Source: Acidobacteriota bacterium
GTDB taxonomy: Bacteria; Acidobacteriota; UBA6911; RPQK01; CBDFMZ01
DNA length: 64,000 nt
Reading direction: 5' to 3'
Assembly: GCA_965249865.1 (NCBI GenBank)
Contig: CBDFMZ010000001.1
Coordinates: 128,415-192,414, forward strand
Every line of letters begins with the position of its first letter. Positions within the stretch are counted from its first letter, which is position 1. The notes under the pieces were generated by a model. It did not search any database, was not told where the DNA came from, and was given only the letters and a program-made list of their open reading frames with translations. The position numbers and the translations under genes were made by a program. This document shows positions 1 to 64,000 of this stretch, in pieces.

Positions 1-1
1 G

Positions 2-220
2 GAAATGTACTTGTCCGACATCTACACGGTCACTGCAAATCTGACCGGCACACCTGGTCTCTCCATGCCCTGTGGATTCACTGAGGAAGGCCTGCCCATC
101 GGCATTCAGATTCTAGCGCCTCATTTTCAGGAAGGGAGACTCTTACGGGTGGCGCATGCATTGGAGCAAGAATTAGCTTGTAAGCGCCCCCCCCTGGCTG
201 TGACCGATCACCACATGTAA
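2..220 (+). CDS. gatA: Glu-tRNA(Gln) amidotransferase subunit A, C-terminal fragment (5' end outside window)
   Basis: The translation ...[27 protein letters not shown] matches the conserved GatA/amidase C-terminus. The frame is open to the window start. Confidence 0.75.
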
Positions 221-586
221 CGTTTCGTGACATGAGTACTTGTTATCTCCAATACCTTTAACCTTTGTTGAGGATCTGAAACCGAACCCATTAGTTATTA
301 AATACTGCATAAGTAACATCCTCATGTTAGAGGTTAAAAAGAGGGTGTGAGGTGCTGAGAGATTAGCGCTGAATCCGTCTGTGACGGATCCAGCTTGAGA
401 CCCTTCACCATGCCCACTAACCAACTCGTAAACTGAGATCAAGATCAGAAACAGTTAACTGACACTCTGGAATTAACCAGGGTGATTCAACTGGCCCTTC
501 CCATTGCTGAAGTTTCGCTGTAGTCACTATAAAAAACCAGAAGCTTATACTTGCGGCTTTTTCGGCGCTCACTCCGTGAAGTCAAG

Positions 587-1444
587 TTAGCGTTTGTGTG
601 GTAAAACCTTCGGGGATGATTTTCTTAAGAATGTTCCGGATTTACCCTCGAGACCTTCAAGCAAAGCGCCCTCTCTTAGACCACTGAGAATTTGCACAAC
701 CGCAACCCCGTGCTCTAAAACATTCAGTGCTGCTTCGACTTTCGGAACCATCCCACCCGTCAAAGCGCCTTGGCGAAGATATTCTTTTGCCTGTTCTGCG
801 TTCAACTCCGAAACAATGGTGGAAGGATCTTGCGGATCGAGGTAAATTCCATCAACGTCGGAAACTGAGATCAACCGCTCGGCACGAAGTGCAATGGCCA
901 GTTCTGCCGCCAGAGTATCCGCATTGATATTCAAAATTTGGCCCCTCGAATCGGAGCAAAGACAACTCACGACCGGGATCCATCCTAGTTGCCACAGTTG
1001 AGACAATACGGCTACCTCGATCTTTTCGACCTCCCCCACGAGACCAAAATCGATTTTCTCAACCTTCCTTTCCCCACACGTTCCCGTCCGGGTTACTGAA
1101 ATGGGTGGCCGCCTGCGGCAGCGAACTAAGTTTACATCGAAGCTAGAAATGCCAATCGCTGTCACGTCCGAAGCCAACAAACTCGCCACCAGGTCACGGT
1201 TAACGGCGGAAAAAACCATCTTGGCAGCTTCAAGGGTGGCCTCATCAGTGACGCGCCGTCCTTGATACTGTTTACTGGTAAGCCTAAGTTGTTTACTGAA
1301 TGCAGTGAGCTGTTTTCCTCCCCCATGGACGAGCACCAGGCGATGGCCCTCTCGAGCCAGTTTGGCGACCTGGCGACCCATGTGTGAACTCCCGCGGATT
1401 TCTTCTAATACTTTTCCACTGAGTTTAAGGACCAAGGTCATCAC
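587..1444 (-). CDS. argB: acetylglutamate kinase
   Basis: 285 aa with VLVHGGG and NINAD motifs of the amino-acid kinase family. It overlaps argD by 4 nt, indicating translational coupling. Confidence 0.9.
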   Translation of the reverse strand: MMTLVLKLSGKVLEEIRGSSHMGRQVAKLAREGHRLVLVHGGGKQLTAFSKQLRLTSKQYQGRRVTDEATLEAAKMVFSAVNRDLVASLLASDVTAIGISSFDVNLVRCRRRPPISVTRTGTCGERKVEKIDFGLVGEVEKIEVAVLSQLWQLGWIPVVSCLCSDSRGQILNINADTLAAELAIALRAERLISVSDVDGIYLDPQDPSTIVSELNAEQAKEYLRQGALTGGMVPKVEAALNVLEHGVAVVQILSGLREGALLEGLEGKSGTFLRKSSPKVLPHKR

Positions 1445-2604
1445 ACCTGTAACGCCTCCAGAAAAAGATCGATCTCCTTCCTGGTAATGGTCAGAGGAGG
1501 CATCAGGCGCAGGACATAGGGATCATCCGAAGTCCCAGTGAGAATTCCCTTGCGCAAAAGGATCTGTTGCATATCCTTGGCTTTAGGAGCACCCTCAGTA
1601 TCCTTCATCTTGATACCCACCAGAAGACCTTGACCCAGAATATCACCGATCTCAAGGTCGGTTAACCGTTTACGTAGATAGCGACCCATATTGAAAGAGT
1701 TCCGGCACAGATTTTCACTGGAAATCACATCCAGAGTGGCCTCTATGGCAGCACATGCCAGCGGTCCACCGCCAAAAGTAGCTCCCAGGTCCCCACTGTG
1801 CACGTGATCGGCAACAGCTTTGGTCATCAACACCGCGCTGGCTGGAAAACCCGAAGCAATGCCTTTGGCCAAGGTCACGAGGGGTGGATAAACACCGCCT
1901 CGACCGGCGTAGAGGAACGAGCCTGTTCTTCCTACACCCGTCTGAACTTCGTCAAAGATCAGAAGCGCTCCCTGTTTGCGACAAGCCCCATCGATCTCGG
2001 TGAGGATCTCGAGAGTGATCTCACGAACGCCTCCCAGGCTTTGAATGGGCTCTAGGAGTACTCCAGCAGTCTTCTGAGAAATCGCAGCCGCCACCTCGTG
2101 CACCGGTAAAATCCGATGCATCGGCACAGGTGTGTTGAGATAGGCAGAGTATTTGGAAATTCCGGTGCTGGATAGACTCCCATAGGTTCTACCATGAAAC
2201 GATCCGGTCAAAGAGATGATCTCAGCTCGACCGGTGACAGCACGGGCCAGTTTGAGGGCATTGTCGTTTGCCTCGCTGCCCGAATTGACCAAAAAAGCCT
2301 GATGGTAGGGAGAACCTGCTATTTCCACAAGCTTTCGGACTGCTCGTGAGCGCACACTGTTATAGGTCACATTGGAATAGAAGATCAGTTCCGCAACCTG
2401 TTTTTGGATGGCTTCGACAAGACAAGGGTGACAATGCCCCGTGGAAACGACGGCGTGCCCGCCATATAGATCAAGGTATTTGTTTCCATCGGAATCATAA
2501 ACGTAACAACCCTCTCCGGACTCAATCGAGATGGGGATTTTGGAATACGTTCTTGCCTGATATCGATCCTCATCGGTTCGAATCTGATCAATTCTGGTGG
2601 TCAT
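1441..2604 (-). CDS. argD: acetylornithine aminotransferase (class III PLP aminotransferase)
   Basis: 387 aa with LIFDEVQTGVGRTG, the PLP-lysine region of class III aminotransferases. It lies between argC and argB. Confidence 0.85.
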   Translation of the reverse strand: MTTRIDQIRTDEDRYQARTYSKIPISIESGEGCYVYDSDGNKYLDLYGGHAVVSTGHCHPCLVEAIQKQVAELIFYSNVTYNSVRSRAVRKLVEIAGSPYHQAFLVNSGSEANDNALKLARAVTGRAEIISLTGSFHGRTYGSLSSTGISKYSAYLNTPVPMHRILPVHEVAAAISQKTAGVLLEPIQSLGGVREITLEILTEIDGACRKQGALLIFDEVQTGVGRTGSFLYAGRGGVYPPLVTLAKGIASGFPASAVLMTKAVADHVHSGDLGATFGGGPLACAAIEATLDVISSENLCRNSFNMGRYLRKRLTDLEIGDILGQGLLVGIKMKDTEGAPKAKDMQQILLRKGILTGTSDDPYVLRLMPPLTITRKEIDLFLEALQV

Positions 2605-2622
2605 TTCTTACCTTTCGCCCGG

Positions 2623-3633
2623 TTACGGAAAAATAGGAGGGCTATTCAGAGCCGTCTCTTCCGGAAAACCACACATCAAGTTCATGTTTTGTACAGCTTG
2701 ACCGGCGGCTCCCTTTTGTAGATTGTCCAGGGTTGACCAAACGATTAAAAATCCATCCTGTGTTGCCGCTCCAAGATCCACAAAGTTTGAATGTCGGATA
2801 GAGTTGACGTCGGGACAACCGGAAACCCACCGAATGAAGTAATCCGATCCATAGTAGCGTTGGTAAAGGGCAGATACTTCCGCCGAGTTTACCCGCTGGT
2901 CCAGTTCGAGATAGTGGCTAGAGAAAATACCCCGAACAAAAGGCGCCGAATACGCCTGAAAGATGATGGAGAGGTCGGGTTTACTCATTAATTGGGTAAT
3001 CTCGGGAAGTTGTTGGTGTCGAAATGGCTTATAGGGAAACAGACTGTTGGTGCGGCGTGGATGATGGGTGCCCTGCGCCGGAGTGTTTCCAGCGCCCGAT
3101 GAACCCGTCTTGGCATCGACAAACACTGGTCCTTTGATCCAACCCTCCTGATAAAGAGGATACAGCGCTAACAGCGTCGCGGTGGCAAAGCAACCCGGAT
3201 TGGCTACCCGCCGAGTCTTTCGTATCTCCTCCCGCTTGAACTCCGACAGCCCGTAAACGAACTGTTTCTGCACTGCAGGACAGGTCATGGGAATCTGATA
3301 GAAGGTTTGAAAGATCTCGGGATCGGAGAGACGAAAATCCCCACTTAAATCGATCACGATTAACTCTTCCGGAAGTCCGGGCACAATTTTCATGGCCTCA
3401 CCATGCGGCAGTGCCAAGAAAAGGACGTCCAGTTCTGAAGCCGTAAGATCCTCTAAAGAAGAAAACTGTTTTTGTAACAAACCGCGTAGGTTGGGATAAA
3501 GATCAATCAGATTCTTACCAACATGCTGTTGGGAAGAGATCCACTCAATCCGGACTCGAGGGTGACCAAGCAGGATGTGGATTAACTCAACACCACCGTA
3601 GCCTGAGCCTCCAGCTATACCGATTTTAACCAT
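2623..3633 (-). CDS. argC: N-acetyl-gamma-glutamyl-phosphate reductase
   Basis: It has the N-terminal MVKIGIAGGSGYGG Rossmann motif and the NPGCFATA active-site Cys motif. The listed ORF begins 10 codons further upstream at a TTG (3663), but the ATG at 3633 gives the canonical N-terminus. Confidence 0.9.
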   Translation of the reverse strand: MVKIGIAGGSGYGGVELIHILLGHPRVRIEWISSQQHVGKNLIDLYPNLRGLLQKQFSSLEDLTASELDVLFLALPHGEAMKIVPGLPEELIVIDLSGDFRLSDPEIFQTFYQIPMTCPAVQKQFVYGLSEFKREEIRKTRRVANPGCFATATLLALYPLYQEGWIKGPVFVDAKTGSSGAGNTPAQGTHHPRRTNSLFPYKPFRHQQLPEITQLMSKPDLSIIFQAYSAPFVRGIFSSHYLELDQRVNSAEVSALYQRYYGSDYFIRWVSGCPDVNSIRHSNFVDLGAATQDGFLIVWSTLDNLQKGAAGQAVQNMNLMCGFPEETALNSPPIFP

Positions 3634-4706
3634 GGCATCAGAACATCCAAAATAAAGGTGCAAATCTTCCCGCCGCTATCCAAGGCATTGGCAGCCGGGA
3701 TATCCCAGTTTTCCTCGATGTAGCGTACTCCTTCCGCACTGTCTGTCACCGGCCCGGAAATGAGCAAAGGACACCCTACCTGTCCCCGACCCTTTTGAGA
3801 CATCCACTGAATACCTCCCCAGGCACCCATCAAATCATTCGCGCACAAAACCAAGCAGAGGCAGCGGCTCATCAGCCCAGCGTCTTCAAACAAGGAGGCA
3901 ACATTGTAGCCACCTAAAATGCCGTCCCCCATCTCCAACACAATGAAATCGGGCTTGGGTTGAGACAAGTGACCCAGGAGAGAGCGCGCGATCGGAGCAA
4001 GATCCCCCACATGGGTAGTCGAGGGAAGACCAAAGTCAAGAAAACTCAAGACCTTCTTCGCCCCACATCTTGTCATCGACACCGTATCCTGTAAACAAGC
4101 CACACCGGCGACCTTTCCCGCATTGACTGAGAAACCCTTTTCCGTAAAAAGCCTGAGGATCTGTTTGCAGGCAGCAGTTTTGCCGGCATTCATGCAGGTA
4201 CCCAGCACCATTACAATTGGCACATCCGGCAAGGAATTATTGAGAAGAGGAAAGGCTCGGTCCTTCAGATTGAGTGGGCGCCCTTGTTGACTGACGCTAC
4301 CCAGATATTCAACTTGGGTGGGCCACCCCAGGTCACGGTGAAAAGCCGTGCATTCCCCAATCACTCCTCCTTTATTGACCAGGTAAAGGGACATTCCTGG
4401 CCTTAGCCTGCCCGGCACCCGTCCCGAAAATCCTCGTAAAGCCCTTCGGCTTCCCAAAACACCCACGATGATTTGATCCTGGCGCAGTTCAACTCCTTCA
4501 CCTGTAACCGTCTCCAGCAGCGGATAAAAGCGATTGACTGCCCGGACCCGTGCCACAACAACTTCCCCTTCCTGTCCCATCCCGGTAGTCACAGTATGGA
4601 TGGGGACGAAAAAGGACAAAGAAGAAACCGCCGAAGCAATCAGGTCCGGAAAAACCTCCTCGGCTTTCCTGTCAACAATAGATGTCACGAATTCTTTTGT
4701 GCTCAT
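3615..4706 (-). CDS. P-loop protein, DUF1611-like (Rossmann-like N-domain plus GTxxxAGKT P-loop); first gene of the arg operon
   Basis: 363 aa with the motif VLGTCMNAGKTAAC, which resembles the GTDCxVGKxT P-loop of the DUF1611 family, and the size fits that family. It overlaps the argC start by ~19 nt, so it is co-transcribed with argCDB. The family assignment is from memory of the motif and is not verified. Confidence 0.55.
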   Translation of the reverse strand: MSTKEFVTSIVDRKAEEVFPDLIASAVSSLSFFVPIHTVTTGMGQEGEVVVARVRAVNRFYPLLETVTGEGVELRQDQIIVGVLGSRRALRGFSGRVPGRLRPGMSLYLVNKGGVIGECTAFHRDLGWPTQVEYLGSVSQQGRPLNLKDRAFPLLNNSLPDVPIVMVLGTCMNAGKTAACKQILRLFTEKGFSVNAGKVAGVACLQDTVSMTRCGAKKVLSFLDFGLPSTTHVGDLAPIARSLLGHLSQPKPDFIVLEMGDGILGGYNVASLFEDAGLMSRCLCLVLCANDLMGAWGGIQWMSQKGRGQVGCPLLISGPVTDSAEGVRYIEENWDIPAANALDSGGKICTFILDVLMPWLKSV

Positions 4707-4817
4707 TGTCCAAGCTTATCTTCCTTACTGGTTTAGAAACTGGAAAAGTAAATCTTGCCACGAAAGCTAGGGATGGACCCCTTCACAATCAGTTGAGAGA
4801 TCGAAAACACCCCCTCT

Positions 4818-4901
4818 TTATGCATAAAAAATACAATTATTCATCATAACTTCCTTCTGTCAAGCCATATTATGTATAATTATTAACTTTATTATGCATA
4901 A
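4818..4901. promoter_or_regulatory. Three TTATG(C/T)ATAA palindromic boxes (4818-4827, 4870-4879, 4892-4901) in an AT-rich region upstream of the arg operon; candidate ArgR-type operator
   Basis: The boxes are perfect or near-perfect 10-12-bp palindromes. Boxes 2 and 3 are 22 bp centre-to-centre. They lie 112-195 bp upstream of the operon's first start codon and resemble the ARG-box half-sites TGNAT....ATNCA. Confidence 0.35.
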
Positions 4902-4933
4902 TAATCACATGCTTAACTCTACACGGGAAGGAC

Positions 4934-5092
4934 TCCCTACTCGGTTTCCCATCAATATACTCACGTTTATGGTGTCACCACCCGACGGGCTGAAGAATAT
5001 GGCAGGTAGTTTATTTTGCTGTTGCCAATACGACTTCACACCGTGACATTCTTACGCAAACGTGACCATATTAATGGGAAACCGAGTAGGGA
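4934..5092. mobile_element. MITE/REP-like palindromic element, copy A (159 bp; perfect 19-bp termini tccctactcggtttcccat / atgggaaaccgagtaggga, extending to ~38-bp imperfect TIRs)
   Basis: The inverted repeat is read directly from the sequence. The inner TIR part, aatatactcacgtttatgg, recurs at loci B, C, D, F and G. It is intergenic, between rsmI and the arg-operon promoter. Confidence 0.65.
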
Positions 5093-5101
5093 TTATCCAA
5101 A

Positions 5102-5989
5102 TTAGGGTGTGGAACCCGTGACGAGTTTGTAAACCTGTTGTTTTGAAAGACCCAGTTCCCGAGCAGCCGCTTTGGTCGCATCTTTTTGGCTGACACCTCG
5201 CCTTGCGACAAGGCCGGCGACGTAAGCCGCGACATCCATTTCCCTTGTTGAATACACCTTGGTCGAGGCCTTCTCCACGACCAAGGTGTATTCGCCGCGG
5301 ATAGGTTCGTTCTCGAGCTCTCTAGAAATTTCCTGAAGGGAACCACAGTAACTGGTCTCGTGAACTTTGGTCATTTCCCGGATCAGGAAGGATTTTCGAT
5401 TTCCCAGGACCTCCTCTATCATTGCAAGTGTGGGGGATAGGCCATAGGGAGAAAGGTAAAAGATCAAGGTCGCCTTCACCGGAACTAGTTGCTTCAATTG
5501 ATCCCTTTGGGCTTTGGGCCGACGCGGAAGGAATCCAACAAAAAGAAAACGATCACTAGGAAGCCCAGAGACACTCAGAGCGGCGATGGCTGCCGACGGG
5601 CCGGGAATGGGGACGACCGGAATCCCTTTCTCGCGACACATCTGCACCAATCGATACCCGGGGTCGGAGACCAGAGGTGTGCCAGCATCGCACACCAAAG
5701 CCACCTGCCGACCTGCCATCAATTTTCCTAGCAGTTCGGAAGCCTTTTCCTCTTGATTGTGCTCATGATAGCTAGTGGTCGGCGTTTGAATGCCGAAGTG
5801 GCTGAGGAGTTTTCTGGTGTGGCGGGTGTCCTCACAAGCAAGCAGGTCCACCTCTTCCAGCACGCGACTGGCCCGTGGGCTCTGGTCTTCCAAGTTACCC
5901 AGAGGAGTAGCAACAATATAGAGGGTTCCGAGCATATACACTCTGATACATTCGGCATTCGCCACCGGACATTGATCAGGGGTTGGCAA
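5102..5989 (-). CDS. rsmI: 16S rRNA (cytidine1402-2'-O)-methyltransferase
   Basis: It has the MLGTLYIVATPLGNLEDQSPRA...DLLACEDTRHTRKLL motif of RsmI (tetrapyrrole-methylase fold). The annotated TTG start is at 5989, and an internal ATG at 5935 gives the canonical N-terminus. Confidence 0.85.
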   Translation of the reverse strand: MPTPDQCPVANAECIRVYMLGTLYIVATPLGNLEDQSPRASRVLEEVDLLACEDTRHTRKLLSHFGIQTPTTSYHEHNQEEKASELLGKLMAGRQVALVCDAGTPLVSDPGYRLVQMCREKGIPVVPIPGPSAAIAALSVSGLPSDRFLFVGFLPRRPKAQRDQLKQLVPVKATLIFYLSPYGLSPTLAMIEEVLGNRKSFLIREMTKVHETSYCGSLQEISRELENEPIRGEYTLVVEKASTKVYSTREMDVAAYVAGLVARRGVSQKDATKAAARELGLSKQQVYKLVTGSTP

Positions 5990-6031
5990 AGAGAGATAAT
6001 CTGCCCCCTGACCGATGACTCATATTCGGTT

Positions 6032-6766
6032 TTACCTGTTCATTGTCACGAGCATTTCTCGAACGGCCTGCTCCATTCCTACCAGGGCCGCCCGAGCCAC
6101 TATGTTGTGACCGATGTTGAGCTCAGCGATCTGTGCGATGTTGGCGATGGGCCGTACATTTCGATAGGTGAGGCCATGGCCGGCCAGTACATGTAAACCC
6201 AGTGACTCGGCATATTCGGCAGCGGCGGTGACTTTTTTGAGTTCTGCCAGAAAACGCTTATCTGTTTTCTGAAGTCCCTTGGGAACAGCTTCGGCATAGG
6301 CAGTCGTATTGAGCTCAATACTTCCGGCACCCACCGCCCGAGCTTGCTTAATCTGCTGAGGATGAGGATCAATGAACAGGGACACCTCTAATCCATCCTT
6401 TTTCAGTTTTTCGATACCCCGCCCAATCTCCTTTCCATTCTTCAGAACATTGAGTCCTCCTTGGGTGGTGATCTCCCCTTCCCGCTCAGGTACCAGCGTC
6501 GCCATGTCGGGGACCACTTCCAAAGCGATGGCGATCATTTCTTTGGCCAAGGCCATTTCAATGTTGAGCCGTGTTTGGATCACCTCACGCAAAAGCCTCA
6601 CATCACGTTCCTGAATATGACGGCGGTCACCCCGCAAGTGCACGGTGATCCCGTGGGCACCTCCCAATTCAGCTAAAACTGCTGCCGTAATAGGTTCTGG
6701 CTCGAAGGTCTGCCGAGCCTCTCGAATGGTGGCAATATGGTCAATGTTGATTCCCAGTTTGGTCAT
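6032..6766 (-). CDS. pdxJ: pyridoxine 5'-phosphate synthase
   Basis: The N-terminus MTKLGINIDHIATIREAR is typical of PdxJ; 244 aa. Confidence 0.9.
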   Translation of the reverse strand: MTKLGINIDHIATIREARQTFEPEPITAAVLAELGGAHGITVHLRGDRRHIQERDVRLLREVIQTRLNIEMALAKEMIAIALEVVPDMATLVPEREGEITTQGGLNVLKNGKEIGRGIEKLKKDGLEVSLFIDPHPQQIKQARAVGAGSIELNTTAYAEAVPKGLQKTDKRFLAELKKVTAAAEYAESLGLHVLAGHGLTYRNVRPIANIAQIAELNIGHNIVARAALVGMEQAVREMLVTMNR

Positions 6767-6861
6767 GTGTTCTTTCCTTCACTTCCTGAACCCGTCTTGA
6801 TTATAAGGGAATTGGAATCTTCTGGGATAAACTTCGGGAAGGAAATGAGCAAACTCCAAAT

Positions 6862-7602
6862 TCACCCGTAGCGCCCGAGCAGGTCGTTGAGTCGGATTCG
6901 AAACAGATCCCAAAGCATCCTAACAGCATCCGAGACCATGCGCACCTTACTACCTGTCACATGGTGCCACAGCACCGGAACTTCCTTCATCGGAAACCCT
7001 TTCTTTTGAGCAATGTAGAGAATTTCCACGTCGAAGCAGAAGTTTTCAATGGTCTGTTCTCGAAACAGATCCCTGCACCGATCCATTCGAAACAGCTTAA
7101 AACCACACTGGGTGTCATGAAAGGAGAGTCCCATCAACAGGCGCATGACGCGGTTGAAAAACTTTCCACTACTCTCTCTAAACCAAGATTGATGGATCTC
7201 GATCTGGGATCCTTCTACATCTCGAGAACCGAAGGCGATATCATAAGCGCCTTTGATCACTTCACGCTCCAACCGGGGCATCTGCTCAATGGGAGTACTC
7301 AGGTCGGCATCAGTGAGTAAAGCGTATTTTCCATGAGATTCAAGCATACCACGGCGCACACTATAACCTTTTCCTCGATTCTGATCATTCCGGAAGAGCC
7401 GCAATTGCCACAGGGGTTTTCCCCGGTTGGAAAAAAAACGGACTATTTCCGAGGTTTTGTCGTACGAACCATCATCCACCACTAGAATCTCAAAGGTCAA
7501 ACCCCGTAAAGTCAGGTAGGAGATGATCTGTTCGAGAGTCGAAGTTAACCGAGGTTCTTCATTGAAGGCAGGGATAATGACCGAAAGGAAAGGATCGCTC
7601 AT
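6862..7602 (-). CDS. family 2 glycosyltransferase (polyprenol-phosphate mannosyl/glucosyl-transferase-like)
   Basis: It has the VIIPAFNEE...VVDDGS GT2 signature, 246 aa. gltX ends 4 nt inside it. Confidence 0.8.
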   Translation of the reverse strand: MSDPFLSVIIPAFNEEPRLTSTLEQIISYLTLRGLTFEILVVDDGSYDKTSEIVRFFSNRGKPLWQLRLFRNDQNRGKGYSVRRGMLESHGKYALLTDADLSTPIEQMPRLEREVIKGAYDIAFGSRDVEGSQIEIHQSWFRESSGKFFNRVMRLLMGLSFHDTQCGFKLFRMDRCRDLFREQTIENFCFDVEILYIAQKKGFPMKEVPVLWHHVTGSKVRMVSDAVRMLWDLFRIRLNDLLGRYG

Positions 7603-9050
7603 TGGAGAAACCGCAAAACTCGTTCTAAGCGCCGAGTGGTTCTTTTCTTCCCCAAGGTCACGATCACGTCGAAAAGTCCCGGAGCTGCCTTCTTGCCAGT
7701 CAGCGCCACCCGCACGGCACCGAACAGCTCTCCGACCTTGATCCCGTGCCGTTTAGCCATCGCCCGGAGCACATCTTCAGTGGCTTTCAGGTCAAAAGGG
7801 TGCACATGTTGATAAGTTTTCCGAACCTCTTCGAGGGCCACTATCAACGTTTCTCGCGCTGCCAAATTTTTAGGAGACAGATATTGCTCAGTGGCGTCCC
7901 GGGCATATTCGAACTGATCGGTGAAAAAGGGTTTCCCCAGATCGACAAGGTCGACCAGTCTCCGAGCTCGTGGTTTCAAAAGGTTCAAGGTTCTCAAAAA
8001 CCAATCCCGTTCATGCGTATCCCAACTCGCATCCCACAGGCTTGTATTTTGAAGAAGCGATCGTATTTCGGGCATTAGTTGTTGAGGGGAAAGCCGCGCA
8101 ATGTGCTGTCCATTTATCCACTCCAGTTTTTGAGGATCGAAGACGGCGTTAGCCTTATTGATTCGATCCAAATTGAAAAACTGGATTAAGTCCGGACTGG
8201 TGAATAATTCCCGATCGAACCCGGGTGACCACCCCAAGAGAGCCAGATAATTTCTGATCGCCACCGGTAAAAAGCCCTGTCGTTTATATTCGAGTACCGA
8301 TGTCGCGCTGTGTCGCTTGCTCAGACGTTTCCTATCGGACCCCAGAATTAAAGGTAGGTGAACAAACACAGGAGCAGGCTGTTGGAGGGCCTGGTATAGC
8401 AAAACGTGCTTACTGGTATTGGGAAGGTGGTCGGCGCCGCGAATGACGTGAGAGATCTCCATGTCGGTGTCGTCGGCCACCACACTGAGATGATAGGTGG
8501 GCATTCCGTCAGAGCGTCGTATCACGAAATCCTCGATCTGGTCACTCGCCACCTTGATAGCCCCAAAGATGGAATCATTGAACTCGACTTGCAGGCCTGT
8601 GGGAACCTTGAAACGCAGCGCAAAAGGCTGGTTGTCGTCTAACCGGACCTTTATCTGGGAGGGAGAAAAACCACGGCAGGTCCCATTATGCTCCCCACTC
8701 TTTCGCGTCTCCCGGTTGATGAGCTTTCTGCATTCCGACCGATCCGGAGTGCAAAAACAGCGATAAGCCTTCCCTCCTTGCAGCAGTCGTTGGCACACTG
8801 AATAGTACAATTCCAACCTCTCGGATTGAAGGAAAGGGCCCTCCTCCCAATCCAGACCAAGCCAGCTCATTCCTTCCAAAATTCCCTGCACCATCTCCGG
8901 GCTCGAACGCTCAACATCGGTATCTTCAATACGAAGAATGAAAACTCCCTGATGATGGCGTGCAAACAGCCAGTTAAACAAGGCGGTTCGAGCACCTCCG
9001 ATGTGAAGATATCCAGAGGGACTCGGTGCAAATCGAACTCGTACATCCAT
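7599..9050 (-). CDS. gltX: glutamate--tRNA ligase
   Basis: It has RFAPSPSGYLHIGGARTALFNW (HIGH motif) and KLSKR (KMSKS motif); 483 aa. Confidence 0.9.
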   Translation of the reverse strand: MDVRVRFAPSPSGYLHIGGARTALFNWLFARHHQGVFILRIEDTDVERSSPEMVQGILEGMSWLGLDWEEGPFLQSERLELYYSVCQRLLQGGKAYRCFCTPDRSECRKLINRETRKSGEHNGTCRGFSPSQIKVRLDDNQPFALRFKVPTGLQVEFNDSIFGAIKVASDQIEDFVIRRSDGMPTYHLSVVADDTDMEISHVIRGADHLPNTSKHVLLYQALQQPAPVFVHLPLILGSDRKRLSKRHSATSVLEYKRQGFLPVAIRNYLALLGWSPGFDRELFTSPDLIQFFNLDRINKANAVFDPQKLEWINGQHIARLSPQQLMPEIRSLLQNTSLWDASWDTHERDWFLRTLNLLKPRARRLVDLVDLGKPFFTDQFEYARDATEQYLSPKNLAARETLIVALEEVRKTYQHVHPFDLKATEDVLRAMAKRHGIKVGELFGAVRVALTGKKAAPGLFDVIVTLGKKRTTRRLERVLRFLQ

Positions 9051-9177
9051 GGCCGTTTCCTGTCAACAAAAACTTGATTATAGCGGGCATTTGGATAACA
9101 GTCATTCTAGTGCTCTATCCCATAAAAAAACCTGATCCTTCGCAGAGTAACTTTCAGCCGAGATCAGGACCCGTGCA

Positions 9178-9212
9178 CTCGCCACAAATGTGAGTGAATT
9201 TATAAAGCTGGG
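9178..9212 (-). repeat. Solo TIR-like copy (D) of the palindromic-element family
   Basis: The reverse complement reads cccagctttataaattcactcacatttgtggcgagtg, matching the left arm of copy B (agtacccggtttataaatacgctcacgtttgtggcgagtg). It sits in the 640-bp gltX/DUF3500 divergent intergenic region. Confidence 0.5.
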
Positions 9213-9689
9213 ATGGAGCTCCCGGAAACCGCAACGTTGAGCCGTCAAGCGGAACGAAGCGCTCATTCAAACCTGGATCAAGCAAGACTGGCCTCGCATT
9301 TAAAAAAAGTACGGTGCTTAAGTGCCTCTTTGGTGGTCCTGGACGAAAGCGGTTTGTTGATGACCCGCAGGTGCAGCGCATCTGGACGCTCCGAGGACAA
9401 ACCTCGGTCTTGTTGCAACGAGCGGCTTCCCACCAGAAAATCTTCATTCTGGCCAATACCGTTGCCTTCGAACTGGATCCACTGACTCGCACAGATCATC
9501 AGCACAACCTCCGCAGCCAACGTAACCCCTTCCTGTTCTGCTCCTTCTTGACTCACTATCCTCTTTTTGACCTCTAACATTAGAATTTTACTTATGCAGT
9601 ACTTAAATAACTTCTCTGACTTCCCGGACAAGAACAGCCAGCTTCCACTCTAAGCCTTACCATGTTACTGTCTTGTCTAGGAGGACTGC

Positions 9690-10736
9690 ATGAAGAGAAA
9701 AATCCTGCTATTGCTGGCTGTGAGTTGCATTGCCTACTATCCGTCCCGAAGTGATGTCGCCGAGATGGTCTCTAGCGCACGAGATTTCTTAGCTTCACTG
9801 GGTAGTGAACAACAGGCCCACGCAACATTTTCATTTCAAGACGATGAACGTTTAAACTGGCACTATATCCCAAAAGCGCGAAAAGGCGTTTCCTTTGAAG
9901 ATTTGGCACCAGCACAGCGCAAGATGGCCCATGTGCTTATGGCCTCTGGTTTAAGTCGAGAGGGTTACAGGAAAGCCAACCAGATTATCTATCTCGAACA
10001 GATTCTTTATGAGTTGGAAGACCAGAATCCCGTACGTGATCCCGAAGACTACTTCTTCTCGGTTTTTGCCAAACCCTCAACTACGAGCACCTGGGGATGG
10101 CGATTGGAAGGACATCATCTCACTGTCAACTTTACGATTGACAAAGGTCAAGTGATTTCAGCAACTCCTTTTTTTTTCGGAGCCAATCCGGCTCATGTTT
10201 TAGAAGGACCGCACAAGGGATTGCGCGTCCTGGCGGCTGAGGAGGACAGGGCCCGTGAACTGTTCCTTTCTTTAAAGAAGTCACATGGCGAAAAGGTTCT
10301 CATCGACGTTGAAGCTCCTGCCGAGATAATCACGGGTGCCGACCGTCAGGCCAAGATGGACCTTCCCGTGGGAATCCTCCTTTCCGAGATGAAAAAAGAA
10401 CAAGCTGCCCATTTGATTGATCTAATCAGCTTGTATGCCAACCGGCTCCGTCCCGAACTGGCTGAAGTTGAATGGAAAAGATTACGTCAGGAGGGGATTG
10501 AGAAGATTCATTTTGCCTGGGCAGGAGCAAGCGAACGGGCTCAACCCCACTATTACCGAATTCAGGGTCCGACTTTTGTCATCGAATACGATAACACGCA
10601 AAACAACGCTAACCATATTCACAGCGTTTGGCGTAACTTCACGAACGATTTCGGTCTCGACGTGCTACGACGGCACTATGTCCAGAATCATCCCGGTGTT
10701 AATCTTTCCACGGCGTCACCCTCAAGGACGCTTTGA
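9690..10736 (+). CDS. secreted hypothetical protein, DUF3500-like
   Basis: It has an N-terminal signal peptide, and WGWRLEGHHLTVNFT resembles the conserved DUF3500 motif. The family call is tentative. Confidence 0.5.
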   Translation: MKRKILLLLAVSCIAYYPSRSDVAEMVSSARDFLASLGSEQQAHATFSFQDDERLNWHYIPKARKGVSFEDLAPAQRKMAHVLMASGLSREGYRKANQIIYLEQILYELEDQNPVRDPEDYFFSVFAKPSTTSTWGWRLEGHHLTVNFTIDKGQVISATPFFFGANPAHVLEGPHKGLRVLAAEEDRARELFLSLKKSHGEKVLIDVEAPAEIITGADRQAKMDLPVGILLSEMKKEQAAHLIDLISLYANRLRPELAEVEWKRLRQEGIEKIHFAWAGASERAQPHYYRIQGPTFVIEYDNTQNNANHIHSVWRNFTNDFGLDVLRRHYVQNHPGVNLSTASPSRTL

Positions 10737-10796
10737 TGAAGCTCGGCGCAACGCTCGGGCGACGGATGCATTTTTGAAACACAAAAGATCAGGAAA

Positions 10797-11456
10797 GTGA
10801 ATCCATTCAACATCATCAGCGTCATCTGCTCCATTTTGGTCTTGGCCTCGGTGCCCAACGAAACAGGTTTTATTCCCCTTTTTGACGGCAAGACTTTAAA
10901 CGGGTGGGAAAAGCACATGGGACTTCCCGCCGACAACATCGGCGGGAAATGGAAAGTGATCGACGATGCCATCACTGGAGATCAAGATCCTCCCGGGAAG
11001 GGAGGCTTCCTCATTACTGATGAGATCTACAGTGATTTCATCCTGAAGCTGGAGACCAAGATCGACTGGCCGATCGATAGTGGGATTTTCCTTCGCGTCG
11101 GTGAAGACGGCAAGAGTCACCAAGTGACACTCGACCATCGCCCGGAGGGTGATATCGGAGGAATCTATTTACCTTGGACACAAGGGTTTGTCCGGCGAAG
11201 TCCGCAAGGGATTCAGTACTGGAAAACGGGAGTGTGGAACGATGTTAAGATCCAGATCGAGGGGGAGCCCGCCCGCATTCATTTCTGGCTAAATGGCTAT
11301 TTGGTAACAGATTTCCAGCATACCGAAAAGACCACGCGAGGTGTTCCCCGCACGGGCTACATTGCCTTGCAAATCCATCCGGGTAAAGACTGGGTTCCTG
11401 GGAACAAGGCGCGATTCCGCAAGATCCGTATCAAGCCTAGGCACCCGCACCAGTGA
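10797..11456 (+). CDS. DUF1080 (3-keto-disaccharide hydrolase-like, concanavalin-type fold) secreted protein
   Basis: It has a signal peptide, then IPLFDGKTLNGWEK...KWKVIDDAITGDQ...GGFLITDEIYSDFILKLE...ALQIHPGK, the typical DUF1080 pattern. Confidence 0.7.
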   Translation: MNPFNIISVICSILVLASVPNETGFIPLFDGKTLNGWEKHMGLPADNIGGKWKVIDDAITGDQDPPGKGGFLITDEIYSDFILKLETKIDWPIDSGIFLRVGEDGKSHQVTLDHRPEGDIGGIYLPWTQGFVRRSPQGIQYWKTGVWNDVKIQIEGEPARIHFWLNGYLVTDFQHTEKTTRGVPRTGYIALQIHPGKDWVPGNKARFRKIRIKPRHPHQ

Positions 11457-11487
11457 AAGGTGTAGTCCGCGACAACACTCTGCAGGT

Positions 11488-13272
11488 TCAAAGATCGGCA
11501 ACCTCTACTCCCGCGCTAACCCAGCGCGGGGGCATCTGAACACCTCGAATCTCCTGGTAATCTATGTTGAGCATATTGGAACACTCCACATAGAAGTTGA
11601 ATTTCCCAAAAGTATGCTTTAAGCGTCCATCCAATATCCAGTAGCTGCGGCCGTCGGCGCGGCGCTTGTAATCGATTCTGTGTCCCAGCGTTAGAGACCA
11701 GGGGAGACTAATACCGCCGAAAGCACTGAAGGAGTGACGGGCGTAATCGAGAACATACTTGGAGAGAAAGGGAACAAAACCCGCATCGGAGGAGAGGTAG
11801 GTGTACTGTAATCCCAGCTGCCCGCCGGAATCTAGAAACCGTTGGATGTTTGCCTCGACTCCTCGCGTTTTCAAATCTCGAATGTTCGTGGTGTTCCATT
11901 TCTGGCTTGGATTTTCACGGATCCAGTCAATCACGTCTTGCTCCCAGCGCGAGAACAGAGTCAGACCGGCCATCCAATTGGGCTGCGGTAACCACTCGAC
12001 TCCAGCTTCAGCTCCCCAGGCTTTTTCTGGCTTGAGCGAAGAACTCGCCTGGTGATTGGGGTCTCGGTAAAACCGCTCCGTGAAGGTGGGAATGCGAAAA
12101 GCGTGCCCAAGCGAGGAACGCAATTTCACGGTTGGGAAAAGCCACCAGCTAGCGCTGAGAGAAGGGCTGGTCGAAGATCCGAAATTCGAATAGTTATCGT
12201 ATCGGATCCCGGGGTAGAGCACACCCCTATCGCCCAGCTTTAGCTGTATCTCGGCAAAGGCACTGCGTCGAGAGTAATCATGGTCTCCTAAATTATTGGA
12301 CCGGATCCAGTCCTCACCGATTTCTACTCCTACAGTCAGTTGGGTCTGGTCTGAAAAACTCCGCTGCGCCTTTGCTAAACCTCCGAAGGCATGGGTGCGA
12401 TGGCGATTTTCGAAAAAACCAGGTCTTCCAATATCCCAGAGAAAATGGTCTCCGTGAGTCCTATAAAACACTTGTCCCGTCACATTCCACTGCCTTACCA
12501 GAAAAAGCTGATGGTCAAAAGAGAGGAGGGTTTGATTGGTCCACTCTTTGGAAGGTGATGGCCCGTAAAAACCGTTGGCCCCGAACTCTTTTCCCAGGTG
12601 CGAAATGAACAGAAAGGAACGTTCCCCAAAGTAGCTTTGAGAGGTAAACCCAATCGTCTGAAAATCCCGGTCGAACATAAAACCGGAGGAGCGATTGCCG
12701 GAAGCGGAAAATGACTGACGTATCCCGTTCTTTTCAAACTTCACGCCGGCCGAGCCGTCGACCAGGCCAAATTCTCCTACCGAGAAGTGGGCACGTTTAC
12801 CACTTCCTTTTTGACGGGTAATGATGTTAATGGTCCCGCCAAACGCGTCAGCACCGTAAAGGGAGGACCCTGGGCCGTAGAGAATCTCCACGCGGTCGAT
12901 ATCCTGGAGAAGAACTGGAATATCGGAATTATGATGTCCAGACTGGGAATCATTGAGTCGAATCCCATTGACCAAGACCAGAACCTGTCCAAAACCCGCA
13001 CCCCGCACCGAGAAATCAGCCTGCACTCCTAAAGGACCGCGCGCTCGGACTTCCAGACTGGCCGCGTAACGCAACAGCTCAGGAACTGAGCGAACGGGAA
13101 GCCGGGCAATCTGCTCATGATCGAGCACGGTCACCTTTCTAGCCAGATTCTTAAACGGAACCGGATGGCTAGTGGCAGAAACGATGACGGCCTCTTCAAT
13201 CGGTTTCTGAGCATGAGTCGCACTGGTGATCCACAAAAGTAACAAAAGTCTGCTCAATCGTCTTGAAGCCAA
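11488..13272 (-). CDS. TonB-dependent outer-membrane receptor (short, BtuB-like)
   Basis: It has a signal peptide and a plug domain with the TonB box and the ...VEILYGPGSSLYGADAFGGTINIITR motif. The 594-aa beta-barrel ends in an aromatic residue. Confidence 0.8.
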   Translation of the reverse strand: MASRRLSRLLLLLWITSATHAQKPIEEAVIVSATSHPVPFKNLARKVTVLDHEQIARLPVRSVPELLRYAASLEVRARGPLGVQADFSVRGAGFGQVLVLVNGIRLNDSQSGHHNSDIPVLLQDIDRVEILYGPGSSLYGADAFGGTINIITRQKGSGKRAHFSVGEFGLVDGSAGVKFEKNGIRQSFSASGNRSSGFMFDRDFQTIGFTSQSYFGERSFLFISHLGKEFGANGFYGPSPSKEWTNQTLLSFDHQLFLVRQWNVTGQVFYRTHGDHFLWDIGRPGFFENRHRTHAFGGLAKAQRSFSDQTQLTVGVEIGEDWIRSNNLGDHDYSRRSAFAEIQLKLGDRGVLYPGIRYDNYSNFGSSTSPSLSASWWLFPTVKLRSSLGHAFRIPTFTERFYRDPNHQASSSLKPEKAWGAEAGVEWLPQPNWMAGLTLFSRWEQDVIDWIRENPSQKWNTTNIRDLKTRGVEANIQRFLDSGGQLGLQYTYLSSDAGFVPFLSKYVLDYARHSFSAFGGISLPWSLTLGHRIDYKRRADGRSYWILDGRLKHTFGKFNFYVECSNMLNIDYQEIRGVQMPPRWVSAGVEVADL

Positions 13273-13410
13273 TATTGCCTCTCCTTCTCCAAAAAAAATA
13301 GAAACCTCAGATACGTCCTTTACTCTTTGTAAGGTAGCAGAAGTTGGTCGGAACGAAAATAGAGTACTGTGATGTCACTTATTGTCTAGTGCTCCATTCT
13401 GGAAATAGCG

Positions 13411-13447
13411 CGGCAATTGTGGTGAGCGTATTGATAAAACTGAGTAC
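13411..13447 (-). repeat. TIR-like copy (F) of the palindromic-element family; a possible degenerate partner arm begins ~13363
   Basis: The reverse complement reads agtactcagttttatcaatacgctcaccacaattgccg, matching the B-right and B-left arms (agtacYCRGTTT...AATACGCTCAC). It is intergenic, between the GT pseudogene stop and the TonB-receptor start. Confidence 0.45.
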
Positions 13448-14670
13448 TTAGTCCAGCACCTCTGTTTTCGTGGAAGAAACCATGCGGTAACGGATCCCGC
13501 GCCACTCGATGTCTCGACTCAAAAACGAGCGAATCAGACCGTACAAGGAGAGCAACGAGGCCAGCGGTCCCCCCGCAATATAGGCCCAGTGAAAACTGTT
13601 TAAAAGTTGTTTCTGCTCTGGAAACAAAATGAGCACTGAACGAATCCGTAGCCAACCTTTAAAACAACCCAAAGCATAAACCAGGCTGACCAGAGAGGTT
13701 AGCCAAAAAAGAGTGAGACTTTCATAGAATCCCCAGCCGATTAAAATCACCGCCGTTCCTCCCCAGAGGGTGAAACTGTTCAAAAACTGTGTCCCAAAGG
13801 CCCAGTTCCAGAGCCAAGGTTGATAAACACGAGTAATTGACAGCTGACGATGAGTCCAGTTCAACAATTCCTTCAGACTACAATCCTCAAAAGTAAAACT
13901 TAGACAGTGAGGTTGAAAATGGATCGACAACGAGTGATCATGCACAGCGCAGCTGATAGCGTAATCGTCACTGACTACATTCTCCCAATAATCAGTGACC
14001 CGGCAGGCATCAAAGACTTGTCTTCTGATCGCCATGGCACCGCCCCATGCGAAATAACAATCTTTTTGCTTCATCAAAGAAACTGCGCCCGCATTCCAAA
14101 CTGAACGCAAGACTGAGGCGAAATTCCCCGCTTGCGGAAGATACCAGCGAAAACCCGTGGTGATGCCTACACTCGGGTCTTCGAGGGGACTGACCAGACG
14201 ACCCAGCCAATCCTTCCCAGGACGGATATCGGAATCGCCGAAGGCAAAAACCTGGTCCTGGACTCGGACATGAGTTAACGCATGAAGAAGGTTATGTACT
14301 TTCTGCGCTCGTTTATATGCCTTGCCGGAAAGAGAATCTTGGACTTCACACGCGAGTGATCTTTACGAACGCACTCGAGAATTGGCAGGCAAAGATCAGA
14401 GGATTCGCCAGTGACTAGCAAAAATTGGAAGTCCGGATAATCTAACTCGAAATAGGCGTTCAAATTCGACTTAAGTCCTGGATCAACACCTTTACACGGC
14501 ACAACCAAGGTCACCGACGGAGTAAAGTCCCCTGTTGGCTTCGAAAGAAAGCTTCGAAACAACCCATGGAATTCAAGTCCACCTTTGAGGGAGTACGACG
14601 CTTCGAAAAGGGAAAGTAGGCCAAAAACGGTTAGTACAAAAGGAGGAACATCGACGGCTTCCATTTCCAC
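13448..14670 (-). CDS. GT2/GT21-type glycosyltransferase (ceramide-glucosyltransferase/HpnI-like), interrupted by a single-base frameshift near 14339
   Basis: The N-terminal ORF (14275..14670) carries VTLVVPCKG...NL. After a -1 shift the frame reads ...SGKAYKRAQKVHNLLHALTHVRVQDQVFAFGDSDIRPGKDWLGRLVSPLEDP, with the KxxNL and DxD motifs. It then continues into the 13448..14110 ORF with GGAMAIRRQVFD. The shift is at an AA/AAA homopolymer. Confidence 0.7.
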
Positions 14671-14809
14671 TTCTCAGATCTCAGGTTTAGCAAGGGTGGT
14701 TTATTTGGTCAGGGACTTGAAGAAACTTGCCATACGTGCAGAGTCCATTCCAGCTAAGTACTCGATTTCTTGAAAAAGCTCATTTGACCGTATTTATTAA
14801 ACCGACGTA

Positions 14810-15220
14810 TTAAAGACTCGCCACCTCGAGTAACTGCTTCCACTGGCTTTCAGTAACCGGCATGACCGACAATCGAGGCAAGCGGACCAGCAGAAACTCG
14901 GCGAAAGTGGGGTCTGATTTTACCTCCACCAGAGAAACCGGCCGCGGAAGTCGCTCCTTGGGTTTCACATCCACCACCATAAGCCTTGGATCTTTTTGCT
15001 TCGGGTCCGGATGAGGATCGGAAATCACCTCGGCAATCCCCACCAACGCCTTCTCATTTCCAGTGTGATAGATAAAAACCTTGTCTCCCTTGCGTATATT
15101 CCGCAGATGTTTCAGGGCTAGATTATTTGTGACTCCATCCCAGACCGTTTCTTGTTCCTTTTCCAAGTCATCGTAAGAGTAAGTGGAGGGTTCGGTTTTG
15201 AGCAGCCAAAATTGAGGCAT
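14810..15220 (-). CDS. EVE (PUA-like) domain protein
   Basis: MPQFWLLKTEPSTYSYDDL...WDGVTNNLALKHLRNIRKGDKVFIYHTG is the typical EVE-domain N-terminus; 136 aa. Confidence 0.8.
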   Translation of the reverse strand: MPQFWLLKTEPSTYSYDDLEKEQETVWDGVTNNLALKHLRNIRKGDKVFIYHTGNEKALVGIAEVISDPHPDPKQKDPRLMVVDVKPKERLPRPVSLVEVKSDPTFAEFLLVRLPRLSVMPVTESQWKQLLEVASL

Positions 15221-15358
15221 GCTAGATAGATTACAAGAAAGTCCTCTTCGAGAAAAGGCTAACAGCCGATGGTAAAAGGTTTTGAATTTCGTTCCGGCGA
15301 TAAGCTCATCATTGAACCTGGAAAGTCAAACCTGAACGGGGAACCTCAAAAACAGCTC

Positions 15359-16825
15359 TCACCTCAGACTATAGTGAATTAACCAACAAACTGGATCTAC
15401 TTTTACTCTTTCAACCTCCGAAAAACGGCCCTCCAGCTGCCACACTCTCTGCTGCATCTTCTTACTCAAGAGCAAATAGAAAGCTAAGTACCAGAAATCT
15501 TCGGGATAAACGGAAAGGGAATCTTCAACCAAAAAGTTGTCGTGCGGAGAAGAGTAAAACTTCAGGCAGGTCCAATAATCTATATCCGCTACAATCAGAG
15601 GTCTATTTTGAACCACTCTTTCGACATTTCTTGAAATTTCTCTCCAGTCCGGGTGAGGTTGAGTCACAAAGTTTCTGGACAATGCGGAAAAGTTATACGA
15701 GCAAAATAAAATAATCAGTACCCAGCGCACCGGTGCAAGACTTCCCATCGACAACACCAAGTAACCCATTAACAGCGAGAAGGCAGGAACAAACAAATAC
15801 TTTGTGTGGGTAACGGTCACGGTACCATGATAGAGATCGTTTGCCAACAGCAGCAAATAAGTTGTCAAGGCAAGTCCGAACAAGAAGTCGACCCGCCGCG
15901 TGCCCGTGTCAACACTCCTTTTCGCGATACCGTACAATAGAAACGCCAAACCCACCATTACCAATACCTTCCAGGGCTCGAAGACACGACCAAAAAGGAG
16001 TTGGACAAGGGCGATACTCCCTTCATGAACCAGACTGTGAAAATAAAGCTCCGGGTTTTCAGGTCCCAGAATCCACAAAGTTTCCGAGTTCCTCCTGGAG
16101 TATTGACGCATGAGTTGAGGAATCCAGGGAAGAAACAGAAGAGCAGGAATAAATAGTGCTATCAACCCTCTGGCAAAGAATCGGCGGCGGAAAAAGAGGT
16201 ATACCCCCCAAATGATCTCCACCACGTAGAGGAAAATAAAATAGTAATGCGTGTAAAGGCCTAAGGTGTTGACCAACAGGAGCCCCACTAACACACCACG
16301 AGGAATCCGGTCGAGGGAGTCAGTGAAACGCGAAAAGAGCAACAGTGAAAGAGAAACCCAAAGCAGGACCAAGGTATACATGCGAGCTTCTCTCGCAAGT
16401 GAAAAAGAATAGTTCGAAATGGCAAACAGGAAAGGGGCTAAAAACGGGGCGTACGGATGACCCGGAGCCCACTCGCGACTACTGAAAGCCACAACTATCA
16501 GGATTAATCCCAAGCATAACAAGCTGAACCCGCGGCCGGACCTTTCACTGAAACCAAAAACTGAGACCCATTTTTCCAGAATCCAAAAGTACAGGGGCGG
16601 ATGGTTGTCATTTTCATAGGTGAGACTGTTGAAGGAGAGTGTGAACTCGGGCTCATAATCGTCAATATGGGAAATCCCGATATCTCTGGCTGTGTAAATC
16701 TCATCTTCCCAATAGCCGTACCGATCCAGAGTGGGAGCGTAGAGGACAAATAGAATAAGACCGAAGACAATAAGGGAGGAGAATAACGGGACAAGAGGAC
16801 GGACTAACACGTGGCGAAGAAACAT
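15359..16825 (-). CDS. GT39/GT83-like membrane glycosyltransferase (ArnT/PMT family)
   Basis: It has 12 or more predicted TM helices, an N-terminal WEDE acidic motif in loop 1 and an HPPLYFW motif, features typical of dolichyl/undecaprenyl-phosphate-sugar-dependent transferases. Confidence 0.65.
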   Translation of the reverse strand: MFLRHVLVRPLVPLFSSLIVFGLILFVLYAPTLDRYGYWEDEIYTARDIGISHIDDYEPEFTLSFNSLTYENDNHPPLYFWILEKWVSVFGFSERSGRGFSLLCLGLILIVVAFSSREWAPGHPYAPFLAPFLFAISNYSFSLAREARMYTLVLLWVSLSLLLFSRFTDSLDRIPRGVLVGLLLVNTLGLYTHYYFIFLYVVEIIWGVYLFFRRRFFARGLIALFIPALLFLPWIPQLMRQYSRRNSETLWILGPENPELYFHSLVHEGSIALVQLLFGRVFEPWKVLVMVGLAFLLYGIAKRSVDTGTRRVDFLFGLALTTYLLLLANDLYHGTVTVTHTKYLFVPAFSLLMGYLVLSMGSLAPVRWVLIILFCSYNFSALSRNFVTQPHPDWREISRNVERVVQNRPLIVADIDYWTCLKFYSSPHDNFLVEDSLSVYPEDFWYLAFYLLLSKKMQQRVWQLEGRFSEVERVKVDPVCWLIHYSLR

Positions 16826-17118
16826 GATTCATAATACCCTAGCCATCAAGCACGTTTGGTAAGTCCAGTGTCTCCAATCATCCATTGCCGGAAAACTTGA
16901 GCCGGATACAGATCCACTCGGGAACAGGAGAGGATGAGCTCCGCTTCAGGGGAGATGTCCGATCCCGGAACACCGTCAGTTTAGACTTCCATTTAAAATG
17001 GTGGGTTTGAGACTACAGCTGAGAATAGTGAGTGTGTTTTGGATCGGTAAAAACTGCCCCAAGAAGATTCCCAGCTTCTCCTTTCGGCCAAAAGACAGCT
17101 TTGTCGCCAGCACCGTTC

Positions 17119-17847
17119 CTAACTTCTCCTGATCAACTTAACGGTACCTTCCCGGGTAAGAGAGTATCCTTCGGGTAAAGTTTGTTCCACACTCGGCCGA
17201 TATCCCCGCACATTCCAACCCTTTTCTGCTAGCCTTTCCAAAATGTGGCCCCGAATCCGGGGACGATCCTCCAAATCCAAATAGCATTGCAATATCGCTT
17301 CGCGGACTTCGTCCCCGGGACACTCAAAAAGATAGTCAAGCGTTGCCAGTCGGACATCGTCATCCTCATCTTCCAAGTACAAGCGCACTGTTTCCTCTAG
17401 CTCCAGCGAGTGGGATTCCTTAAGAAATCGGATCAACTGTGTTTTCGGTTCTGAGCTTGCTGGAGGATTTTCCCAGTGATAACGCAAAATCTCATTAATC
17501 GTCTGGGCCATTTTCTCTTCGGAGAGAATCTCCTCCAGCGCCCGCACCGGCCAATAGACCTGACGGTCTCGTTTCAGAAACTGTATCAAGGAAGGTGCTG
17601 CCTTTTCTCCAAATTCCACCAACCAGGACAACACTGTTTCTTTTTCTTCCTCGTCCTGACGCGAAGGAGACGCAGTAATGGTAAATCGATCAAGCAAAGC
17701 CATAATCGCCTCACTGGTCCCGATTTCCCGTAGGCGCTGGGCGGCATTGATACGGGGGGCCGGGTCTCCATGAGGCTCCTTGACCTTCTTTCGAGCCTTT
17801 TCAATCTGTTTTCCCGGCGAGCTACGAAAAAGTGAGAACAAATCCAT
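17119..17847 (-). CDS. hypothetical alpha-helical (HEAT-like) repeat protein
   Basis: 242 aa, acidic, with repeated helical segments. There is no family signature that I recognise. Confidence 0.45.
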   Translation of the reverse strand: MDLFSLFRSSPGKQIEKARKKVKEPHGDPAPRINAAQRLREIGTSEAIMALLDRFTITASPSRQDEEEKETVLSWLVEFGEKAAPSLIQFLKRDRQVYWPVRALEEILSEEKMAQTINEILRYHWENPPASSEPKTQLIRFLKESHSLELEETVRLYLEDEDDDVRLATLDYLFECPGDEVREAILQCYLDLEDRPRIRGHILERLAEKGWNVRGYRPSVEQTLPEGYSLTREGTVKLIRRS

Positions 17848-17952
17848 GCCGTTCTATCTTAGCCACAATGCTCCCGACATTTGTGCCATATGCATGAGTA
17901 GTATCTATGGTAAGAAGAAGTAACATAGTCAAGCTGTTTTTTCCAAACCCTT

Positions 17953-18024
17953 AGTGCTCGGTTTCCCCTTGATACAATGTTGTCTAATGGTGAAAGCGAA
18001 CCGATATGGGTCGGAAACGAGGAA
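17953..18024 (+). repeat. Compact degenerate copy (G) of the palindromic-element family
   Basis: The left arm gtgctcggtttccccttgatacaatgttgtctaatggtg matches the A-left arm tactcggtttcccatcaatatactcacgtttatggtg. The right arm atgggtcggaaacgagga matches the A-right arm atgggaaaccgagtaggga. It is intergenic, between divergent genes. Confidence 0.4.
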
Positions 18025-18221
18025 AGAATACTGGGGAGGTGACCCCGATGCCCTGAGACACTGTTGGTGATGCCAGTTAAAGCCCCTGGAAACTGATAGT
18101 GTAGTGACTGACGATCTACTAGCAGCTCAGTTGACGTGAAGTACTTGAACCTCATTGAAAACCCTCCAAAGGCCATCCGACGTGATAATCGATGGCAATT
18201 TTGTTAATCTAAAGGGCGATC

Positions 18222-19247
18222 ATGATTATCTGGATGATGTTGGCTATCCTCAATGTACTTTTTCTCCCCAACGCTTTTGCCCAATCACTCGATGTTTACT
18301 TTGTCGATGTCGAGGGAGGTGCAGCGACGTTGATTGTAACCCCCGAACGGGAGTCTATACTCATTGACAGCGGCTGGCGACGCGAGGACGGCCGTGATGC
18401 CAAGCGTATTTACCAGGTGGCCACCGAGCAGGCTGGAGTTCAAGAGATCACTTACCTCGTGACTACTCACTTTCACCAGGATCACTACGGGGCAGCGCCG
18501 CGTCTATCTCAAATGATTCCCATTCTCAACTTTCTGGATAGTGGACCCAGAAGCGAACTGAAGGAGGACCCCCAATTTCTTATTTTCTATACTGCGTACA
18601 TCCGGGCCAGTCGAGGCCAGCGCCAGAAGCTCAAGCCGGGTGACGAGATTCCTCTGCGGCAAGGGCTTTTGCCTGTGCGGTTAATATGCCTGGCCTCAGA
18701 TCGACAGACTCAGACCCAGACGGGCAGTCAGAACCCAGAGTGTTCGAATCAGCGCGCAAAGACGGAAGATCCCACAGATAATGCTCGAAGCGTCGGCCTC
18801 TTATTGCGATTTGGAGATTTCGAGTTCTTAGATTTAGGGGACTTGACCTGGAACCTCGAAGCCAAACTGATCTGTCCAGTGAATGTGATTGGCACGGTGG
18901 ATGCCTACCAAGTTACTCACCACGGATTAGAGACCAGTAACAACCCGGTCCTCGTGCGTAGTATTCAACCAACTGTCGCGATCATCAATAACGGACCGAA
19001 CAAAGGCGGTGAGCCGGGGGTTTTCACACTGTTGAAATCCATCGAGAACCTTCAGGATATCTTCCAAGTACATTTGAATTTGAGAACTGGAGCTGAGAAA
19101 AACACCTCCCTTGACCGGATCGCCAATCTAGGACCCGAGAAAGGCTGTGCAGGTCGCTGGATCCGACTGTCCGTCAGCTCCGATGCCTCGACTTTCACCT
19201 TGACCAATAGCCGTAATCAATTGGCGTGGACCTATCCAGTTCGCTGA
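18222..19247 (+). CDS. secreted MBL-fold metallo-hydrolase
   Basis: It has a signal peptide and the THFHQDH (HxHxDH) metallo-beta-lactamase motif. Confidence 0.75.
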   Translation: MIIWMMLAILNVLFLPNAFAQSLDVYFVDVEGGAATLIVTPERESILIDSGWRREDGRDAKRIYQVATEQAGVQEITYLVTTHFHQDHYGAAPRLSQMIPILNFLDSGPRSELKEDPQFLIFYTAYIRASRGQRQKLKPGDEIPLRQGLLPVRLICLASDRQTQTQTGSQNPECSNQRAKTEDPTDNARSVGLLLRFGDFEFLDLGDLTWNLEAKLICPVNVIGTVDAYQVTHHGLETSNNPVLVRSIQPTVAIINNGPNKGGEPGVFTLLKSIENLQDIFQVHLNLRTGAEKNTSLDRIANLGPEKGCAGRWIRLSVSSDASTFTLTNSRNQLAWTYPVR

Positions 19248-19594
19248 TAAATGGAACCCCTTTCGGCTTGCTTGCCTTCAGCCTTGCCGACCAAAAGCAT
19301 ACAAACCTTCTCGGGCAGATAAAACGTTCCGAGCTCAGTGATCTTGTTGATGAGCTGAACAACGTCGCACCGGCCACCCCAATGTTCACGTAGAATACTA
19401 TCGTCCGTTCGATTCACTAATCGTAATAAGGTAAGAGAAACCAAGTAGGAATCGTCGACCTGTCCAACAATCGGGACCACATCAGGCATCACGTCCATGG
19501 GATTAAGCACGTAAATCAAAACAGCACCCAAGAACGTCTTGTCGAACTTAGAAACGCGACCGCCCAAGAACAACCAGGAGACTAGTTTTACCAA
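19232..19594 (-). CDS. DUF1232 (YkvA-like) membrane protein
   Basis: LNPMDVMPDVVPIVGQVDDSYLV matches the DUF1232 signature (D.IPD.IP.iG.lDD). Confidence 0.7.
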   Translation of the reverse strand: MVKLVSWLFLGGRVSKFDKTFLGAVLIYVLNPMDVMPDVVPIVGQVDDSYLVSLTLLRLVNRTDDSILREHWGGRCDVVQLINKITELGTFYLPEKVCMLLVGKAEGKQAERGSIYQRTG

Positions 19595-19705
19595 GGTGGC
19601 AAAGCCTCCGAGCAGGTGATTGAACCGCCGTACTGGCTGTTATTTCCCGAATAGTTCTATGGTATTCGGTTTTCAGGTTCGATCAAAACTGGCTAAATCG
19701 TCACC

Positions 19706-20338
19706 TTATTGAATCCACTTTTCTAATGCGGCCTCGAGACGTTGTCGGTCATATTTCAGGCCATGCTCCAAATTACGATCCTGCATCCAGAGGGTCGGAT
19801 CCGGGGTTGTTTTTGTCCACGCTAGAAACGGCTTGTAGACGACAAAAATATCCCAGGCAATATTTCCTTTGGGGTACCGTAGCTGCTTGGTGTAAAGCCT
19901 GACCCCGAAACTCCAAAGATCCCAGAAGTGCTCAGCCCGCCCGTCGGACAAGTAAACGGTAGCATCGATCACCTTTGACTCACTGTCGCCCTTCAAAATG
20001 GGACTCCATAGAACGAGAATCTTGATCTTTGCATCGGGATGTTCTTGAAGAATTTCTTGGACTTGCGAAGCGCCCTGAAGACAGTGTCGACAAGTAGGAG
20101 AAAACACCAATACCAACCGCACCCTATCCGAGGCTTCGTTAAAGGCATTGATGAATTCCCTTGCACTCACGGAGAGCACGGTCACCGATTGTTTTACAAA
20201 CTCATCGCTATGGTTCAGCTGGTGCCGCTCTTGAGTCGAGGTGTGAACCAGAGGGGGTAACAGTATCAGAATTAGAGGCAGGCATCTCATATCGCTTGAA
20301 GATACCGGATTGAACCGGTTTAATGCAACTCTAAACAT
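19706..20338 (-). CDS. secreted thioredoxin-fold protein (CxxC)
   Basis: It has a signal peptide and a CRHC motif in the context LVLVFSPTCRHCL, typical of a thiol:disulfide oxidoreductase. Confidence 0.55.
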   Translation of the reverse strand: MFRVALNRFNPVSSSDMRCLPLILILLPPLVHTSTQERHQLNHSDEFVKQSVTVLSVSAREFINAFNEASDRVRLVLVFSPTCRHCLQGASQVQEILQEHPDAKIKILVLWSPILKGDSESKVIDATVYLSDGRAEHFWDLWSFGVRLYTKQLRYPKGNIAWDIFVVYKPFLAWTKTTPDPTLWMQDRNLEHGLKYDRQRLEAALEKWIQ

Positions 20339-20404
20339 CTGCTCACGTGGAGGACCGCTGTGCGATAAAAGTCGAGTAAATCGCTCTGCTAAGATCCGAA
20401 TAAA

Positions 20405-21871
20405 ATGGAGAGGCTAAAAAAAACGGATGTGAACAGATTTTTTTGGTTGTCTTTACTGATAATATTTCCTCTCTTGCCGGGTTGCATACGACAGTCCGGT
20501 TGGAACTTTCCGCCCAGGGGTCGGATGAACTACTCGACCATTGGGGAATCCTCCGGGGTCGCTGTCAGCCGAAAGCTCAAGGGTGTTTTGTGGACCCATA
20601 ATGATTCCGCGAACTCTCCGGAAATTTTCGCGGTTAAGGAGGATGGAGAGCTCATTCGAAGCTTTTTGATTGCGGGGGCGGAGAATCACGACTGGGAAGA
20701 CATTGCTTTGGATGAAAGGGGGAATCTCTACATTCTCGACAATACCTCTCGAAGCGATCCGCAGAATCGGAGCACGGTTTATGTCCTGCCCGAACCCGAC
20801 CCCTTCCAGGACAAGGTGGCACAAGATCCAAAGAAGTTCACCATCCGTTTTCCTGATGGAGCTTTTGACTGTGAGACCCTTTTTGCTTGGGACGATAAGG
20901 TCTACCTGGTGACGAAACCCTGGGATGGAAAGCTTCCACGAATCTATTACTTTGATGATGTGGGACAAGATGGAACTGCCAGCTTTGTCGGTAATGTTCC
21001 CCTACGTACCATGATTACGGGAGGAGATATCACTGCCCTGGGAAACCGCATCGTCCTTTCCTCGTATCGTGCTCTCTTGATTTTTCAGGGATCTGGTCCA
21101 CCGGAAACTTTACTGCAGTCGGATCCGTTGATCTGTCCGCTGAACGCACGACAGGTTGAAGGAGTGAGCTGGAAAGGGCAGGACTTGATTCTGACAAACG
21201 AACAGAGAGAAATCTTTCTGGTTTCTCGCCCTCAATGGGAAGATCAGAAAGCACCTTTTCTGCACAGTCCCAAAAAGAATGTTCCTTTCGTCGCGAGCAA
21301 ACCCTCCGTTGAGCAACCACTTAAGAGCTGGCCTCGAGGTGAATGGTTGAAAATGACGCTGGAGGGTTCTTGCAGGAGGCTTGGGCGCGTGGTTTGGAGT
21401 CTTGACGGCTTGTACCTTGGCATCGAGCTGCCAACCGGTATGCGCCTCCGACCCGTGACCCTCTACCCTCCAACAGGCTACGAACACTGGTTTCTGTCCG
21501 GTAGTTTTTACCTAATGATCAACCCTGATGGGACACGACCTCTGGTGTACGGAGAAAACGATCGTTGCATTCTAATTGGCCGTTCTTCGGAGGGCAGTTT
21601 AATCGCGCAGGTGCGCCAATTACAGCCGGCTACTTTTATTGAATCGGCCGAAAACATGCCCGACTGGATCCGGATTGAGGAAAGAGGTCAGCGGCTACTC
21701 GTAACGCTGACATCAGAGACTCCAGCCCTGACTCTCGGTGCTGATTCCCAGATGGGTTTCAACCTCCTGATGATTGATGAAAAGGGTCAGATCATTTCTT
21801 GGACTCTTTTGACCGACCGTTTTTCCTGGGACTCCCCCAGTATATGGGGACTGCTTAAACTGAACCGATAA
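20405..21871 (+). CDS. hypothetical lipoprotein (LLPGC lipobox), 488 aa
   Basis: It has a signal peptide plus a lipobox. I recognise no family; the N-terminal region may be beta-propeller-like. Confidence 0.55.
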   Translation: MERLKKTDVNRFFWLSLLIIFPLLPGCIRQSGWNFPPRGRMNYSTIGESSGVAVSRKLKGVLWTHNDSANSPEIFAVKEDGELIRSFLIAGAENHDWEDIALDERGNLYILDNTSRSDPQNRSTVYVLPEPDPFQDKVAQDPKKFTIRFPDGAFDCETLFAWDDKVYLVTKPWDGKLPRIYYFDDVGQDGTASFVGNVPLRTMITGGDITALGNRIVLSSYRALLIFQGSGPPETLLQSDPLICPLNARQVEGVSWKGQDLILTNEQREIFLVSRPQWEDQKAPFLHSPKKNVPFVASKPSVEQPLKSWPRGEWLKMTLEGSCRRLGRVVWSLDGLYLGIELPTGMRLRPVTLYPPTGYEHWFLSGSFYLMINPDGTRPLVYGENDRCILIGRSSEGSLIAQVRQLQPATFIESAENMPDWIRIEERGQRLLVTLTSETPALTLGADSQMGFNLLMIDEKGQIISWTLLTDRFSWDSPSIWGLLKLNR

Positions 21872-21989
21872 AGCCGAAAGGTTACGTGGAGATAGTCGGT
21901 CCTCTACCACAGCCCCGTTTGCGGCGAAATCACAACTCCACTTTGAACTCCCTTGTACTGACCTGTTCAAAGTTCCTGCTGGGAGAGGC

Positions 21990-23417
21990 CTATTTAACCC
22001 AGCCACTCTGCACGGCCAGTCCTAAGACCACACAGCTAGTGATCACCACCACCGACGCCAGCAGTAGAACTGCTGCGAACCATCCCATCCGGACACGACG
22101 ATCGGTCCTGAACGCCAACCAACAGATACCAGCCATTGCCAAGGGGGTACCGACCAACCCGATAACGTAGTGGCTAAAGATCACCAGTGTCGCGGGCGGT
22201 GCCTGCAAACACAAAAACAGCAGCAGCACACTTGTCAGGAACACCCCCTGCATCACCTGATGGGATCGCTGTAGAGATCGTCTTCGATCCACGAAACCAA
22301 GGCTGCACAACAGGTCCGTGTACAAGCGGCCATTCGCTGCGGTGGCGGCCAGCAACGTCGAGAACAGGGTGAAAAATGCCCCGAGCAAAAATACGCTGCG
22401 TGACCAGTTCCCATAGGTTTGCGTGAAAATTCCAGACATCTGTCCAACGATGCCGATTCCTTGTGGACTCTGGCCCTGACGGTAAAGAATCGCGGCTCCC
22501 AGCAGGAAGTATGCGGATGTGACGATTGTCGCAAGCAGAGTGGCCAACCCGGCATCGATTCGCATCATGCGTACCCACCCCCGGGCGCGCTCCAACCAAC
22601 CCGCCTGCTCGCGCGAGCCTACGTTCTTGGCATAGCCCTTCTCGAGCAGCCAGTACGGGTAGACGAATAGTTCATGTCCCGCAACCCCCAATCCACCCAT
22701 CAGGCTAATGACAGCGTAAGCAGCCAGCCGCGGTGTCTTCTCGCCTAGCGAGAAGGTCAAACCGGCGAAGATTTCGTCCCAGCCAATCCGGTACTCCGTG
22801 CCCTGCAACATAACCAGACCCAGGACAACCGAGACACTGAATCCAACCACCAGCACTACCATGAGCCTCTCCAACTGCCAATACAGGCTCTTCCACAGCA
22901 GAAGTAGCACCGACAGGGCCACGATCACCGCCCACAACTGAACCGACCGGCTAGCCTCCAAGGGCAGCGGCACCACACCGTGAATAAGCCCCGCCAAGGC
23001 CCCGATAATCCCGGCCGATCCAATCTGTGCAATCGTCCAGCTGAACATGAAGGCCAACACGATCCACGATGTGTTCCGCAGCTTCGGCCCAGGCTGCCGG
23101 TTGAGTGCTTCGAAAACTGTCCGGCCATGGACCAAGCAATGCCGGCCGATTTCCACCTGCAGAAAATATTTAATCAGACACGATAAGATTACGGCCCACA
23201 GCAATACAAACCCGAATTCGGCTGCCTGCACCGGCGTATTGATCAACTCACCGGAACCGATCACACCTCCCGTGAGCACAATGCCCGGCCCCAGGGTCAG
23301 CATCATTGGAAAAAACCCTCTAGGGGAGGATCTGACTTCTCTGTGTTCAGTTTGGTTCACTTCATCCATCTCCTTGCTCCCAACGGCCTGCAATCGACCA
23401 TCGGACAAATATCCCAC
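21990..23417 (-). CDS. NRAMP-family metal-ion transporter (divergent; DPGN replaced by GSGE)
   Basis: GPGIVLTGGVIGSGELINTPVQAAEFGFVLLW aligns with Nramp TM1 ([28 protein letters not shown].LLW). It has about 11 TM segments. GC looks higher than in the surroundings. Confidence 0.6.
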   Translation of the reverse strand: MGYLSDGRLQAVGSKEMDEVNQTEHREVRSSPRGFFPMMLTLGPGIVLTGGVIGSGELINTPVQAAEFGFVLLWAVILSCLIKYFLQVEIGRHCLVHGRTVFEALNRQPGPKLRNTSWIVLAFMFSWTIAQIGSAGIIGALAGLIHGVVPLPLEASRSVQLWAVIVALSVLLLLWKSLYWQLERLMVVLVVGFSVSVVLGLVMLQGTEYRIGWDEIFAGLTFSLGEKTPRLAAYAVISLMGGLGVAGHELFVYPYWLLEKGYAKNVGSREQAGWLERARGWVRMMRIDAGLATLLATIVTSAYFLLGAAILYRQGQSPQGIGIVGQMSGIFTQTYGNWSRSVFLLGAFFTLFSTLLAATAANGRLYTDLLCSLGFVDRRRSLQRSHQVMQGVFLTSVLLLFLCLQAPPATLVIFSHYVIGLVGTPLAMAGICWLAFRTDRRVRMGWFAAVLLLASVVVITSCVVLGLAVQSGWVK

Positions 23418-23681
23418 TCCGCGGGTGCGGGCCTCTTTTGTGAGCCAATGTTGCAGCTAAAATTGAGAATCCCGATCTAAGTGTTTTACTCCTACTTTCC
23501 GGAGGAGTATAGGGAGATCGAAAAAATGAGTCAAAATAGGCTCAGACACACAGTGCTCAGGATCTATCGTGAGGGATAGCCAAACGGCCACAACGTCCCT
23601 CTCCTGCTCGCTTCCACCGATTGGCTTGTTCCACACAAGAAAAAGTCCGGCATCTCGCTAAGACGCTAGAAAGCAGGCTCC

Positions 23682-24488
23682 TCAGACAGCCTCCAAATGT
23701 CGAAGAGCTAAATCGATCTCCCCTATGATCTCTTCAGCTTTCCTCACCCTGTCCTCTGCACTCTTAATGGGCCTTCCAACTACTAGATAATCTGCACCAT
23801 TGACGATGGCCTCGTAAGGCGTTACAGCGCGCTTGTGATCGTTAAGCAACTCGCCCGCAGGACGTATACCAGGGCAAACCAAGATCGGCTCATCTCCAAA
23901 TCTATGTCTTAACATCTTGGCGTTCTGCCCGGAGGCGATCCACCCATCACATCCGTGACTAAGTGTTTGTTCAGCTTCCCAGATAATGTAGTCCTCTAAA
24001 CTTGCGAATTTACTTTTATGCCCGATCACCAACAAATCACGAAGATCTTGCTCATCTAAACTGGTGAGAAGCGTCAAAGACAAGATTTTCAAGTTCGTAC
24101 CACGCTTGCCGGCCGCAGCTGCCTCAGCCGTAAAACCACCTCCACAAACGGTTAGAAATCTCACCCCAAGGCGGGCAGCCTCCTTTACCGAACTATAGAC
24201 CGTGTGCGGGACATCGTTCATTTTCAGATCTAGAAATACATCCAACTTGTGATCGATCAGCTTCTTAATCACCTCCCGACCGGTCGCGACAAAGAGCTGA
24301 AGACCGACTTTGAAAAAACTGATAGTGTCTTTTAACTCGTGAACAAGAGCTTCAGCCTCTTCGCTTGATCCTACGTCGAGCGCGAAGATAAGGCGATCCT
24401 TGGCGTCCAAGTGTTTTGGCTCAGACTTCATTGCTTTTCTCCGTAGTCTGACTGACGCGTTTCGGTGAGAAAGAGAGCGAGCTGCCAA
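23682..24488 (-). CDS. pyrF: orotidine 5'-phosphate decarboxylase
   Basis: It has the DRLIFALDV...KVGLQLF...LDLKMNDVPHT motifs. carB ends 1 nt upstream of it. Confidence 0.85.
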   Translation of the reverse strand: MAARSLSHRNASVRLRRKAMKSEPKHLDAKDRLIFALDVGSSEEAEALVHELKDTISFFKVGLQLFVATGREVIKKLIDHKLDVFLDLKMNDVPHTVYSSVKEAARLGVRFLTVCGGGFTAEAAAAGKRGTNLKILSLTLLTSLDEQDLRDLLVIGHKSKFASLEDYIIWEAEQTLSHGCDGWIASGQNAKMLRHRFGDEPILVCPGIRPAGELLNDHKRAVTPYEAIVNGADYLVVGRPIKSAEDRVRKAEEIIGEIDLALRHLEAV

Positions 24489-24489
24489 T

Positions 24490-27400
24490 TCAGGACAATG
24501 TCTCTTGCCCCACCAAGCCGTGGTACTCGTGGAGGCTTTTCACACTAATCTTTTCCTGCTGCAGCGCTCGAATGGCGCTGACGGCAGCAGCGGCGGCCGA
24601 GAGGGTAGTAATGCACGGTGTGTTAAATTGAGAACAAGCGCGCCGGATGGCTTTCTCATCATAAAACGACTCCCGGCCCAATGGAGTGTTCACTACCAGA
24701 TCGATCTTCTTGCTCTTAATGAGGTCGACCACGTTGGGACGGCCTTCATTGACTTTATAAACCGTTTCGACGTCAAGACCCGTTTCGTCCAAACACCGGG
24801 CGGTGCCGCGGGTCGCAATAATCCGAAACCCGAGGTCCTGAAAATCTCTTGTAATATTGGTGATAAAGCGCTTATCTCGTTGATTGACGCTGACAAAAAC
24901 AGTGCCTCCCTTAGGGTAATAAACTCCCGCGCTTATCTGGGCTTTGGCATAAGCATAGCCAAAACTGTCCGAAGTCCCCATGACCTCTCCCGTGGATTTC
25001 ATCTCGGGTCCCAAAATTGTGTCGACTTTTGGAAACTTGTTGAAGGGAAAAACCGGGGTCTTAACAGCATATGAACGGACCTGGAGATCATCTATTACAC
25101 CCAGTTCCTCCAGCTTCTTGCCGATAATCAGCTGAGCAGCTATTTTAGCCAGAGGAACGCCGGTCGCCTTACTGACAAAGGGGACCGTCCGGCTGGCTCT
25201 GGGATTCACCTCTAGAACGTGTACTTTGTTTTCCACTACTGCAAACTGAACGTTCATCAGACCCACAACTCGGAGTGCAGACCCCAATTGACGGGTGTAC
25301 TCCCGAATCGTCTCCAGGTGCTCTTTCTCAATAACAATGGGAGGCAAAACCGAGGTGCTGTCTCCGGAATGAATACCGGCTTCTTCGATGTGTTCCATGA
25401 TGCCCCCAATGACCACCCGATCTCCATCTGATAAGGCGTCAACATCATACTCCCGGGCGTCCTCGAGAAACCGGTCAATGAGAACTGGATGCTCTGGAGA
25501 CACTTCGACAGCAGAACTGACGTATTTTTCCAATGATTTTTCATCGTAAATGATGGCCATCGCCCGGCCACCCAGCACATAAGAAGGACGCACCAGAATG
25601 GGGTAGCCTATTTGTCGAGCAACCTCCCTTGACTCCTCAACGGACATGGCGGTGCCGTTATCGGGTTGGAGGATTTGTAAATCGTTCAGAAGTTTACCGA
25701 ACCTCTTTCGATCCTCTGCCAAATCGATGTACTCGGGAGGTGTTCCGAGGATCGGAACACCTACATTATGAAGTTTCAGAGCGAGCTTCAGCGGAGTTTG
25801 GCCACCGAACTGAACGATCACCCCTTCCGGGTGTTCCTTGTCCACGATGGTCATTACATCTTCAAAGACCACCGGCTCAAAGTACAGTCGGTCCGAGCTG
25901 TCGTAGTCGGTCGAGACCGTCTCCGGATTGCAATTAACCATGATGGTCTCAAAACCAGCTTCTTTGAAGGCAAAGGCCGCATGGCAGCAACAGTAATCGA
26001 ACTCGATTCCCTGCCCGATGCGATTGGGACCACTTCCCAAAATCATGATCTTTCGGCGCTTGGTCGGCTGTGCTTCATCCTCGCTCTCGTATGTCGAGTA
26101 GAGGTAAGGAGTATACGATTCAAACTCCGCCGCGCAGGTATCGATTCTTTTGAAAACGGGAAGCAGGTTGTGCTTCTTGCGATAAATCCAAACTTCCTGC
26201 TCTGTCACTGGGGAATTTTTGCTAAAGATCTCCGCCAGTCGAAGATCGGACAATCCTTCCCGTTTGGCCTTGCGCACCAGTTCCGGATCAATACTTTGCA
26301 AATCGAAAACTTTCCATTGCTGAACTAAACGAACGACCTGCTGAATCTGATGGAGAAACCAGCGATCGATCTTTGTGAGCTCGTAAATCTCATCAAGGTT
26401 GTATCCCTCAAGCATGGCCAGCCTTATGTATGCCAATCTGTGGGGATTGGGTTGAATGAGGTTTTCCCGAATCCGATCCTTAAAAACCTTCTCCCCGGCT
26501 AATGTCTTTCCAGTCTCCAGGGAGCGCAGCCCTTTCAGCAAAGCTTCTCGGAACGTTCGACCGATAGCCATAACCTCTCCCACCGACTTCATTTGCGTGC
26601 CCAGGATCGGTTCGGCTTCAGGGAATTTTTCAAAATTCCACTTTGGAATCTTGACCACCACATAATCCAGAGTAGGTTCAAAAGAGGCCGGCGTCTTCAG
26701 TGTAATGTCGTTTGGAATTTCATCCAAGGTGTAGCCTATCGCCAACTTGGCCGCGATTTTGGCGATGGGGAATCCCGTGGCCTTAGAGGCTAAAGCAGAG
26801 CTTCTGCTGACCCGTGGATTCATCTCAATCACCACCATACGGCCGCTCTCCGGGTTCACTGCAAACTGTATGTTGGAACCTCCCGTCTCCACCCCCACCT
26901 TGCGAATGATGCCGATCGCAGCATCACGCATCCGTTGATATTCTTTGTCGGTCAGAGTCTGTGCCGGCGCCACCGTGATAGAATCCCCAGTGTGCACCCC
27001 CATAGGATCAAAGTTCTCAATGGAACAAATGATCACCACATTGTCATTGAGGTCTCGCATGACCTCCAGTTCAAACTCTTTCCAGCCAATGATAGATTCT
27101 TCCACCAAGATTTCGTGGATTAGGGATAAGTGTAAGCCGCGAGTGGCGATCTCTTCAAACTCCTCGCTGTTAAAAGCGATCCCTCCCCCCGACCCCCCCA
27201 TTGTGTAAGACGGTCGAATCACCGCCGGAAGTCCCACTCCTTCCAAGATCGCGACGGCTTCTTTGAGGCTGTTGGCAAAACCGGAATGAGGTACTTCCAG
27301 TCCAATCTCTTCCATGGCCGCCCGAAACTGGCGACGGTCTTCAGCAATCCGGATCGCATTTAGGCGTGCTCCAATCATCTCCACGCCAAACTTTTCCAGG

Positions 27401-27738
27401 ATGCCTCGCTCACAAAGTTCAACCGAGACATTTAGGCCGGTCTGGCCTCCTACCGTGGGCAGCAAGGCATCCGGCCGTTCCCGCTTGATGATTTCAGCCA
27501 AGAAATCACAGTTGATCGGTTCAATATAAGTCCGAGTGGCTAATTCCTGATCCGTCATGATGGTTGCAGGATTACTGTTGACCAAAATGACCTCGAATCC
27601 ATCACCGATAAGGGCCTTACAGGCCTGGGTCCCCGAATAGTCAAACTCGCAAGCTTGACCAATGACAATCGGCCCCGACCCGATGATTAAAACTTTCTTG
27701 ATATCGTCTCTTCTAGGCATGAGATGACTCCCAGGCAC
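24490..27738 (-). CDS. carB: carbamoyl-phosphate synthase large subunit
   Basis: 1082 aa with duplicated ATP-grasp domains and an MGS-like C-terminal domain; the conservation is unmistakable. Confidence 0.95.
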
Positions 27739-27965
27739 TCTCCTCAGACGATTGACCGTCGATTACTGACCGCAGCCGGCAAATGTCACGGAGACCAAGG
27801 GGTCGACCCAGGCGAACCGCACTATGTCTCAGTCTCCAATTATTCATCAGACAGGACACTAGCCGAGTTGCTGAAAAGTGCAAGCTCATGGTTTTACTTT
27901 GACTCACTTTTCACCCATCGCTTCGGTCACCGTTCACACGCTTGTAACTCCACCTCTTCCCGTGA

Positions 27966-29063
27966 TCAACAGGTCGCTTTCTCCTTCATCAGCTGAATAA
28001 AATCATCGAACAGATACAGTGAATCATGAGGACCCGGGGAAGCCTCCGGATGGTACTGCACCGAGTAGACCGGAAGGTATCGATGGCGGATACCTTCCAG
28101 AGTCCGGTCGTTCAAGTTCATGTGGGTAAACTGAACCACACGGTCCTCCAGGGAATCGGAATCCACCGCGAAACCATGGTTATGGCAGGTGATTTCAATC
28201 TTGTTGGTTATCAAGTTCTTCACTGGCTGGTTTCCCCCCCGGTGTCCGAACTTTAGCTTGTAAGTTTTTCCTCCCAAAGCCAGCCCCAACAGTTGATGTC
28301 CCAAACAGATGCCAAAAATAGGCTTCACACCGATTAGTTTCTTAACATTTTTCACCACGTACTCAAGAGGTTCTGGATCTCCCGGCCCGTTGGACAAAAA
28401 GACTCCGTCAGGGTTAAGGGCCAAAACATCCTCTGCCCCGGTTGTGGCAGGTACAATCGTCATATCACAGCCTCGCTCAGCCAAGCAGTTCAAAATATTG
28501 GTTTTAACTCCAAAATCATAGACCACCACCCGATAACAAGGATGCTCACTTGAACGTGAATAAACCTGATCTGTGGTGACCGAGCGGACATAGTCGCTTC
28601 CAGTCATCTTGGGATGTTCAAAAACCTTGCGCCGCAGGGAATCGGGGTCAAAATCGAGTGTGGAAATTATCGCCCGCATAGTACCCCTTTTCCGAATGTG
28701 TCGAACTAGAGCACGTGTGTCAATCTCTGAAATTCCAGAAATACGGTTCTCACGAAGGTATTCGTCCAACGTTTTTTGACCTCTCCAATTGCTGAAGAGC
28801 GGACTACACTCTCTCACCACAAATCCTTCAACAAAGGTTCGTCGCGACTCCTCGTCAGCCGAATTGGTTCCATAATTGCCCATTTCAGGTTGGGTCATCA
28901 CCAGGATTTGACCAGCGTAAGATGGGTCAGTCAGTATTTCCTGGTAGCCCAACATTGAGGTATTAAACACGACTTCGCCCAGAGATTCCCCCTGCACTCC
29001 GAAGGCGATACCCACAAAAGAAACCCCATCTTCAAGGTATAAAATTGCTTCTGATTCTTGCAT
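27966..29063 (-). CDS. carA: carbamoyl-phosphate synthase small subunit (glutaminase)
   Basis: GICLGHQLL is the class-I GATase catalytic Cys motif; 365 aa. Confidence 0.9.
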
Positions 29064-29158
29064 ATTTCAGGTGCACTCAGGGTTCGGGACGAAGGCTACC
29101 CGAGTCTAGGAGTACTTACGTTTGGCCTGGTTTCCTGCTGCGACGCCTTTTCCCCTGC

Positions 29159-29755
29159 TCAGTTTATTAACCCCATTTTTGCAACTGGCCAGTATCGAAA
29201 AATGGCCTTCCCAAAGATATTTCCTTTTGGAACAAACCCCCAGTTGCGGCTATCGTTACTCGAATTGCGGTGATCACCTAACACAAAATAATGTTCTGCA
29301 AGAACAATTTTGGGACCATAAGACGTCAGGTCAAAATAACTGATGTTGACATAGGGCTCCGCCAACTCTCTTCCATTGATAAAAACACTACCTGAGAGGA
29401 TTTGGACCGTTTCGCCGGGGAGCCCTATTACCCTTTTTATAAACGACTTGGAGTGATCTTTGGGATACCAAAAAACGACAATGTCACCGCGCTCGATGCT
29501 TGAGAAGTGATACACAAACTTATTCACAAAAATTCGTTCCTGGTCCACCAGGTGAGGCTGCATACTGGTACCTTCAACTTTGACCGGCTGGACCACAAAC
29601 ACAACAAGTAGGATGGCTGCTATCACAGCAAAAAAGATATCTTTCGCCCAACCACCCACTTCGCCGAAGAGAATCGGAAGACCATACCTTTTCCCCGACC
29701 CCACAACTGCTTCGTCGGTGGATCCCTTTCCCGATTGATGGCGCTCTTCTGACAT
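29159..29755 (-). CDS. lepB: signal peptidase I
   Basis: It has the GTSMQPHL (Ser box), RVIGLPGE (Lys box) and GDHRNSSNDSRNWGFVP motifs. Confidence 0.85.
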   Translation of the reverse strand: MSEERHQSGKGSTDEAVVGSGKRYGLPILFGEVGGWAKDIFFAVIAAILLVVFVVQPVKVEGTSMQPHLVDQERIFVNKFVYHFSSIERGDIVVFWYPKDHSKSFIKRVIGLPGETVQILSGSVFINGRELAEPYVNISYFDLTSYGPKIVLAEHYFVLGDHRNSSNDSRNWGFVPKGNIFGKAIFRYWPVAKMGLIN

Positions 29756-30224
29756 TTCTCAGTCGGTTCTCTCTCTTTTGAATCATAGATAACATAAGTC
29801 CGAAAATGAAAACAACCCTCCCCTGGCAGCCTGTGGTGAAAATCGCATGGAGTCTCGCTTCGGGTTGAGGTGGTATAAATTCGTCCCCAGTGTAACACCT
29901 CCTCGACAATGACCCAGCATCGCCTCGATCGGCGTGCCTTGAATCGGAGCTCACGGCGGATCGCAACGCAACCCGCAGAACTTTCACCACGGGCTGCTAG
30001 TTTACGCGGCCTTTCCCCCCTGAATGAAGGAAAATCGACACAATAATTTTGAAACACTCAGCTAACAATACTTGCCGGACTTGCAGCCCATTAAGATTTT
30101 GTTCTCACCATAATTTGTGGTTTACTGCCGTTTGAGTTTGTGGTAGTTAAAGCCTTCTCAAAACTTTACAAGTAACCAAATCATCGCGGTTCAGGGAACC
30201 GCTTTCGCTCACAGGGTTGAAAAG

Positions 30225-30770
30225 TTGGTCCCAAGGGAAATCTATCTGACCAAAGGAGTAGGCAGGCACCAGGAGAAATTGACCAGCTTTGAACTCTCAC
30301 TGCGCGACGCGGGAATTGCTTCTTTCAATTTGGTTCGCACCTCGAGTATTTTTCCGCCCCACTGCAAGCTGATCCAGAGAAAGCGGGGATTGGAAAAGCT
30401 GACACCGGGTGAAGTGGTTTTCACGGTCATGAGTGAAAGTGCAACGAATGAGCCCAATCGCCTGATTGCCGCGTCGGTGGGATTGGCCATGCCCCGAGAC
30501 CGCAGCCAGTACGGCTATCTCAGCGAACACCATAGCTGGGGACAAACAGAACGGATCTCCGGCGACTATGCCGAGGACCTGGCCGCTGAAATGCTGGCCA
30601 CAACTCTTGGTGTCGATTTTGATCCCAATCAGAGCTGGGATAAGAAGCGAGAAATCTGGAGAATCTCAGATCTAATCGTCAAGACCATTAATGTTACTCA
30701 ATCCGCCGTCGGTGACAGACAGGGATTGTGGACCACCGTCATCGCAGCTGCAGTCTTGCTCCTAAAATAG
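30225..30770 (+). CDS. pdaD: pyruvoyl-dependent arginine decarboxylase
   Basis: [44 protein letters not shown] matches PdaD, including the self-processing serine region. It has a TTG start. Confidence 0.8.
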
Positions 30771-30778
30771 CCATCGTT

Positions 30779-31336
30779 TCAAACCGACAGAATCTCTTTC
30801 TCCTTCTGTTCGGCAAACGTCCCAATCTGACCGATATAGTCATCGGTGATTTCTTGCACCTGTTGCACACCTCGAAACTCACTGTCCTCCGAAATCTCCT
30901 TGTCCTTGAGCAACTTTCTTAACCGGTCATTGGTATCCCGACGGATCTGACGGATGGCCGTACGGTGCTCTTCGGCGATTTTCCCCACTTGCCTGCCCAG
31001 AGTGATTCGTCTTTCCTGGGTCAAAGGAGGGATTGGGATACGAATAATGTAGCCATCGTTGGAAGGATTTACGCCAAGATTGGAAGCCAGGATCGCCTTT
31101 TCAATATTTTGAATTTGCGAATGATCCCACGGCTGAACCGTAATCATACTTGGTTCCGGAACGTGCAAGGTAGCGGTCTGGTTAAGGGGAGTTCGGTTAC
31201 CATAATAATCGATAGTCACCTGGTCCAAAAGGTGTACCGAGGCGCGTCCGGTGCGAACGGATGCCAGCGTCCGAGTTAGGTCGCCAATTGTCTTACTCAT
31301 ACGTTGCTTCATCTCAGCAAGTATCTGTTCGATCAT
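30779..31336 (-). CDS. frr: ribosome recycling factor
   Basis: 185 aa with the typical RRF N- and C-termini. It sits in the conserved rpsB-tsf-pyrH-frr order. Confidence 0.9.
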   Translation of the reverse strand: MIEQILAEMKQRMSKTIGDLTRTLASVRTGRASVHLLDQVTIDYYGNRTPLNQTATLHVPEPSMITVQPWDHSQIQNIEKAILASNLGVNPSNDGYIIRIPIPPLTQERRITLGRQVGKIAEEHRTAIRQIRRDTNDRLRKLLKDKEISEDSEFRGVQQVQEITDDYIGQIGTFAEQKEKEILSV

Positions 31337-31368
31337 AGCGGTCGTGGTGAAGCCTCGGCTCTTCTCTC

Positions 31369-32145
31369 TTAACTGGCGATAATCGAACCCACTTTCTTAC
31401 CCCGTATCACAGCGCAAATGTTTCCTTTTCCCCGAAGGTTAAAAACGATGATGGGGAGATGGTGATCCATGCACAGCGAAATGGCGGTGGCATCCATGAC
31501 CTTGAGCCCTTTTTTCAAGACGTCAAAATAGGTGAGCTTTTCTAAGATTATGGCATCTTTATTCTGGGAGGGATCGGAGTCATAAACACCATCCACTTTG
31601 GTCCCCTTCAAGATCACTTCAGCCTTAATCTCCATGGCCCTCAGGGCGGCGGCCGTGTCGGTGGAAAAATAGGGATTTCCAGTACCAGCCGCAAGGATAA
31701 CAACGCGCTTTTTCTCCAGGTGCCGTACTGCTCTGCGGCGTATAAAAGGTTCCGCGATTTCCGCCATGTGGATAGCACTCAACACACGAGTATGAATCCC
31801 GGTCTTCTCCAAGGCATTCTGAAGTGCCAGGGAATTAATCACGGTCGCCAGCATACCCATGTTATCACCGGTGGCGCGATCAAAACCGTCCTCACTCACA
31901 GTCACGCCGCGAATGATGTTTCCTCCTCCGACAACAATAGCAATCTCAACACCCAACCGATGAACTTCTTTGATTTGGTGGGTAATACTCTCCATCGAGG
32001 AGGGGTGAACCCCAAAACTCTCAAACCCCATGAGGGCCTCGCCACTGAGTTTTATGAGGACTCTTTTGTAACGGGGTTTCTCAAGTTCTGCAGACTTGGC
32101 GATAAGGTCTTTCCCTTCCTGAATCACACCTCTCACCATTTTCAC
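31369..32145 (-). CDS. pyrH: UMP kinase
   Basis: [13 protein letters not shown] amino-acid-kinase motif; 258 aa. Confidence 0.9.
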
Positions 32146-32182
32146 CTCTTTCTATCTGGAAAGTCTACTGCTTCGGTGTTTC

Positions 32183-32779
32183 CTATTCGCCCACCTTGAA
32201 TCGTGCAAATCGGTTAACCGTAATGTTTTCTTTCATGGTGGAAATCTTAGACTTAATCAGTTCCTCGACTGTCAAATCGGTGTCCTTCACAAAAGCTTGC
32301 TCGTATAGACACACTTCAGAATAGTATTTGTCAATTCTGCCTTCAACTATTTTATCGACAATCTTCTCAGGCTTGCCGTCAGCCAAAGATTGCTTTCGAT
32401 AGATCGATTTTTCCTTCTCCAGCTCCTCCTTGGGAAGTTCTTCGCGGCGAAGATGAACCGGATTGGAGGCGGCAATATGCATGGCGATGTCTTGAACAAG
32501 ATCTTGAAATTCATCGGTTCGAGCAACGAAATCCGTTTCGCAGTTGACTTCGACTAAAACACCTAGTTTTCCCCCGGGATGAATGTATTGACCAACAATA
32601 CCTTCACGGGTAACACGTCCCGCCCTCTTAGCGGCTGCTGCCAAACCTAGTTCTCGCAAGATAGTAACGGCTCGATCCATATCGCCTGAACCCTCTTCGA
32701 GCGCTTTCTTACATTCCATGATTCCGGCACCAGTCTTTCCTCGCAGCACCTTAACTTGTTGTGCGCTGATAGCCATCAA
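32183..32779 (-). CDS. tsf: elongation factor Ts (short form)
   Basis: The N-terminus AISAQQVKVLRGKTGAGIMECKKALEE is the UBA-like motif of EF-Ts. Confidence 0.9.
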   Translation of the reverse strand: MMAISAQQVKVLRGKTGAGIMECKKALEEGSGDMDRAVTILRELGLAAAAKRAGRVTREGIVGQYIHPGGKLGVLVEVNCETDFVARTDEFQDLVQDIAMHIAASNPVHLRREELPKEELEKEKSIYRKQSLADGKPEKIVDKIVEGRIDKYYSEVCLYEQAFVKDTDLTVEELIKSKISTMKENITVNRFARFKVGE

Positions 32780-33182
32780 ACCTTCTCCTCTCTATGGGAT
32801 GGTTTCATAAATTTACCTGCCTGTCAGCCCCGCTCTTATTACTTGGGTTCAAGGGGTAAAGAAGGCGTCGATCATGAACAGGTGACCGACCTGCAACAGA
32901 AAGCACAACTACAAATAACACTCGCTCCCAGAAGCTTACCAGAGGGGTCAATCGGCCCACTGTATCTTACTCAGTGGCAGACTCCCAATCACCTCTCTTC
33001 GCTTCTCAACCTCACCTGCCGGGTGTCATCCGCAAGTGATTGATCAACGTCCGTAAACAAACCGGTGAGCTTCAGGGTTTAGACTTTGATCTTTTTCCCG
33101 CCCTCTTTGGGCTTAGGCGAGGTTACCTTGGCGGAGGCCCCAGTAGACCTTTCAGTGGTTTTTTCAGCGCTTTTTACCAACT

Positions 33183-34241
33183 TCACCTTGCGCTTAGTGG
33201 TGGCGGTTTTTTTCCGAGTGGTTTTTTTCTCCGCTGCAGCTTTTTCGGTTTCGCTTCTTTAGATTTTTCCTTTGTCTTGGGCTGAGTTTTCTCCTGAGGT
33301 GCGCTCACTTCCGCCTCTACCTGCTGGGTTACTGTCTCAGCCTCTGAGGTGGGCACCTTCTGGGTAGCCTTCTTTTCTTCAAATTTCCGGCTGGCCTCGG
33401 TTACTGGTGCAGTCTTTTCTTTCTCTGCAACCACCCGAGCAGCCCGTTCAGCCTCCTCTAGCCTCTCTTTCGCGGCTTCTTTGGCGGCCTTACGCAGAGC
33501 TATTTCTTTTTGAGCCTTCTCCTCAGCCTCCTTCGTTTGAGCTTCAACCTTCGCCTGGTAAACACCTCTACCCGCCAGAAAAGCGTCAGCAACGGTCGAA
33601 ACAAACAGTTTGACTGCTCTCAGAGCATCGTCGTTTCCCGGAATGACATAGTCGATCCCATCGGGATCGCAATTGGTATCCACAATGGCAATGATTGGAA
33701 CATTGAGCTTGATTGCCTCTTTGACCGCAATGGCTTCTTTGTTTGAATCTACGATAAACACGGCATTAGGAAGACGATCCATGTCTTTGATGCCGCGCAA
33801 GTTTTTCTCCAGCTTTTTCCGTTCTCGCTCGAGACGAGCCGCTTCTTTCTTGGAAAGCTTTTCATAGAAGCCATTGGCCCGCATGGAGTCGAGTTCTTTG
33901 TAGCGCTTAATACTTTTCTGAACGGTCGAAAAATTAGTCAGCAACCCACCCAACCACCTATTATTAATAAAGTACATGCTGCAGCGCTGGGCTTCATTCT
34001 CAACCGTCTCCTGCGCTTGCCTTTTGGTCCCAACAAATAGAATAGTCTTGCCCTGAGCCGCCAGATTCGTAACAAAATCGACCGCCTCTTTGAAGAGCCC
34101 AAGGGTCTTTTGCAGATCAATAACGTAGATACCGTTACGTTCTCCGAAAATATACTCCTTCATTTTCGGATTCCAGCGACGTTTCTGGTGACCAAAATGA
34201 ACCCCGGCCTCCAGCAATTGCTTTATTGAAATGACCGACAA
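33183..34241 (-). CDS. rpsB: 30S ribosomal protein S2 with ~100-aa K/E/A-rich C-terminal extension
   Basis: [27 protein letters not shown] is the canonical S2 N-terminus. It is 352 aa versus the usual ~250. The tail-coding region contains T7 homopolymers, so the exact C-terminus is uncertain. Confidence 0.9.
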
Positions 34242-34256
34242 ATAGTTCCCCCGTGT

Positions 34257-34649
34257 TTATCTCTTGGAAAACTGGAATCGTTTTCTAGCACCCTTTTGAC
34301 CATATTTCTTGCGTTCCTTGATACGCGGGTCCCGGGTAACAAAGCCGGCCTTTTTGATCTTCTGCCGCAGTTCCGGGTCGAACTCCAGCAAGGCACGGGA
34401 AACTCCCAACCGGACCGCTCCTGCCTGCCCTGAATAACCACCTCCATCCACATTGGCATAAACGTCGAACTTATCCAGGTTATCCGTCAACACTAGGGGT
34501 TGAGTCGCCACCATCCGTTGGGTCCGATTTGTAAAGTACTCCTGATAATCGACACGGTTGATCACGATCTGTCCCGTACCGGGCATCAGAAAAACGCGCG
34601 CCGTCGCCGATTTTCTCTTACCAGTCCCATAGTACTGTATTTTTTCCAA
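34257..34649 (-). CDS. rpsI: 30S ribosomal protein S9
   Basis: It has the [18 protein letters not shown]... and ...[12 protein letters not shown]-terminus. I place the start at TTG 34649, which has an AGGAGG 7 nt upstream. The listed ORF extends further 5'. Confidence 0.85.
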
Positions 34650-34659
34650 AAGGATCCTC

Positions 34660-35088
34660 CTACAAAGACAGCGTCTCCGGTTTTTGGGCCTGATGCGGAT
34701 GCTCCGAGGTACCATAAACCTTTAATTTTTTTAACATCTTCACCCCCAGCTTGTTCTTGGGAAGCATCCCCTTCACCGCATTCTCTATGAGTCGCTCCGG
34801 ATACTTGATTAAGAGATCTTGAGCTTTGATTTTCTTGAGACCACCGGGATAACCGCTGTGGGAATAATAGATCTTCTGTTGCCATTTCTTCCCTGTGAGC
34901 TTGATTTTATGGGCATTAACAACGACCACAAAATCACCGACATCCAAAAAATCAGTGTATTCGGGCTTCTCCTTGCCCATTAGAACTGAAGCCAGCCGGG
35001 AAGCCAAACGACCTAGGACTTGATGTTCCGCGTCAACAACATACCATTTTTTATCTAAGGAATTCACGGACGGCAAATAAGTCTTCAT
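34660..35088 (-). CDS. rplM: 50S ribosomal protein L13
   Basis: [25 protein letters not shown] is the canonical L13 N-terminus. Confidence 0.9.
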
Positions 35089-35413
35089 GGGAATCTCTTC
35101 ATCTCATCTTTTGAAAAGCGAACGTCAAAAATACAAAAAATCCAACAGGAGTGTCAAGCTGTTCACGTTGTGGGAATGCGCATCATCTGTTCGATACTCA
35201 CCTAGAGGCGAGACTGATAGGATTCATTGATGGGAAAAATCACTTGGCTATTTCACCAAAATGTTCACTTGATTTTCAGAATTTCCCTTTAGGGCCTGGT
35301 CCTTGAGTCTGATCACGAAATAAAAGCCTGGACGACTCCACTTCAGAAATCCCGCGCAATCGATAGTGGGGCTGGTAACGATATAATACGAAGAGGTAGA
35401 AAGAGAGGCTGGC

Positions 35414-36485
35414 TTGCACCACTTTAAAAACCGTTTTAAACACTTTCTTCACCGCCTGGAAACCAATCATCTCGATGGGTTCCTCGTGTTCCATCCTCCC
35501 AACCTGCGCTATCTATTTAATTTTACCGGTTCTACCGGACGGGCGTGTTGTTTTGGCCCAAAAACTTATCTCGTGGTCGATTCGCGTTATTTTTGAGCAG
35601 GCTAAAATTCAGGGTGTGAACTGTAAGCTTGTCCTGGCCGCCAGTTCATGGGAAGAACAATTTCGACAGTTACTCCATCGCCAGTATGGTCACACCCACT
35701 TAAGGCAAAGAATCGGCGTAGAGGCGAACCGCGTGCCGTACGATTTTATCTTGAGAGCGAAATCTTGGGAATTATCAGTCGAATGGACACCCGTCACTGA
35801 TCTCATTGAGGAACTTCGAATGATCAAAGAGCCGAGCGAAATTGACACCATCGAAAAGACTTTTCAGATCGCCCAAACGGCCTACACTCGCACCAGGGGA
35901 AAAATAGTTCCAGGTCTCACCGAGCTTGAAGTGGCGGGCATTCTGGAATATGAAATTCGCCGAGCCTGTGGTGAAGGGTTCCCATTTGAAACGATCGTCG
36001 CCTCAGGCCCGCGTTCGGCTCTTCCCCATGGAGTGGCAAGTGCCAAGGAGTTGCGAAAGGGGGAGTCAGTATTGATCGATTTTGGTACTAAATACCAAGG
36101 CTACAATAGTGACCTAACTCGGATTGAACTACTAGCGGGAGCGAAACCACTCGATATTGACCAAGTGGTCCGCGAGGCCCAGAAAAGGGCGTTAGAAAAA
36201 ATCAAGCCGGGAGTTCTTTCCTCGGAAATCAACGCAGCCGCCCGCCATTGGATCATCCGAAAGGGCTACGGCGATTACTTTGGCCACAGTGTAGGTCACG
36301 GGCTGGGACTAGAGGTTCACGAACTGCCGACAATATCCCCGCACAGACACCGGCTGATCGAAGCCGGTATGCTCTTTACTATCGAACCAGGGATCTACCA
36401 ACCCGGCAACCGCGGAGTTCGAGTCGAGGATGCGGTTGTGGTCACTGAAGATGGTTACCGATTGCTGTCAAATCCTCACTTGTAG
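35414..36485 (+). CDS. M24-family Xaa-Pro aminopeptidase/dipeptidase, with an apparent +1 frameshift at a T5 run (35590-35594)
   Basis: The N-terminal ORF (creatinase-N-like ...LVVDSRYF*) and the main ORF (...IFEQAKIQGV...GHGLGLEVHE metal-ligand motif) lie in different frames. They join seamlessly if one T is removed. Confidence 0.75.
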
Positions 36486-36906
36486 TTGACCTACTCGTCT
36501 GCACCGGCTCTCGCCCTTCAGCCTGGATTCCTATCTGAGCTTGTTCAGACACATATGAGACACCCTCGGCTAGTAGATGAAAGGGTTCTGGAAAGGGAGG
36601 ACCTTCCATGTTCATGTTTGGGTTGGTTGGCTTATTCAGGCGTTTGTGAGAGAACTATCCCCGTTGGAGGAAAAATAAGCTGGTCCAACAGAATTTTCCC
36701 ATTTTTCTCTCCACGGGAGGTTGGATCCTACAACATCTCCGGAGTCGGAGAGAGTTGCTGGAGGCACACCGGTCAGGGACTGACACCCAGTAGCCAACCC
36801 AGAGCACAATTTAGTAGGTTTTTGATGGGTTACGTCACCGAACAGGTGACAAAGTTCCTAGCAGAGACGCCGCCATATCGTATAATCTATTGCAAATCGA
36901 TACTGT

Positions 36907-36983
<77 letters not shown>

Positions 36984-37706
36984 CCTTTCCTTCTCTATAT
37001 CAATCGCGTATAGAAATCACGGGCAGTCTATGTCACAAGTTTCCACGGTGCTATTGTCAGTTTAGTAGGCCAAAATACAAGATTGCAACTACTTCAATAA
37101 GGCGGATAAGGTGAAGATATCTCATGGTCATTGTGTTACCGGTGACATGATTATGGGCGGGTGCGTGTCCTCGGCTGGAGACGGGTCGGCCGCGTTCTCC
37201 CAAGGCGTCGTCGTCAGCCGATCTTCCGGCCCGAGTGAGAAGGCTGCTGCGGAAGTCGATGAACTCTCCTTCCCTGCGAAAGCCTCCTGGGCAACCGTCG
37301 AAGCTGCAAGTCTCAGGTTCGTAAGTGCATGAATTAAGTCCTTGGTCATGATGACAGTGAACACTGGTAATCACAGGATGCGACACACTCACCAGGCGAG
37401 CATCTCGGATAGCAAAGTAGTGATGCTCGTTGAGCAAAGTTCAGGGGAAAGATTCCCAACAGCAGCACTGTCAAACCCACACCCCGGAGCAATCTAAATA
37501 CATCCCGATCACCTGGAGAGACCCTTTGCAAGCACCATATGATCTTCTCCCACCCTAGAAAACCACTTTTGGTTGCCAATGGTATTCTGGATGGAAAAAG
37601 AGGGTCAAGGAAGAAGTGGTCCAGTTCAAAGACAAGCGGATGCCCCAAATTACCATCAAACTTGGCTCGCTCTTTTGTTCTTTTGCTCTTTATAATAAAC
37701 GGGTTG

Positions 37707-38942
37707 ATGAAAACCACCACCATGACAATCGATGAACAGTTAGCCTATCTTCTGAAAGGCTCGGCTGAAGTCATCGACAAAAAAGAACTGCGTAGAAAAC
37801 TGGAGAAATCCCAGCAAACCGGTAAGCCTTTGACCGTAAAGGTCGGTTTCGATCCTACCGCGCCTGATCTTCACCTCGGCCACACTGTGTTGCTTCGCAA
37901 GATGAAACATTTCCAAGACCTCGGCCACCGAGTGATTTTTCTTATTGGAGACTTTACGAGCATGATCGGCGATCCGACCGGGCGCACCAAAACTCGCCCC
38001 CCACTGACGCAAGAGGAGATTAGACGTAACGCCGAAACCTATAAAAATCAGGTATTCAAAATTCTCCACTCGGACAAAACTGTTATCGATTTCAACAGCC
38101 GTTGGCTGGCCTCCTTATCTTCGCAAGACTGGATACGGCTTTGCGCTAAGTACACCGTGGCACGAATGCTGGAAAGGGATGATTTTTCCAGACGCATGGC
38201 TCACAACCAGCCTGTTTCAATTCACGAATTTTTGTATCCTCTTGCTCAAGCTTATGACAGCGTCGTTCTGGAGGCTGACTGCGAACTGGGTGGTACGGAT
38301 CAAAAGTTTAATTTGCTGGTTGGTCGGGATATCCAGCGCGAGTTCGGACAGAAACCTCAGGTTTTACTAATGACTCCTTTACTGGAGGGACTTGACGGTG
38401 TCAGAAAAATGAGCAAATCACTGGACAATCATGTCGGAATTGAGGAACTACCAGAACAGATGTACGGAAAACTGATGTCGATCAGCGACGAACTGATGTG
38501 GCGTTACTTCGAGCTTCTCACCGACTCGCCTCACCAGGAAATATCCCGACTCAAAAGAGAGGTTGAGACAAATAAGCGCCATCCTATGACGGTCAAGAAG
38601 GATCTCGCTTTCCGAATTACTCATGACTTCCATTCGAAAAGAGCTGCTCAGGAAGCCCGCGACCATTTTCAGAGAGTGTTCCAGCAGCGAGAAGAACCAG
38701 AGAAAATGCCCTCTCAGACCTACTCCTTAGCAGGACGGGCGTCGGTCCGAGTCTCTAATTTGATTTTCTCTCTGGGAATGACTAACTCCCATGCTGAAGC
38801 ACGCCGTTTGATCCGGCAAGGGGGTGTTTCCGTTAATGGGCAAAAGATTGAAGACCCAGGGTATCCTTTGGAACCAACCGACAAGCCTTCCCGTTTGCGT
38901 GTCGGCAAGCTCAACTTCTGTGAGGTCACAATTGTGTCTTGA
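37707..38942 (+). CDS. tyrS: tyrosine--tRNA ligase
   Basis: It has the HLGH (HIGH-class) motif in KVGFDPTAPDLHLGHTV and the KMSKS motif (KMSKSLDNHV), plus a C-terminal S4-like domain. An alternative ATG lies at 37722. The listed ORF extends upstream to 37539. Confidence 0.88.
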   Translation: MKTTTMTIDEQLAYLLKGSAEVIDKKELRRKLEKSQQTGKPLTVKVGFDPTAPDLHLGHTVLLRKMKHFQDLGHRVIFLIGDFTSMIGDPTGRTKTRPPLTQEEIRRNAETYKNQVFKILHSDKTVIDFNSRWLASLSSQDWIRLCAKYTVARMLERDDFSRRMAHNQPVSIHEFLYPLAQAYDSVVLEADCELGGTDQKFNLLVGRDIQREFGQKPQVLLMTPLLEGLDGVRKMSKSLDNHVGIEELPEQMYGKLMSISDELMWRYFELLTDSPHQEISRLKREVETNKRHPMTVKKDLAFRITHDFHSKRAAQEARDHFQRVFQQREEPEKMPSQTYSLAGRASVRVSNLIFSLGMTNSHAEARRLIRQGGVSVNGQKIEDPGYPLEPTDKPSRLRVGKLNFCEVTIVS

Positions 38943-38979
38943 GACGTGAGATCTTAGTCCCGAACATTCATGCCTTTTC

Positions 38980-40059
38980 GTGTATGGGACTGCCGAGCAA
39001 AGTGAGCAGGATTGGCCTATGACTGATGACGTTATTTGCGTCGGGTTTGTGGGCGCAGGAGCAAACACGAGGCTTCACCACCTCCCTGGGTTCAAGGCGG
39101 TTGAAGGTGTGGATCTAGTCAGCGTCTGTAATCTCAGCCGTGAGTCGGGGCAGCGGGTGGCCGGCGAATTCCAGATTCCCAAGGTGTACGATAGCTGGAT
39201 CGACTTGATTGAAGCGCCAAACACCAACGCCATCTGTGTCGGGACATGGCCCTATATGCACTGTACCCTGGTACTGGAAGCGCTAAAAAACGACAAACAC
39301 GTCTTGACGGAAGCCCGCATGGCAAGTAGTGCGGAAGAAGCTCACCTGATGTTGCAGGCGTCCCGTATGAAGCCGGGTCTGGTCACGCAAATTGTCCCAA
39401 ACCCACTCACCCTGAAAGTGGATAATACCATCACGGAACTAGTTGCTAATGGGTATCTAGGGGATGTCCTTTCTGTCGACATGATCTTGTGTCAAGGGAA
39501 CTTTATTGATTACGAGAGTAGTTTTCACTGGCGGCACGACCGTGATTTGAGCGGTTATAACATTATGCACGTTGGGATCTGGTATGAAGCGTTGATGCGG
39601 TGGATTGGACCTGCAGCTAGCGTCACCTCCCTAACCACGGTCAACGTCAAGGCAAGAAAAGACCCCAGTGGTCACCGCCGTGTCATTACCATCCCGGACC
39701 ATGTCGAAATTCTGTGTGAGATGGCTTCAGGTCCAATAGCCCATATGCGGTTTAGTACCGTTACCGGTCTAGCTCCACCCGACCAGGTCTGGATTTTTGG
39801 CACGCAAGGCACTCTCCGGCTGGATGCATCCACCGTAAGACTCTTTGGTGGCCGTCGAGGTGATGACCAGCTTTCCGAGATCGAGATCCCGAGCGAAAAA
39901 CAGGGCCGTTGGCGAGTAGAAGAGGAGTTCTGCAACGCCATTCGCCACGTAGAGCCGGTGACTCATACCAGCTTTGAGGTTGGCGTCCAATATATGGAGT
40001 TCACCGAAGCAGTGACTCTAAGTGCGCAATCTTCCAAAAAGATTTATCTTCCACTGTGA
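38980..40059 (+). CDS. Gfo/Idh/MocA-family NAD(P)-dependent oxidoreductase
   Basis: The N-terminal Rossmann motif ICVGFVGAGANTRLHHLPGF; 359 aa. Confidence 0.8.
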   Translation: MYGTAEQSEQDWPMTDDVICVGFVGAGANTRLHHLPGFKAVEGVDLVSVCNLSRESGQRVAGEFQIPKVYDSWIDLIEAPNTNAICVGTWPYMHCTLVLEALKNDKHVLTEARMASSAEEAHLMLQASRMKPGLVTQIVPNPLTLKVDNTITELVANGYLGDVLSVDMILCQGNFIDYESSFHWRHDRDLSGYNIMHVGIWYEALMRWIGPAASVTSLTTVNVKARKDPSGHRRVITIPDHVEILCEMASGPIAHMRFSTVTGLAPPDQVWIFGTQGTLRLDASTVRLFGGRRGDDQLSEIEIPSEKQGRWRVEEEFCNAIRHVEPVTHTSFEVGVQYMEFTEAVTLSAQSSKKIYLPL

Positions 40060-40149
40060 AATACACTAGCAACTGGTGGTAAAACTTCTGTGGGCCCGGA
40101 TCCAAGAAACGCCTTCCTGCCGATGTTCCCTTTCCAGAGCTTTCCAAAT

Positions 40150-41544
40150 TCAACTCCCGACGCAGATCAGGTGCTGGTCAGTTCGGAAATACCAACACCC
40201 GTCAACCAGGGCCGGTGAAGCGATTGTACGAGCGTGGAGCCGGTTGACGTGGAGCAGTTTAAATTCCGGTCCGGCTTTTAAAACGAAACTTTCCCCTCGG
40301 TCATTCATAAAAAACACTTTACCCTCCACTCCCACAGGGGAAGCCGAAAATCCTTCCCTCTGCGCTTCACACATTCGCCCCTGCCACATTAGTTTTCCCG
40401 TCTTTGCCTCATAACAGGTGGCGATACTGAGCATATCGTTCACCATATATAAATAGTCGCCATACAACAGAGGGGAGGGTACGAAGGGAGAACCCTTGGA
40501 ACTTTTCCACACCACATGGGTTTCAGTCACATCACCAGCACCACCTGGTTGAATGGCCAGTGTCGGCCCTGAACGCCCGGAAGAACAGAAAAGGAGGTCA
40601 TGGCCAACCACAGGTGTGGGAATGACCTCAAACAGGTTACCGCCGCAGCTCCACAACTCCTCTCCGCTATTGGGATCGTATGCGTAGACCCGTTTCTGGC
40701 TGCTGACAATGATCTCATCACGCTCTCCAGCTCGAATGGCGATCGGGGAACCCCATCCAGTACTTTCCTTTCTATCCTTCCACCAAATCGTCCTGCCAGT
40801 GTACTTGTCGAAGGCCGCCACGAAGGATGTAGCGATTTGGCTACCCCGATAATCTTGATAAATGATTACTCGGTCCCTGTAGAGCAGAGGAGAACAAGTT
40901 GTACCGTGATAGGCCTTCATCTCGGCAAACGGACGATGCCAGATCAGATTGCCATTGTAGTCTACGGCCATCAGTCCATGATTTCCGAAGTAGGCGTATA
41001 CTTTTTCTCCGTCCGTTGCCGAGGTTCCTGATGCAGCGCCGTTCTTAGAGTGGGCCTTTTCCGGAATGGCATTCGGAGCAAAACACTCCCACAACAGCTC
41101 TCCGTCAGATCTCCGAAAGCTCAGGACCGAACGGCGTTCCCCATTCTGGTAGGCTGTTGTCAGAAAGACCTTGTCTCCCCAGATTATTGGAGACGAATTG
41201 CCTCGACCTGGAACTTCAACTTTCCAGAGCACATTTTCACTATCCGACCATTTGTCCGGATAGCCACTTCCCTTTACCAACCCTTGCCGCCCAGGCCCTC
41301 GCCAAAACGGCCAGTAATCATTTGCCTCTCCCTCCGGAACGACCATCTCCACAGGAATAGCCGCTCCCGGTACAACCGCGGAGCTGCTAACAGTTGGTCC
41401 GAGTAAATAGATCGAACCTACAAGCAGACCGACACCCAGCAGAAAGCAATCGCGCCCAAACCAGTAAAGACTTTTTCGACGAAATTGGTCAGGAATAAAG
41501 CTCCCAATAAATATCAAACTCGAGACGAGCCATTCGTAAGCCAT
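40150..41544 (-). CDS. membrane-anchored PQQ-like beta-propeller repeat protein
   Basis: It has an N-terminal TM segment and repeated W/G-rich PQQ-like blades (...SSPIIWGDKVFLTTA...). Confidence 0.65.
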   Translation of the reverse strand: MAYEWLVSSLIFIGSFIPDQFRRKSLYWFGRDCFLLGVGLLVGSIYLLGPTVSSSAVVPGAAIPVEMVVPEGEANDYWPFWRGPGRQGLVKGSGYPDKWSDSENVLWKVEVPGRGNSSPIIWGDKVFLTTAYQNGERRSVLSFRRSDGELLWECFAPNAIPEKAHSKNGAASGTSATDGEKVYAYFGNHGLMAVDYNGNLIWHRPFAEMKAYHGTTCSPLLYRDRVIIYQDYRGSQIATSFVAAFDKYTGRTIWWKDRKESTGWGSPIAIRAGERDEIIVSSQKRVYAYDPNSGEELWSCGGNLFEVIPTPVVGHDLLFCSSGRSGPTLAIQPGGAGDVTETHVVWKSSKGSPFVPSPLLYGDYLYMVNDMLSIATCYEAKTGKLMWQGRMCEAQREGFSASPVGVEGKVFFMNDRGESFVLKAGPEFKLLHVNRLHARTIASPALVDGCWYFRTDQHLICVGS

Positions 41545-42548
41545 ATATTCATCTACCCCTTAGACTAAAATTTTCAATCCTCTCCTTTGGACCAGCCAAT
41601 TTGAAATCGATGAACCGGTTGACACACCAGGCCATTCGTGCCCCCACGGAGTAACCTTCTAGAATTTCTTTGAGATTTCCACCATGACGATTGAACCTAT
41701 TTGGTCTGCCTTCTTGTTTTCGTACTTCGGAGATGAGAATTCTGATTCAGTAAGAAAAATCCCATTCAAGCATATGCTGCTCTCGCTCTGAAATTCTAAA
41801 CAGAACTGATCCTCGAAATCGAACCAAACTTGAAGGTCCTGACGAAATTGATGACTATCCCTGATTTCTCCTCGGATTCCTCTCTAGTACATAACCAGAC
41901 TGGTGAATAATTCGGGAACAGAGATGAATAAACTTCAAACGACGTTTTTTCTCTGGATCGATCTCTTACTCTCAGTATAGCAATAGTTCAAACAGGGAGT
42001 AGGACACAATGATCCGATCTGCTTGGCAGTTGTCGGGGAGACTAATATACTTCTTGCAAGCCTCACTGAAACTGAGTCTCATCATCAGCTCCAGATTTGA
42101 AATTGCATCTCTTATCGTATCCGCGAGGTGAACTCCATGAAGCACGACTTATCACAAAATCAGCGATATGATGCATATCTTCAGGACCCGTCGAATACTG
42201 GTACCCGCAGCTGTTCTGAGCACACTGGCGTTGGTAATGATCAGCATCATCGACCGGCAAGCCTCCGCCCGGCATTACAGATGCCACAAGGCAGCGCTCT
42301 CGAGTCACCGTCAGGGCAGGAAGAACACAACCTCATAAACAGGCTGCCAAGGATCGTTCCGACGTGCTCTGCAAGGATTTTCACACCTAGACCTATCTGC
42401 GAATACAACACCCGGGGGCTGTTCTGTAGATGACTCACAACATTCGGTTCGAAGAGGTGGAAAAGTAGATTTCCTATTTCCGTCGACATGGGGTGGAAGT
42501 GACAGGGAGACTAATTTACAGAACCCCATGGTGTAGTGTGCCCAAGAA

Positions 42549-42698
42549 ATGGGGATCGATCTGATCGTCATTGGCAGCCATGGAATATGGAGACAAGGAG
42601 GCAGACTTTTAGTAGGGACCACTTCGCACAAAGCCATGCTGACTTCGGAAGTTCCCGTTTTGATCACCAGATCCAACTTCGAAGAAACTGATGCTTGA
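42549..42698 (+). pseudogene. C-terminal remnant of a universal stress protein (UspA-family) gene
   Basis: A 49-aa ORF, MGIDLIVIGSHGIWRQGGRLLVGTTSHKAMLTSEVPVLITR, matches the USP C-terminus (DLIVMGSHGRGG..GSV...PVLVV). No intact N-terminal domain is found in the 1.2-kb ORF-poor region 41545-42730. Confidence 0.5.
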
Positions 42699-42730
42699 CA
42701 GATTGGAGTTCTTCGCAACTCCCACAGCAC

Positions 42731-43612
42731 TTAGTTCGAATCGATGATGGCTCTGGCGAAAGTGCTGAGCGCTTTCAGGTGAGCGCCTGGGGTCTCCAGG
42801 CCCAGACCCATCGTGTTTAAGGTGATGTGGGTTGCCCCCGCAACCTCCCAGTCTTCAATGAGTTTACTCCAGACCTCGGGGTTGCCGGAACCATAACAGA
42901 TGCGCGGCTCCAACCCAATGTCCGAGCGGCTGCGCCCAGCTTCTTCCAGATATCGGTCCAGTGTCTCGAGGGCCTGCTGGGCGGCAGCAGCACAGTGATA
43001 GGGAGGAGCGTTGGGGAGCCATCCGTCCCCCATTCGGGCGAGGCGACGAAGTACCGCATCCGCCCCACCGCCGAACCAGATGGGAATAGGGCGCTGTAAG
43101 GGTAGCGGATTGAGCCCAGCCTCCGGAATGCTATCCCAACGCCCCGAAAAGGTCACGAGGGACTCGGTCCACAACCGGCGCAAGAGCATGATTTGTTCCT
43201 CGATTCGATGACCACGCGTATGGAAATCCTGATTGAGGCTAAGATACTCGACATGGTTCCAGCCGATTCCGATTCCCAAACGAAATCTCCCCTGACTCAA
43301 CCGGTCCAGGGTTGCAGCCTGTTTTGCGACCAGTGCAGTCTGTCTCTGAGGGAGAATCACGATTCCGGTGATGAACTCGATGGTCTGGGTGACGGCAGCC
43401 ATGAAGCCAAATAGCACAAACGGCTCATGAAAAGGATTTTGGTATGTATAGGGGCCCTGCAAACCACCCTCGCGATCAGGGCGGGCTCCCAAAACATGTT
43501 CATATGCCAAGATGTGGGAAAAACCAAGATTTTCGGCCTGTTGGGCGTAATCACGAACAGCAGCGGGATCGTTGCCAAATTCAGTTTGAGGGAAAATTGC
43601 GCCAATTTTCAA
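42731..43612 (-). CDS. LLM-class (luciferase-like) flavin/F420-dependent oxidoreductase
   Basis: A TTG start gives MKIGAIFPQTEFGNDP..., the canonical LLM N-terminus, with a TIM-barrel signature throughout. It overlaps the upstream PPOX-like gene by 32 nt. Confidence 0.75.
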   Translation of the reverse strand: MKIGAIFPQTEFGNDPAAVRDYAQQAENLGFSHILAYEHVLGARPDREGGLQGPYTYQNPFHEPFVLFGFMAAVTQTIEFITGIVILPQRQTALVAKQAATLDRLSQGRFRLGIGIGWNHVEYLSLNQDFHTRGHRIEEQIMLLRRLWTESLVTFSGRWDSIPEAGLNPLPLQRPIPIWFGGGADAVLRRLARMGDGWLPNAPPYHCAAAAQQALETLDRYLEEAGRSRSDIGLEPRICYGSGNPEVWSKLIEDWEVAGATHITLNTMGLGLETPGAHLKALSTFARAIIDSN

Positions 43613-44072
43613 GACTTGTTTCCTCCATTGAGATAGCTCGCCAGCTCCTGATCCGCAGGGGCTCAACGACAACAATCGGTCTACTCTCCAAAGGCATCAG
43701 CGAGTACTGCGGATATTTCGTGCTCAGAAACCTGATGCCGGCTTTATGTTCTGATCCCCGTTGGACTATTCCAGCGATACCTCGAATTTGAACCCACACC
43801 AGCCTGCTCCAATCCTCCTCATAGTGATCGATGATGATTGCGACGTTCGGATTGGTGCTGATATTGCGGACACGCCGAAGCTCATCGATGGGAACACGTT
43901 TTGCTTTGTCATCTATGGGAGTGTACAGCCTCCCTTGGCCAAAGGCATAGACGATTGGTACCACGTGTGGTCGCCCTTCCAAATCAACCGTCCCTAGCCG
44001 TGCTATACGGTTAGTTGCGATGAAATCGGTTTCCCAAGCCTCAATAACCATCTTGTTAACGCTCCTCCTCAA
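43581..44072 (-). CDS. pyridoxamine-5'-phosphate-oxidase-like (PPOX-class, possibly F420-dependent) split-barrel protein
   Basis: 163 aa with ...ARLGTVDLEGRPHVVPIVYAF...YTPID, the typical PPOX-class FMN/F420-binding fold signature. Confidence 0.65.
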   Translation of the reverse strand: MRRSVNKMVIEAWETDFIATNRIARLGTVDLEGRPHVVPIVYAFGQGRLYTPIDDKAKRVPIDELRRVRNISTNPNVAIIIDHYEEDWSRLVWVQIRGIAGIVQRGSEHKAGIRFLSTKYPQYSLMPLESRPIVVVEPLRIRSWRAISMEETSLENWRNFPSN

Positions 44073-44167
44073 CGAAACAGAGTATTATCTCCTTCATTTC
44101 TATTTCGCGATTTTGACGCGGTTGCGCTTGCCACAACAGCTACTCTATCTGATGAGATAAGATAGTA

Positions 44168-44293
44168 AGTACCCGGTTTATAAATACGCTCACGTTTGTG
44201 GCGAGTGATTACTTTGTCGTTCGTCGTAACCTATGCGACGTCTCTTCGCCACATCCTCAGCGAACGTCAGTGCATTATACGAAACTGAGTACT
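44168..44293. mobile_element. MITE/REP-like palindromic element, copy B (126 bp, termini agtac...gtact)
   Basis: The left arm is agtacccggtttataaatacgctcacgtttgtggcgag. The reverse complement of the right arm is agtactcagtttcgtataatgcactgacgttcgctgagg. It is intergenic, between divergent genes. Confidence 0.6.
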
Positions 44294-44532
44294 TAGGATC
44301 CACTCTACGGCAGCCTCCTTGCCAGCAGCCTGTGTGACAACGGACCTGGACACAACAGACCTCCTTCTCACCGAAGGTAGAAATCTGTACCTTCGGGATG
44401 ACTTTGCTGACAATTAAAGGGTAGATGATCTTGCATCGGTTCTTTCCAGAGGTTTATCATCAATCTTTGTACTCAGTTACATAACGAGCACTCAACCCAA
44501 AAGAGCTTTCGACACACGGAGGATTTAGCGCA

Positions 44533-45669
44533 ATGAAACGATCCATTAGTGTCATGGTTTTCAGTTTCGTTATCTCGCTCTCCATCGGATCCAGTCTGAT
44601 ATCGGTTCACGGACATCACCTCGGAAACACCGCGGTAACCGTGGAAACCCAGCAGAAAAAAGTGCCGATGGGCGGCATGCCTGCGTCGGTTGCAGGAATC
44701 AGCGGTCAGGGAAAGATGAGATTCCGGGTTTTGTATACTGCAGACCATTTACCCAGTGAGGCGGTCAAGGTGCTGGACTCGGCCCACGGCGGTTTTGCCG
44801 TTGATCGCCGCCCGGGAAAAGGAGAAATTTACTTCGCGCTCCCCGGTGCGGGCATAATTCAGATTAGTGCCGATCTCAAGTCCACCCGACTGCTGGAGAC
44901 TCCAGCTGCCATGAAGAACACCAATCTACACAACTCCACCATCTGGTACGCCCCTGACGGGTCCCCGTACTTGACTTTTCCTGCCAACAAAGCTGCACAG
45001 GTCTTCACCACCACCTTACAGGGAGAACTCGTCCACACACTCAACATCCCTGGTCAAGAGGATGATTTCGATCAGCCCACCGTGAATAACTACTTCTATG
45101 GTAAGGGGAATTTCGTGCCGACCGATGTGGAGCATCTGGATGGACTGTTTTACGTGGCCACGGGTTATTCTAGTCTAGACTTCGTCCTGACGGCGAAAAT
45201 CCAGAACACAAATCCATTCCAGGCAATCTGGTACGACCTGGCGTTTGGAGGTAAGGGTAGCGGTGTCGGACAGTTCGGCACAGGCCACGGCATTACCGTG
45301 CCACCAGGACAAAAACGGATCGATGTGGCAGACCGGCCCAACTCCGAGGTGGATCGCTTCACTCGCTATGGTCATTATCGCTCCACCTTAGAGTTGCCCA
45401 AGGGTTCGTTCCCGTGCGATATCGATTATCTGGAGCAATATGGGATAGTGGGCTGTCTGCACGGACCCGATCGGAGTAAGGGAGCGCCCATCTATATCTT
45501 CGACGGGGACAAGATCATCTCCAGCCTCCTTCCGAAGGAAGAACTGGGACTACAGAAGTTTCAGCATATCCACAATGCTGTCCTACACCAGATTAGCAGC
45601 ACATTTTACGTCATCGTTCAAGCCTGGAATCCCGGCGATTTTGCCATACTGCAGCAGGTAACCGAATAA
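44533..45669 (+). CDS. secreted hypothetical protein (possible beta-propeller)
   Basis: It has a signal peptide; 378 aa. I recognise no family. Confidence 0.55.
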   Translation: MKRSISVMVFSFVISLSIGSSLISVHGHHLGNTAVTVETQQKKVPMGGMPASVAGISGQGKMRFRVLYTADHLPSEAVKVLDSAHGGFAVDRRPGKGEIYFALPGAGIIQISADLKSTRLLETPAAMKNTNLHNSTIWYAPDGSPYLTFPANKAAQVFTTTLQGELVHTLNIPGQEDDFDQPTVNNYFYGKGNFVPTDVEHLDGLFYVATGYSSLDFVLTAKIQNTNPFQAIWYDLAFGGKGSGVGQFGTGHGITVPPGQKRIDVADRPNSEVDRFTRYGHYRSTLELPKGSFPCDIDYLEQYGIVGCLHGPDRSKGAPIYIFDGDKIISSLLPKEELGLQKFQHIHNAVLHQISSTFYVIVQAWNPGDFAILQQVTE

Positions 45670-45903
45670 GCGTCTACCCTGTGAAAAAAGCCGAGAAACC
45701 CGAACTGAAAATAACTAGACTGGAGTGAGATTGGTTTGAAAGTCATGTCCGCCCTCACGGGGGAAATTGTAACGATAGACCTTGGGGGCAGCCAAACGAT
45801 GAAACCCATATGACAAAACGTGGTGAGGGGTCGGGAAGTCGTAAGAATCCTCGTGGTAGAAAACCATCACTGCTCTCCTCGCTCCATGAACAGAAGGAGG
45901 TCC

Positions 45904-46680
45904 ATGAGAGAAAACAAGGCCAAACAAAAACTACGAACAGGCGGAGTAGCCTCAGTCATTTCCGGTTCCACCATGAATGGGGATTTAATTGACTTTTTGG
46001 GACAATTAGGTTTTGACGGTGCCTGGATTGAGTGCGAGCACGGACCGGTCACGTGGGAGCACATTGGAGACCTATCTCGATCCTGTGACTTGTGGGGGAT
46101 GACCTCTTTAGTGCGAGTTCCGACCAATGAGTCCTGGGTGATTACTCGGACACTGGACCGGGGCGCTACCGGTATTGTTGTCCCTCACGTGAATACCCGA
46201 CAAGAGGCAGAGCGAGTAGCGAGATCAGCCAAGTTCGGTCCCCTTGGAAAGCGAGGGATCTATGCAGGTCGGCAGAGTTTCGGTACAGAAGATTATTATC
46301 AAAAGGCAAATGACCAGACACTCGTTGTGATCTTGATAGAGGAGGTCAAGGCCATCGAAAATCTCGCTGAGATCCTCCAAGTCCCACACATCGATGTCTT
46401 TTTTGTAGCTACTGGCGACCTGGCACAGACAATGGGTTTCACCGGTCAGATGGATCATCCTGAGGTGATGTCTGCACTGAAGGAGGCTTTCAAGCAAATC
46501 ACTGAAGCAGGAAGGATTGCGGGCGCAAATGTCTCGGAGCAAACGATTGACTGGTACCTGGAACTTGGCGCGCGTTTTTTGTTCACTCAGTGGGATCCTT
46601 GGATCGCGGCCGGAGCGAAGTCCTTCCTTGCCAAAGTGACCAGACACCCCAAATCTGTGACTGCAAAGCCCCAGGGCTAA
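45904..46680 (+). CDS. HpcH/HpaI-family aldolase (2-keto-3-deoxy-acid aldolase/citrate-lyase beta-like)
   Basis: MRENKAKQKLRTGGVASV...GFDGAWIECEHGP...VRVP...DRGATGIVVPHVNT is the typical family signature. The ATG at 45904 has a perfect AGGAGG 6 nt upstream. The listed ORF starts earlier, at 45820. Confidence 0.8.
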   Translation: MRENKAKQKLRTGGVASVISGSTMNGDLIDFLGQLGFDGAWIECEHGPVTWEHIGDLSRSCDLWGMTSLVRVPTNESWVITRTLDRGATGIVVPHVNTRQEAERVARSAKFGPLGKRGIYAGRQSFGTEDYYQKANDQTLVVILIEEVKAIENLAEILQVPHIDVFFVATGDLAQTMGFTGQMDHPEVMSALKEAFKQITEAGRIAGANVSEQTIDWYLELGARFLFTQWDPWIAAGAKSFLAKVTRHPKSVTAKPQG

Positions 46681-46735
46681 CCACCCTATTTCAGAGACTA
46701 GTTTTCCAGGTCAAGGTGGAGGCTTCTTAAAGCTA

Positions 46736-48210
46736 ATGAACACCTCACCGTCAGCTCCACTGAAGACCGAGACAACCCCGATCCCTGGTCCAGGAAAAGG
46801 GGCCCGATGGGAGACCGATCTTCTTCCAGAAGCTCCTAGGTTTACTCCGCGGAACTTCCTGCGCATGATGGGCCCCGGAGCCATTCTGTTGGCCGGTGCG
46901 ATGGGCGGAGGAGAGTGGCTGATGGGTCCCACCACGGCCGTCCAGTATGGGGTGTGTCCGTCTTCGGCTTAGTTACCGTCGCCATCATTCTCCAGATCTT
47001 TTTTAATCTGGAGGCCATCCGGTACTCACTTTACACCAGCGAGCCAATCTACGGGGGAATTATGAGACTCTCTCCGGGACCCAAGTTCTGGGGAGGAGTC
47101 TATTGTCTGTTGACAATTCTGAATCTAGGTTGGTCCGCTTTGGCCGCTTGCTGCGCCTCTACCCTCTTTAGCAGTATCTTCGGGCGTTTGCCAGGCAACG
47201 GGGACCAGGGTTGATGTACAGTCTCATGATCGCAGTCGTCCTAGTGGCCTCCGGTTTGCTGCTGTTCGGCAGTACAGTGGAACGCATGCTGGAACGGTTT
47301 CTTGGATCATAATTTTCCTCATTTTCCTTTTTCTACTCGGGGTCAATTTAATCTTCATCCCATGGTTGCAATGGCTGGCAACGTTCTCCGGTTTCTTTAA
47401 ACTGAGTGGTTTGCTGGGTGAACTGGACTGGCTGTTACTAGGAGCTCTAGCCGCCTCTTCCGGATCGGGAGGGATTTCTTGTCTGACCATCTCAAACTGG
47501 GTGCGCGACAAGGGATTTTCCATGGGAGCTCGAGTGGGAGCCATACCAGGGGCCTTCGGGAGCAAAAAGATATCGCTGTCGCACACGGGCACGGTTTTTC
47601 AGGTGACCACGAGCAATCTTGCATCCTGGCGACACTGGCTGAATTACGTTTACGCGGATCAAGAGGCACCGGATCCTTCGCTGGTATGTTCTTAAGTGTA
47701 AATCTAGCGGCAGCTGTCATCCCTGTCGGCAGCAACATAACGGGGCTGGCTGCGGGAGCCTATCAGGCGGAATACATGGCGCGCACGCTGTGGTCGGGCT
47801 TCTGGTTTTTGGCGCTCTTAAACGATTTCTGGATCCTCTTCTCTACGCACTTGGCAAATACCGATGCTTTGGTTCGCACCATCACGGATATTCTTTGGAT
47901 GCAAAAAAGTTGGAGTCAAACGTCTCGACGACCGAACGTGCGCCGTCTCTATTACCAAACCCTTCTGATTTACACCATCTGGGGTATTATTGCCATGGGC
48001 CTTGCGCCCCCACTCACACTTTTCAAGATCATGGGGAATGTGGCCGCTGCCATAATGGTCATTGGAGGCACCCATTTGCTGTTGGTGAATCGAAAGTTCC
48101 TTCCACTGCCTCTGCGTCCCGCCCCTTGGAGGCAAATGATGATCATACTGTGCATCCTTTTCTACGCTTTCCTGGCTATGAAATCACTGCTTTCCCTGTT
48201 TTCGAGCTAG
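46736..48210 (+). pseudogene. NRAMP-family transporter paralog, disrupted into at least five frame segments
   Basis: The segments 46736-46972, 46915-47214, 47214-47310, 47366-47695 and 47479-48210 are in alternating frames. Together they encode an Nramp-like protein (MMGPGAILLAGAMGGGEWLMGPTTAVQYG...) paralogous to 21990..23417. The first junction involves loss of ~3 residues, not just a 1-nt indel. Confidence 0.6.
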
Positions 48211-48350
48211 TCGAGTACTGCCATTCCGACGGCTTGGCTTCACGAAGTGAGCGCCGAGGCAAGCCCTATTACCAACAGGAACGAAGGATTGTGGGTGAAC
48301 ACCTCCGCCACCAATCCCTTTCCGCTGAATGTCATCGTCACAATTCGTGG

Positions 48351-49331
48351 TTAATTCCTCTTCCCGAAATCGTAAAACGATACGAGCTGAGCTGGAAAGG
48401 GTTCAAAGTAAACCTGATCCAATAAGTACCGGATTCCAAAGCGCATCAACCACCTCTCCATGATGGCCAGGGCCATGCTCAAGGGAACCTGCTGCCTTCG
48501 GTACTGAGCCAGAATACCTAAGAAGTAGACCTTGTCCTGTGGCGAAAGCTGATCAGACACGTATCCCAAGGTGTGCAAAAGGACGTTGATATTGGAAGTG
48601 TACCGAGGAGGCCGGATTAGAGCGTGAATCAGATGCCGCTGGTATTGTTTGGCCACCTCCCAGGGAGAAGCCTTGTCGTGATTCGCAATGATTTTCCCCA
48701 TGATTCTCAGCTCGCTCCGGTGATAAGCCATCAGCAAAAACTTGTGCCGGCTGTGAAACTCAACCAGTTTTTCCATCGAGAGAGACTCCTTGAAATTCCG
48801 GAATTCAGCAAGAGTGAAGACGCGGGTGAGAAAATGCTCCCGCAAGCGGAGAGTCTTCAGGCGAACCTCATCTTCAATAGCCGCATCAGGAAACTGCTCC
48901 AATACCGCCTGGCCAAATATGCCGGGGCCTTTGGTAAAGACTTGTCCTGCCAAAGCTGGATAACGCTTGGCGTCCTTCACAGCACAACTGGGCGACTCGC
49001 TTTTCAAGATGAAACCGTCCACCGCTCGCAAGCCTTTCAGAAAATGGGTGCTAAAGTGTTCCATCGGGAGAGTCAGGTCGCGACCGGTGGCAGGCTGAAC
49101 CAGTTGCAGGTGAACACCGCTCTCGGGCAGGGAAACCAACTGCACGGGATCACGCGGGACACCCAGTCCAACGGACACTTCCGGGCACACTTGGACGAAT
49201 TCTACGTAAGGCTGCAGAGAGCTCAGGAAAGAATCTGGGATTACCTCACCATTGTAACGACAAGCCTCAAAGCCCAGGCACTGGCTCACCACGATTCTAG
49301 GTTTGACAAATTTTCTCATGCTCCTGCCCAT
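48351..49331 (-). CDS. DUF523 (TudS/YbbK-like, 4Fe-4S) + DUF1722 fusion protein
   Basis: PRIVVSQCLGFEACRYNGEVIPD...VCPEVSVGLGVPRDPVQLV is the DUF523 signature; a DUF1722-type C-terminal half follows. Confidence 0.8.
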   Translation of the reverse strand: MGRSMRKFVKPRIVVSQCLGFEACRYNGEVIPDSFLSSLQPYVEFVQVCPEVSVGLGVPRDPVQLVSLPESGVHLQLVQPATGRDLTLPMEHFSTHFLKGLRAVDGFILKSESPSCAVKDAKRYPALAGQVFTKGPGIFGQAVLEQFPDAAIEDEVRLKTLRLREHFLTRVFTLAEFRNFKESLSMEKLVEFHSRHKFLLMAYHRSELRIMGKIIANHDKASPWEVAKQYQRHLIHALIRPPRYTSNINVLLHTLGYVSDQLSPQDKVYFLGILAQYRRQQVPLSMALAIMERWLMRFGIRYLLDQVYFEPFPAQLVSFYDFGKRN

Positions 49332-49413
49332 GATAGTCCTTGTCGCTCATGGGTTCCCTTTTATGAGAGCACTCCTCATATAACCCAAAACGAGATAGTC
49401 GCAGCACCCAGCA

Positions 49414-50481
49414 TCACAATCCCTTACCGAAGTAAAAACGAACACCTGTGGTCAGTAAGATGTCATTTTTCTTTACGCTGGGAAGCGGATTACTCAGGAA
49501 TCTCTCACTGAACGTCACTTGCCAGGCAAACCCCCTCGCCAAATTGGTGGCGAGACTGGAGTCGAACTGGATCCGATACTGGCCCGTTTCACCCAGGTTG
49601 GGATAGAGTGCAAACTTCTGCGAGAAAGAGGTCGCTGCGAAAAGCTCATAAGAAAGCTCCTGGTGAAGAACCATCTCCCCGGTCCTTCGAATCAAGCCGA
49701 TATCGAAGAACTCTTGATTGAAAGCTGTGCCCACAAGAATCTCAAGCGTCGTCCGATCGGTATTTTTTAATTTCCACCCGAGCCCCCCACCCAACACGTT
49801 GCGGAGATCGAGGTTCTGAAACTCATCGAATTCCAGATCGATGAATCCGAAAGTAAAAAGATGAGTACTCAGAGTCACATCGTATCGACTTCCTCCCCGT
49901 ACGGCGTTAGCCGTGGTCTCCGAAACATTGTTTGAACCGTCCTGGGCAAAAATGGAAGTTGTGTAAATAGAAATCTTATCTTTTTCAGTTTCCCGCTGTA
50001 CGTTCATTGAAGTCGAAAAAGTAGTTGTCCTTGCATTACCTCGAGTAGCGTCGAGTCCGCTGTCGATGGAGCCACTCCAGGAATCCCACAACCCGGGGTT
50101 GTGCGATCTCTCTATTTCGGCCTCATACTTGGCCTGATCCTCTTCCGATCGAATGGAATCAACCTCAGCCTTGGAGATTGCCACTGTACTTAAAGGAGTC
50201 GTCTGCACTTTAAGTGTTTTACCCGCGAGTGAAATTGGACCCACAAGCACTTGGCCTCCCGCAGCGGTCACATACAAGATCTGCTCAGCAGTAATCTCTT
50301 CGATCGCAGTCCACTGAATCTTTACGTCGCCCAAGAATTGCGTCCTCATCCTAAACCATTCCCGGTCGGACTGTGTGATGGTTCCGGTCAACTGGTCACC
50401 GTTAGTTAGAAAGATCAGATCCGCACGGAGATTGCAGCAAAGAACACAACTTATCAACAAAAGGATCAATGTACTCAGCAT
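49414..50481 (-). CDS. DUF481 (YdiY-like) outer-membrane beta-barrel protein
   Basis: A signal peptide from the ATG at 50481 (MLSTLILLLISC...). The C-terminal half matches DUF481 (...RFYFGKGL terminal). The listed ORF starts 52 codons earlier. Confidence 0.7.
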   Translation of the reverse strand: MLSTLILLLISCVLCCNLRADLIFLTNGDQLTGTITQSDREWFRMRTQFLGDVKIQWTAIEEITAEQILYVTAAGGQVLVGPISLAGKTLKVQTTPLSTVAISKAEVDSIRSEEDQAKYEAEIERSHNPGLWDSWSGSIDSGLDATRGNARTTTFSTSMNVQRETEKDKISIYTTSIFAQDGSNNVSETTANAVRGGSRYDVTLSTHLFTFGFIDLEFDEFQNLDLRNVLGGGLGWKLKNTDRTTLEILVGTAFNQEFFDIGLIRRTGEMVLHQELSYELFAATSFSQKFALYPNLGETGQYRIQFDSSLATNLARGFAWQVTFSERFLSNPLPSVKKNDILLTTGVRFYFGKGL

Positions 50482-50511
50482 CGTTATTCCCCCGATTCTT
50501 TTGGCCGTGTT

Positions 50512-50547
50512 AGTAACCGGTTTCATTAATATACTCACGTTTGTGGC
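50512..50547 (+). repeat. Solo TIR-like copy (C) of the palindromic-element family, ~30-65 bp upstream of the DUF481 start
   Basis: agtaaccggtttcattaatatactcacgtttgtggc matches the A-left and B-left arms (17 of 17 identical in atactcacgtttgtggc compared with B). Confidence 0.5.
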
Positions 50548-50824
50548 AAACACGACGACCCAGTTTGACTCAGGAGTAAAGATTGTACGCCTGGGTGACC
50601 GAATCGCCATAGGCAACGACGGGGACAAGCCAGTCACGTCTGGGCTTTCTATGGTCAGGGTGGAAAAGCCGACGGTATCCTCTACAACGGCGTGACCGGA
50701 AGAGACGGCGGCAATACGCAGGGCTCGCTGCTGGCGGTGAATTCGTGGGACACTTCTTCCCCAGTGGTCTCCCAGGGGAACTCAACAATTCCCTAACCCT
50801 TGCTTAATGCAGATTGGTGTAGTC

Positions 50825-51163
50825 TTACCAGTGCAGTAAGCCAGACTTCTGTTTTTCCCAACCCGGGTCGGATGGAAACACGGTGTGCATCTTGACGCTT
50901 TCCACTCCATCATCGAGCATTTTTCCGACCGTTTCCCGCCAGAGTTTGTAGTGTGGCGTCTCCAGGTGTGCCTGAAAGGCCTCTTCGTCGCGATAGACCT
51001 CGTACAAGTAAAACCGTGTGGGAATACTCTTGTCTTCCAGGATGTCGAAACGAAAACATCCCGGTTCATCTCGCACCGAGCCTTGCGCGTCACCGAAGCT
51101 CGCCTCTGTAAAAGCTTTTAGATTTTTCAGTTTCACGTTGATGGTCACGAAAATCGAATACAT
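50825..51163 (-). CDS. antibiotic-biosynthesis-monooxygenase (ABM, Dabb) domain protein
   Basis: MYSIFVTINVKLKNLKAFTEA... ~110 aa with a ferredoxin-like ABM fold signature. Confidence 0.7.
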   Translation of the reverse strand: MYSIFVTINVKLKNLKAFTEASFGDAQGSVRDEPGCFRFDILEDKSIPTRFYLYEVYRDEEAFQAHLETPHYKLWRETVGKMLDDGVESVKMHTVFPSDPGWEKQKSGLLHW

Positions 51164-51617
51164 GATTGATCCTCCGTCAGTCGTTGGATCTGCAATCAAA
51201 AACGGCGCGACAGTCGAATAACGCTGTGACTGCCTTTTTCCCTAAAGGTGTTTTAGCACAACTCTTAAAAAAAAAGGGGACTCTCTACTTTTTTCTCCTG
51301 TCTTGTTTCAACTTACAATCGGCATATGCTCTCATTGACTCAGAACACTAACTTGATCCTGTCTGCTAAGACTCTGCGAGCCTGCGATACGGTCTGTTAA
51401 GCGTTGTCTTCGGTCTATACCTTGAAGAATGGGGTATACACCTTGGTGGGCAGCAACAGCAGGTGGCTCTAGCCAGGACCCTAGCCGTATACCCCAAGTT
51501 TCTTCTTCTGGATGAATCCTTCTGAACGAAATTCCAGCCTAGTCCAAAGACTCGACCTAATCCTTCGACCTTCCTCCGAGTCTTGATTTCTCTTCTGAGG
51601 AGCTGCGCGTACTCCAC

Positions 51618-53534
51618 TCAATCCTCATCACAAGCGATCAATACATTGCGGGCTTTTTTGTGGACAATGCCGGAATAATGGAAAACGCGGGCTACTTCCT
51701 TGCCGGCCTCGTCAATGGGGGTGGGCTGCTCGAACACAAAATCCGCCCAGTCGGACACCCGAAACGCAATATAGGACAACTGGAGGGTCTCCGCCCACTG
51801 GCTTGGGAGCACGGAAAGATCTGGCAAGATCACCGGTCCTGTATCCACCTGCCAGATTTTCTTGTCGCGCTGCCAGTTGATGGTTTTGATGGGGTATTCC
51901 AGAATGGCCGTTCGGCCGCTTTTTTCATCACGCAGTTCCGTCTGTCCCACTAGAAGCTTTCCGGACGACATGGCCTCGAAGACTTCTTGCGTAGAGGTCA
52001 GAACGCGCCCTTTGCAGGTGCGCAGTCCAAGGATTATACCTTCCCACGCTTTCTCCGTGGGTCGGACCTCTCGGTAGCGTTCTGTCCATCGAGAGTGACG
52101 ACGAAAGATCACCGTTTTGCGCTTGCTGAAGATGGGTAAGAAGTCATAATTATCCTCCTGGAACAAGTTCTTCTCGGCGAAGGTATGCTCGCTCTTACAG
52201 GAACCGCATTGAAAATATTCAACTGTTTCGCCACTCGCCGGGTCCGTGATCCGACAACGCGATTCTACCCAGAAACGCGGAGAGTTAGAGCGAGCTTTCG
52301 TATTGATAAAAGACCGACCATAGTCCAGGAAGGGTTGCACCAAGGCAGTGGTTAGGAAAGGCTGCGATGGTTTTGCAGCGGGCACTTTCGTAGAAACCCG
52401 ACGAGATTTTTCCTCCAGCCATATTTTGGGAAAGGCTGCAACCTTCAACCGATTCAGTCCTCCCACCTGCTGGTCTCCCGCACAGTAGGATAAAATCAGA
52501 TGATCCCTGATGAAACTCACTGAGGTGTAGCAATACCAGCCTTCAGGATTTTCCTCAATGACCCAAGACTTACTCCAGGTCTGTCCCTCATCCCGACTGA
52601 TGGCCATACAGAGGGGTGTTCGTTTGCGCACTTGAAAAGGGTGAGCACCAGAATGATCGTTCCACACACACAACAAATCTCCTGTCCAAGGGACACGCTC
52701 GATGGTAGCCGGGCTTCGGGGTGATGCCAGACCAGTGGGTTTGGGTTTGGACCAGTTGATGCCCCGATCACTCGAATAACACCCATACTGATAGCCATGA
52801 TCGGTTCGCATGTACATCCAGAGCCTGCCGTCTTTGAGTTCGACAACGCCGTTTTCCTGCAAAATCAGAGTCCGTTGGGAGGTCGAAACAATCGAAGTTT
52901 TATCTTTTTTCCAGGTGTAGCCATGATTGTCCGAGTAGTAGACAAAAGGAATTCCCTGCGGAACATTATCCGTTACTCGATCCCCGTCGAATCCGGTATG
53001 TAGAACGGTTGGTACAATCAAGCACCCAGTGGACAGCTCAACTACTCGGTCATTGTTCACGACGTGATACCCATCTAACAGGGTGACGCGAACTGGCGGG
53101 CCCACTGTCTGAAATTCGTCTGCGGAGCGGCGAACAAACAAGTTGCACCGCTGGCTGGAATCTTTTCGCAGGTAAAAAAGCAGCAATTCTCCGTTTGCCA
53201 AACGCAGGATACTGCTGGACATCACATTTTTTCGGCCCTCATTGGGAACAAGAATTCGGTCATCACTCCAGGTTTTGCCCTGGTCGCTGGAAGTGCGCAG
53301 CGCCAAATCCGCCTCCGAGTGGTCGTGGGTGCCTCCTTTGAACCGGGTATAGATCAGACAGAGTCGACCATCGCGTAACTCGACAATGTCTCCCTCCGAA
53401 TTGCGAGGCTGGTCCTTAGCTGGTTCAATAGTCAACAAGGTTTCCATTCCTAACCCTACCTGCGGTTGGACAACTGCTGGAAGGATCAGGATGACGCCTA
53501 TTATCCCAAAACACCTCTTCCTCATTGCTCTCAC
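51618..53534 (-). CDS. BNR/Asp-box repeat glycoside hydrolase (sialidase-like) with extra C-terminal domain
   Basis: It has a signal peptide and three Asp-boxes (SSDQGKTW, SDNHGYTW, SRDEGQTW); 638 aa. Confidence 0.7.
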   Translation of the reverse strand: MRAMRKRCFGIIGVILILPAVVQPQVGLGMETLLTIEPAKDQPRNSEGDIVELRDGRLCLIYTRFKGGTHDHSEADLALRTSSDQGKTWSDDRILVPNEGRKNVMSSSILRLANGELLLFYLRKDSSQRCNLFVRRSADEFQTVGPPVRVTLLDGYHVVNNDRVVELSTGCLIVPTVLHTGFDGDRVTDNVPQGIPFVYYSDNHGYTWKKDKTSIVSTSQRTLILQENGVVELKDGRLWMYMRTDHGYQYGCYSSDRGINWSKPKPTGLASPRSPATIERVPWTGDLLCVWNDHSGAHPFQVRKRTPLCMAISRDEGQTWSKSWVIEENPEGWYCYTSVSFIRDHLILSYCAGDQQVGGLNRLKVAAFPKIWLEEKSRRVSTKVPAAKPSQPFLTTALVQPFLDYGRSFINTKARSNSPRFWVESRCRITDPASGETVEYFQCGSCKSEHTFAEKNLFQEDNYDFLPIFSKRKTVIFRRHSRWTERYREVRPTEKAWEGIILGLRTCKGRVLTSTQEVFEAMSSGKLLVGQTELRDEKSGRTAILEYPIKTINWQRDKKIWQVDTGPVILPDLSVLPSQWAETLQLSYIAFRVSDWADFVFEQPTPIDEAGKEVARVFHYSGIVHKKARNVLIACDED

Positions 53535-53792
53535 CTCCTCTGTCAGTCTAGCTCATTTACGGACAATTATGCTGTCGTAAGTAGCCCAATCTGGGAAAGA
53601 TTAGGGACAGAGAAATGAGGGCCAGTTACCTATTTCAGGCTGCCGAAAACTCGTGGCAAAAAGGTATGATTGTTCCTAATTCCTTATAGCTTTACAGCTA
53701 TGGACTGCCCATTACAAACGACCACAACATCGGAAACACTAGATCCAACAATTCTTACCGTAGGTGTTTCGTTTCATAAATACGAGAAACAC

Positions 53793-55235
53793 TTAGGTAA
53801 GAATTTCTTTAACCACCCGTCCGTGGACGTCCGTCAGACGAAAGTCGCGGCCGCTGTAACGGTAAGTCAACCTCTCATGATCGAGTCCCAAAAGATGGAG
53901 AATGGTGGCGTGCAAGTCGTGAATGTGGACTTTCTCCTCGACAGCTTTGAAACCGTAATCGTCGCTGACGCCGTAGACCTGACCATTTCGGACGCCACCG
54001 CCAGCTATCCAAGCGCAGAAGCTATAAGGACTGTGTCCCCGACCATACGTGTCAGCTTTGTCCTTCCCGTCGGAAAGATCTTGACGATGAGGTGTCCGTC
54101 CGAACTCACCGGACCAGACCAGCAGGGTGTCGTCGTAGAGCCCCCGAGCTTTGAGGTCGGTGATGAGGCCGGCAATTGGCTTGTCAACTGCGGCACAGCG
54201 TTCGGGAAGTCCCGAAAGAATGCTGCGATGATGATCCCAACCGTCGTCGGTGATCTGGACAAACCGTACTCCCGCTTCGGCAAAGCGCCGCGCCAATAGG
54301 CACTGGCGTCCGAAATTGTCGGTCTCTTTTTCGCCGACTCCGTAAAGTTCGAGAGTTGCCTTCGACTCCGACGATAGGTCAATGAGATCAGGAGCCTCCG
54401 ACTGCATCCGGAAGGCGAGCTCGAACGACTCGATGACTCCTTCCATTTGACGGCTGGTTCCCAGCTTCTGGAGGTGGGCTCGATTCATTTCCTGAATCAG
54501 ATCAATCTGAACTCGCTGCAACTTGGACGGGAGGTTAGGATCTTCCAGATGGCGGAAAGTAGCGTTCTTTGTACCATCTTCTACATTTTTGCCCAGCTGG
54601 GTACCCTGGTAGACAGCGGGCAGAAAAGCATTCCCGAAGAGATGGACACCACCAGTGTCACCTTCCATTCTCGGGCAGATGCTAATGAATCCGGGTAGGT
54701 CTTGGTTTTCGGTCCCCAAGCCGTAGCCGATCCAAGCCCCCATCGAAGGACGAATCAGCTGCGTTGCCCCCGTGTGCAATTGCCTGGCCGCGGGTGCATG
54801 CGCTTCGCTGTCAGCCTGCATAGCGTTGAGCACACAAAGGTCATCGGCGTATTTGCCTAGCTGCGGCAGCCACTCGGTCATCATCAACCCGGACTGCCCT
54901 TGCCGTCGGAACGGGGAAATGGGTCCCATTAATCGGGTTCCGGACATGCCCACAGTGTCTCTATTGCCTGGAAACTTGTAGGGGATCCGCTCGCCATTAT
55001 CTCGCACGAGACGTGGTTTGTAGTCGAACAGGTCGACTTGTGACGGACCACCCTGCATCCACATGAAAATTACTCGACTAACCTTCGGAGCAAAATGGGG
55101 AATCTTGGGTGCCAAAGGGCTGCCGGCTTTGGCGACCTGCTCGGTACACATGGCAGCTAAGGCCACTGAGCCAAAACCACAACCCGTCCTCCGAAGAAAT
55201 TGGCGACGTGTATAGCGGCTAGGACTAATGATCAT
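53793..55235 (-). CDS. DUF1501 (sulfatase-like) protein with twin-arginine signal
   Basis: RRQFLRRTGCGFGSVALAA is a TAT motif. The full-length DUF1501 architecture is the partner of DUF1553 proteins. Confidence 0.9.
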   Translation of the reverse strand: MIISPSRYTRRQFLRRTGCGFGSVALAAMCTEQVAKAGSPLAPKIPHFAPKVSRVIFMWMQGGPSQVDLFDYKPRLVRDNGERIPYKFPGNRDTVGMSGTRLMGPISPFRRQGQSGLMMTEWLPQLGKYADDLCVLNAMQADSEAHAPAARQLHTGATQLIRPSMGAWIGYGLGTENQDLPGFISICPRMEGDTGGVHLFGNAFLPAVYQGTQLGKNVEDGTKNATFRHLEDPNLPSKLQRVQIDLIQEMNRAHLQKLGTSRQMEGVIESFELAFRMQSEAPDLIDLSSESKATLELYGVGEKETDNFGRQCLLARRFAEAGVRFVQITDDGWDHHRSILSGLPERCAAVDKPIAGLITDLKARGLYDDTLLVWSGEFGRTPHRQDLSDGKDKADTYGRGHSPYSFCAWIAGGGVRNGQVYGVSDDYGFKAVEEKVHIHDLHATILHLLGLDHERLTYRYSGRDFRLTDVHGRVVKEILT

Positions 55236-55241
55236 TGGTAA

Positions 55242-57836
55242 TTATCCTCGAAAAAGGAATTCGTTCGATACAATTACAGCATGACAGTAGCGTGCCCATG
55301 CTTCAAGACGTGGATTTTCTGGCGGGTTGGACAGCAGGGTGAGCTGCTCTTCAAAATCCGCCAGGAATTGCAACGCCCGAACCCGTTCTTGCTCTGTCAC
55401 TGGCCGGTTCAAAGCCTTGAGAGTAAAATGAGCGATTCGCTTTCGGTCGTCAAGCTCTTTTTTCTCCAACAGAACCCGGGCCATCAGGCGAGCTTGCTCC
55501 TGTACAAAGGGAGAATTCATCAGGTAAAGACTCTGCGTAGGAACGGTCGTGACCGAACGGACCCCAGTCGTCTCATCGGGATTGGGAAAATCAAAGAGAT
55601 CCAGAACCTCGAGTTGCTCCAGCTGGCTCTTACGAAGCATGGGCAAGTAGACCGTTCTTCGACGAAGGGTAGCTTCGCTCAACTTCGCCTCTTCCAATAG
55701 TAACGTCGGACGGCCGAAGTCGATGTTGTCAGCAACGTCCAAAGGGAGGGTAGGGCCTCCCCCCCTTACGAGGTCCAATCGCCCGCTGATAGCCAACAGG
55801 GAGTCACGATAGGCTTCCGCCTCCAGTCTTCGGTTATTAGCGCGCCACAACAGGCGGTTTTCGGGGTCGAGCTCGTGTGCTGTCACATTGTGAACGCTAG
55901 CTTGCCGGTAGCTGCGGGTCAGAACGACTTCCCGAATCACGCTCTTGATGGACCAGCCCTGTTCAACAAAGCGCGAAGCTAAGTAGTCGAGTAGTTCGGA
56001 ATGGCTAGGCACCTCCCCGCGCCTGCCGAAATTGTCGAGTGTACCAACCAATCCCGGACCAAACAGGTGATGCCAGATCCGGTTGACCATCACTCTAGCC
56101 GTGAGGGGGTTATCCAAGTCGACCAGCCATACAGCCAGTTCCAGGCGCCCACTAGATCTCACGTAACGACCTTTCAGGTCTCGACGTTCGGCAAATCGGG
56201 GTGGAGGTTTGGTCGAAGCAATCGAAAGGAAACCTCTGGGAACAACCTTTCCCAGACTGTGGGGATTTCCACCAATGTTGATTCGGCAATCTTCGGGAAG
56301 ATCCCGGTCCGTGGTCGCGATCGCCAACGGTGCGCTAGGTTTGTTGAACTCTAGCATTTGGACACGATGGGTAGCTTCCTGGAGTTTTTTGTCAATTTCT
56401 TCGACTTCTTTTGCGATCTGCGCTTTTTCGGCAGAATCGGCTCCTCCCTCTTCCAGATCTTGCTGCCGGTCTAGTAATCGCTTTTTCTCGCGGTCGATTG
56501 TTTTTTGCGGAATCAGAGCCTCCGCCAGGGCCTTTTCATACTGCTCGGTCGCTGCAGCTCTCTTGGCGAGCTCCACCGAGGTCTCAGGCAGAGGAACTCG
56601 ATTGATCTTGCTCCAAACTCCACTCTCGCGACCGTCGAGAGTCTTTGTGCTCCGAAATACCCCTGCCAGCGCATAGTATTCGCGGGTGGGGATGGGGTCA
56701 AACTTGTGATCGTGGCAACGTGCGCAACCAAGATTCAATCCCAAAAAAACTCGGCCTAAAGTATCAATCTGGTTATCCACTACATCCATACGGAGCTGCT
56801 CTTTGTCGGCATCTACCAGAGCCCAAGGTCCAATCGCCAGGAAACCCGTGGCGATGATCTGCTCACGACGCTGTGCGTCATTTTCCCAGTCGAGCACGTC
56901 CCCCGCGACTTGCTCTTGAATGAATCGGTCGTAGGGCTTGTCGTTGTTAAAGGAATTGATGACGTAGTCGCGGTACCTCCAGGCCTCTTTGGCCGGGACA
57001 AGACGACCTTTGCCCAGGTTATTGGCATAGCCCGTCAAATCGAGCCAATGACGACTCCAGCGCTCCCCAAAACGGGGAGATTGCAGCAGCCGATCCACAA
57101 TCTTCTCAAAAGCATCTTGGGAGTCATCCTTGATGAATGCTTCAATCTCTGCTGGTCTCGGGGGCAGTCCCGTGAGATCTATATAGACGCGGCGCAGCAG
57201 TGTGTAACGGTCGCTGTCAGTAGATGGACTTAGACCCTGGGCTTCCAGCTTGGCCAAAATAAAATGGTCGATAGGACTACTACTGGGCCAGTCTCCGTTT
57301 TGAACGGTGGGTGGGGACACCCTGCGCACGGGCTGCCAGGACCAGTGGTCACGACTAACGTCGGTGTCCGCTTTCGGTTGCGTGATCTTGACGGTTACAG
57401 CTGCCTGGTCCGGCCAGGGTGCTCCCATCTCCACCCATTTAACTAGAAGCGCGATCTGGGTGTCCGCTAACTTCCCACTCGGTGGCATCTCAAGATTTTC
57501 CTGACGAACCGCCTGTATGAACGCGCTTAATTTGGGATCTCCAGGGACCATGACCGGACCGCGATCACCACCCTTAAGCATCCCGGCGCGGCTGTCCAAA
57601 TGCAAATTAGCGAATAACGTCTTGGCCCGTGCACTGTGGCATTGGTAACAGTTCTCAGCCAGCAGGGGCCGGATCTTCGATTCAAAGAACTCGATCTGTT
57701 TTTGGTTGGGCTGGGCGGTCTGTGGAATGATACAGAAAAAGAACAGTGTCGGGAGTACAGACAAAACCCGACCGGAGATTGAATTCAAACCAAAAGATCG
57801 ATGAAAGCTCACCTTCGAGACACCTTCGAACCCCAA
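55242..57836 (-). CDS. PSCyt1/DUF1549/DUF1553 (PSD1) domain protein
   Basis: The N-terminal CYQCHS haem-binding-like motif (planctomycete cytochrome C domain); 864 aa. It is 7 nt upstream of the DUF1501 gene. Confidence 0.9.
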   Translation of the reverse strand: MGFEGVSKVSFHRSFGLNSISGRVLSVLPTLFFFCIIPQTAQPNQKQIEFFESKIRPLLAENCYQCHSARAKTLFANLHLDSRAGMLKGGDRGPVMVPGDPKLSAFIQAVRQENLEMPPSGKLADTQIALLVKWVEMGAPWPDQAAVTVKITQPKADTDVSRDHWSWQPVRRVSPPTVQNGDWPSSSPIDHFILAKLEAQGLSPSTDSDRYTLLRRVYIDLTGLPPRPAEIEAFIKDDSQDAFEKIVDRLLQSPRFGERWSRHWLDLTGYANNLGKGRLVPAKEAWRYRDYVINSFNNDKPYDRFIQEQVAGDVLDWENDAQRREQIIATGFLAIGPWALVDADKEQLRMDVVDNQIDTLGRVFLGLNLGCARCHDHKFDPIPTREYYALAGVFRSTKTLDGRESGVWSKINRVPLPETSVELAKRAAATEQYEKALAEALIPQKTIDREKKRLLDRQQDLEEGGADSAEKAQIAKEVEEIDKKLQEATHRVQMLEFNKPSAPLAIATTDRDLPEDCRINIGGNPHSLGKVVPRGFLSIASTKPPPRFAERRDLKGRYVRSSGRLELAVWLVDLDNPLTARVMVNRIWHHLFGPGLVGTLDNFGRRGEVPSHSELLDYLASRFVEQGWSIKSVIREVVLTRSYRQASVHNVTAHELDPENRLLWRANNRRLEAEAYRDSLLAISGRLDLVRGGGPTLPLDVADNIDFGRPTLLLEEAKLSEATLRRRTVYLPMLRKSQLEQLEVLDLFDFPNPDETTGVRSVTTVPTQSLYLMNSPFVQEQARLMARVLLEKKELDDRKRIAHFTLKALNRPVTEQERVRALQFLADFEEQLTLLSNPPENPRLEAWARYCHAVIVSNEFLFRG

Positions 57837-58611
57837 GCTCTAGGGTCGAATGTAACAGTAGCATATAAACTGGTCAAGATACCCCTACACTCACTTGTGC
57901 CACCCAGAGTCGATGTTACTATAAGTTTGGTTCCGGCTAAGCCCAATTTTCTTAAACACATCGGCTTTCACAAACCGCTTAGCTTGCACTTGGTCTATAC
58001 CCGCAATCGATACCAGCAAAATAAGCAAGCAGGTAGGGGTTTATGTGAGAACTAAAAGATAGAGGGAGACACCTCTGCCATACTGAAATTGAAAGTCACT
58101 TCCCTCCTATCTAACAACTGAGTCGAGACCGCTCCGGGTCGATTTTCATCATTACTCTCTGCTCTAAGCGAACTCCAGAGGTTCGTCCCAGCCGAGATCC
58201 TTAACAATCGAACATATCTGATTCAAACCACTTCTGGAACATTCCCAGTGTTCGGTCCTCACCCAGCCTTCAACATGGCCTCAAACAAGCGCTAGCCAAA
58301 ATTACTCTAGCACCTCCTGGTACAACGCAGGTTCCTCGTATTCAGGAAGGAGAGGCATGTGTGACTTCCTCCGCAGATCTTCAAAGACAGACTCAGCAAA
58401 CCCCGAACTGTCTCTTAACCAGTAGGCTCTATCTGTCTCATTTTTGCTGTCGGGGTCGTATAATGGTGCTCGTGGGTATACGATGTGCGAAATCACGGAA
58501 GACCATTTGTGCACAAGAGGTAACCGCCTCAACCACAGTGTGTTTTTGTGGGGGTTATATGCATCGTTTTTCGCTTGAAAAGGCGTTCCACAACGCTGGA
58601 GAATCGTTTTT

Positions 58612-59454
58612 GTGGACAAGCTGATTATCACTGCAGCCGTCTGTGGTTCTGCTCCGACGAAAGAACAGAACCTGAACGTCCCCTATGCACCGGAAGAGAT
58701 TGCCAATGAGGCCCTTGCGGCTTGGCGTGCCGGTGCAACCATCGCCCACATTCACGTGCGCGATCCCAAGACTGGCAAGCCGGATTCCCGAAACGACCTG
58801 TTTGCCGAAGTCGTGGAACGCATTCGTGCCGCGAGTGACTTGATCATCAACCTCACCACCAGCGGTCTCAACATTACCGGCCCCGATACTGGAGACCTGC
58901 GTCTGGAACCAATTGCCCTGGCTCCCGACATCTGCTCTCTGGACGTCGGTTCTCTAAACTTTCGCAACCGTGTCTTTCTCAATCCGGCGGACTGGGTCCA
59001 GAAGGCGGCCCGACTCATGCTAGAGGCTGGCGTCAAACCTGAAGTTGAAGTCTTCGACCTTGGTCACATCCGTCAGACCAAGCATTTGATCAAGCAAAAC
59101 TGCATCGCAGCGCCGCCGTGGTTTCAACTCTGTCTAGGAATTCCCTGGGGTATCGAGGGGACCCTCGAAGCGCTTTTGGAGATGCGGCGACGGTTGCCGG
59201 ATAGAGCAATCTGGTCGGTGCTTGCCCCAGGGCTACTGCAACTCCCGATGACGACCCACGCGATGCTGCTGGGGGGACACGTACGAGTTGGGTTCGAGGA
59301 CAATCTCTATCTGAAGCGGGGACAGAAAGCCGATAGCAATGCCCAGTTCGTGGAACGTACAGTGAAGTTGGCCCACACCCTACAAAGGGAGGTCGCCAGT
59401 TGCGATGAGGCCCGTGCTATCTTGGGGTTGCCGGGAGGCAATAGTGAGCACTGA
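58612..59454 (+). CDS. BKACE-family (DUF849) 3-keto-5-aminohexanoate-cleavage-like enzyme
   Basis: LIITAAVCGSAPTKEQNLNVPYAPEEIANEALAAWRAGATIAHIHVRD is the typical BKACE TIM-barrel N-terminus; 280 aa. Confidence 0.8.
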   Translation: MDKLIITAAVCGSAPTKEQNLNVPYAPEEIANEALAAWRAGATIAHIHVRDPKTGKPDSRNDLFAEVVERIRAASDLIINLTTSGLNITGPDTGDLRLEPIALAPDICSLDVGSLNFRNRVFLNPADWVQKAARLMLEAGVKPEVEVFDLGHIRQTKHLIKQNCIAAPPWFQLCLGIPWGIEGTLEALLEMRRRLPDRAIWSVLAPGLLQLPMTTHAMLLGGHVRVGFEDNLYLKRGQKADSNAQFVERTVKLAHTLQREVASCDEARAILGLPGGNSEH

Positions 59455-59621
59455 GTTAGCGGTCCTGATCGTGGGGTCCTGAACCATGGGCACGACATTG
59501 CCCCAAAAAAAATCCCAACTGTCTCAACACCTAACGGTTGTCGAACGGCCAATCTGCTCATCTACAACAAAAAAACCTTCAGGAGCCTGCGTCGGCTACC
59601 AAAATTGTCCGCCTCTACGGC

Positions 59622-60668
59622 TTAACTCCCGTCAATCCATCGCACTGATGGCCAGCCCGAGTTCAACGAAAAATGGTGCTGCTGGCGATGGATGGGATCA
59701 TCGTAGTCCTGCGTGGATTTGAATAACTCGTGGCGGCCATCGCCGGCTTCAGGTTCCGCCAAGCGGACCAACTCTTCCTTTTCGGCATCAGATAACGGCT
59801 TGAAGCTGCGAGCATACCCTGCGTCTTGCTTGAGTTCTTCCAGCGAACGTATACCCACACACAGAGTTGCGATGGGCATGCTCAGAGTGTAGCGAATGCA
59901 CTGTTCACCAGTGAATTCCGTGTTGCCAGGAATCTGACCACTCGGATTTCCTCCGCCCAGACTTTTCATCCCGATCACTTCGACATCTTTTTCCAAACAT
60001 ACAGGCACGACCTCGTTCTGAAAACTTCGGTAGTGGGCGTCCATGACGTTGATCGGCATCATCGAAGTCGCCCACGCGTAAAGTTTCGCCAGCATCTTGA
60101 GGTGAATGCGCGGTTCTTTGTGCCCGGTAAAACCGATGTAGCGGACTTTGCCCGCTTTTTGCGCCTCGAGCGCCGCCTTCATACCTCCCTGCTGGAAGAC
60201 CCAGTCGGGGGCGTTGTCATAGTCCATTTCGTGGAACTGCCACAAATCGATGTAATCGGTTTTCAGGCGACACAGACTATCTTCGAGATTGCGTAGGCTC
60301 CCATCGTAGTCGCGCTCGCAGTTCTTGGTCATCAAGAAAATGTTTTGGCGCTTGTCGTCCACCGCAAGTGCCTCACCCATGACCTCTTCGGCGTAACCGT
60401 CGCCGTACTCCCATGCGTTGTCAAAGAAGATAATGCCCTCGTCGATCGCGGCATGCATGACGCGAATGGCGTCCCTACGCTCCATTTCCTCGATGTGGCC
60501 CCCGCCCAGGCAAAGAATAGAAACCTGCTCGTCAGTTCGGCCCAGCCTGCGCGTGGGTATTCCATTCGGACTCGGCTGTTGCACGAGTGCGGTGCGGGCA
60601 AGAGCCGCTAGTTCCGCGGTACCGAAGGCTGTTTGAAAAAAGTCGTGTCCTGACATGTCCTGCGGCAT
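59622..60668 (-). CDS. aldo/keto reductase with N-terminal (degenerate TAT-like) signal
   Basis: TRRLGRTDEQVSILCLGGGHI...AIDEGIIFFDNAWEYGDG is the AKR signature. I place the start at ATG 60668 (MPQDMSGHDFF...). The listed TTG ORF start is at 60782. Confidence 0.85.
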   Translation of the reverse strand: MPQDMSGHDFFQTAFGTAELAALARTALVQQPSPNGIPTRRLGRTDEQVSILCLGGGHIEEMERRDAIRVMHAAIDEGIIFFDNAWEYGDGYAEEVMGEALAVDDKRQNIFLMTKNCERDYDGSLRNLEDSLCRLKTDYIDLWQFHEMDYDNAPDWVFQQGGMKAALEAQKAGKVRYIGFTGHKEPRIHLKMLAKLYAWATSMMPINVMDAHYRSFQNEVVPVCLEKDVEVIGMKSLGGGNPSGQIPGNTEFTGEQCIRYTLSMPIATLCVGIRSLEELKQDAGYARSFKPLSDAEKEELVRLAEPEAGDGRHELFKSTQDYDDPIHRQQHHFSLNSGWPSVRWIDGS

Positions 60669-60776
60669 TGTTTTGTTCAGAGTCAAACCGCTTTTGGTTG
60701 CGTCTCTATTGTCTCCTATAAGTGGTTGTTTTGGTACAGTTAAGTGGTGGAGATAAGTAGACTCAAACCGCTGTGA

Positions 60777-61255
60777 GTTCAAGATATCGACTTCGAGCGC
60801 AGAAAAATCACGGTTCGTAACGGGAAGGGGGCTAATAATCGTGTAACAATGCTGACTGAATCCCTCAGGAGGCCTCTACAGACAGATCGAAAAGATTCAC
60901 GAAAGGGACTTGGCCAACGGCTGAGGCCTTGTCTTGATGCCTTACGCGCTGGATCGTAAATACCCCAACGCAGCCTCTGAGTGGTGCTGGCAGTGGGTTT
61001 TCCCGCAAAATAACAGATGGAAGGATACCAGAACCAAGTGGAAATGCCGTCATTATATCGACACATCCATTTTGCAGAAAGCCTTCAAATGGGCTATCTG
61101 TCAAACACTTCGGCACTCATCTTCTAGAAGATGAATACGACATCCGTACTGTGCAGGAGCTCTTCGGACACAAGCATGGGCGAACGACGATGATCTACAT
61201 GCACGTCTTGAATCGCGGCGGTCTGGGTGTCAGAAGTCCCGTGGACGCTTTGTGA
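60777..61255 (+). pseudogene. intI: integron integrase (IntI) remnant: 5'-truncated, in three frame segments
   Basis: Frame segments: ...DIDFERRKITVRNGKGANNRVTMLTESL...; ...[25 protein letters not shown]...[17 protein letters not shown]; ...[45 protein letters not shown]. These match IntI, including the IntI-specific KYPxA..W.WxWVFx patch and the C-terminal ...MIYTHVL..GG.GVRSPLDAL. The N-terminal ~150 aa are absent. Confidence 0.7.
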
Positions 61256-61474
61256 ATCCTAATGGCAACGTGTATCGTGAGAAAATTGCATAAGACGCTC
61301 GACGTCAGGTGGCAGTGTCCCAAAGGCTGGGATCGCCGAGCTAGACTCCGGGATCTGCTGCACGTATTACCCTGGAAAGAAAGCAATAGGTAACGGGCGG
61401 ATTCTGGAGACTAGATAATCAATAGTCAGCTGGCCCAACAAGAACCTATAACAGATATCGTTAAAGAACCCACA

Positions 61475-62238
61475 ATGACCCGAAACAGGCCCCTCTTATG
61501 CGTAATAGTTGCTGTGTTACTTGTGGAGTGCAACCAGGGAACCGTCGAGATACTTGAAATAAGAATTCTGGTCTTCTCGAAAACGGCAGGCTATCGACAT
61601 GAGTCTATCTCGTATGGCGTACAGGCACTTCGACAGCTCGCGACAAAGTATGGTGTCCATGTAGACGCAACAGAAGACGCAGCTGTTTTTGACCCCAGCA
61701 ATCTCACGAAATATGATGCGATCGTATTCCTTTCAACTACCGGAGATGTACTGGACGACAACCAACAACAGGCCTTTACCGAATTCATTCGGGCTGGTGG
61801 AGGTTTTGTTGGCATTCATTCAGCCAGTGATAAAGAGTACGACTGGCCCTGGTACGGCCGGCTGGTCGGTGGCTACTTTAATGGCCACCCCAGCAATCCA
61901 AACGTCCGGGAGGGAACTATTCTCGTTGTTGAGTCAAGCCATCCCGCTACCACAACGCTCCCGAGTCCTTGGATTTTTACGGATGAATGGTACGACATTC
62001 GGGACCTGCAAGATGAGATGACTATTCTGCTCAATATCGACGAACTTAGTTACAAACTGACCGATGAAGATCCGGTCCCGGCACCCCGTCCGATCGCATG
62101 GTTCCGCGAATTGGAGGTCGATCATTTTACACAGCCTTGGGCCATACGCCGGATAACTATGCTGATTCGCTCTTTTTGGATCATCTTTGGGGTGGACTCC
62201 GCTCCGTTCTTGGGGAGAATGGTGAGCGTTTGAACTGA
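61475..62238 (+). CDS. ThuA-like (trehalose-utilisation/type-1 glutamine-amidotransferase-like) protein, single-base frameshift near 62112
   Basis: ILVFSKTAGYRHESI...FVGIHSA... in the main ORF. After 62112 the +2 frame reads GGRSFYTALGHTPDNYADSLFLDHLWGGLRSVLG, the conserved ThuA C-terminus. It is restored by inserting one T in gaaTTgga. Confidence 0.75.
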
Positions 62239-62962
62239 AACTGATAACATCGAAAAAGGGCCACCTGGCAAGATGACTCAAGCTGATGTAAAGACAACTC
62301 CAAACCACCCACAATCAACCTTGCGGCTGGTAACAGCCTACTAACCATCCTCCCAGTTCTGCCAGAAGAAAAGAGGTTAAAACCGGACCCTAGTGAATCC
62401 CGGTGTTTCGCATCCACTTCGATTGATTTGAGTTAACTGATTGATGTAACAAAGGATAGACTGGTGGAGGTAAGCGTACTCGAATCGCTGACACCCTGCT
62501 CGCAAAAAAGATTCCCGCTTTTGGCGGAAACGTCTAATTTTCGGGGCTTTTGGTTTCAAGCAGTTGCGGCGGATTTGTTGAGCTGTGTTGAGATTTGCGG
62601 GTTTGGGGTGCTTTCACCAGCTACGAAATTGACTACACTCGCTTTTTCATTCGTCACCCTGAAAGGCCACGGTACAACCCCGAAAAACCAGACCTGCAAA
62701 GATTGCTGGACCACCACACCGCTTTGCACAGCGGTTGGAAAACGGTTCGCCTCCGCTCACCGTTTTCCACCGTTCCCACAGTTGCTGCCGCTGCTGGATA
62801 TATACGTCTTGGATTCTCTCAGAATGTTATCGTAGGCAGTACCTCCAAGACACGACGATCTACGCACGCCTTGTCTCATCGACCTGTGACAAAATGGCAA
62901 TCAATGCGACATCGCCCAGCATGTCTATTACGCATTTCCCATAAAATAGTTGATATTGCCTT

Positions 62963-63352
62963 CTAGCGGACTTTCGCATCTTTCTTTCGATCTCGTTTTG
63001 CAGCCTTGGCAGTTGGCGTCGTTTGTCGCTTCGACGCTCGACCACCCTTCTTAGCTTGAGCAACCGCCTCCACTTTACGGGCTTCGCCCCGCTTCTTTAC
63101 CACTCGGCGGCCAGGTGGTCGTCCACGTCGAGCTCCACGCCTACCTTTCTCGAACTGATCCGCCAACTCACCCAGAAGTCTTGTTGCTGAGTCACGGATC
63201 GTAAGAAGTCGCTCTGCAATCTGCTTGCGCTCTGCACTCAATTCCCTAACTCCAGCCTCTAAACTACCAATGAATTTCCCAACTTCCTCGGCGTAATCAG
63301 CAATATGTTTTGCAGTTTCGCTTTCTGGTTTGTCCTTTTTCCGTTCAGCCAT
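62963..63352 (-). CDS. hypothetical protein with lysine/arginine-rich histone-H1/Hc1-like C-terminal tail
   Basis: 129 aa with an N-terminal helical part and a tail ...RRGARRGRPPGRRVVKKRGEARKVEAVAQAKKGGRASKRQTTPTAKAAKRDRKKDAKVR. Confidence 0.5.
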   Translation of the reverse strand: MAERKKDKPESETAKHIADYAEEVGKFIGSLEAGVRELSAERKQIAERLLTIRDSATRLLGELADQFEKGRRGARRGRPPGRRVVKKRGEARKVEAVAQAKKGGRASKRQTTPTAKAAKRDRKKDAKVR

Positions 63353-63368
63353 TTGCCTTCAGTTCCTC

Positions 63369-64000
63369 CTAGTCAACCCGCCAGCTCTCCTTGAGGTAGA
63401 GATGGAGCAGTATGGGATACATTAGGGTGTTAATCTTCTGTTCGTTTTCATGTTTTGGATCCAACGCCCCTTTCCCAAAGACAAGTGAGGCTTGAAACAC
63501 TTCCGGTGTGAGGTATCTTGTATCTACATTAATCTCGATACTCTTTGTCTTTCTATTGACAATCTCAACCGGTATGGATCTCCAACCAAGAAACCATCCC
63601 CAATCACCAAAGCTAGGAACGTTGTCATGGTAGGGAAGTGTATTTAGTCCTGCTGCCTCGATAGTCCTCTGAATGCAGAGGTAAGATTCTCTTGCATGGT
63701 AAGGTGACGTTGCCTGGACCACAATCATCCCATTCTCTGCGAGCCGTCCCTTTAGTTTCAGATAGAACTCCTTGCTGTAGAGCTTAGCCAATTCAATTGT
63801 ATTGGGATCAGGAAAGTCCAAAATGATCACATTGTAATAGCCTGGGATCTCACTGACAAATTTATCAGCATCAAGATTGATTACATCAACCGTTGTCACT
63901 CGCTCTGTAATTGGCTGACCTTTCTTACGACCTTCTGTATAGTATTCTCCAGTCTCAACAAAGACAGGTCTCTTACCGGCACTTGTGATGGCATTTGATA
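63369..64000 (-). CDS. spermidine-synthase-like (PABS family) protein, 5' end beyond window
   Basis: ...YNVIILDFPDPNTIELAKLYSKEFYLKLKGRLAENGMIVVQATSP resembles the PABS C-terminal region (YDVIIxDxxDP...LFtxEFY). The frame stays open to position 64000. The local GC is visibly lower than in the rest of the window. Confidence 0.55.
   Translation of the reverse strand, partial: SNAITSAGKRPVFVETGEYYTEGRKKGQPITERVTTVDVINLDADKFVSEIPGYYNVIILDFPDPNTIELAKLYSKEFYLKLKGRLAENGMIVVQATSPYHARESYLCIQRTIEAAGLNTLPYHDNVPSFGDWGWFLGWRSIPVEIVNRKTKSIEINVDTRYLTPEVFQASLVFGKGALDPKHENEQKINTLMYPILLHLYLKESWRVD

Follow-up and report, generated by a model that had tools for sequence, protein, structure and literature searches.

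How does a bacterium enter the arginine pathway when its arg genes are accompanied by neither argJ nor argA, and could the gene at the head of the operon, here called X, provide the missing entry? The operon lies on the minus strand of the window, the 64,000-nucleotide stretch of acidobacterial DNA analysed here, in the order X - argC - argD - argB. X (3615..4706) starts with an ATG and encodes a two-domain protein of 363 aa that we regard as a candidate N-acyl (probably N-succinyl)-L-glutamate synthase. It is followed by argC (2623..3633, with its ATG at 3633; 336 aa; TIGR01850 at 357.9 bits against a cutoff of 233.6), by argD, encoding the N-acylornithine aminotransferase (1441..2604; Aminotran_3, PF00202, 323 bits; best NCBIfam match TIGR00707 at 333 bits, under its 410-bit cutoff), and by the last gene, argB, encoding the N-acylglutamate kinase (587..1444; TIGR00761 at 195.6 bits, cutoff 151.3). 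X and argC overlap by 19 nt, 18 nt separate the argC stop from the argD start, and argD and argB overlap by 4 nt. A preliminary description of this DNA had placed a 363-aa ORF with a GTCMNAGKT P-loop first in the operon, translationally coupled through the 19-nt and 4-nt overlaps. This anatomy is confirmed: an independent gene call on L081, a 99%-identical contig of 1.32 Mb, gives an identical 336-aa argC and an identical X/argC overlap (genes 10001-11092 and 11074-12084), and the P-loop motif residues are invariant in 28 homologs. Moreover, X has 2696 homologs at E<=1e-3 and is therefore a real gene. The operon ends downstream of argB at convergent gatA/gatC/ribF, as seen on L081.

The same description had stated that argJ and argA are absent from the cluster, and the wider search bears this out. 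Neither the ATML-type motif of ArgJ nor the GNAT domain of E. coli ArgA nor E. coli ArgE was matched anywhere in the window or across the 93 related loci, together 1.4 Mb of X neighbourhoods. The window's 20 largest other ORFs, carA and carB excepted, have no relation to these acylation and deacylation steps. The operon of the window is a reduced form, without argF', argG, argH or argR. In relatives the usual cluster consists of argH in the opposite orientation, followed by argR, argG, X, argC, argD, argF' and argB, all in one direction. This conserved cluster encodes all arginine steps except the acylation and the deacylation, with carbamoyl-phosphate synthesis encoded outside.

The association of X with argC is remarkably constant. 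In all 78 loci that show both genes, argC lies directly downstream of X, with a median gap of 40 nt and 12 overlaps, and these loci span Acidobacteriota (UBA6911-like, Blastocatellia, Thermoanaerobaculia), Sumerlaeota, Planctomycetota, Oligoflexales and Pseudomonadota MAGs. The arg linkage is kept by homologs down to 35% identity. A role in arginine metabolism, suggested earlier from the operon alone, is thus very probable. The preliminary description had held it equally possible that X is an unrelated hitch-hiker, and the one point in favour of this idea is that paralogous clades of the X superfamily are not linked to arg genes. However, adjacency to argC in every locus across at least five phyla, the frequent start/stop overlap and a natural fusion to ArgB effectively refute it. 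The paralogs are full-length, share 30-36% identity with X and lie beside ABC exporters (a clade that surfaced in an additional homolog search) or RimK-type ligases; since they occur off the arg loci, the function of X would be specific to its clade.

In the fusion protein, P0161 (626 aa), an X domain is followed up by a second part, an ArgB-type amino-acid kinase (PF00696, E 5e-33; TIGR00761, 127 bits). It was seen on 4 contigs from at least three samples, and its neighbour is a divergent gene of the arginase family. It would mirror the synthase-kinase fusions ArgA and NAGS/K, the latter an amino-acid kinase joined to a GNAT domain (PMC4490483), and so supports a synthase. Yet it would fit a regulator of ArgB as well, and this counts against the synthase reading.

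What kind of protein is X? Its AF2 model has a pLDDT of 90.8 and shows two domains. The N-terminal domain (residues 14-150; 4257..4667, minus strand) is all-beta, with 11 strands and a pLDDT of 95.5 (model m74dd5bbd3575); Foldseek found no PDB match for it (best E 0.44), and S25, E65, R87 and several glycines are invariant in the 28 homologs. The C-terminal domain (residues 164-362; 3621..4217, minus strand) has, by Foldseek against the PDB, a SIMIBI/BioD-type P-loop alpha/beta fold, with FtsY, dethiobiotin synthetase and HypB matched at E about 1e-5. Its Walker A motif, GTCMNAGKT (residues 169-177; 4176..4202, minus strand), is of the BioD type G-x5-GKT and aligns with the BioD P-loop. The sequence of X includes VLGTCMNAGKTAAC, and G169, G175, K176 and T177 are invariant in the 28 homologs, as are K198, D261 and E258, the last within LEMGDG. 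X thus carries the set of motifs seen in BioD, CobQ/CobB and MobB-like proteins (the P-loop, a second lysine 22 residues on, and an E-G-x-G motif), the motif alignment itself being statistically weak. Pfam and NCBIfam scans of X gave nothing significant, and MobB was matched weakly in 24 of the 28 homologs. Sequence searches of the PDB with X and with the profiles A1 and A3 returned matches at the level of the P-loop motif and neither DgcN nor DUF1611 structures.

This last result bears on the family assignment, as X had been described as resembling DUF1611. A check of X against PF07755 and PF17396 gave no match even at E<=1; among its homologs, PF07755 appeared in 20 of 28 at sub-threshold scores (best E 3.6e-5) and PF17396 in none, and NCBIfam gave no DgcN-type match to X. 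DgcN (PDB 7XRJ; Yu et al. 2023, ISME J), a D-glutamate N-acetyltransferase, belongs to DUF1611 (PF07755 plus PF17396). The two proteins share a similar P-loop fold in the C-terminal domain and, for X as proposed, the glutamate amino group as acyl acceptor. However, their similarity in sequence and profile is not significant, and the N-terminal domain of DgcN is the Rossmann-like DUF1611_N, whereas that of X is all-beta. In the Foldseek ranking, DgcN (7XRJ) stands 27th (E 6.7e-5, rmsd 5.7 A over 242 columns), no better than FtsY, BioD or HypB. The modelled C-terminal domain is thus of the BioD/FtsY/MobB P-loop type and its likeness to DgcN is remote, at the level of the superfamily, so membership of X in DUF1611 does not hold. 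The genomic setting differs as well: DgcN serves D-glutamate catabolism together with the racemase DgcA, while X sits in biosynthetic arg operons. According to statements in citing papers, pairing with dgcA defines the DgcN family; in all loci of X the neighbours are arginine biosynthesis genes.

We propose that X is the first committed enzyme of arginine biosynthesis, an N-acyl-L-glutamate synthase and most likely an N-succinyl one, and give this reading a probability of about 0.7. It is favoured because the synteny with argC is unbroken, because the clusters are short of acylation and deacylation only, and because X is found fused to ArgB. Two further points speak for it: DgcN, a characterised though remote relative, N-acetylates glutamate, and a preprint independently predicts this role for an apparent family member (see below). 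X would attach an acyl group to the alpha-amino nitrogen of L-glutamate, and the resulting N-acyl-L-glutamate, most likely the N-succinyl form, would then be phosphorylated by ArgB, reduced by ArgC and transaminated by ArgD. We infer that the acyl donor docks, through its adenine-nucleotide portion, on the C-terminal P-loop domain of BioD/DgcN-like type and that the conserved all-beta domain supplies the glutamate site. By analogy with DgcN the donor may be an acyl-CoA, with the 3'-phospho-ADP of CoA in the usual place of the nucleotide. DgcN itself depends on acetyl-CoA.

X would take the same first step as ArgA, NAGS/K and ArgJ, but it has neither a GNAT nor an ArgJ (PF01960-type) domain in Pfam or NCBIfam scans. 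A functional parallel is the GNAT-type synthase of Bacteroidetes (BT3761 / Cabys_1732), whose reaction is the one proposed for X and which likewise lies inside an arg cluster, with N-succinyl intermediates and a SOTCase-type ArgF'. This synthase has a GNAT fold and X a P-loop plus a beta domain, and therefore X would be its analogous, not homologous, replacement, as it would be for ArgA and ArgJ. A LysW-carrier pathway was considered and rejected: the LysW/ArgX genes are absent, and argB and argC exceed the cutoffs of their acetylglutamate-type models.

The acyl group is suggested by the ArgF' proteins of the relatives. In X clusters they score 450-462 bits with NF003384, which makes them acylornithine carbamoyltransferases. 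ArgJ recovers the acetyl group of acetylornithine, a reaction impossible in this route; recycling of the ArgJ type is therefore unused and a stoichiometric synthase is needed. For the same reason an ArgJ-like transacylase role was rejected, and the ornithine-acyl-transfer step offered in the preliminary description is unlikely. Relative to the reference triad E92/N185/K302 of the Xanthomonas AOTCase, all 54 neighbouring ArgF' proteins, as well as those of two further loci (L090 and L093; 56 in total), carry T/A/S/P, P and I/V/E at positions 92, 185 and 302, which is the SOTCase pattern (PMC4581275). Thus, although the NCBIfam equivalog model calls these proteins 'N-acetylornithine carbamoyltransferase', their specificity residues point to succinyl, and in the relatives succinyl is a likelier acyl group than acetyl. 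In the acidobacterial clade, position 92 is mostly Thr, which lies outside the experimentally swapped residues A/P/S/V and counts against the succinyl reading. For the organism of the window, which has no argF' in this stretch, succinyl is probably also the group used, by extrapolation from the relatives. Of the novel N-acetylglutamate-forming step that had been suggested for X, the formation of an N-acylglutamate is therefore the best supported part, while acetyl gives way to the likelier succinyl.

The idea of a synthase is not new. The GapMind 2026 preprint (10.1101/2024.10.14.618325) predicts, as a prediction only, an N-succinylglutamate synthase role for Steroidobacter ACG33_RS14135 (A0A127FCT3), a member of what is apparently the same family. 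The two are very probably one family, judged from matching descriptions; no Steroidobacter-named sequence was found among the X homolog search matches and cluster members. As described there, ACG33_RS14135 is, like X, a hypothetical protein, encoded virtually always within an arginine operon, together with argB, C, D, F', G, H and R. It has a similarly remote Foldseek likeness to DgcN 7XRJ (rmsd 5.6 A, against 5.7 A for X), and position 92 of the ArgF' encoded beside it is not Glu, as seen in relatives of X. Like X, it has no ArgA partner, and its homologs are stated never to occur in the same genome as ArgA. There are also differences from that text: Thr at ArgF' 92, common in the acidobacterial clade of X, is rare in the preprint set, and the X-argCDB operon of the window is reduced compared with operons that carry argF', G, H and R. 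The fusion to ArgB, the boundaries to the paralogs and the BioD-like motif set were found here and are not described in the part of the preprint available.

Within the synthase reading, one tentative sub-variant concerns the chemistry, and whatever likelihood it has is contained in that of the main reading, not added to it. X could be a CoA-independent, ATP-dependent ligase that makes an acyl phosphate from succinate or acetate, which the glutamate amino group then attacks. The roles of K37 and E115 in BioD are well established, and the P-loop of X is of the same G-x5-GKT type, the invariant K198, 22 residues past the P-loop lysine, aligns with K37, and the invariant E258 aligns with E115 in the EGAGG motif of BioD. 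In addition, BioD structures are among the best Foldseek matches (E 7e-6 to 2e-5), and invariant K176, T177, E258 and D261 would be expected for Mg-nucleotide chemistry. On the other hand, BioD has a single domain and uses ATP and CO2 to close a ureido ring, and its sequence likeness to X is limited to the motifs, the hhalign comparison being statistically weak (probability 5.5%). DgcN, the sole characterised relative, is described as an acetyltransferase, the adenine-nucleotide site could equally take the ADP moiety of CoA, and we know of no precedent for such a ligase in arginine pathways. If true, it would be new enzymology for the entry to the pathway. In that case, which we hold doubtful, the exporter- and RimK-linked paralogs would represent a broader and so far unrecognised group of ATP-dependent N-acyl-amino-acid ligases, composed of a novel beta domain and a P-loop domain.

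Other readings take X away from the acylation step. X might be a regulatory or accessory NTPase, either one that activates or senses ArgB in a nucleotide-dependent manner or a SIMIBI-type metallochaperone that serves a metal-dependent deacylase or an arginase. Chaperones and GTPase switches (HypB, MobB, FtsY) make up many of its SIMIBI matches in Foldseek, and both the ArgB fusion and its arginase-family neighbour would suit such a partner. We nevertheless consider this unlikely, as it leaves the first step without a candidate in otherwise complete clusters. Furthermore, the P-loop is of the BioD/CobQ enzyme type and not the G3E GTPase type, the NKxD motif is absent, and the many invariant polar residues of the N-terminal domain (S25, E65, R87) suggest a substrate site. 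Less likely still is that X performs the ArgE function as an N-acylcitrulline/N-acylornithine deacylase. This step is indeed also absent from the clusters, but to our knowledge no P-loop NTPase fold hydrolyses amides, and X is fused to ArgB, which takes the second step, and to no late-pathway enzyme. The preprint (10.1101/2024.10.14.618325) touches both readings: the mutual exclusion with ArgA argues against an accessory NTPase, and the deacylase is stated to be missing in Steroidobacter as well, whereas some homologs adjoin plausible argE candidates.

The first arginine step is a recurring gap in annotation, and in one paper, for instance, N-acetylglutamate synthase is scored as absent from most Holophagaceae (Acidobacteriota). 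The X locus offers a concrete candidate enzyme for entry into the pathway. If X is the synthase, then Acidobacteriota, Sumerlaeota and some Planctomycetota, Gemmatimonadota and Proteobacteria of soil and sediment would be arginine prototrophs instead of apparent auxotrophs, and the succinylated pathway would extend far beyond Bacteroidetes. The P-loop scaffold would then be a third unrelated solution to the N-acylation of glutamate, after GNAT and ArgJ.

Upstream of X, an Rfam scan of the leader and operon gave no match. The E. coli ARG box consensus TGAATWWWWATTCA was rejected as evidence, its matches being rarer than in shuffled sequences, with a single weak one near the promoter-like site. 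This site, TTGACA-16-AATAAT (4836..4863, minus strand), lies about 130 nt upstream of the start codon and matches the consensus at 11 of 12 positions; it is a consensus match only, of a kind no commoner in the region than in shuffles. It is flanked by three copies of the palindrome TTATGCATAA (4818..4901), two perfect and one with a single mismatch, which form a candidate operator. The whole window holds four matches to this palindrome against 1.0 expected, and three of the four fall inside this one 84-bp stretch.

X (3615..4706, minus strand), an ORF of 363 aa containing VLGTCMNAGKTAAC, is followed on the same strand by argC (2623..3633; TIGR01850 357.9 bits, cutoff 233.6), argD (1441..2604; a class-III aminotransferase of the acetylornithine family) and argB (587..1444; TIGR00761 195.6 bits, cutoff 151.3), all three securely identified. 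The ATG of argC at 3633 gives a 19-nt overlap with X, argD begins 18 nt after argC, and argB overlaps argD by 4 nt. On L081, a 99%-identical metagenomic contig of 1.32 Mb, a gene caller returned the same four genes with the same overlap, which bears out the preliminary description of X as head of an argCDB operon. The operon ends after argB, where the convergent gatA/gatC/ribF begin in the L081 gene calls.

The nearest relatives of X, by homolog search and genome scan, lie in Acidobacteriota MAGs. In a scan using one genome per species, argC stood directly downstream of X in all 78 loci in which both genes were visible, from the best 80 of 576 relatives' loci (median gap 40 nt; 12 pairs overlapping). 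It had been suggested that X could equally be a hitch-hiker; with such conservation we give that reading practically no weight. Neighbour-ORF clustering with Pfam labels recovered a conserved block of divergent argH, then argR, argG, X, argC, argD, argF' (acylornithine carbamoyltransferase) and argB. The full block also occurs in a Pseudomonadota/'Deltaproteobacteria' MAG, with X at 43% identity, and a reduced argG-X-argF'-argH-argS block is found at 35%. In 16 clusters, a 120-aa tRNA-binding-domain gene (CsaA / MetG C-terminal-like) sits between argC and argD (L013 12141-12521; L051 12156-12527; 14 more Pyrinomonadaceae-type loci).

Only two arginine steps are missing from the block, glutamate acylation and acyl-group removal; carbamoyl-phosphate synthesis is likewise encoded outside it. 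The reported absence of argJ and argA from the cluster extends further, as nothing like ArgJ, the ArgA GNAT domain or ArgE turned up either in the window or across 1.4 Mb of related loci, and the window's 20 largest other ORFs held no candidate for acylation or deacylation. The only further arginine-related genes seen in the window are carB (1082 aa) and carA (365 aa) at 24490-29063, on the arg operon's strand about 20 kb away. A paper on freshwater Acidobacteriota scored most Holophagaceae as lacking N-acetylglutamate synthase, the kind of gap that an enzyme like X would fill. Our main reading, to which we assign a probability of about 0.7, is that X N-acylates L-glutamate: it would attach an acyl group, probably succinyl, to the amino group, and the N-acylglutamate would pass to ArgB-ArgC-ArgD. 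Synteny, the pathway gap and a domain fusion thus largely uphold the earlier guess of N-acylglutamate formation, but not its choice of acetyl, since the ArgF' residues of relatives make succinyl likelier.

Three residues separate N-acetyl-type (AOTCase) from N-succinyl-type (SOTCase) enzymes: Glu92, Asn185 and Lys302 in the former, and A/S/P/V/Q, P and V/I/E at the same positions in the latter (review PMC4581275). Among 54 ArgF' neighbours of X (cluster c5; L082 13639-14646, L084 13772-14773 and 52 more loci), the triads, read at verified positions, are TPI (40), TPV (9), APV (2), APE, PPE and SPV (one each), and two extra-phylum clusters have SPV and API; Glu, Asn or Lys appears at these positions in none of them. 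With such SOTCase-type triads, X-linked pathways probably run on N-succinylated intermediates and are unable to recycle the acyl group, so that a dedicated stoichiometric synthase would be needed. For the window's organism, in which argF' is absent from the window, succinyl is extrapolated from these relatives. The same proteins score 450-462 bits against the NCBIfam 'N-acetylornithine carbamoyltransferase' equivalog and are nearer Xanthomonas AOTCase (340 bits) than Bacteroides SOTCase (210 bits); given their residues, automated annotation probably names the wrong substrate.

X had been likened to DUF1611, a label that fails because neither PF07755 nor PF17396 matched; profile searches matched no Pfam or NCBIfam family. 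Sub-threshold PF07755 matches in 20 of 28 aligned homologs (best E 3.6e-5) and weak MobB matches in 24 point to superfamily-level kinship only. A confident AlphaFold model (pLDDT 90.8, pTM 0.88) has two domains. Residues 14-150 form an all-beta domain (pLDDT 95.5 when modelled alone) for which Foldseek found no PDB counterpart (best E 0.44), and residues 164-362 adopt a SIMIBI-class P-loop fold resembling FtsY, dethiobiotin synthetase (BioD) and HypB (E ~1e-5). The D-glutamate N-acetyltransferase DgcN (7XRJ) ranks 27th among the Foldseek hits (E 6.7e-5, rmsd 5.7 A, 242 columns), and analogy with it favours an acyl-CoA donor, whose ADP-3'-phosphate moiety the P-loop would hold. X could instead be an ATP-dependent ligase acting via an acyl-phosphate, which we consider a possible but distinctly less probable reading. 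All BioD-type catalytic motifs are retained: the G-x5-GKT P-loop, the invariant K198 22 residues beyond its lysine and, C-terminal to this, the invariant E258 in LEMGDG; K198 and E258 fall opposite BioD K37 and E115 in a statistically weak alignment.

Support for acylation by X also comes from P0161 (626 aa), in which an X domain that keeps both its P-loop and its EMGDG-type motif intact is joined to an ArgB-type amino-acid kinase domain (PF00696 E 5e-33; TIGR00761 127 bits). Four contigs, drawn from three or more samples, carry it (including L087 8001-9881, L088 6077-7957 and L089 402-2282). ArgA and NAGS/K classically combine synthase and kinase domains in this way (review PMC4490483), and this parallel argues that X and ArgB work on the same metabolite. 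That X is a regulator or chaperone appears unlikely to us, and a deacylase role, which would address the other step missing from the block, very unlikely. The fusion gene stands alone outside any arg operon, divergent from an arginase-family gene, and its X part begins only at about residue 57 of the N-domain profile, which may reflect a miscalled start.

The homologs of X form 2696 clusters at 90% identity (E<=1e-3) and 1856 representatives at 50%, 515 of them below 1e-30. Full-length paralogs are built from the same two domains (hhalign probability 100, E 2.5e-56, 315 columns) and are not arg-linked, so function should be transferred only within arg-linked clades. Genes of a large clade that shares 30-36% identity with X, and is in part labelled 'DUF1611 domain-containing' by NCBI, always have an ABC_membrane+ABC_tran exporter gene immediately downstream, as in Thiosocius (a gammaproteobacterium), Chlorogloeopsis (a cyanobacterium) and a Bryobacterales MAG (loci L085 8001-10900, L086 8001-10839 and L092 2048-4989). 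Some of its members (P0265, P0391) carry an N-terminal response-regulator receiver domain. Downstream of an Aenigmatarchaeota homolog (32% identity; L091 7001-9878) lie two RimK/GSH-synthetase-type ATP-grasp ligase genes and a gene for a C39 peptidase-domain protein, a setting that hints at another role in glutamate-ligating or peptide-modifying chemistry.

The same role, an alternative N-succinylglutamate synthase, has already been proposed as a prediction. The 2026 GapMind preprint (10.1101/2024.10.14.618325) describes ACG33_RS14135 (A0A127FCT3) of Steroidobacter denitrificans as a hypothetical protein virtually always in arginine operons, never co-occurring with ArgA, bearing a weak Foldseek resemblance to 7XRJ (rmsd 5.6 A) and adjoined by ArgF' proteins lacking Glu92; the preprint reports no experiment on it. 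Since X fits every descriptor, it is very probably an acidobacterial, and new, member of this predicted family, the two being likened by descriptions only.

Upstream, a promoter-like TTGACA-16-AATAAT site lies ~130 nt 5' of the X start codon. Around it, within 84 bp (4818-4901), the palindrome TTATGCATAA occurs in triplicate and may be an operator; the whole window has 4 matches against 1.0 expected. T[AT]T[GA]CATA[AT] is rare in related loci (15 matches in 1.44 Mb), and seven of the 15 are intergenic, upstream of X, argR or argH. Elsewhere in the window (53793-57836), a DUF1501 gene adjoins a PSCyt1/PSCyt2/PSD1 gene, a planctomycete-type pair that is ordinary for such a genome.

Follow-up and report, generated by a model that had tools for sequence, protein, structure and literature searches.

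Short intergenic elements with inverted arms and TA flanks in an uncultured acidobacterial lineage: a probable MITE family with one copy beside an IS630-type remnant

MITEs are common in bacteria. In cyanobacteria, Nezha and other MITEs derived from IS630 elements duplicate a TA target, and for Nezha the partner IS is known; some IS5/IS427-type elements, too, make duplications of 2–4 bp that contain TA. Among bacterial MITEs derived from IS630 the best documented is the RUP element of Streptococcus pneumoniae, which inserts at TA, often into IS transposase genes (PMC2229807), and the transposase of the IS630-family element ISY100 binds the terminal repeats via its N-terminal helix-turn-helix domain (PMC2170065). 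Repeats of another kind, the REPs, are recognised by a GTAG or CGTC tetranucleotide at one end (PMC3733652). Finally, a sharply defined TIRYT group is known in cultured members of the Acidobacteria, with Koribacter versatilis carrying a TIR repeat family (PMC3733652). Here we describe short repeats in a 64,000-nt stretch of DNA from an Acidobacteriota bacterium (the window, meaning the whole stretch analysed), whose gene content, with a TonB-dependent receptor, DUF481 and DUF3500, is Gram-negative and whose closest named GltX homologues belong to Acidobacteriota MAGs. These repeats form a genuine family. It is very likely a family of MITEs, and the best overall explanation is a lineage-restricted one, probably moved in trans by a transposase of the IS630/Tc1-mariner type.

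Element A (4934–5092, unstranded) is a complete copy of 159 nt, with arms at 4934–4975 and 5051–5092. Its termini are perfect over 19 nt (TCCCTACTCGGTTTCCCAT and its reverse complement), as the sequence-only reading had described; by a repeat finder the arms are 35 nt long, 91% complementary and 89 nt apart, and in a sister strain 99.4% identical the match between them is perfect across 25 nt. The A core is unique among the sequence read. Element B (44168–44293, unstranded; 126 nt) starts with AGTACCCGG and ends with CTGAGTACT, with TA immediately outside each end (44166–44167 and 44294–44295); as proposed, it is a second complete copy. Against a criterion of at least 10–15 bp of inverted repeat, A has 35 nt, and for B it is the profile that both arms match. 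At the same site in a third strain (L042) B is 27 nt longer, at 153 nt, the shorter form having lost 27 internal nt between direct repeats of GCGACG. Interior sequence of this long form is also found in copy I, a copy of about 100 nt outside the window with TA on either side (L039 19814–19913; 7.2 kb left of the window on the sister-strain contig), so that both descend from one master element. Copy H (14757–14810, unstranded) is a probable, compact copy of 54 nt that has both tips, with TA at 14755–14756 and 14811–14812.

The other copies are fragments, namely solo arms. Copy C (50513–50547, plus strand) is a single left-type arm with TA at 50511–50512, copy D (9176–9215, minus strand) an arm on its own, oriented as a right end and degenerate at its tip, and copy F (13422–13448, minus strand) a truncated right-type arm with TA at 13449–13450. 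B and C had been called identical at 17 of 17 positions; they share 14 contiguous bases, CTCACGTTTGTGGC, or 15 of 17 positions. D is 86% complementary to the left arm of B over 36 nt. The typical arm, about 38 nt long, is tripartite: AGTAC(Y)CGGTTT at the tip, ATNAATA as an A+T-rich stretch, and CTCACGTTTGTGGCGAG as the inner box. The elements measure about 55–160 nt, within the roughly 50–800 bp of bacterial MITEs, and are non-coding, with no room for a transposase gene, in agreement with their earlier description as non-autonomous. B, H and I have TA on either side, and TA also adjoins the tips of C, F and the copy of a related species (see below). A, by contrast with the TA|AGTACTCGG usual in the family, has TCCCTACTCGG at both ends and lacks TA flanks: its tips read TCCCTAC where TAAGTAC is usual, and both are altered identically, a possible result of homogenisation between the arms on a hairpin template.

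The arms were scored with nhmmer profiles in a leave-one-out scheme, each profile being built without the element tested. The best-arm E-values are 8e-4 for A (left arm), 6.5e-8 for B (left arm; the right arm gives 0.089), 1.5e-7 for C, 7.9e-4 for D and 7e-3 for F. Before its arms entered the profile, H gave E=0.04–0.12 for the right arm and 3–5 for the left, and E for copy I, an independent one from outside the window, is 1.6e-8. When the window was shuffled 50 times with its dinucleotides preserved, no score exceeded 12.1 bits and the maxima averaged 5.3, against 13–30 bits for the real arms; the comparison with shuffled controls, proposed earlier as a possible refutation, thus favours the family. 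Recurrence of the arm as first claimed holds for C, D and F (E≤7e-3) and fails for two further candidates. Candidate G (17953–18033, first given as 17953–18024; unstranded) has a best profile hit of E=2.2 and a fold z of –1.3, and resembles A in the tip TTAGTGCTCGGTTTCCC only, so that its family membership is unsupported; the supposed degenerate copy at 35193–35238 (unstranded) is likewise unsupported, with no nhmmer hit up to E=100 at the site. With these two excluded, the window holds six supported or probable loci, and the 81.9 kb surveyed hold seven loci with 10 arms, in addition to one copy in the related species.

The tips are overrepresented as well. For the nonamer TAAGTACTC, of the form TA(A/G)GT(A/G)CTC, the window has 4 occurrences where 0.84 are expected, and for the octamer TAAGTACT 5 where the expectation is 0.66. 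The fifth octamer (29111–29118, minus strand) lies inside a 95-nt spacer between two genes (site 29066–29118), where it adjoins a short hairpin, ACTCAGGGT...ACCCGAGT; the arm profile detects nothing there, and this tip may be the remnant of a copy. As an alternative left tip, TAGTGCTC was considered and dropped: its three occurrences in the window are not significant (15 of 100 shuffles), and the one at 13387 is ancestral flank by comparison with the related species.

For comparison, two further strains and a related species were used. A sister strain (ENA ERZ25766727, 1.32-Mb contig ctg362009, loci L037, L039 and L046) is 99.1–99.97% identical to the window over the compared stretches, the differences being mostly transitions; in the first 12.6 kb there are 47 substitutions and one 28-nt indel. 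The latter consists of 28 extra nt in the sister strain, GTCACAAAGAAACTCAGGTTTTTCCTTA at 11333, which break an ORF (10797–11456, plus strand) that is open in the window; the sister strain has no gene call on that strand, and the ORF is the positional counterpart of a 3-keto-disaccharide-hydrolase-like (PF06439) gene of the related species. A third strain (ERZ23486251) is 97–98% identical, and a related species (ERZ25067264, closed 4.1-Mb contig ctg836630_43x_c, together with ERZ25071888) has the same gene order at 87–90% identity. Among the three close strains (97–99.6% identity) no polymorphism was seen, A, B, C and D being present in all where covered; since the elements are fixed in these strains, their activity may have ceased.

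The related species supplies the insertion evidence, and the earlier proposal to look for empty sites is answered by it: A, B and the block containing D are absent from the orthologous sites of this syntenic relative. At the A site the window has 198 nt (4904–5101) and the relative 37 nt, the extra DNA amounting to about 165 nt between GGAAGG and CCA(A/G)A. The D block (9108–9613) has 506 nt in the window and 1 nt in the relative; besides D it includes the remnant of a transposase and a repeat end of a second kind. At the B site, gatagTA[B]TAggatcc in the window corresponds to cactcAggatcc in the relative, a species 11% diverged, with a single TCA. A (T)CA in place of TA–element–TA would fit duplication of a TA target. 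The TA could instead be part of the conserved tip and not a duplication, B being the sole empty site that bears on the question. Homology at C reaches to 50507, stopping 3 nt short of the TA next to the arm (50511–50512), and sequence that cannot be aligned with the relative runs on to about 50667; C is also present in the third strain.

F is an older copy with a different history. At this place an arm-like sequence, orthologous but diverged, is present in the relative, followed by 4.8 kb missing from the window, and the inner box of F is cut by the junction of this deletion of about 4.7 kb. The segment lost carries an ABC peptide transporter and a RAYT gene. The latter belongs to a REPtron of the relative (L041 1502–2198, at the junction near window 13385–13441), with a 125-aa RAYT-like gene (1589–1966) that has HFH and YY motifs and, on each side, a GTAG-tagged hairpin doublet of about 88 nt, GTAGGGGCGCAC...GTCTGCCCCTAC. 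The 43 kb examined in the relative contain one clear arm (L044 3734–3773, E=0.0017, TA|AGTACTCGAGTCCATAAGATACGCCTACGTTTGTGGCGAG) besides the F orthologue. The family therefore predates the split of the two species, and most of the window copies were gained later.

All seven loci are intergenic, as had been stated, and intergenic DNA makes up about 11% of the sister-strain locus by a hand count from gene calls. The stop codon of an rsmI-like methyltransferase gene is 10 nt ahead of A, which itself stands upstream of a conserved promoter-like signal, TTGACA-16-AATAAT, that belongs to the following gene. That signal, the best sigma-70-like match of the region (11/12), is in an A+T-rich stretch (4820–4910) upstream of a 363-aa gene, which also has the paired motifs ATGCATAA...TTATGCAT; this stretch is largely conserved in the related species and is therefore outside element A. 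C is 30 nt upstream of the likely start of the DUF481 gene (50481), a gene of 355 residues in the relative; the sister-strain call of 370 residues begins at an ATG within arm C. Two outer TAs overlap stop codons, TAA in each case: that of F in a glycosyltransferase fragment and the right one of H in an EVE-domain gene. This gene (14810–15220, minus strand), with H at its 3′ end, is part of a stretch of about 615 nt (14688–15302) that corresponds to 17 nt in the related species and has no inverted repeats seen at its edges. The related species (L044 7407–9809) has an intact gene for 760 aa with a faint AXE1 hit; of this gene the window keeps, next to B, roughly 40 nt at the 3′ end (44296–44334), and about 2.3 kb is deleted.

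The statement that the window contains no transposase was inexact, because a frameshifted fragment of an IS630-family transposase adjoins D. This remnant (about 9216–9454, plus strand) corresponds to residues ~120–190 of roughly 300, begins at the outer tip of D and is read over three frames. It matches NCBIfam NF033545 at E=0.0028 (profile positions 121–187 of 299) and, in tblastn against plasmids, an Isosphaeraceae wHTH/transposase (1e-7) and ISDra3 (6e-5); its alignment with the Isosphaeraceae IS630 protein starts at 9211. Sister-strain annotation has a spurious 124-aa ORF (P0001) across it. In the host lineage the IS630-family transposase was seen as a pseudogene only, with no intact copy. 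The search for an autonomous partner was equally negative within its scope: a word-indexed search with the reconstructed fragment returned its own ORF alone, a 40-aa in-frame piece of the fragment used as query gave no useful match, and tblastn of the Isosphaeraceae IS630 protein found the known fragment only in the window and no more remnants in any of the loci compared. The sequence-only reading had also advised a search for a cognate transposase or RAYT; what came of it is this pseudogene beside D and, in the relative, a RAYT-like gene with its own, unrelated REPs.

At the right edge of the D block, which the relative lacks, is the end of a second repeat family (9560–9606, minus strand; ...GCAGTACT|TA). 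It is 47 nt long, TTAA(A/G)TACTGCATAAGTAA...AAAAAGAGG, and exists as two inverted copies of 89% identity, the second (298–344, plus strand) being inside a 446-nt block (178–623) that is replaced in the relative, between gatA and argB, by an 83-nt region with a long hairpin. Family 2 has only the tip octamer TAAGTACT in common with the arms described above, family 1 (p ~0.03), and the D block with its IS630 remnant ends in ...AGTACT|TA, that is, in the family-1 tip octamer. Family 2 was considered as the parent of family 1 and rejected, similarity beyond the 8-nt tip being no better than in shuffles. As a further observation, the right part of the 178–623 block has a 25-nt inverted repeat, TCGGCGCTCACTCCGTGAAGTCAAG, at 562–586 that recurs with 92% identity at 48233–48257, at the end of a window-specific stretch (46679–48331) of 1653 nt against 303 nt in the relative; in this stretch are a GAGTACT at 48214–48220 and an ORF of 243 aa for which no Pfam hit is recorded.

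We place the family, with a slight preference, among MITEs of the IS630 type. The assignment to IS630/Tc1-mariner follows from the TA flanks, the empty site compatible with TA and the IS630-type remnant touching a copy; since no autonomous element with family-1 arms was found, we infer it indirectly. According to this model, a DDE transposase of the IS630/Tc1-mariner type, acting in trans, would bind the arms through its N-terminal helix-turn-helix, excise the element and paste it into a TA dinucleotide, so that the TA would be duplicated; the solo arms C, D and F would be leftovers of later deletions.

The same evidence has to be weighed for other sources of movement. MITEs moved by a DDE transposase outside IS630, for example of the IS5/IS427 type, are an unlikely alternative: an intact transposase between family-1 arms is absent from about 82 kb of this genome and about 43 kb of the relative, likeness to the IS630-associated end is confined to 8 nt, and transposase genes of the IS4/IS5 type (DDE_Tnp_1), IS256, IS481 and IS1595 are present in the loci of the relative. 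None of these genes, however, is bounded by family-1 arms, the arm nearest to DDE_Tnp_1 (L044 3734–3773) faces away from it, and the flanks are TA and not a 3–4-nt direct repeat, the left TAA and the right TTA being inverted. Much less probable is a repeat of the REP/BIME/REPIN or "TIRtron" kind, spread by a tyrosine (HUH/Y1) transposase, RAYT or TIRYT, although the arms, like REPs and REPINs, are found both singly and in inverted pairs whose spacers vary, a TIRYT group is known from Acidobacteria (PMC3733652), and in the related species the RAYT-like gene lies about 30 nt past the F-arm orthologue and a REP doublet. The earlier reading had left the choice between MITE and REP/BIME open. Its MITE side stands on the terminal inverted repeats, the multiple copies and their lack at the orthologous sites of the relative; its REP/BIME side falls with the properties of the arm. 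A REP unit is by itself an imperfect palindrome of 20–40 nt. Single arms are not palindromes (n=5, fold z from –1.2 to +1.0, against –5.6 for the REP doublet of the relative); they carry GTAC and no terminal GTAG or CGTC, only A having GTAG, in the wrong-facing form 5′-..CTAC...GTAG..-3′; and they are without the GGGGWSAS motif of TIRtron TIRs (PMC3733652). Moreover, the relative's RAYT, the only one found in the lineage, has GTAG REP doublets of its own, which bear no relation to the arms and do not occur in the window; neither the window nor its extensions contain a Y1 transposase; and TA flanks with a single TCA at the B empty site better fit cut-and-paste by a DDE enzyme.

That the repeats are no mobile DNA at all and instead a conserved cis-regulatory site or structured RNA (operator, terminator, leader) is hardly credible on this evidence. 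Each copy, it is true, precedes or follows some gene, the hairpin of A, directly after a stop codon, is very stable (–80.2 kcal/mol, z=–10.8), and the inner box of B with its T-rich run resembles a weak terminator hairpin. Yet a fold that beats shuffles is confined to A and, weakly, to B (z=–2.6), and is lacking in H, I, G and the D block; in the related species, whose gene order is the same, the copies are missing at the orthologous sites between genes; their orientation and distance to genes are variable; no promoter consensus was found in B or C; and Rfam gave no match at gathering thresholds or E≤1. Mobile DNA of the MITE kind may still act on neighbouring genes, for example through the long hairpin of A after the rsmI-like gene.

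Searches beyond the lineage agree with the earlier impression that this is not a described family. In addition to Rfam, plasmids searched with blastn in distant mode gave no match, and neither 185,579 GTDB species genomes nor JGI metagenome contigs, two collections without the source genome, contain a true match to the arm core AATAYRCTCACGTTTRTGG; its singletons (18 GTDB and 18 JGI) are all without the upstream CGGTTT...AT context and were set aside as chance. Viral contigs give a number of matches at about chance level by a rough estimate. One G+C-rich, phage-like contig (IMG/VR 3300033402_000429 and 3300033982_000023) has TAAGTACTCGGTTTCGTAAATACGCT beside TA in an intergenic spacer (L049 3807–3834, L058 4854–4881); it matches the outer 26 nt of the arm, 19 positions being forced by the search pattern, and the inner box is absent. 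Kinship of this arm-like end with the family is uncertain. The sequence family is thus one without match in Rfam, plasmids, GTDB species genomes and JGI metagenome contigs; the kind of element is ordinary.

The use of the family may lie in its being lineage-specific and apparently dense in a poorly studied, uncultured acidobacterial group. Its copies provide markers for comparing strains and species, flag gene-call errors (e.g., the DUF481 start inside arm C in the sister strain), coincide with sites of local rearrangement between sister species and document IS630-type remnants in the lineage; no long-standing question is opened by them. A bolder view, which we consider doubtful, is that the family recently expanded in a burst to several hundred copies within one uncultured genus of Acidobacteriota and is still active, the copies marking and perhaps causing the deletions and gene gains that separate sister species, and some being co-opted as RNA-level regulators. 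About one locus per 12 kb (82 kb read) would extrapolate to about 350 in a 4-Mb genome, and the link to rearrangement is drawn from the 2.3-kb gene loss beside B, the 4.7 kb lost at F and the EVE-domain block gained around H. By analogy with Correia elements in Neisseria, the hairpin of A (–80 kcal/mol, after the rsmI-like gene) might be one such co-opted regulator.

Of the described systems, Nezha can be likened by description only: it has in common with the present family a presumed IS630-family partner and TA at the insertion site, duplicated in Nezha and perhaps here, and differs in that its partner IS is known. REP/BIME/REPIN elements with RAYTs are also short intergenic repeats, single or in inverted pairs, whereas here the unit is non-palindromic, there is no GTAG tag and the RAYT of the lineage has different repeats (PMC3733652). 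Comparable, too, are the Correia/NEMIS elements of Neisseria: they are about 100–155 bp long, with TIRs of about 24 bp, terminal TA and TA duplication, occur as length variants by an internal segment (as B does, with 126 and 153 nt) and have transcripts that form long hairpins, and in neither case is the mobilising transposase identified (PMC2229807); unlike them, the present elements have an unrelated sequence, no detected IHF site or outward promoter, and a host of another phylum. RUP, a 107-bp MITE attributed to IS630-Spn1, differs in showing no sequence similarity, in its 9-bp contiguous TIR against arms here of about 38 nt, and in that its TIRs clearly match those of IS630-Spn1, while here no matching autonomous IS was found. 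It is, like the present elements, small, non-coding, intergenic and multi-copy, with TIRs and a TA site (PMC2229807), and it sits in or against IS transposase genes, as here D sits against an IS630-like pseudogene (PMC2229807).

Follow-up and report, generated by a model that had tools for sequence, protein, structure and literature searches.

The locus described here lies near the end of a 64-kb stretch of Acidobacteriota DNA (64,000 nt), the whole of which we refer to as the window. It comprises, in this order, a BKACE gene, an aldo/keto-reductase (AKR) gene on the minus strand, the remnant of an integron integrase gene (intI) on the plus strand, a conserved post-stop block and a ThuA-family gene. 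The features are as follows, with a slash marking a junction between two positions:

58590-59502: BKACE gene, 90% identical in nucleotide sequence to L015
59498-60668, minus strand: AKR gene, 86% identical in nucleotide and 90% in amino-acid sequence to L098
60669-60767: 99-bp spacer separating the start codon of AKR (60668, minus strand) from the intI breakpoint
about 60766-60769, plus strand: 5' truncation breakpoint of intI; homology to relatives starts at about 60768, corresponding to residue ~155 of 317
60768-60880, plus strand: intI segment 1, in the frame of 60690, reading PL, stop, VQDIDFERRKITVRNGKGANNRVTMLTESLRRPLQ
60774-60776, plus strand: premature TGA stop; CGA (Arg) in relatives
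60880/60881, plus strand: junction of the first 11-bp deletion, shifting the frame by +1; relatives carry GCAACACTTGC (QHL)
60881-61117, plus strand: intI segment 2, in the frame of 60691, 79 residues, holding the IntI-specific additional domain
60922-60924, plus strand: premature TGA stop; TGG in relatives, the Trp of the GWG motif
about 61087-61095, plus strand, just 5' of the HxxR box: loss of 10 codons, common to L001, L016, L017 and L018
61102-61104, plus strand: His-to-Gln change in the HxxR box; CAA here, CAC in relatives
61117/61118, plus strand: junction of the second 11-bp deletion (RHS/FA/THLLE), shifting the frame by +1; L002 has the same
61118-61255, plus strand: intI segment 3, in the frame of 60692, (T)+45 residues, with the catalytic Tyr and the second His kept
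61253-61255, plus strand: native intI stop codon
61256-61432, plus strand: candidate attI remnant, 177 bp, 78% identical to the block behind intI in L016, L017 and L018
61433-62259, plus strand: ThuA-family module in first-cassette position; coding sequence 61475-62238, with no attC after it

From three-frame translation of 60640-61300, the three consecutive forward-frame segments between 60768 and 61255 together represent the C-terminal 163 codons of IntI, an identity that can be read directly from the alignments. Upon stitching into a single 175-aa product, they match the NCBIfam model TIGR02249 (integron integrase) at 1.1e-57 with 195.8 bits over profile positions 136-315 of 315. This lies below the cutoff of 265 bits, because only these positions survive; the repaired L001 ortholog reaches 453 bits and the L021 IntI 492 bits against the same model. 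In Pfam, only the generic PF00589 domain is matched. Among 5.8 billion proteins searched, 3,938 match the stitched product at E<=1e-10, the top one being 79% identical, and the best named matches are integron integrases. Between conserved patches II and III, segment 2 carries the IntI-specific additional domain, which aligns with named integron integrases, while segment 3 retains the characteristic IntI C-terminus. The initial annotation had recognised the C-terminal half of IntI in three frame segments, including the insertion patch and the terminus, and was right in both respects. By homology the remnant is thus a decayed integron integrase and not a fragment of XerC or XerD.

The lesions were mapped against L001, a 1,150-bp ENA metagenome contig which is the nearest relative with 86% nucleotide identity, and additionally against L016, L017 and L002. 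The intI copies of L001 (131-1082), L016 (7212-8164), L017 (~190-1144) and L018 (4856-5805) are almost identical to one another although they come from different samples, those of the L001, L016 and L017 lineage being ERZ27251160, GCA_022562935.1 and ERZ23499583. In this alignment every lesion is directly visible. The 5' truncation took ~154 codons and with them the N-terminal DNA-binding domain as well as the first catalytic Arg, in agreement with the ~150 missing codons noted at the outset. The N-terminal half (residues 1-143) of the repaired L001 IntI has no tblastn match anywhere in the 64-kb window, which rules out a gene split by an inversion or an IS within it. The 99-bp spacer upstream of the breakpoint has no homolog 5' of AKR in L098, in the L001 intI or in any other fetched locus.

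Two deletions of 11 bp follow. At 60880/60881, where the window lacks 11 bp, L002 lacks 16 bp. The initial annotation had placed this frame change at ~60925-60935, which turned out to be ~45 bp too far downstream, the TGA stop at 60922-60924 being what lies there instead. The second deletion, at TLRHS/THLLE, is a gap of exactly 11 alignment columns against three independent relatives. It had been explained as a loss of ttcgccactca between two ACTCA repeats; the deletion itself is real and is found in L002 as well, but the exact repeat pair is conjectural, since a single copy of the repeat is left and the relatives read CACTCCTTTGCCACCCAT (CAC TCC TTT GCC ACC CAT) at this position and offer only an imperfect CAC(T/C)C repeat. 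An origin by slippage or microhomology is nevertheless plausible. The loss of 10 codons before the HxxR box is absent from the intact IntI of L021, which is 74% identical. Of the catalytic set R-K-H-R-H-Y, the first Arg disappeared with the truncation and the His of HxxR became Gln, while K, R, H and Y are kept. With two stops and two frameshifts, the longest open reading frames left in the remnant, of 66 and 34 aa, are without the catalytic set, so that no intact reading frame with full catalytic residues is found.

The orientation of the former integron can be read from the block behind the native stop codon. Homology to the relatives runs past the intI stop and ends exactly at their G/TTAGGT cassette junction, the sequence being GATAATCAATAG/TTAGGT in L016 and L018, TTAGTT behind the junction in L017 and GATAATCAATAG/TCAGCT at 61432/61433 in the window; both the block and its junction are direct observations. 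Past the junction each contig continues with a different gene, in all cases on the intI strand, namely nirK in L016 and L018, an NmrA-type epimerase in L017 and ThuA in the window. In L016 the block spans ~180 bp and ends with CAATAGTTAGGT. Just before the junction, the relatives carry TTATCTGG three times, as two direct copies and one inverted copy, which are the sole copies in the 9.7-kb L016 contig. In their arrangement they recall the repeats to which the integrase binds in attI sites. In the window all three repeats are degenerate and the GTT core has changed to GTC, and the crossover sequence GTCAGCT, the putative attI core, no longer fits GTTRRRY. Taking homology and junction position together, we infer that 61256-61432 is an attI remnant.

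The relatives additionally show how the intact arrangement is organised. In L016 and L018 the order is intI, the conserved 177 bp, G/TTAGGT, nirK and an attC (ACCTAAC...GTTAGCC, 89 nt), which folds into a single imperfect hairpin with a DNA fold z-score of -4.7. In L017 the epimerase stop is followed by the 5' half of an attC only. L021 encodes an intact 344-aa IntI; at least three strong attCs follow it, and upstream of it there is none. The covariance model R1, described below, also detects sites outside its training set, with 36, 29 and 27 bits in L044 and 23 bits in L024, all of them on the intI strand and 3' of the gene. Judged from these loci, this IntI clade has attI and cassettes behind intI in the same orientation, which is the 'inverted' or Treponema-type layout. 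It is seen in L016 and L018, L021, L044 and L024, and is assigned to the window because its post-stop block is homologous to that of the clade relatives. The initial annotation had let the AKR start region occupy the place of the intI 5' end, attI and the cassette array. This does not fit the clade, in which the array is 3' of intI; the putative attI remnant is at 61256-61432 and ThuA takes the first-cassette position. A comparison with related genomes for an intact intI with cassettes had also been proposed, and it succeeded in part: L021 provides the intact gene with attCs downstream, whereas the closest relatives L001, L016, L017 and L018 all carry a frameshifted intI, and among the loci seen there is no intact copy of the exact lineage.

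It could be argued that the locus had the classical layout after all, and that one deletion took the intI 5' half together with attI and an array diverging from the intI 5' end, bringing AKR to this position. Such a layout is the most frequent one among integrons, attC candidates lie upstream in more distant IntI relatives (57-62%: L062, L064, L077, L032 and L054), and AKR points away from intI in the manner of a first cassette. We nevertheless consider it very improbable, since in all relatives of at least 66% identity with informative flanks the attCs follow intI on its own strand, with none upstream, the 177-bp block 3' of the stop is conserved right up to the cassette junction, and the homology of AKR to L098 begins exactly at its ATG (60668), with no attC.

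No attC was found around the intI remnant by any of the searches applied. The covariance model R1 was built from 25 attC sites of related loci and comprises 17 base-pairs, with R and L boxes and the expected bulged positions; RNAalifold on the attC alignment returned only the R''/R' stem, and the L-box pairs were taken from column complementarity. With filters off, R1 did not exceed 8.4 bits either in 44-64 kb or in 5.4 kb past the window end, compared to 23-44 bits for true sites. The attC-model check proposed for the surroundings of intI, carried out with this model of our own, thus came out negative over that range. A strict RYYYAAC...GTTRRRY scan of the window returned three pairs at chance level, all far from intI, and an AAC/GTT scan with hairpin energies from DNA parameters, which recovered the control sites, returned none in 55-64 kb. 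An earlier energy scan with RNA parameters was non-specific (70 matches in 64 kb) and is superseded by the DNA parameters and the covariance model. Half-site HMMs, which recovered the held-out sites of L016 and L021, gave only noise at E=8-13 in the window, and folding of candidate intergenic stretches gave z-scores near zero. A homogeneous attC array in the form of a repeat family is likewise absent near intI, the sole small repeat family lying 10-56 kb away. Not even the one attC near intI that a complete integron has at minimum is thus found in the window, and this absence is a direct result of the searches.

Four individual attC candidates were rejected. The stretch 62292-62438 folds with z=-0.48, no better than shuffled sequence; 59520-59632, with a lone CGTTAGGT, and 58100-58225, with two YTAACAA motifs, also fold no better than shuffled sequence. 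In 62675-62785 a 14-bp hairpin reaches z=-3.2, without R''/R' boxes and without a covariance-model match. This hairpin (CGGTTGGAAAACGGT...ACCGTTTTCCACCG, 62720-62765) lies inside an unannotated 123-aa open reading frame downstream of ThuA and has no T-run.

The mode of evolution of the remnant was assessed in comparison to L001. With dN/dS of 0.62 and 19, 8 and 19 differences at first, second and third codon positions, it is evolving nearly neutrally, under relaxed selection. It is conceivable that the remnant is not inert, in the sense that the C-terminal open reading frames or the post-stop block are kept for the promoter or regulation of ThuA or for a small protein, given that the coding part is ~90% identical to L001 compared to 78% for the attI block, and that the post-stop block lies directly 5' of ThuA. 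However, first codon positions change as often as third ones, the longest open reading frames left reach just 66 and 34 aa without the catalytic set, the small open reading frame in the block lacks protein-level conservation, and ThuA itself is frameshifted in the window strain. A retained function is consequently very unlikely, and we continue to regard the remnant as inert.

The last 15.4 kb of the window are also represented in a second strain assembly, L002 (ena:ERZ25766727:ctg362009_11x_l), with 99.29% identity, 94 substitutions and 6 indels. This assembly carries the same truncation breakpoint, both TGA stops and the second 11-bp deletion, and these lesions are therefore real rather than sequencing errors. 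All six strain indels fall into intergenic DNA or into the two pseudogenes, and none into intact genes over the 15.4 kb; within the pseudogenes, the two strains differ by 5 bp in intI at 60876 and by 4 bp in ThuA at 62112. To judge from this distribution, the indels follow the pattern of genuine polymorphism under selection rather than that of chance consensus errors. The alternative of an assembly artefact, with the gene intact in the organism and frameshifts and stops introduced as long-read consensus errors, draws on coverage tags of 7x-43x in related contig names, which suggest long-read metagenome assemblies, and on the indel that the neighbouring ThuA also shows in the window. It is highly improbable in view of an assembly that shares truncation, stops and deletion while differing by 94 SNPs, of the lack of indels in intact genes, of the complete absence of the N-terminal half from the window, and of lesion types (11-bp deletions, C-to-T and G-to-A stops) that are atypical of consensus errors. 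There is practically no chance that the fragment stems from XerC/XerD or from a phage or ICE tyrosine recombinase instead of IntI, as the generic PF00589 match and the Xer models (XerC 5.9e-13, XerD 1e-12; 48-52 bits compared to 196 bits) might suggest, since the IntI model is better by 45 orders of magnitude in just the HMM comparison that had been proposed as a check, the IntI-specific insertion is present, and the orthologous full-length gene passes the TIGR02249 cutoff and adjoins a real attC cassette.

The comparison of strains and relatives additionally bears on the age of the decay. The initial annotation had called it ancient, which applies to the 10-codon loss, being older than the split from the 86%-identical relatives; truncation, stops and 11-bp deletions came later. 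This order of events is one we infer from their distribution. Decay of intI is ongoing, as indicated by the 16 bp missing in L002 where 11 bp are missing in the window.

ThuA shows a similar difference between the two strains. A 4-bp deletion (TTGA) at 62112 frameshifts the gene in the window strain, while L002 encodes an intact protein of 255 aa; a fresh pseudogene is thus found beside the old intI pseudogene. Homology of ThuA to its nearest match elsewhere (L011, 80% amino-acid identity) is confined to ~61430-62259. The left boundary of this homology coincides with the attI junction within ~8 bp; its counterpart on the right is found 21 bp beyond the stop codon. ThuA may have arrived as a cassette, which is unproven: it has no attC, and the boundaries would also fit ordinary orthologs with diverged intergenic DNA. 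The 1.1-kb L011 contig shows neither attI nor attC around its ThuA homolog. In GTDB species genomes, the best ThuA match reaches 59%, in Gemmatimonadota or Bacteroidota, with no synteny, and a homolog at 66% identity in a Gammaproteobacteria MAG lies in an unrelated context.

The DNA on the other side of intI is also composite. BKACE, AKR and ThuA each occur alone in other contexts elsewhere, and the named matches of AKR include Bryobacterales/Acidobacteriota. The contexts of the BKACE and AKR homologs differ from that of the window, and the arrangement before the truncation is not recoverable from them. The homology tract of BKACE and that of AKR meet tail to tail, no more than 5 bp from each other, with no attC or IS signature at the joint, which looks like a mosaic of gene-sized modules. 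Synteny with the relatives L102 and L103 (~86% nucleotide identity) ends at 57834/57835, exactly at the start of the PSCyt/PSD1 gene; beyond this point, L102 and L103 continue with a peptidase M48 gene and several IS elements, and the window with 755 bp of non-coding DNA (57835-58589). Judged by synteny and by the separate occurrence of its genes, 57.8-63 kb is a mosaic, dispensable and variable region, which fits the earlier view of a genomic-island region. A gene-calling effect was also seen here: in L002, the AKR call on the minus strand (11012-12451, corresponding to window 59623-61062) is extended to 479 aa through the antisense of the intI remnant, which is possible because of the 5-bp strain difference at 60876.

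We propose, with high confidence, that a dead integron platform with the 'inverted' layout is preserved here, in which transcription of intI runs in the direction of attI and the cassettes. While functional, as deduced from the relatives, IntI would have recombined the attC of a circular cassette with attI, the crossover taking place ~177 bp past the intI stop at G/TTAGGT, so that captured genes would come to lie directly downstream on the same strand. In this genome the integrase can no longer be made, given the truncation, two TGA stops, two 11-bp deletions, the 10-codon loss and the exchange of the HxxR His for Gln. The attI would have decayed as well, with degenerate TTATCTGG repeats, a GTC core and no attC nearby. 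The remnant would now be functionless and would mark a variable region which receives gene-sized modules such as ThuA, AKR and BKACE.

The individual elements of this picture have precedents. Same-orientation layouts are known from Treponema and from the 'inverted integron-integrase group' (PMC3607928; PMC4889954). In inverted integrons of the Treponema denticola type, intI points towards attI and shares its strand with the cassettes, an arrangement likewise seen in L016 and L018, L021, L044 and L024. In the window, too, the 3' end of intI is followed by the attI-like block, but the locus differs in its host lineage (Acidobacteriota), its dead integrase, the lack of a cassette with attC and a lineage-specific attI with TTATCTGG repeats. 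Almost a third of the intI genes in genomes are pseudogenes according to one survey (Nemergut et al. 2008, PMC2426708), and these pseudo-integrons have likewise been inactivated by stops, frameshifts and deletions. Among them, the window copy stands at the heavily decayed end, with a 5' truncation and at least five further lesions, and it is unusual in its 10-codon loss common to 86%-identical relatives. The term In0 has been given to loci with intI and no attC, and intI pseudogenes have also been described close to clusters of attC sites (Cury et al. 2016, PMC4889954). The window resembles In0 in possessing an integrase locus and an attI region without detectable attC; however, the integrase of In0 is detected as a protein, whereas here the gene is a fragment which gene callers miss or misassign. 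In Treponema phagedenis, a same-orientation chromosomal integron is being lost (Wu et al. 2013, PMC3607928). There, attCs are kept and intI is lost, while the window represents the converse case, having kept a fragment of intI and attI and lost the attCs.

We thus view the locus as an ordinary case of a dead integron platform, far advanced in its decay, from a poorly sampled lineage. Since intI pseudogenes, integron loss and the same-orientation layout have all been described already, it matters little in itself. Its value lies in annotation, as it explains a stretch mishandled by gene callers, with an antisense open reading frame fused to AKR in L002, and flags 57.8-63 kb as mosaic and variable. 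It additionally cautions against placing attI and cassettes by default as in the classical class-1 integron. The relatives supply an attI candidate and a set of attCs for a poorly studied, probably acidobacterial, integron lineage, in which one cassette carries a nitrite reductase gene. This first cassette (L016 8331-9585; L018 5975-7230) encodes the copper-containing nitrite reductase NirK, matching TIGR02376 with 484 bits at a cutoff of 296, and places a denitrification gene in the integron of the Acidobacteria-labelled MAG GCA_022562935.1 (L016).

These relatives display a further peculiarity. The intI copies of L001, L016, L017 and L018 share the same 1-nt frameshift after ~residue 85, together with the 10-codon loss described above. 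Only few bases differ between the intI genes of L016 and L018 and that of L017, yet nirK lies behind the attI junction in the former and the NmrA-type epimerase behind the same junction in the latter. This difference suggests either a trans-acting or other integrase, or a very recent inactivation. That cassette turnover at attI, or capture of genes without attC, continues in a lineage with a broken integrase is an unlikely proposition. If it were true, it would imply a trans-acting IntI serving an orphan attI, a frameshifted gene that is still expressed, or an attI capturing DNA without attC.

Several small repeats were observed at a distance from the locus. A family of ~35-nt repeats (CCCGGTTT.AT.AATA..CTCACGTTTGTGGCGAGTG) occurs in both orientations at 4934-4968 and 5058-5092, 9176-9211, 44171-44207 and 50516-50547; two of the copies make up an inverted repeat with 89 nt between them, and the repeats are not attC-like. 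A 47-nt inverted repeat (298-344 and 9560-9606, 89% complementary) flanks a 9.2-kb run of minus-strand genes. Furthermore, window positions 29858-30000 match L103 6992-7133 over 143 bp with 80% identity; in the relatives this stretch lies 5' of the PSCyt gene, and its match in the window is ~28 kb from the position predicted by synteny. It could represent a small repeated or relocated element.
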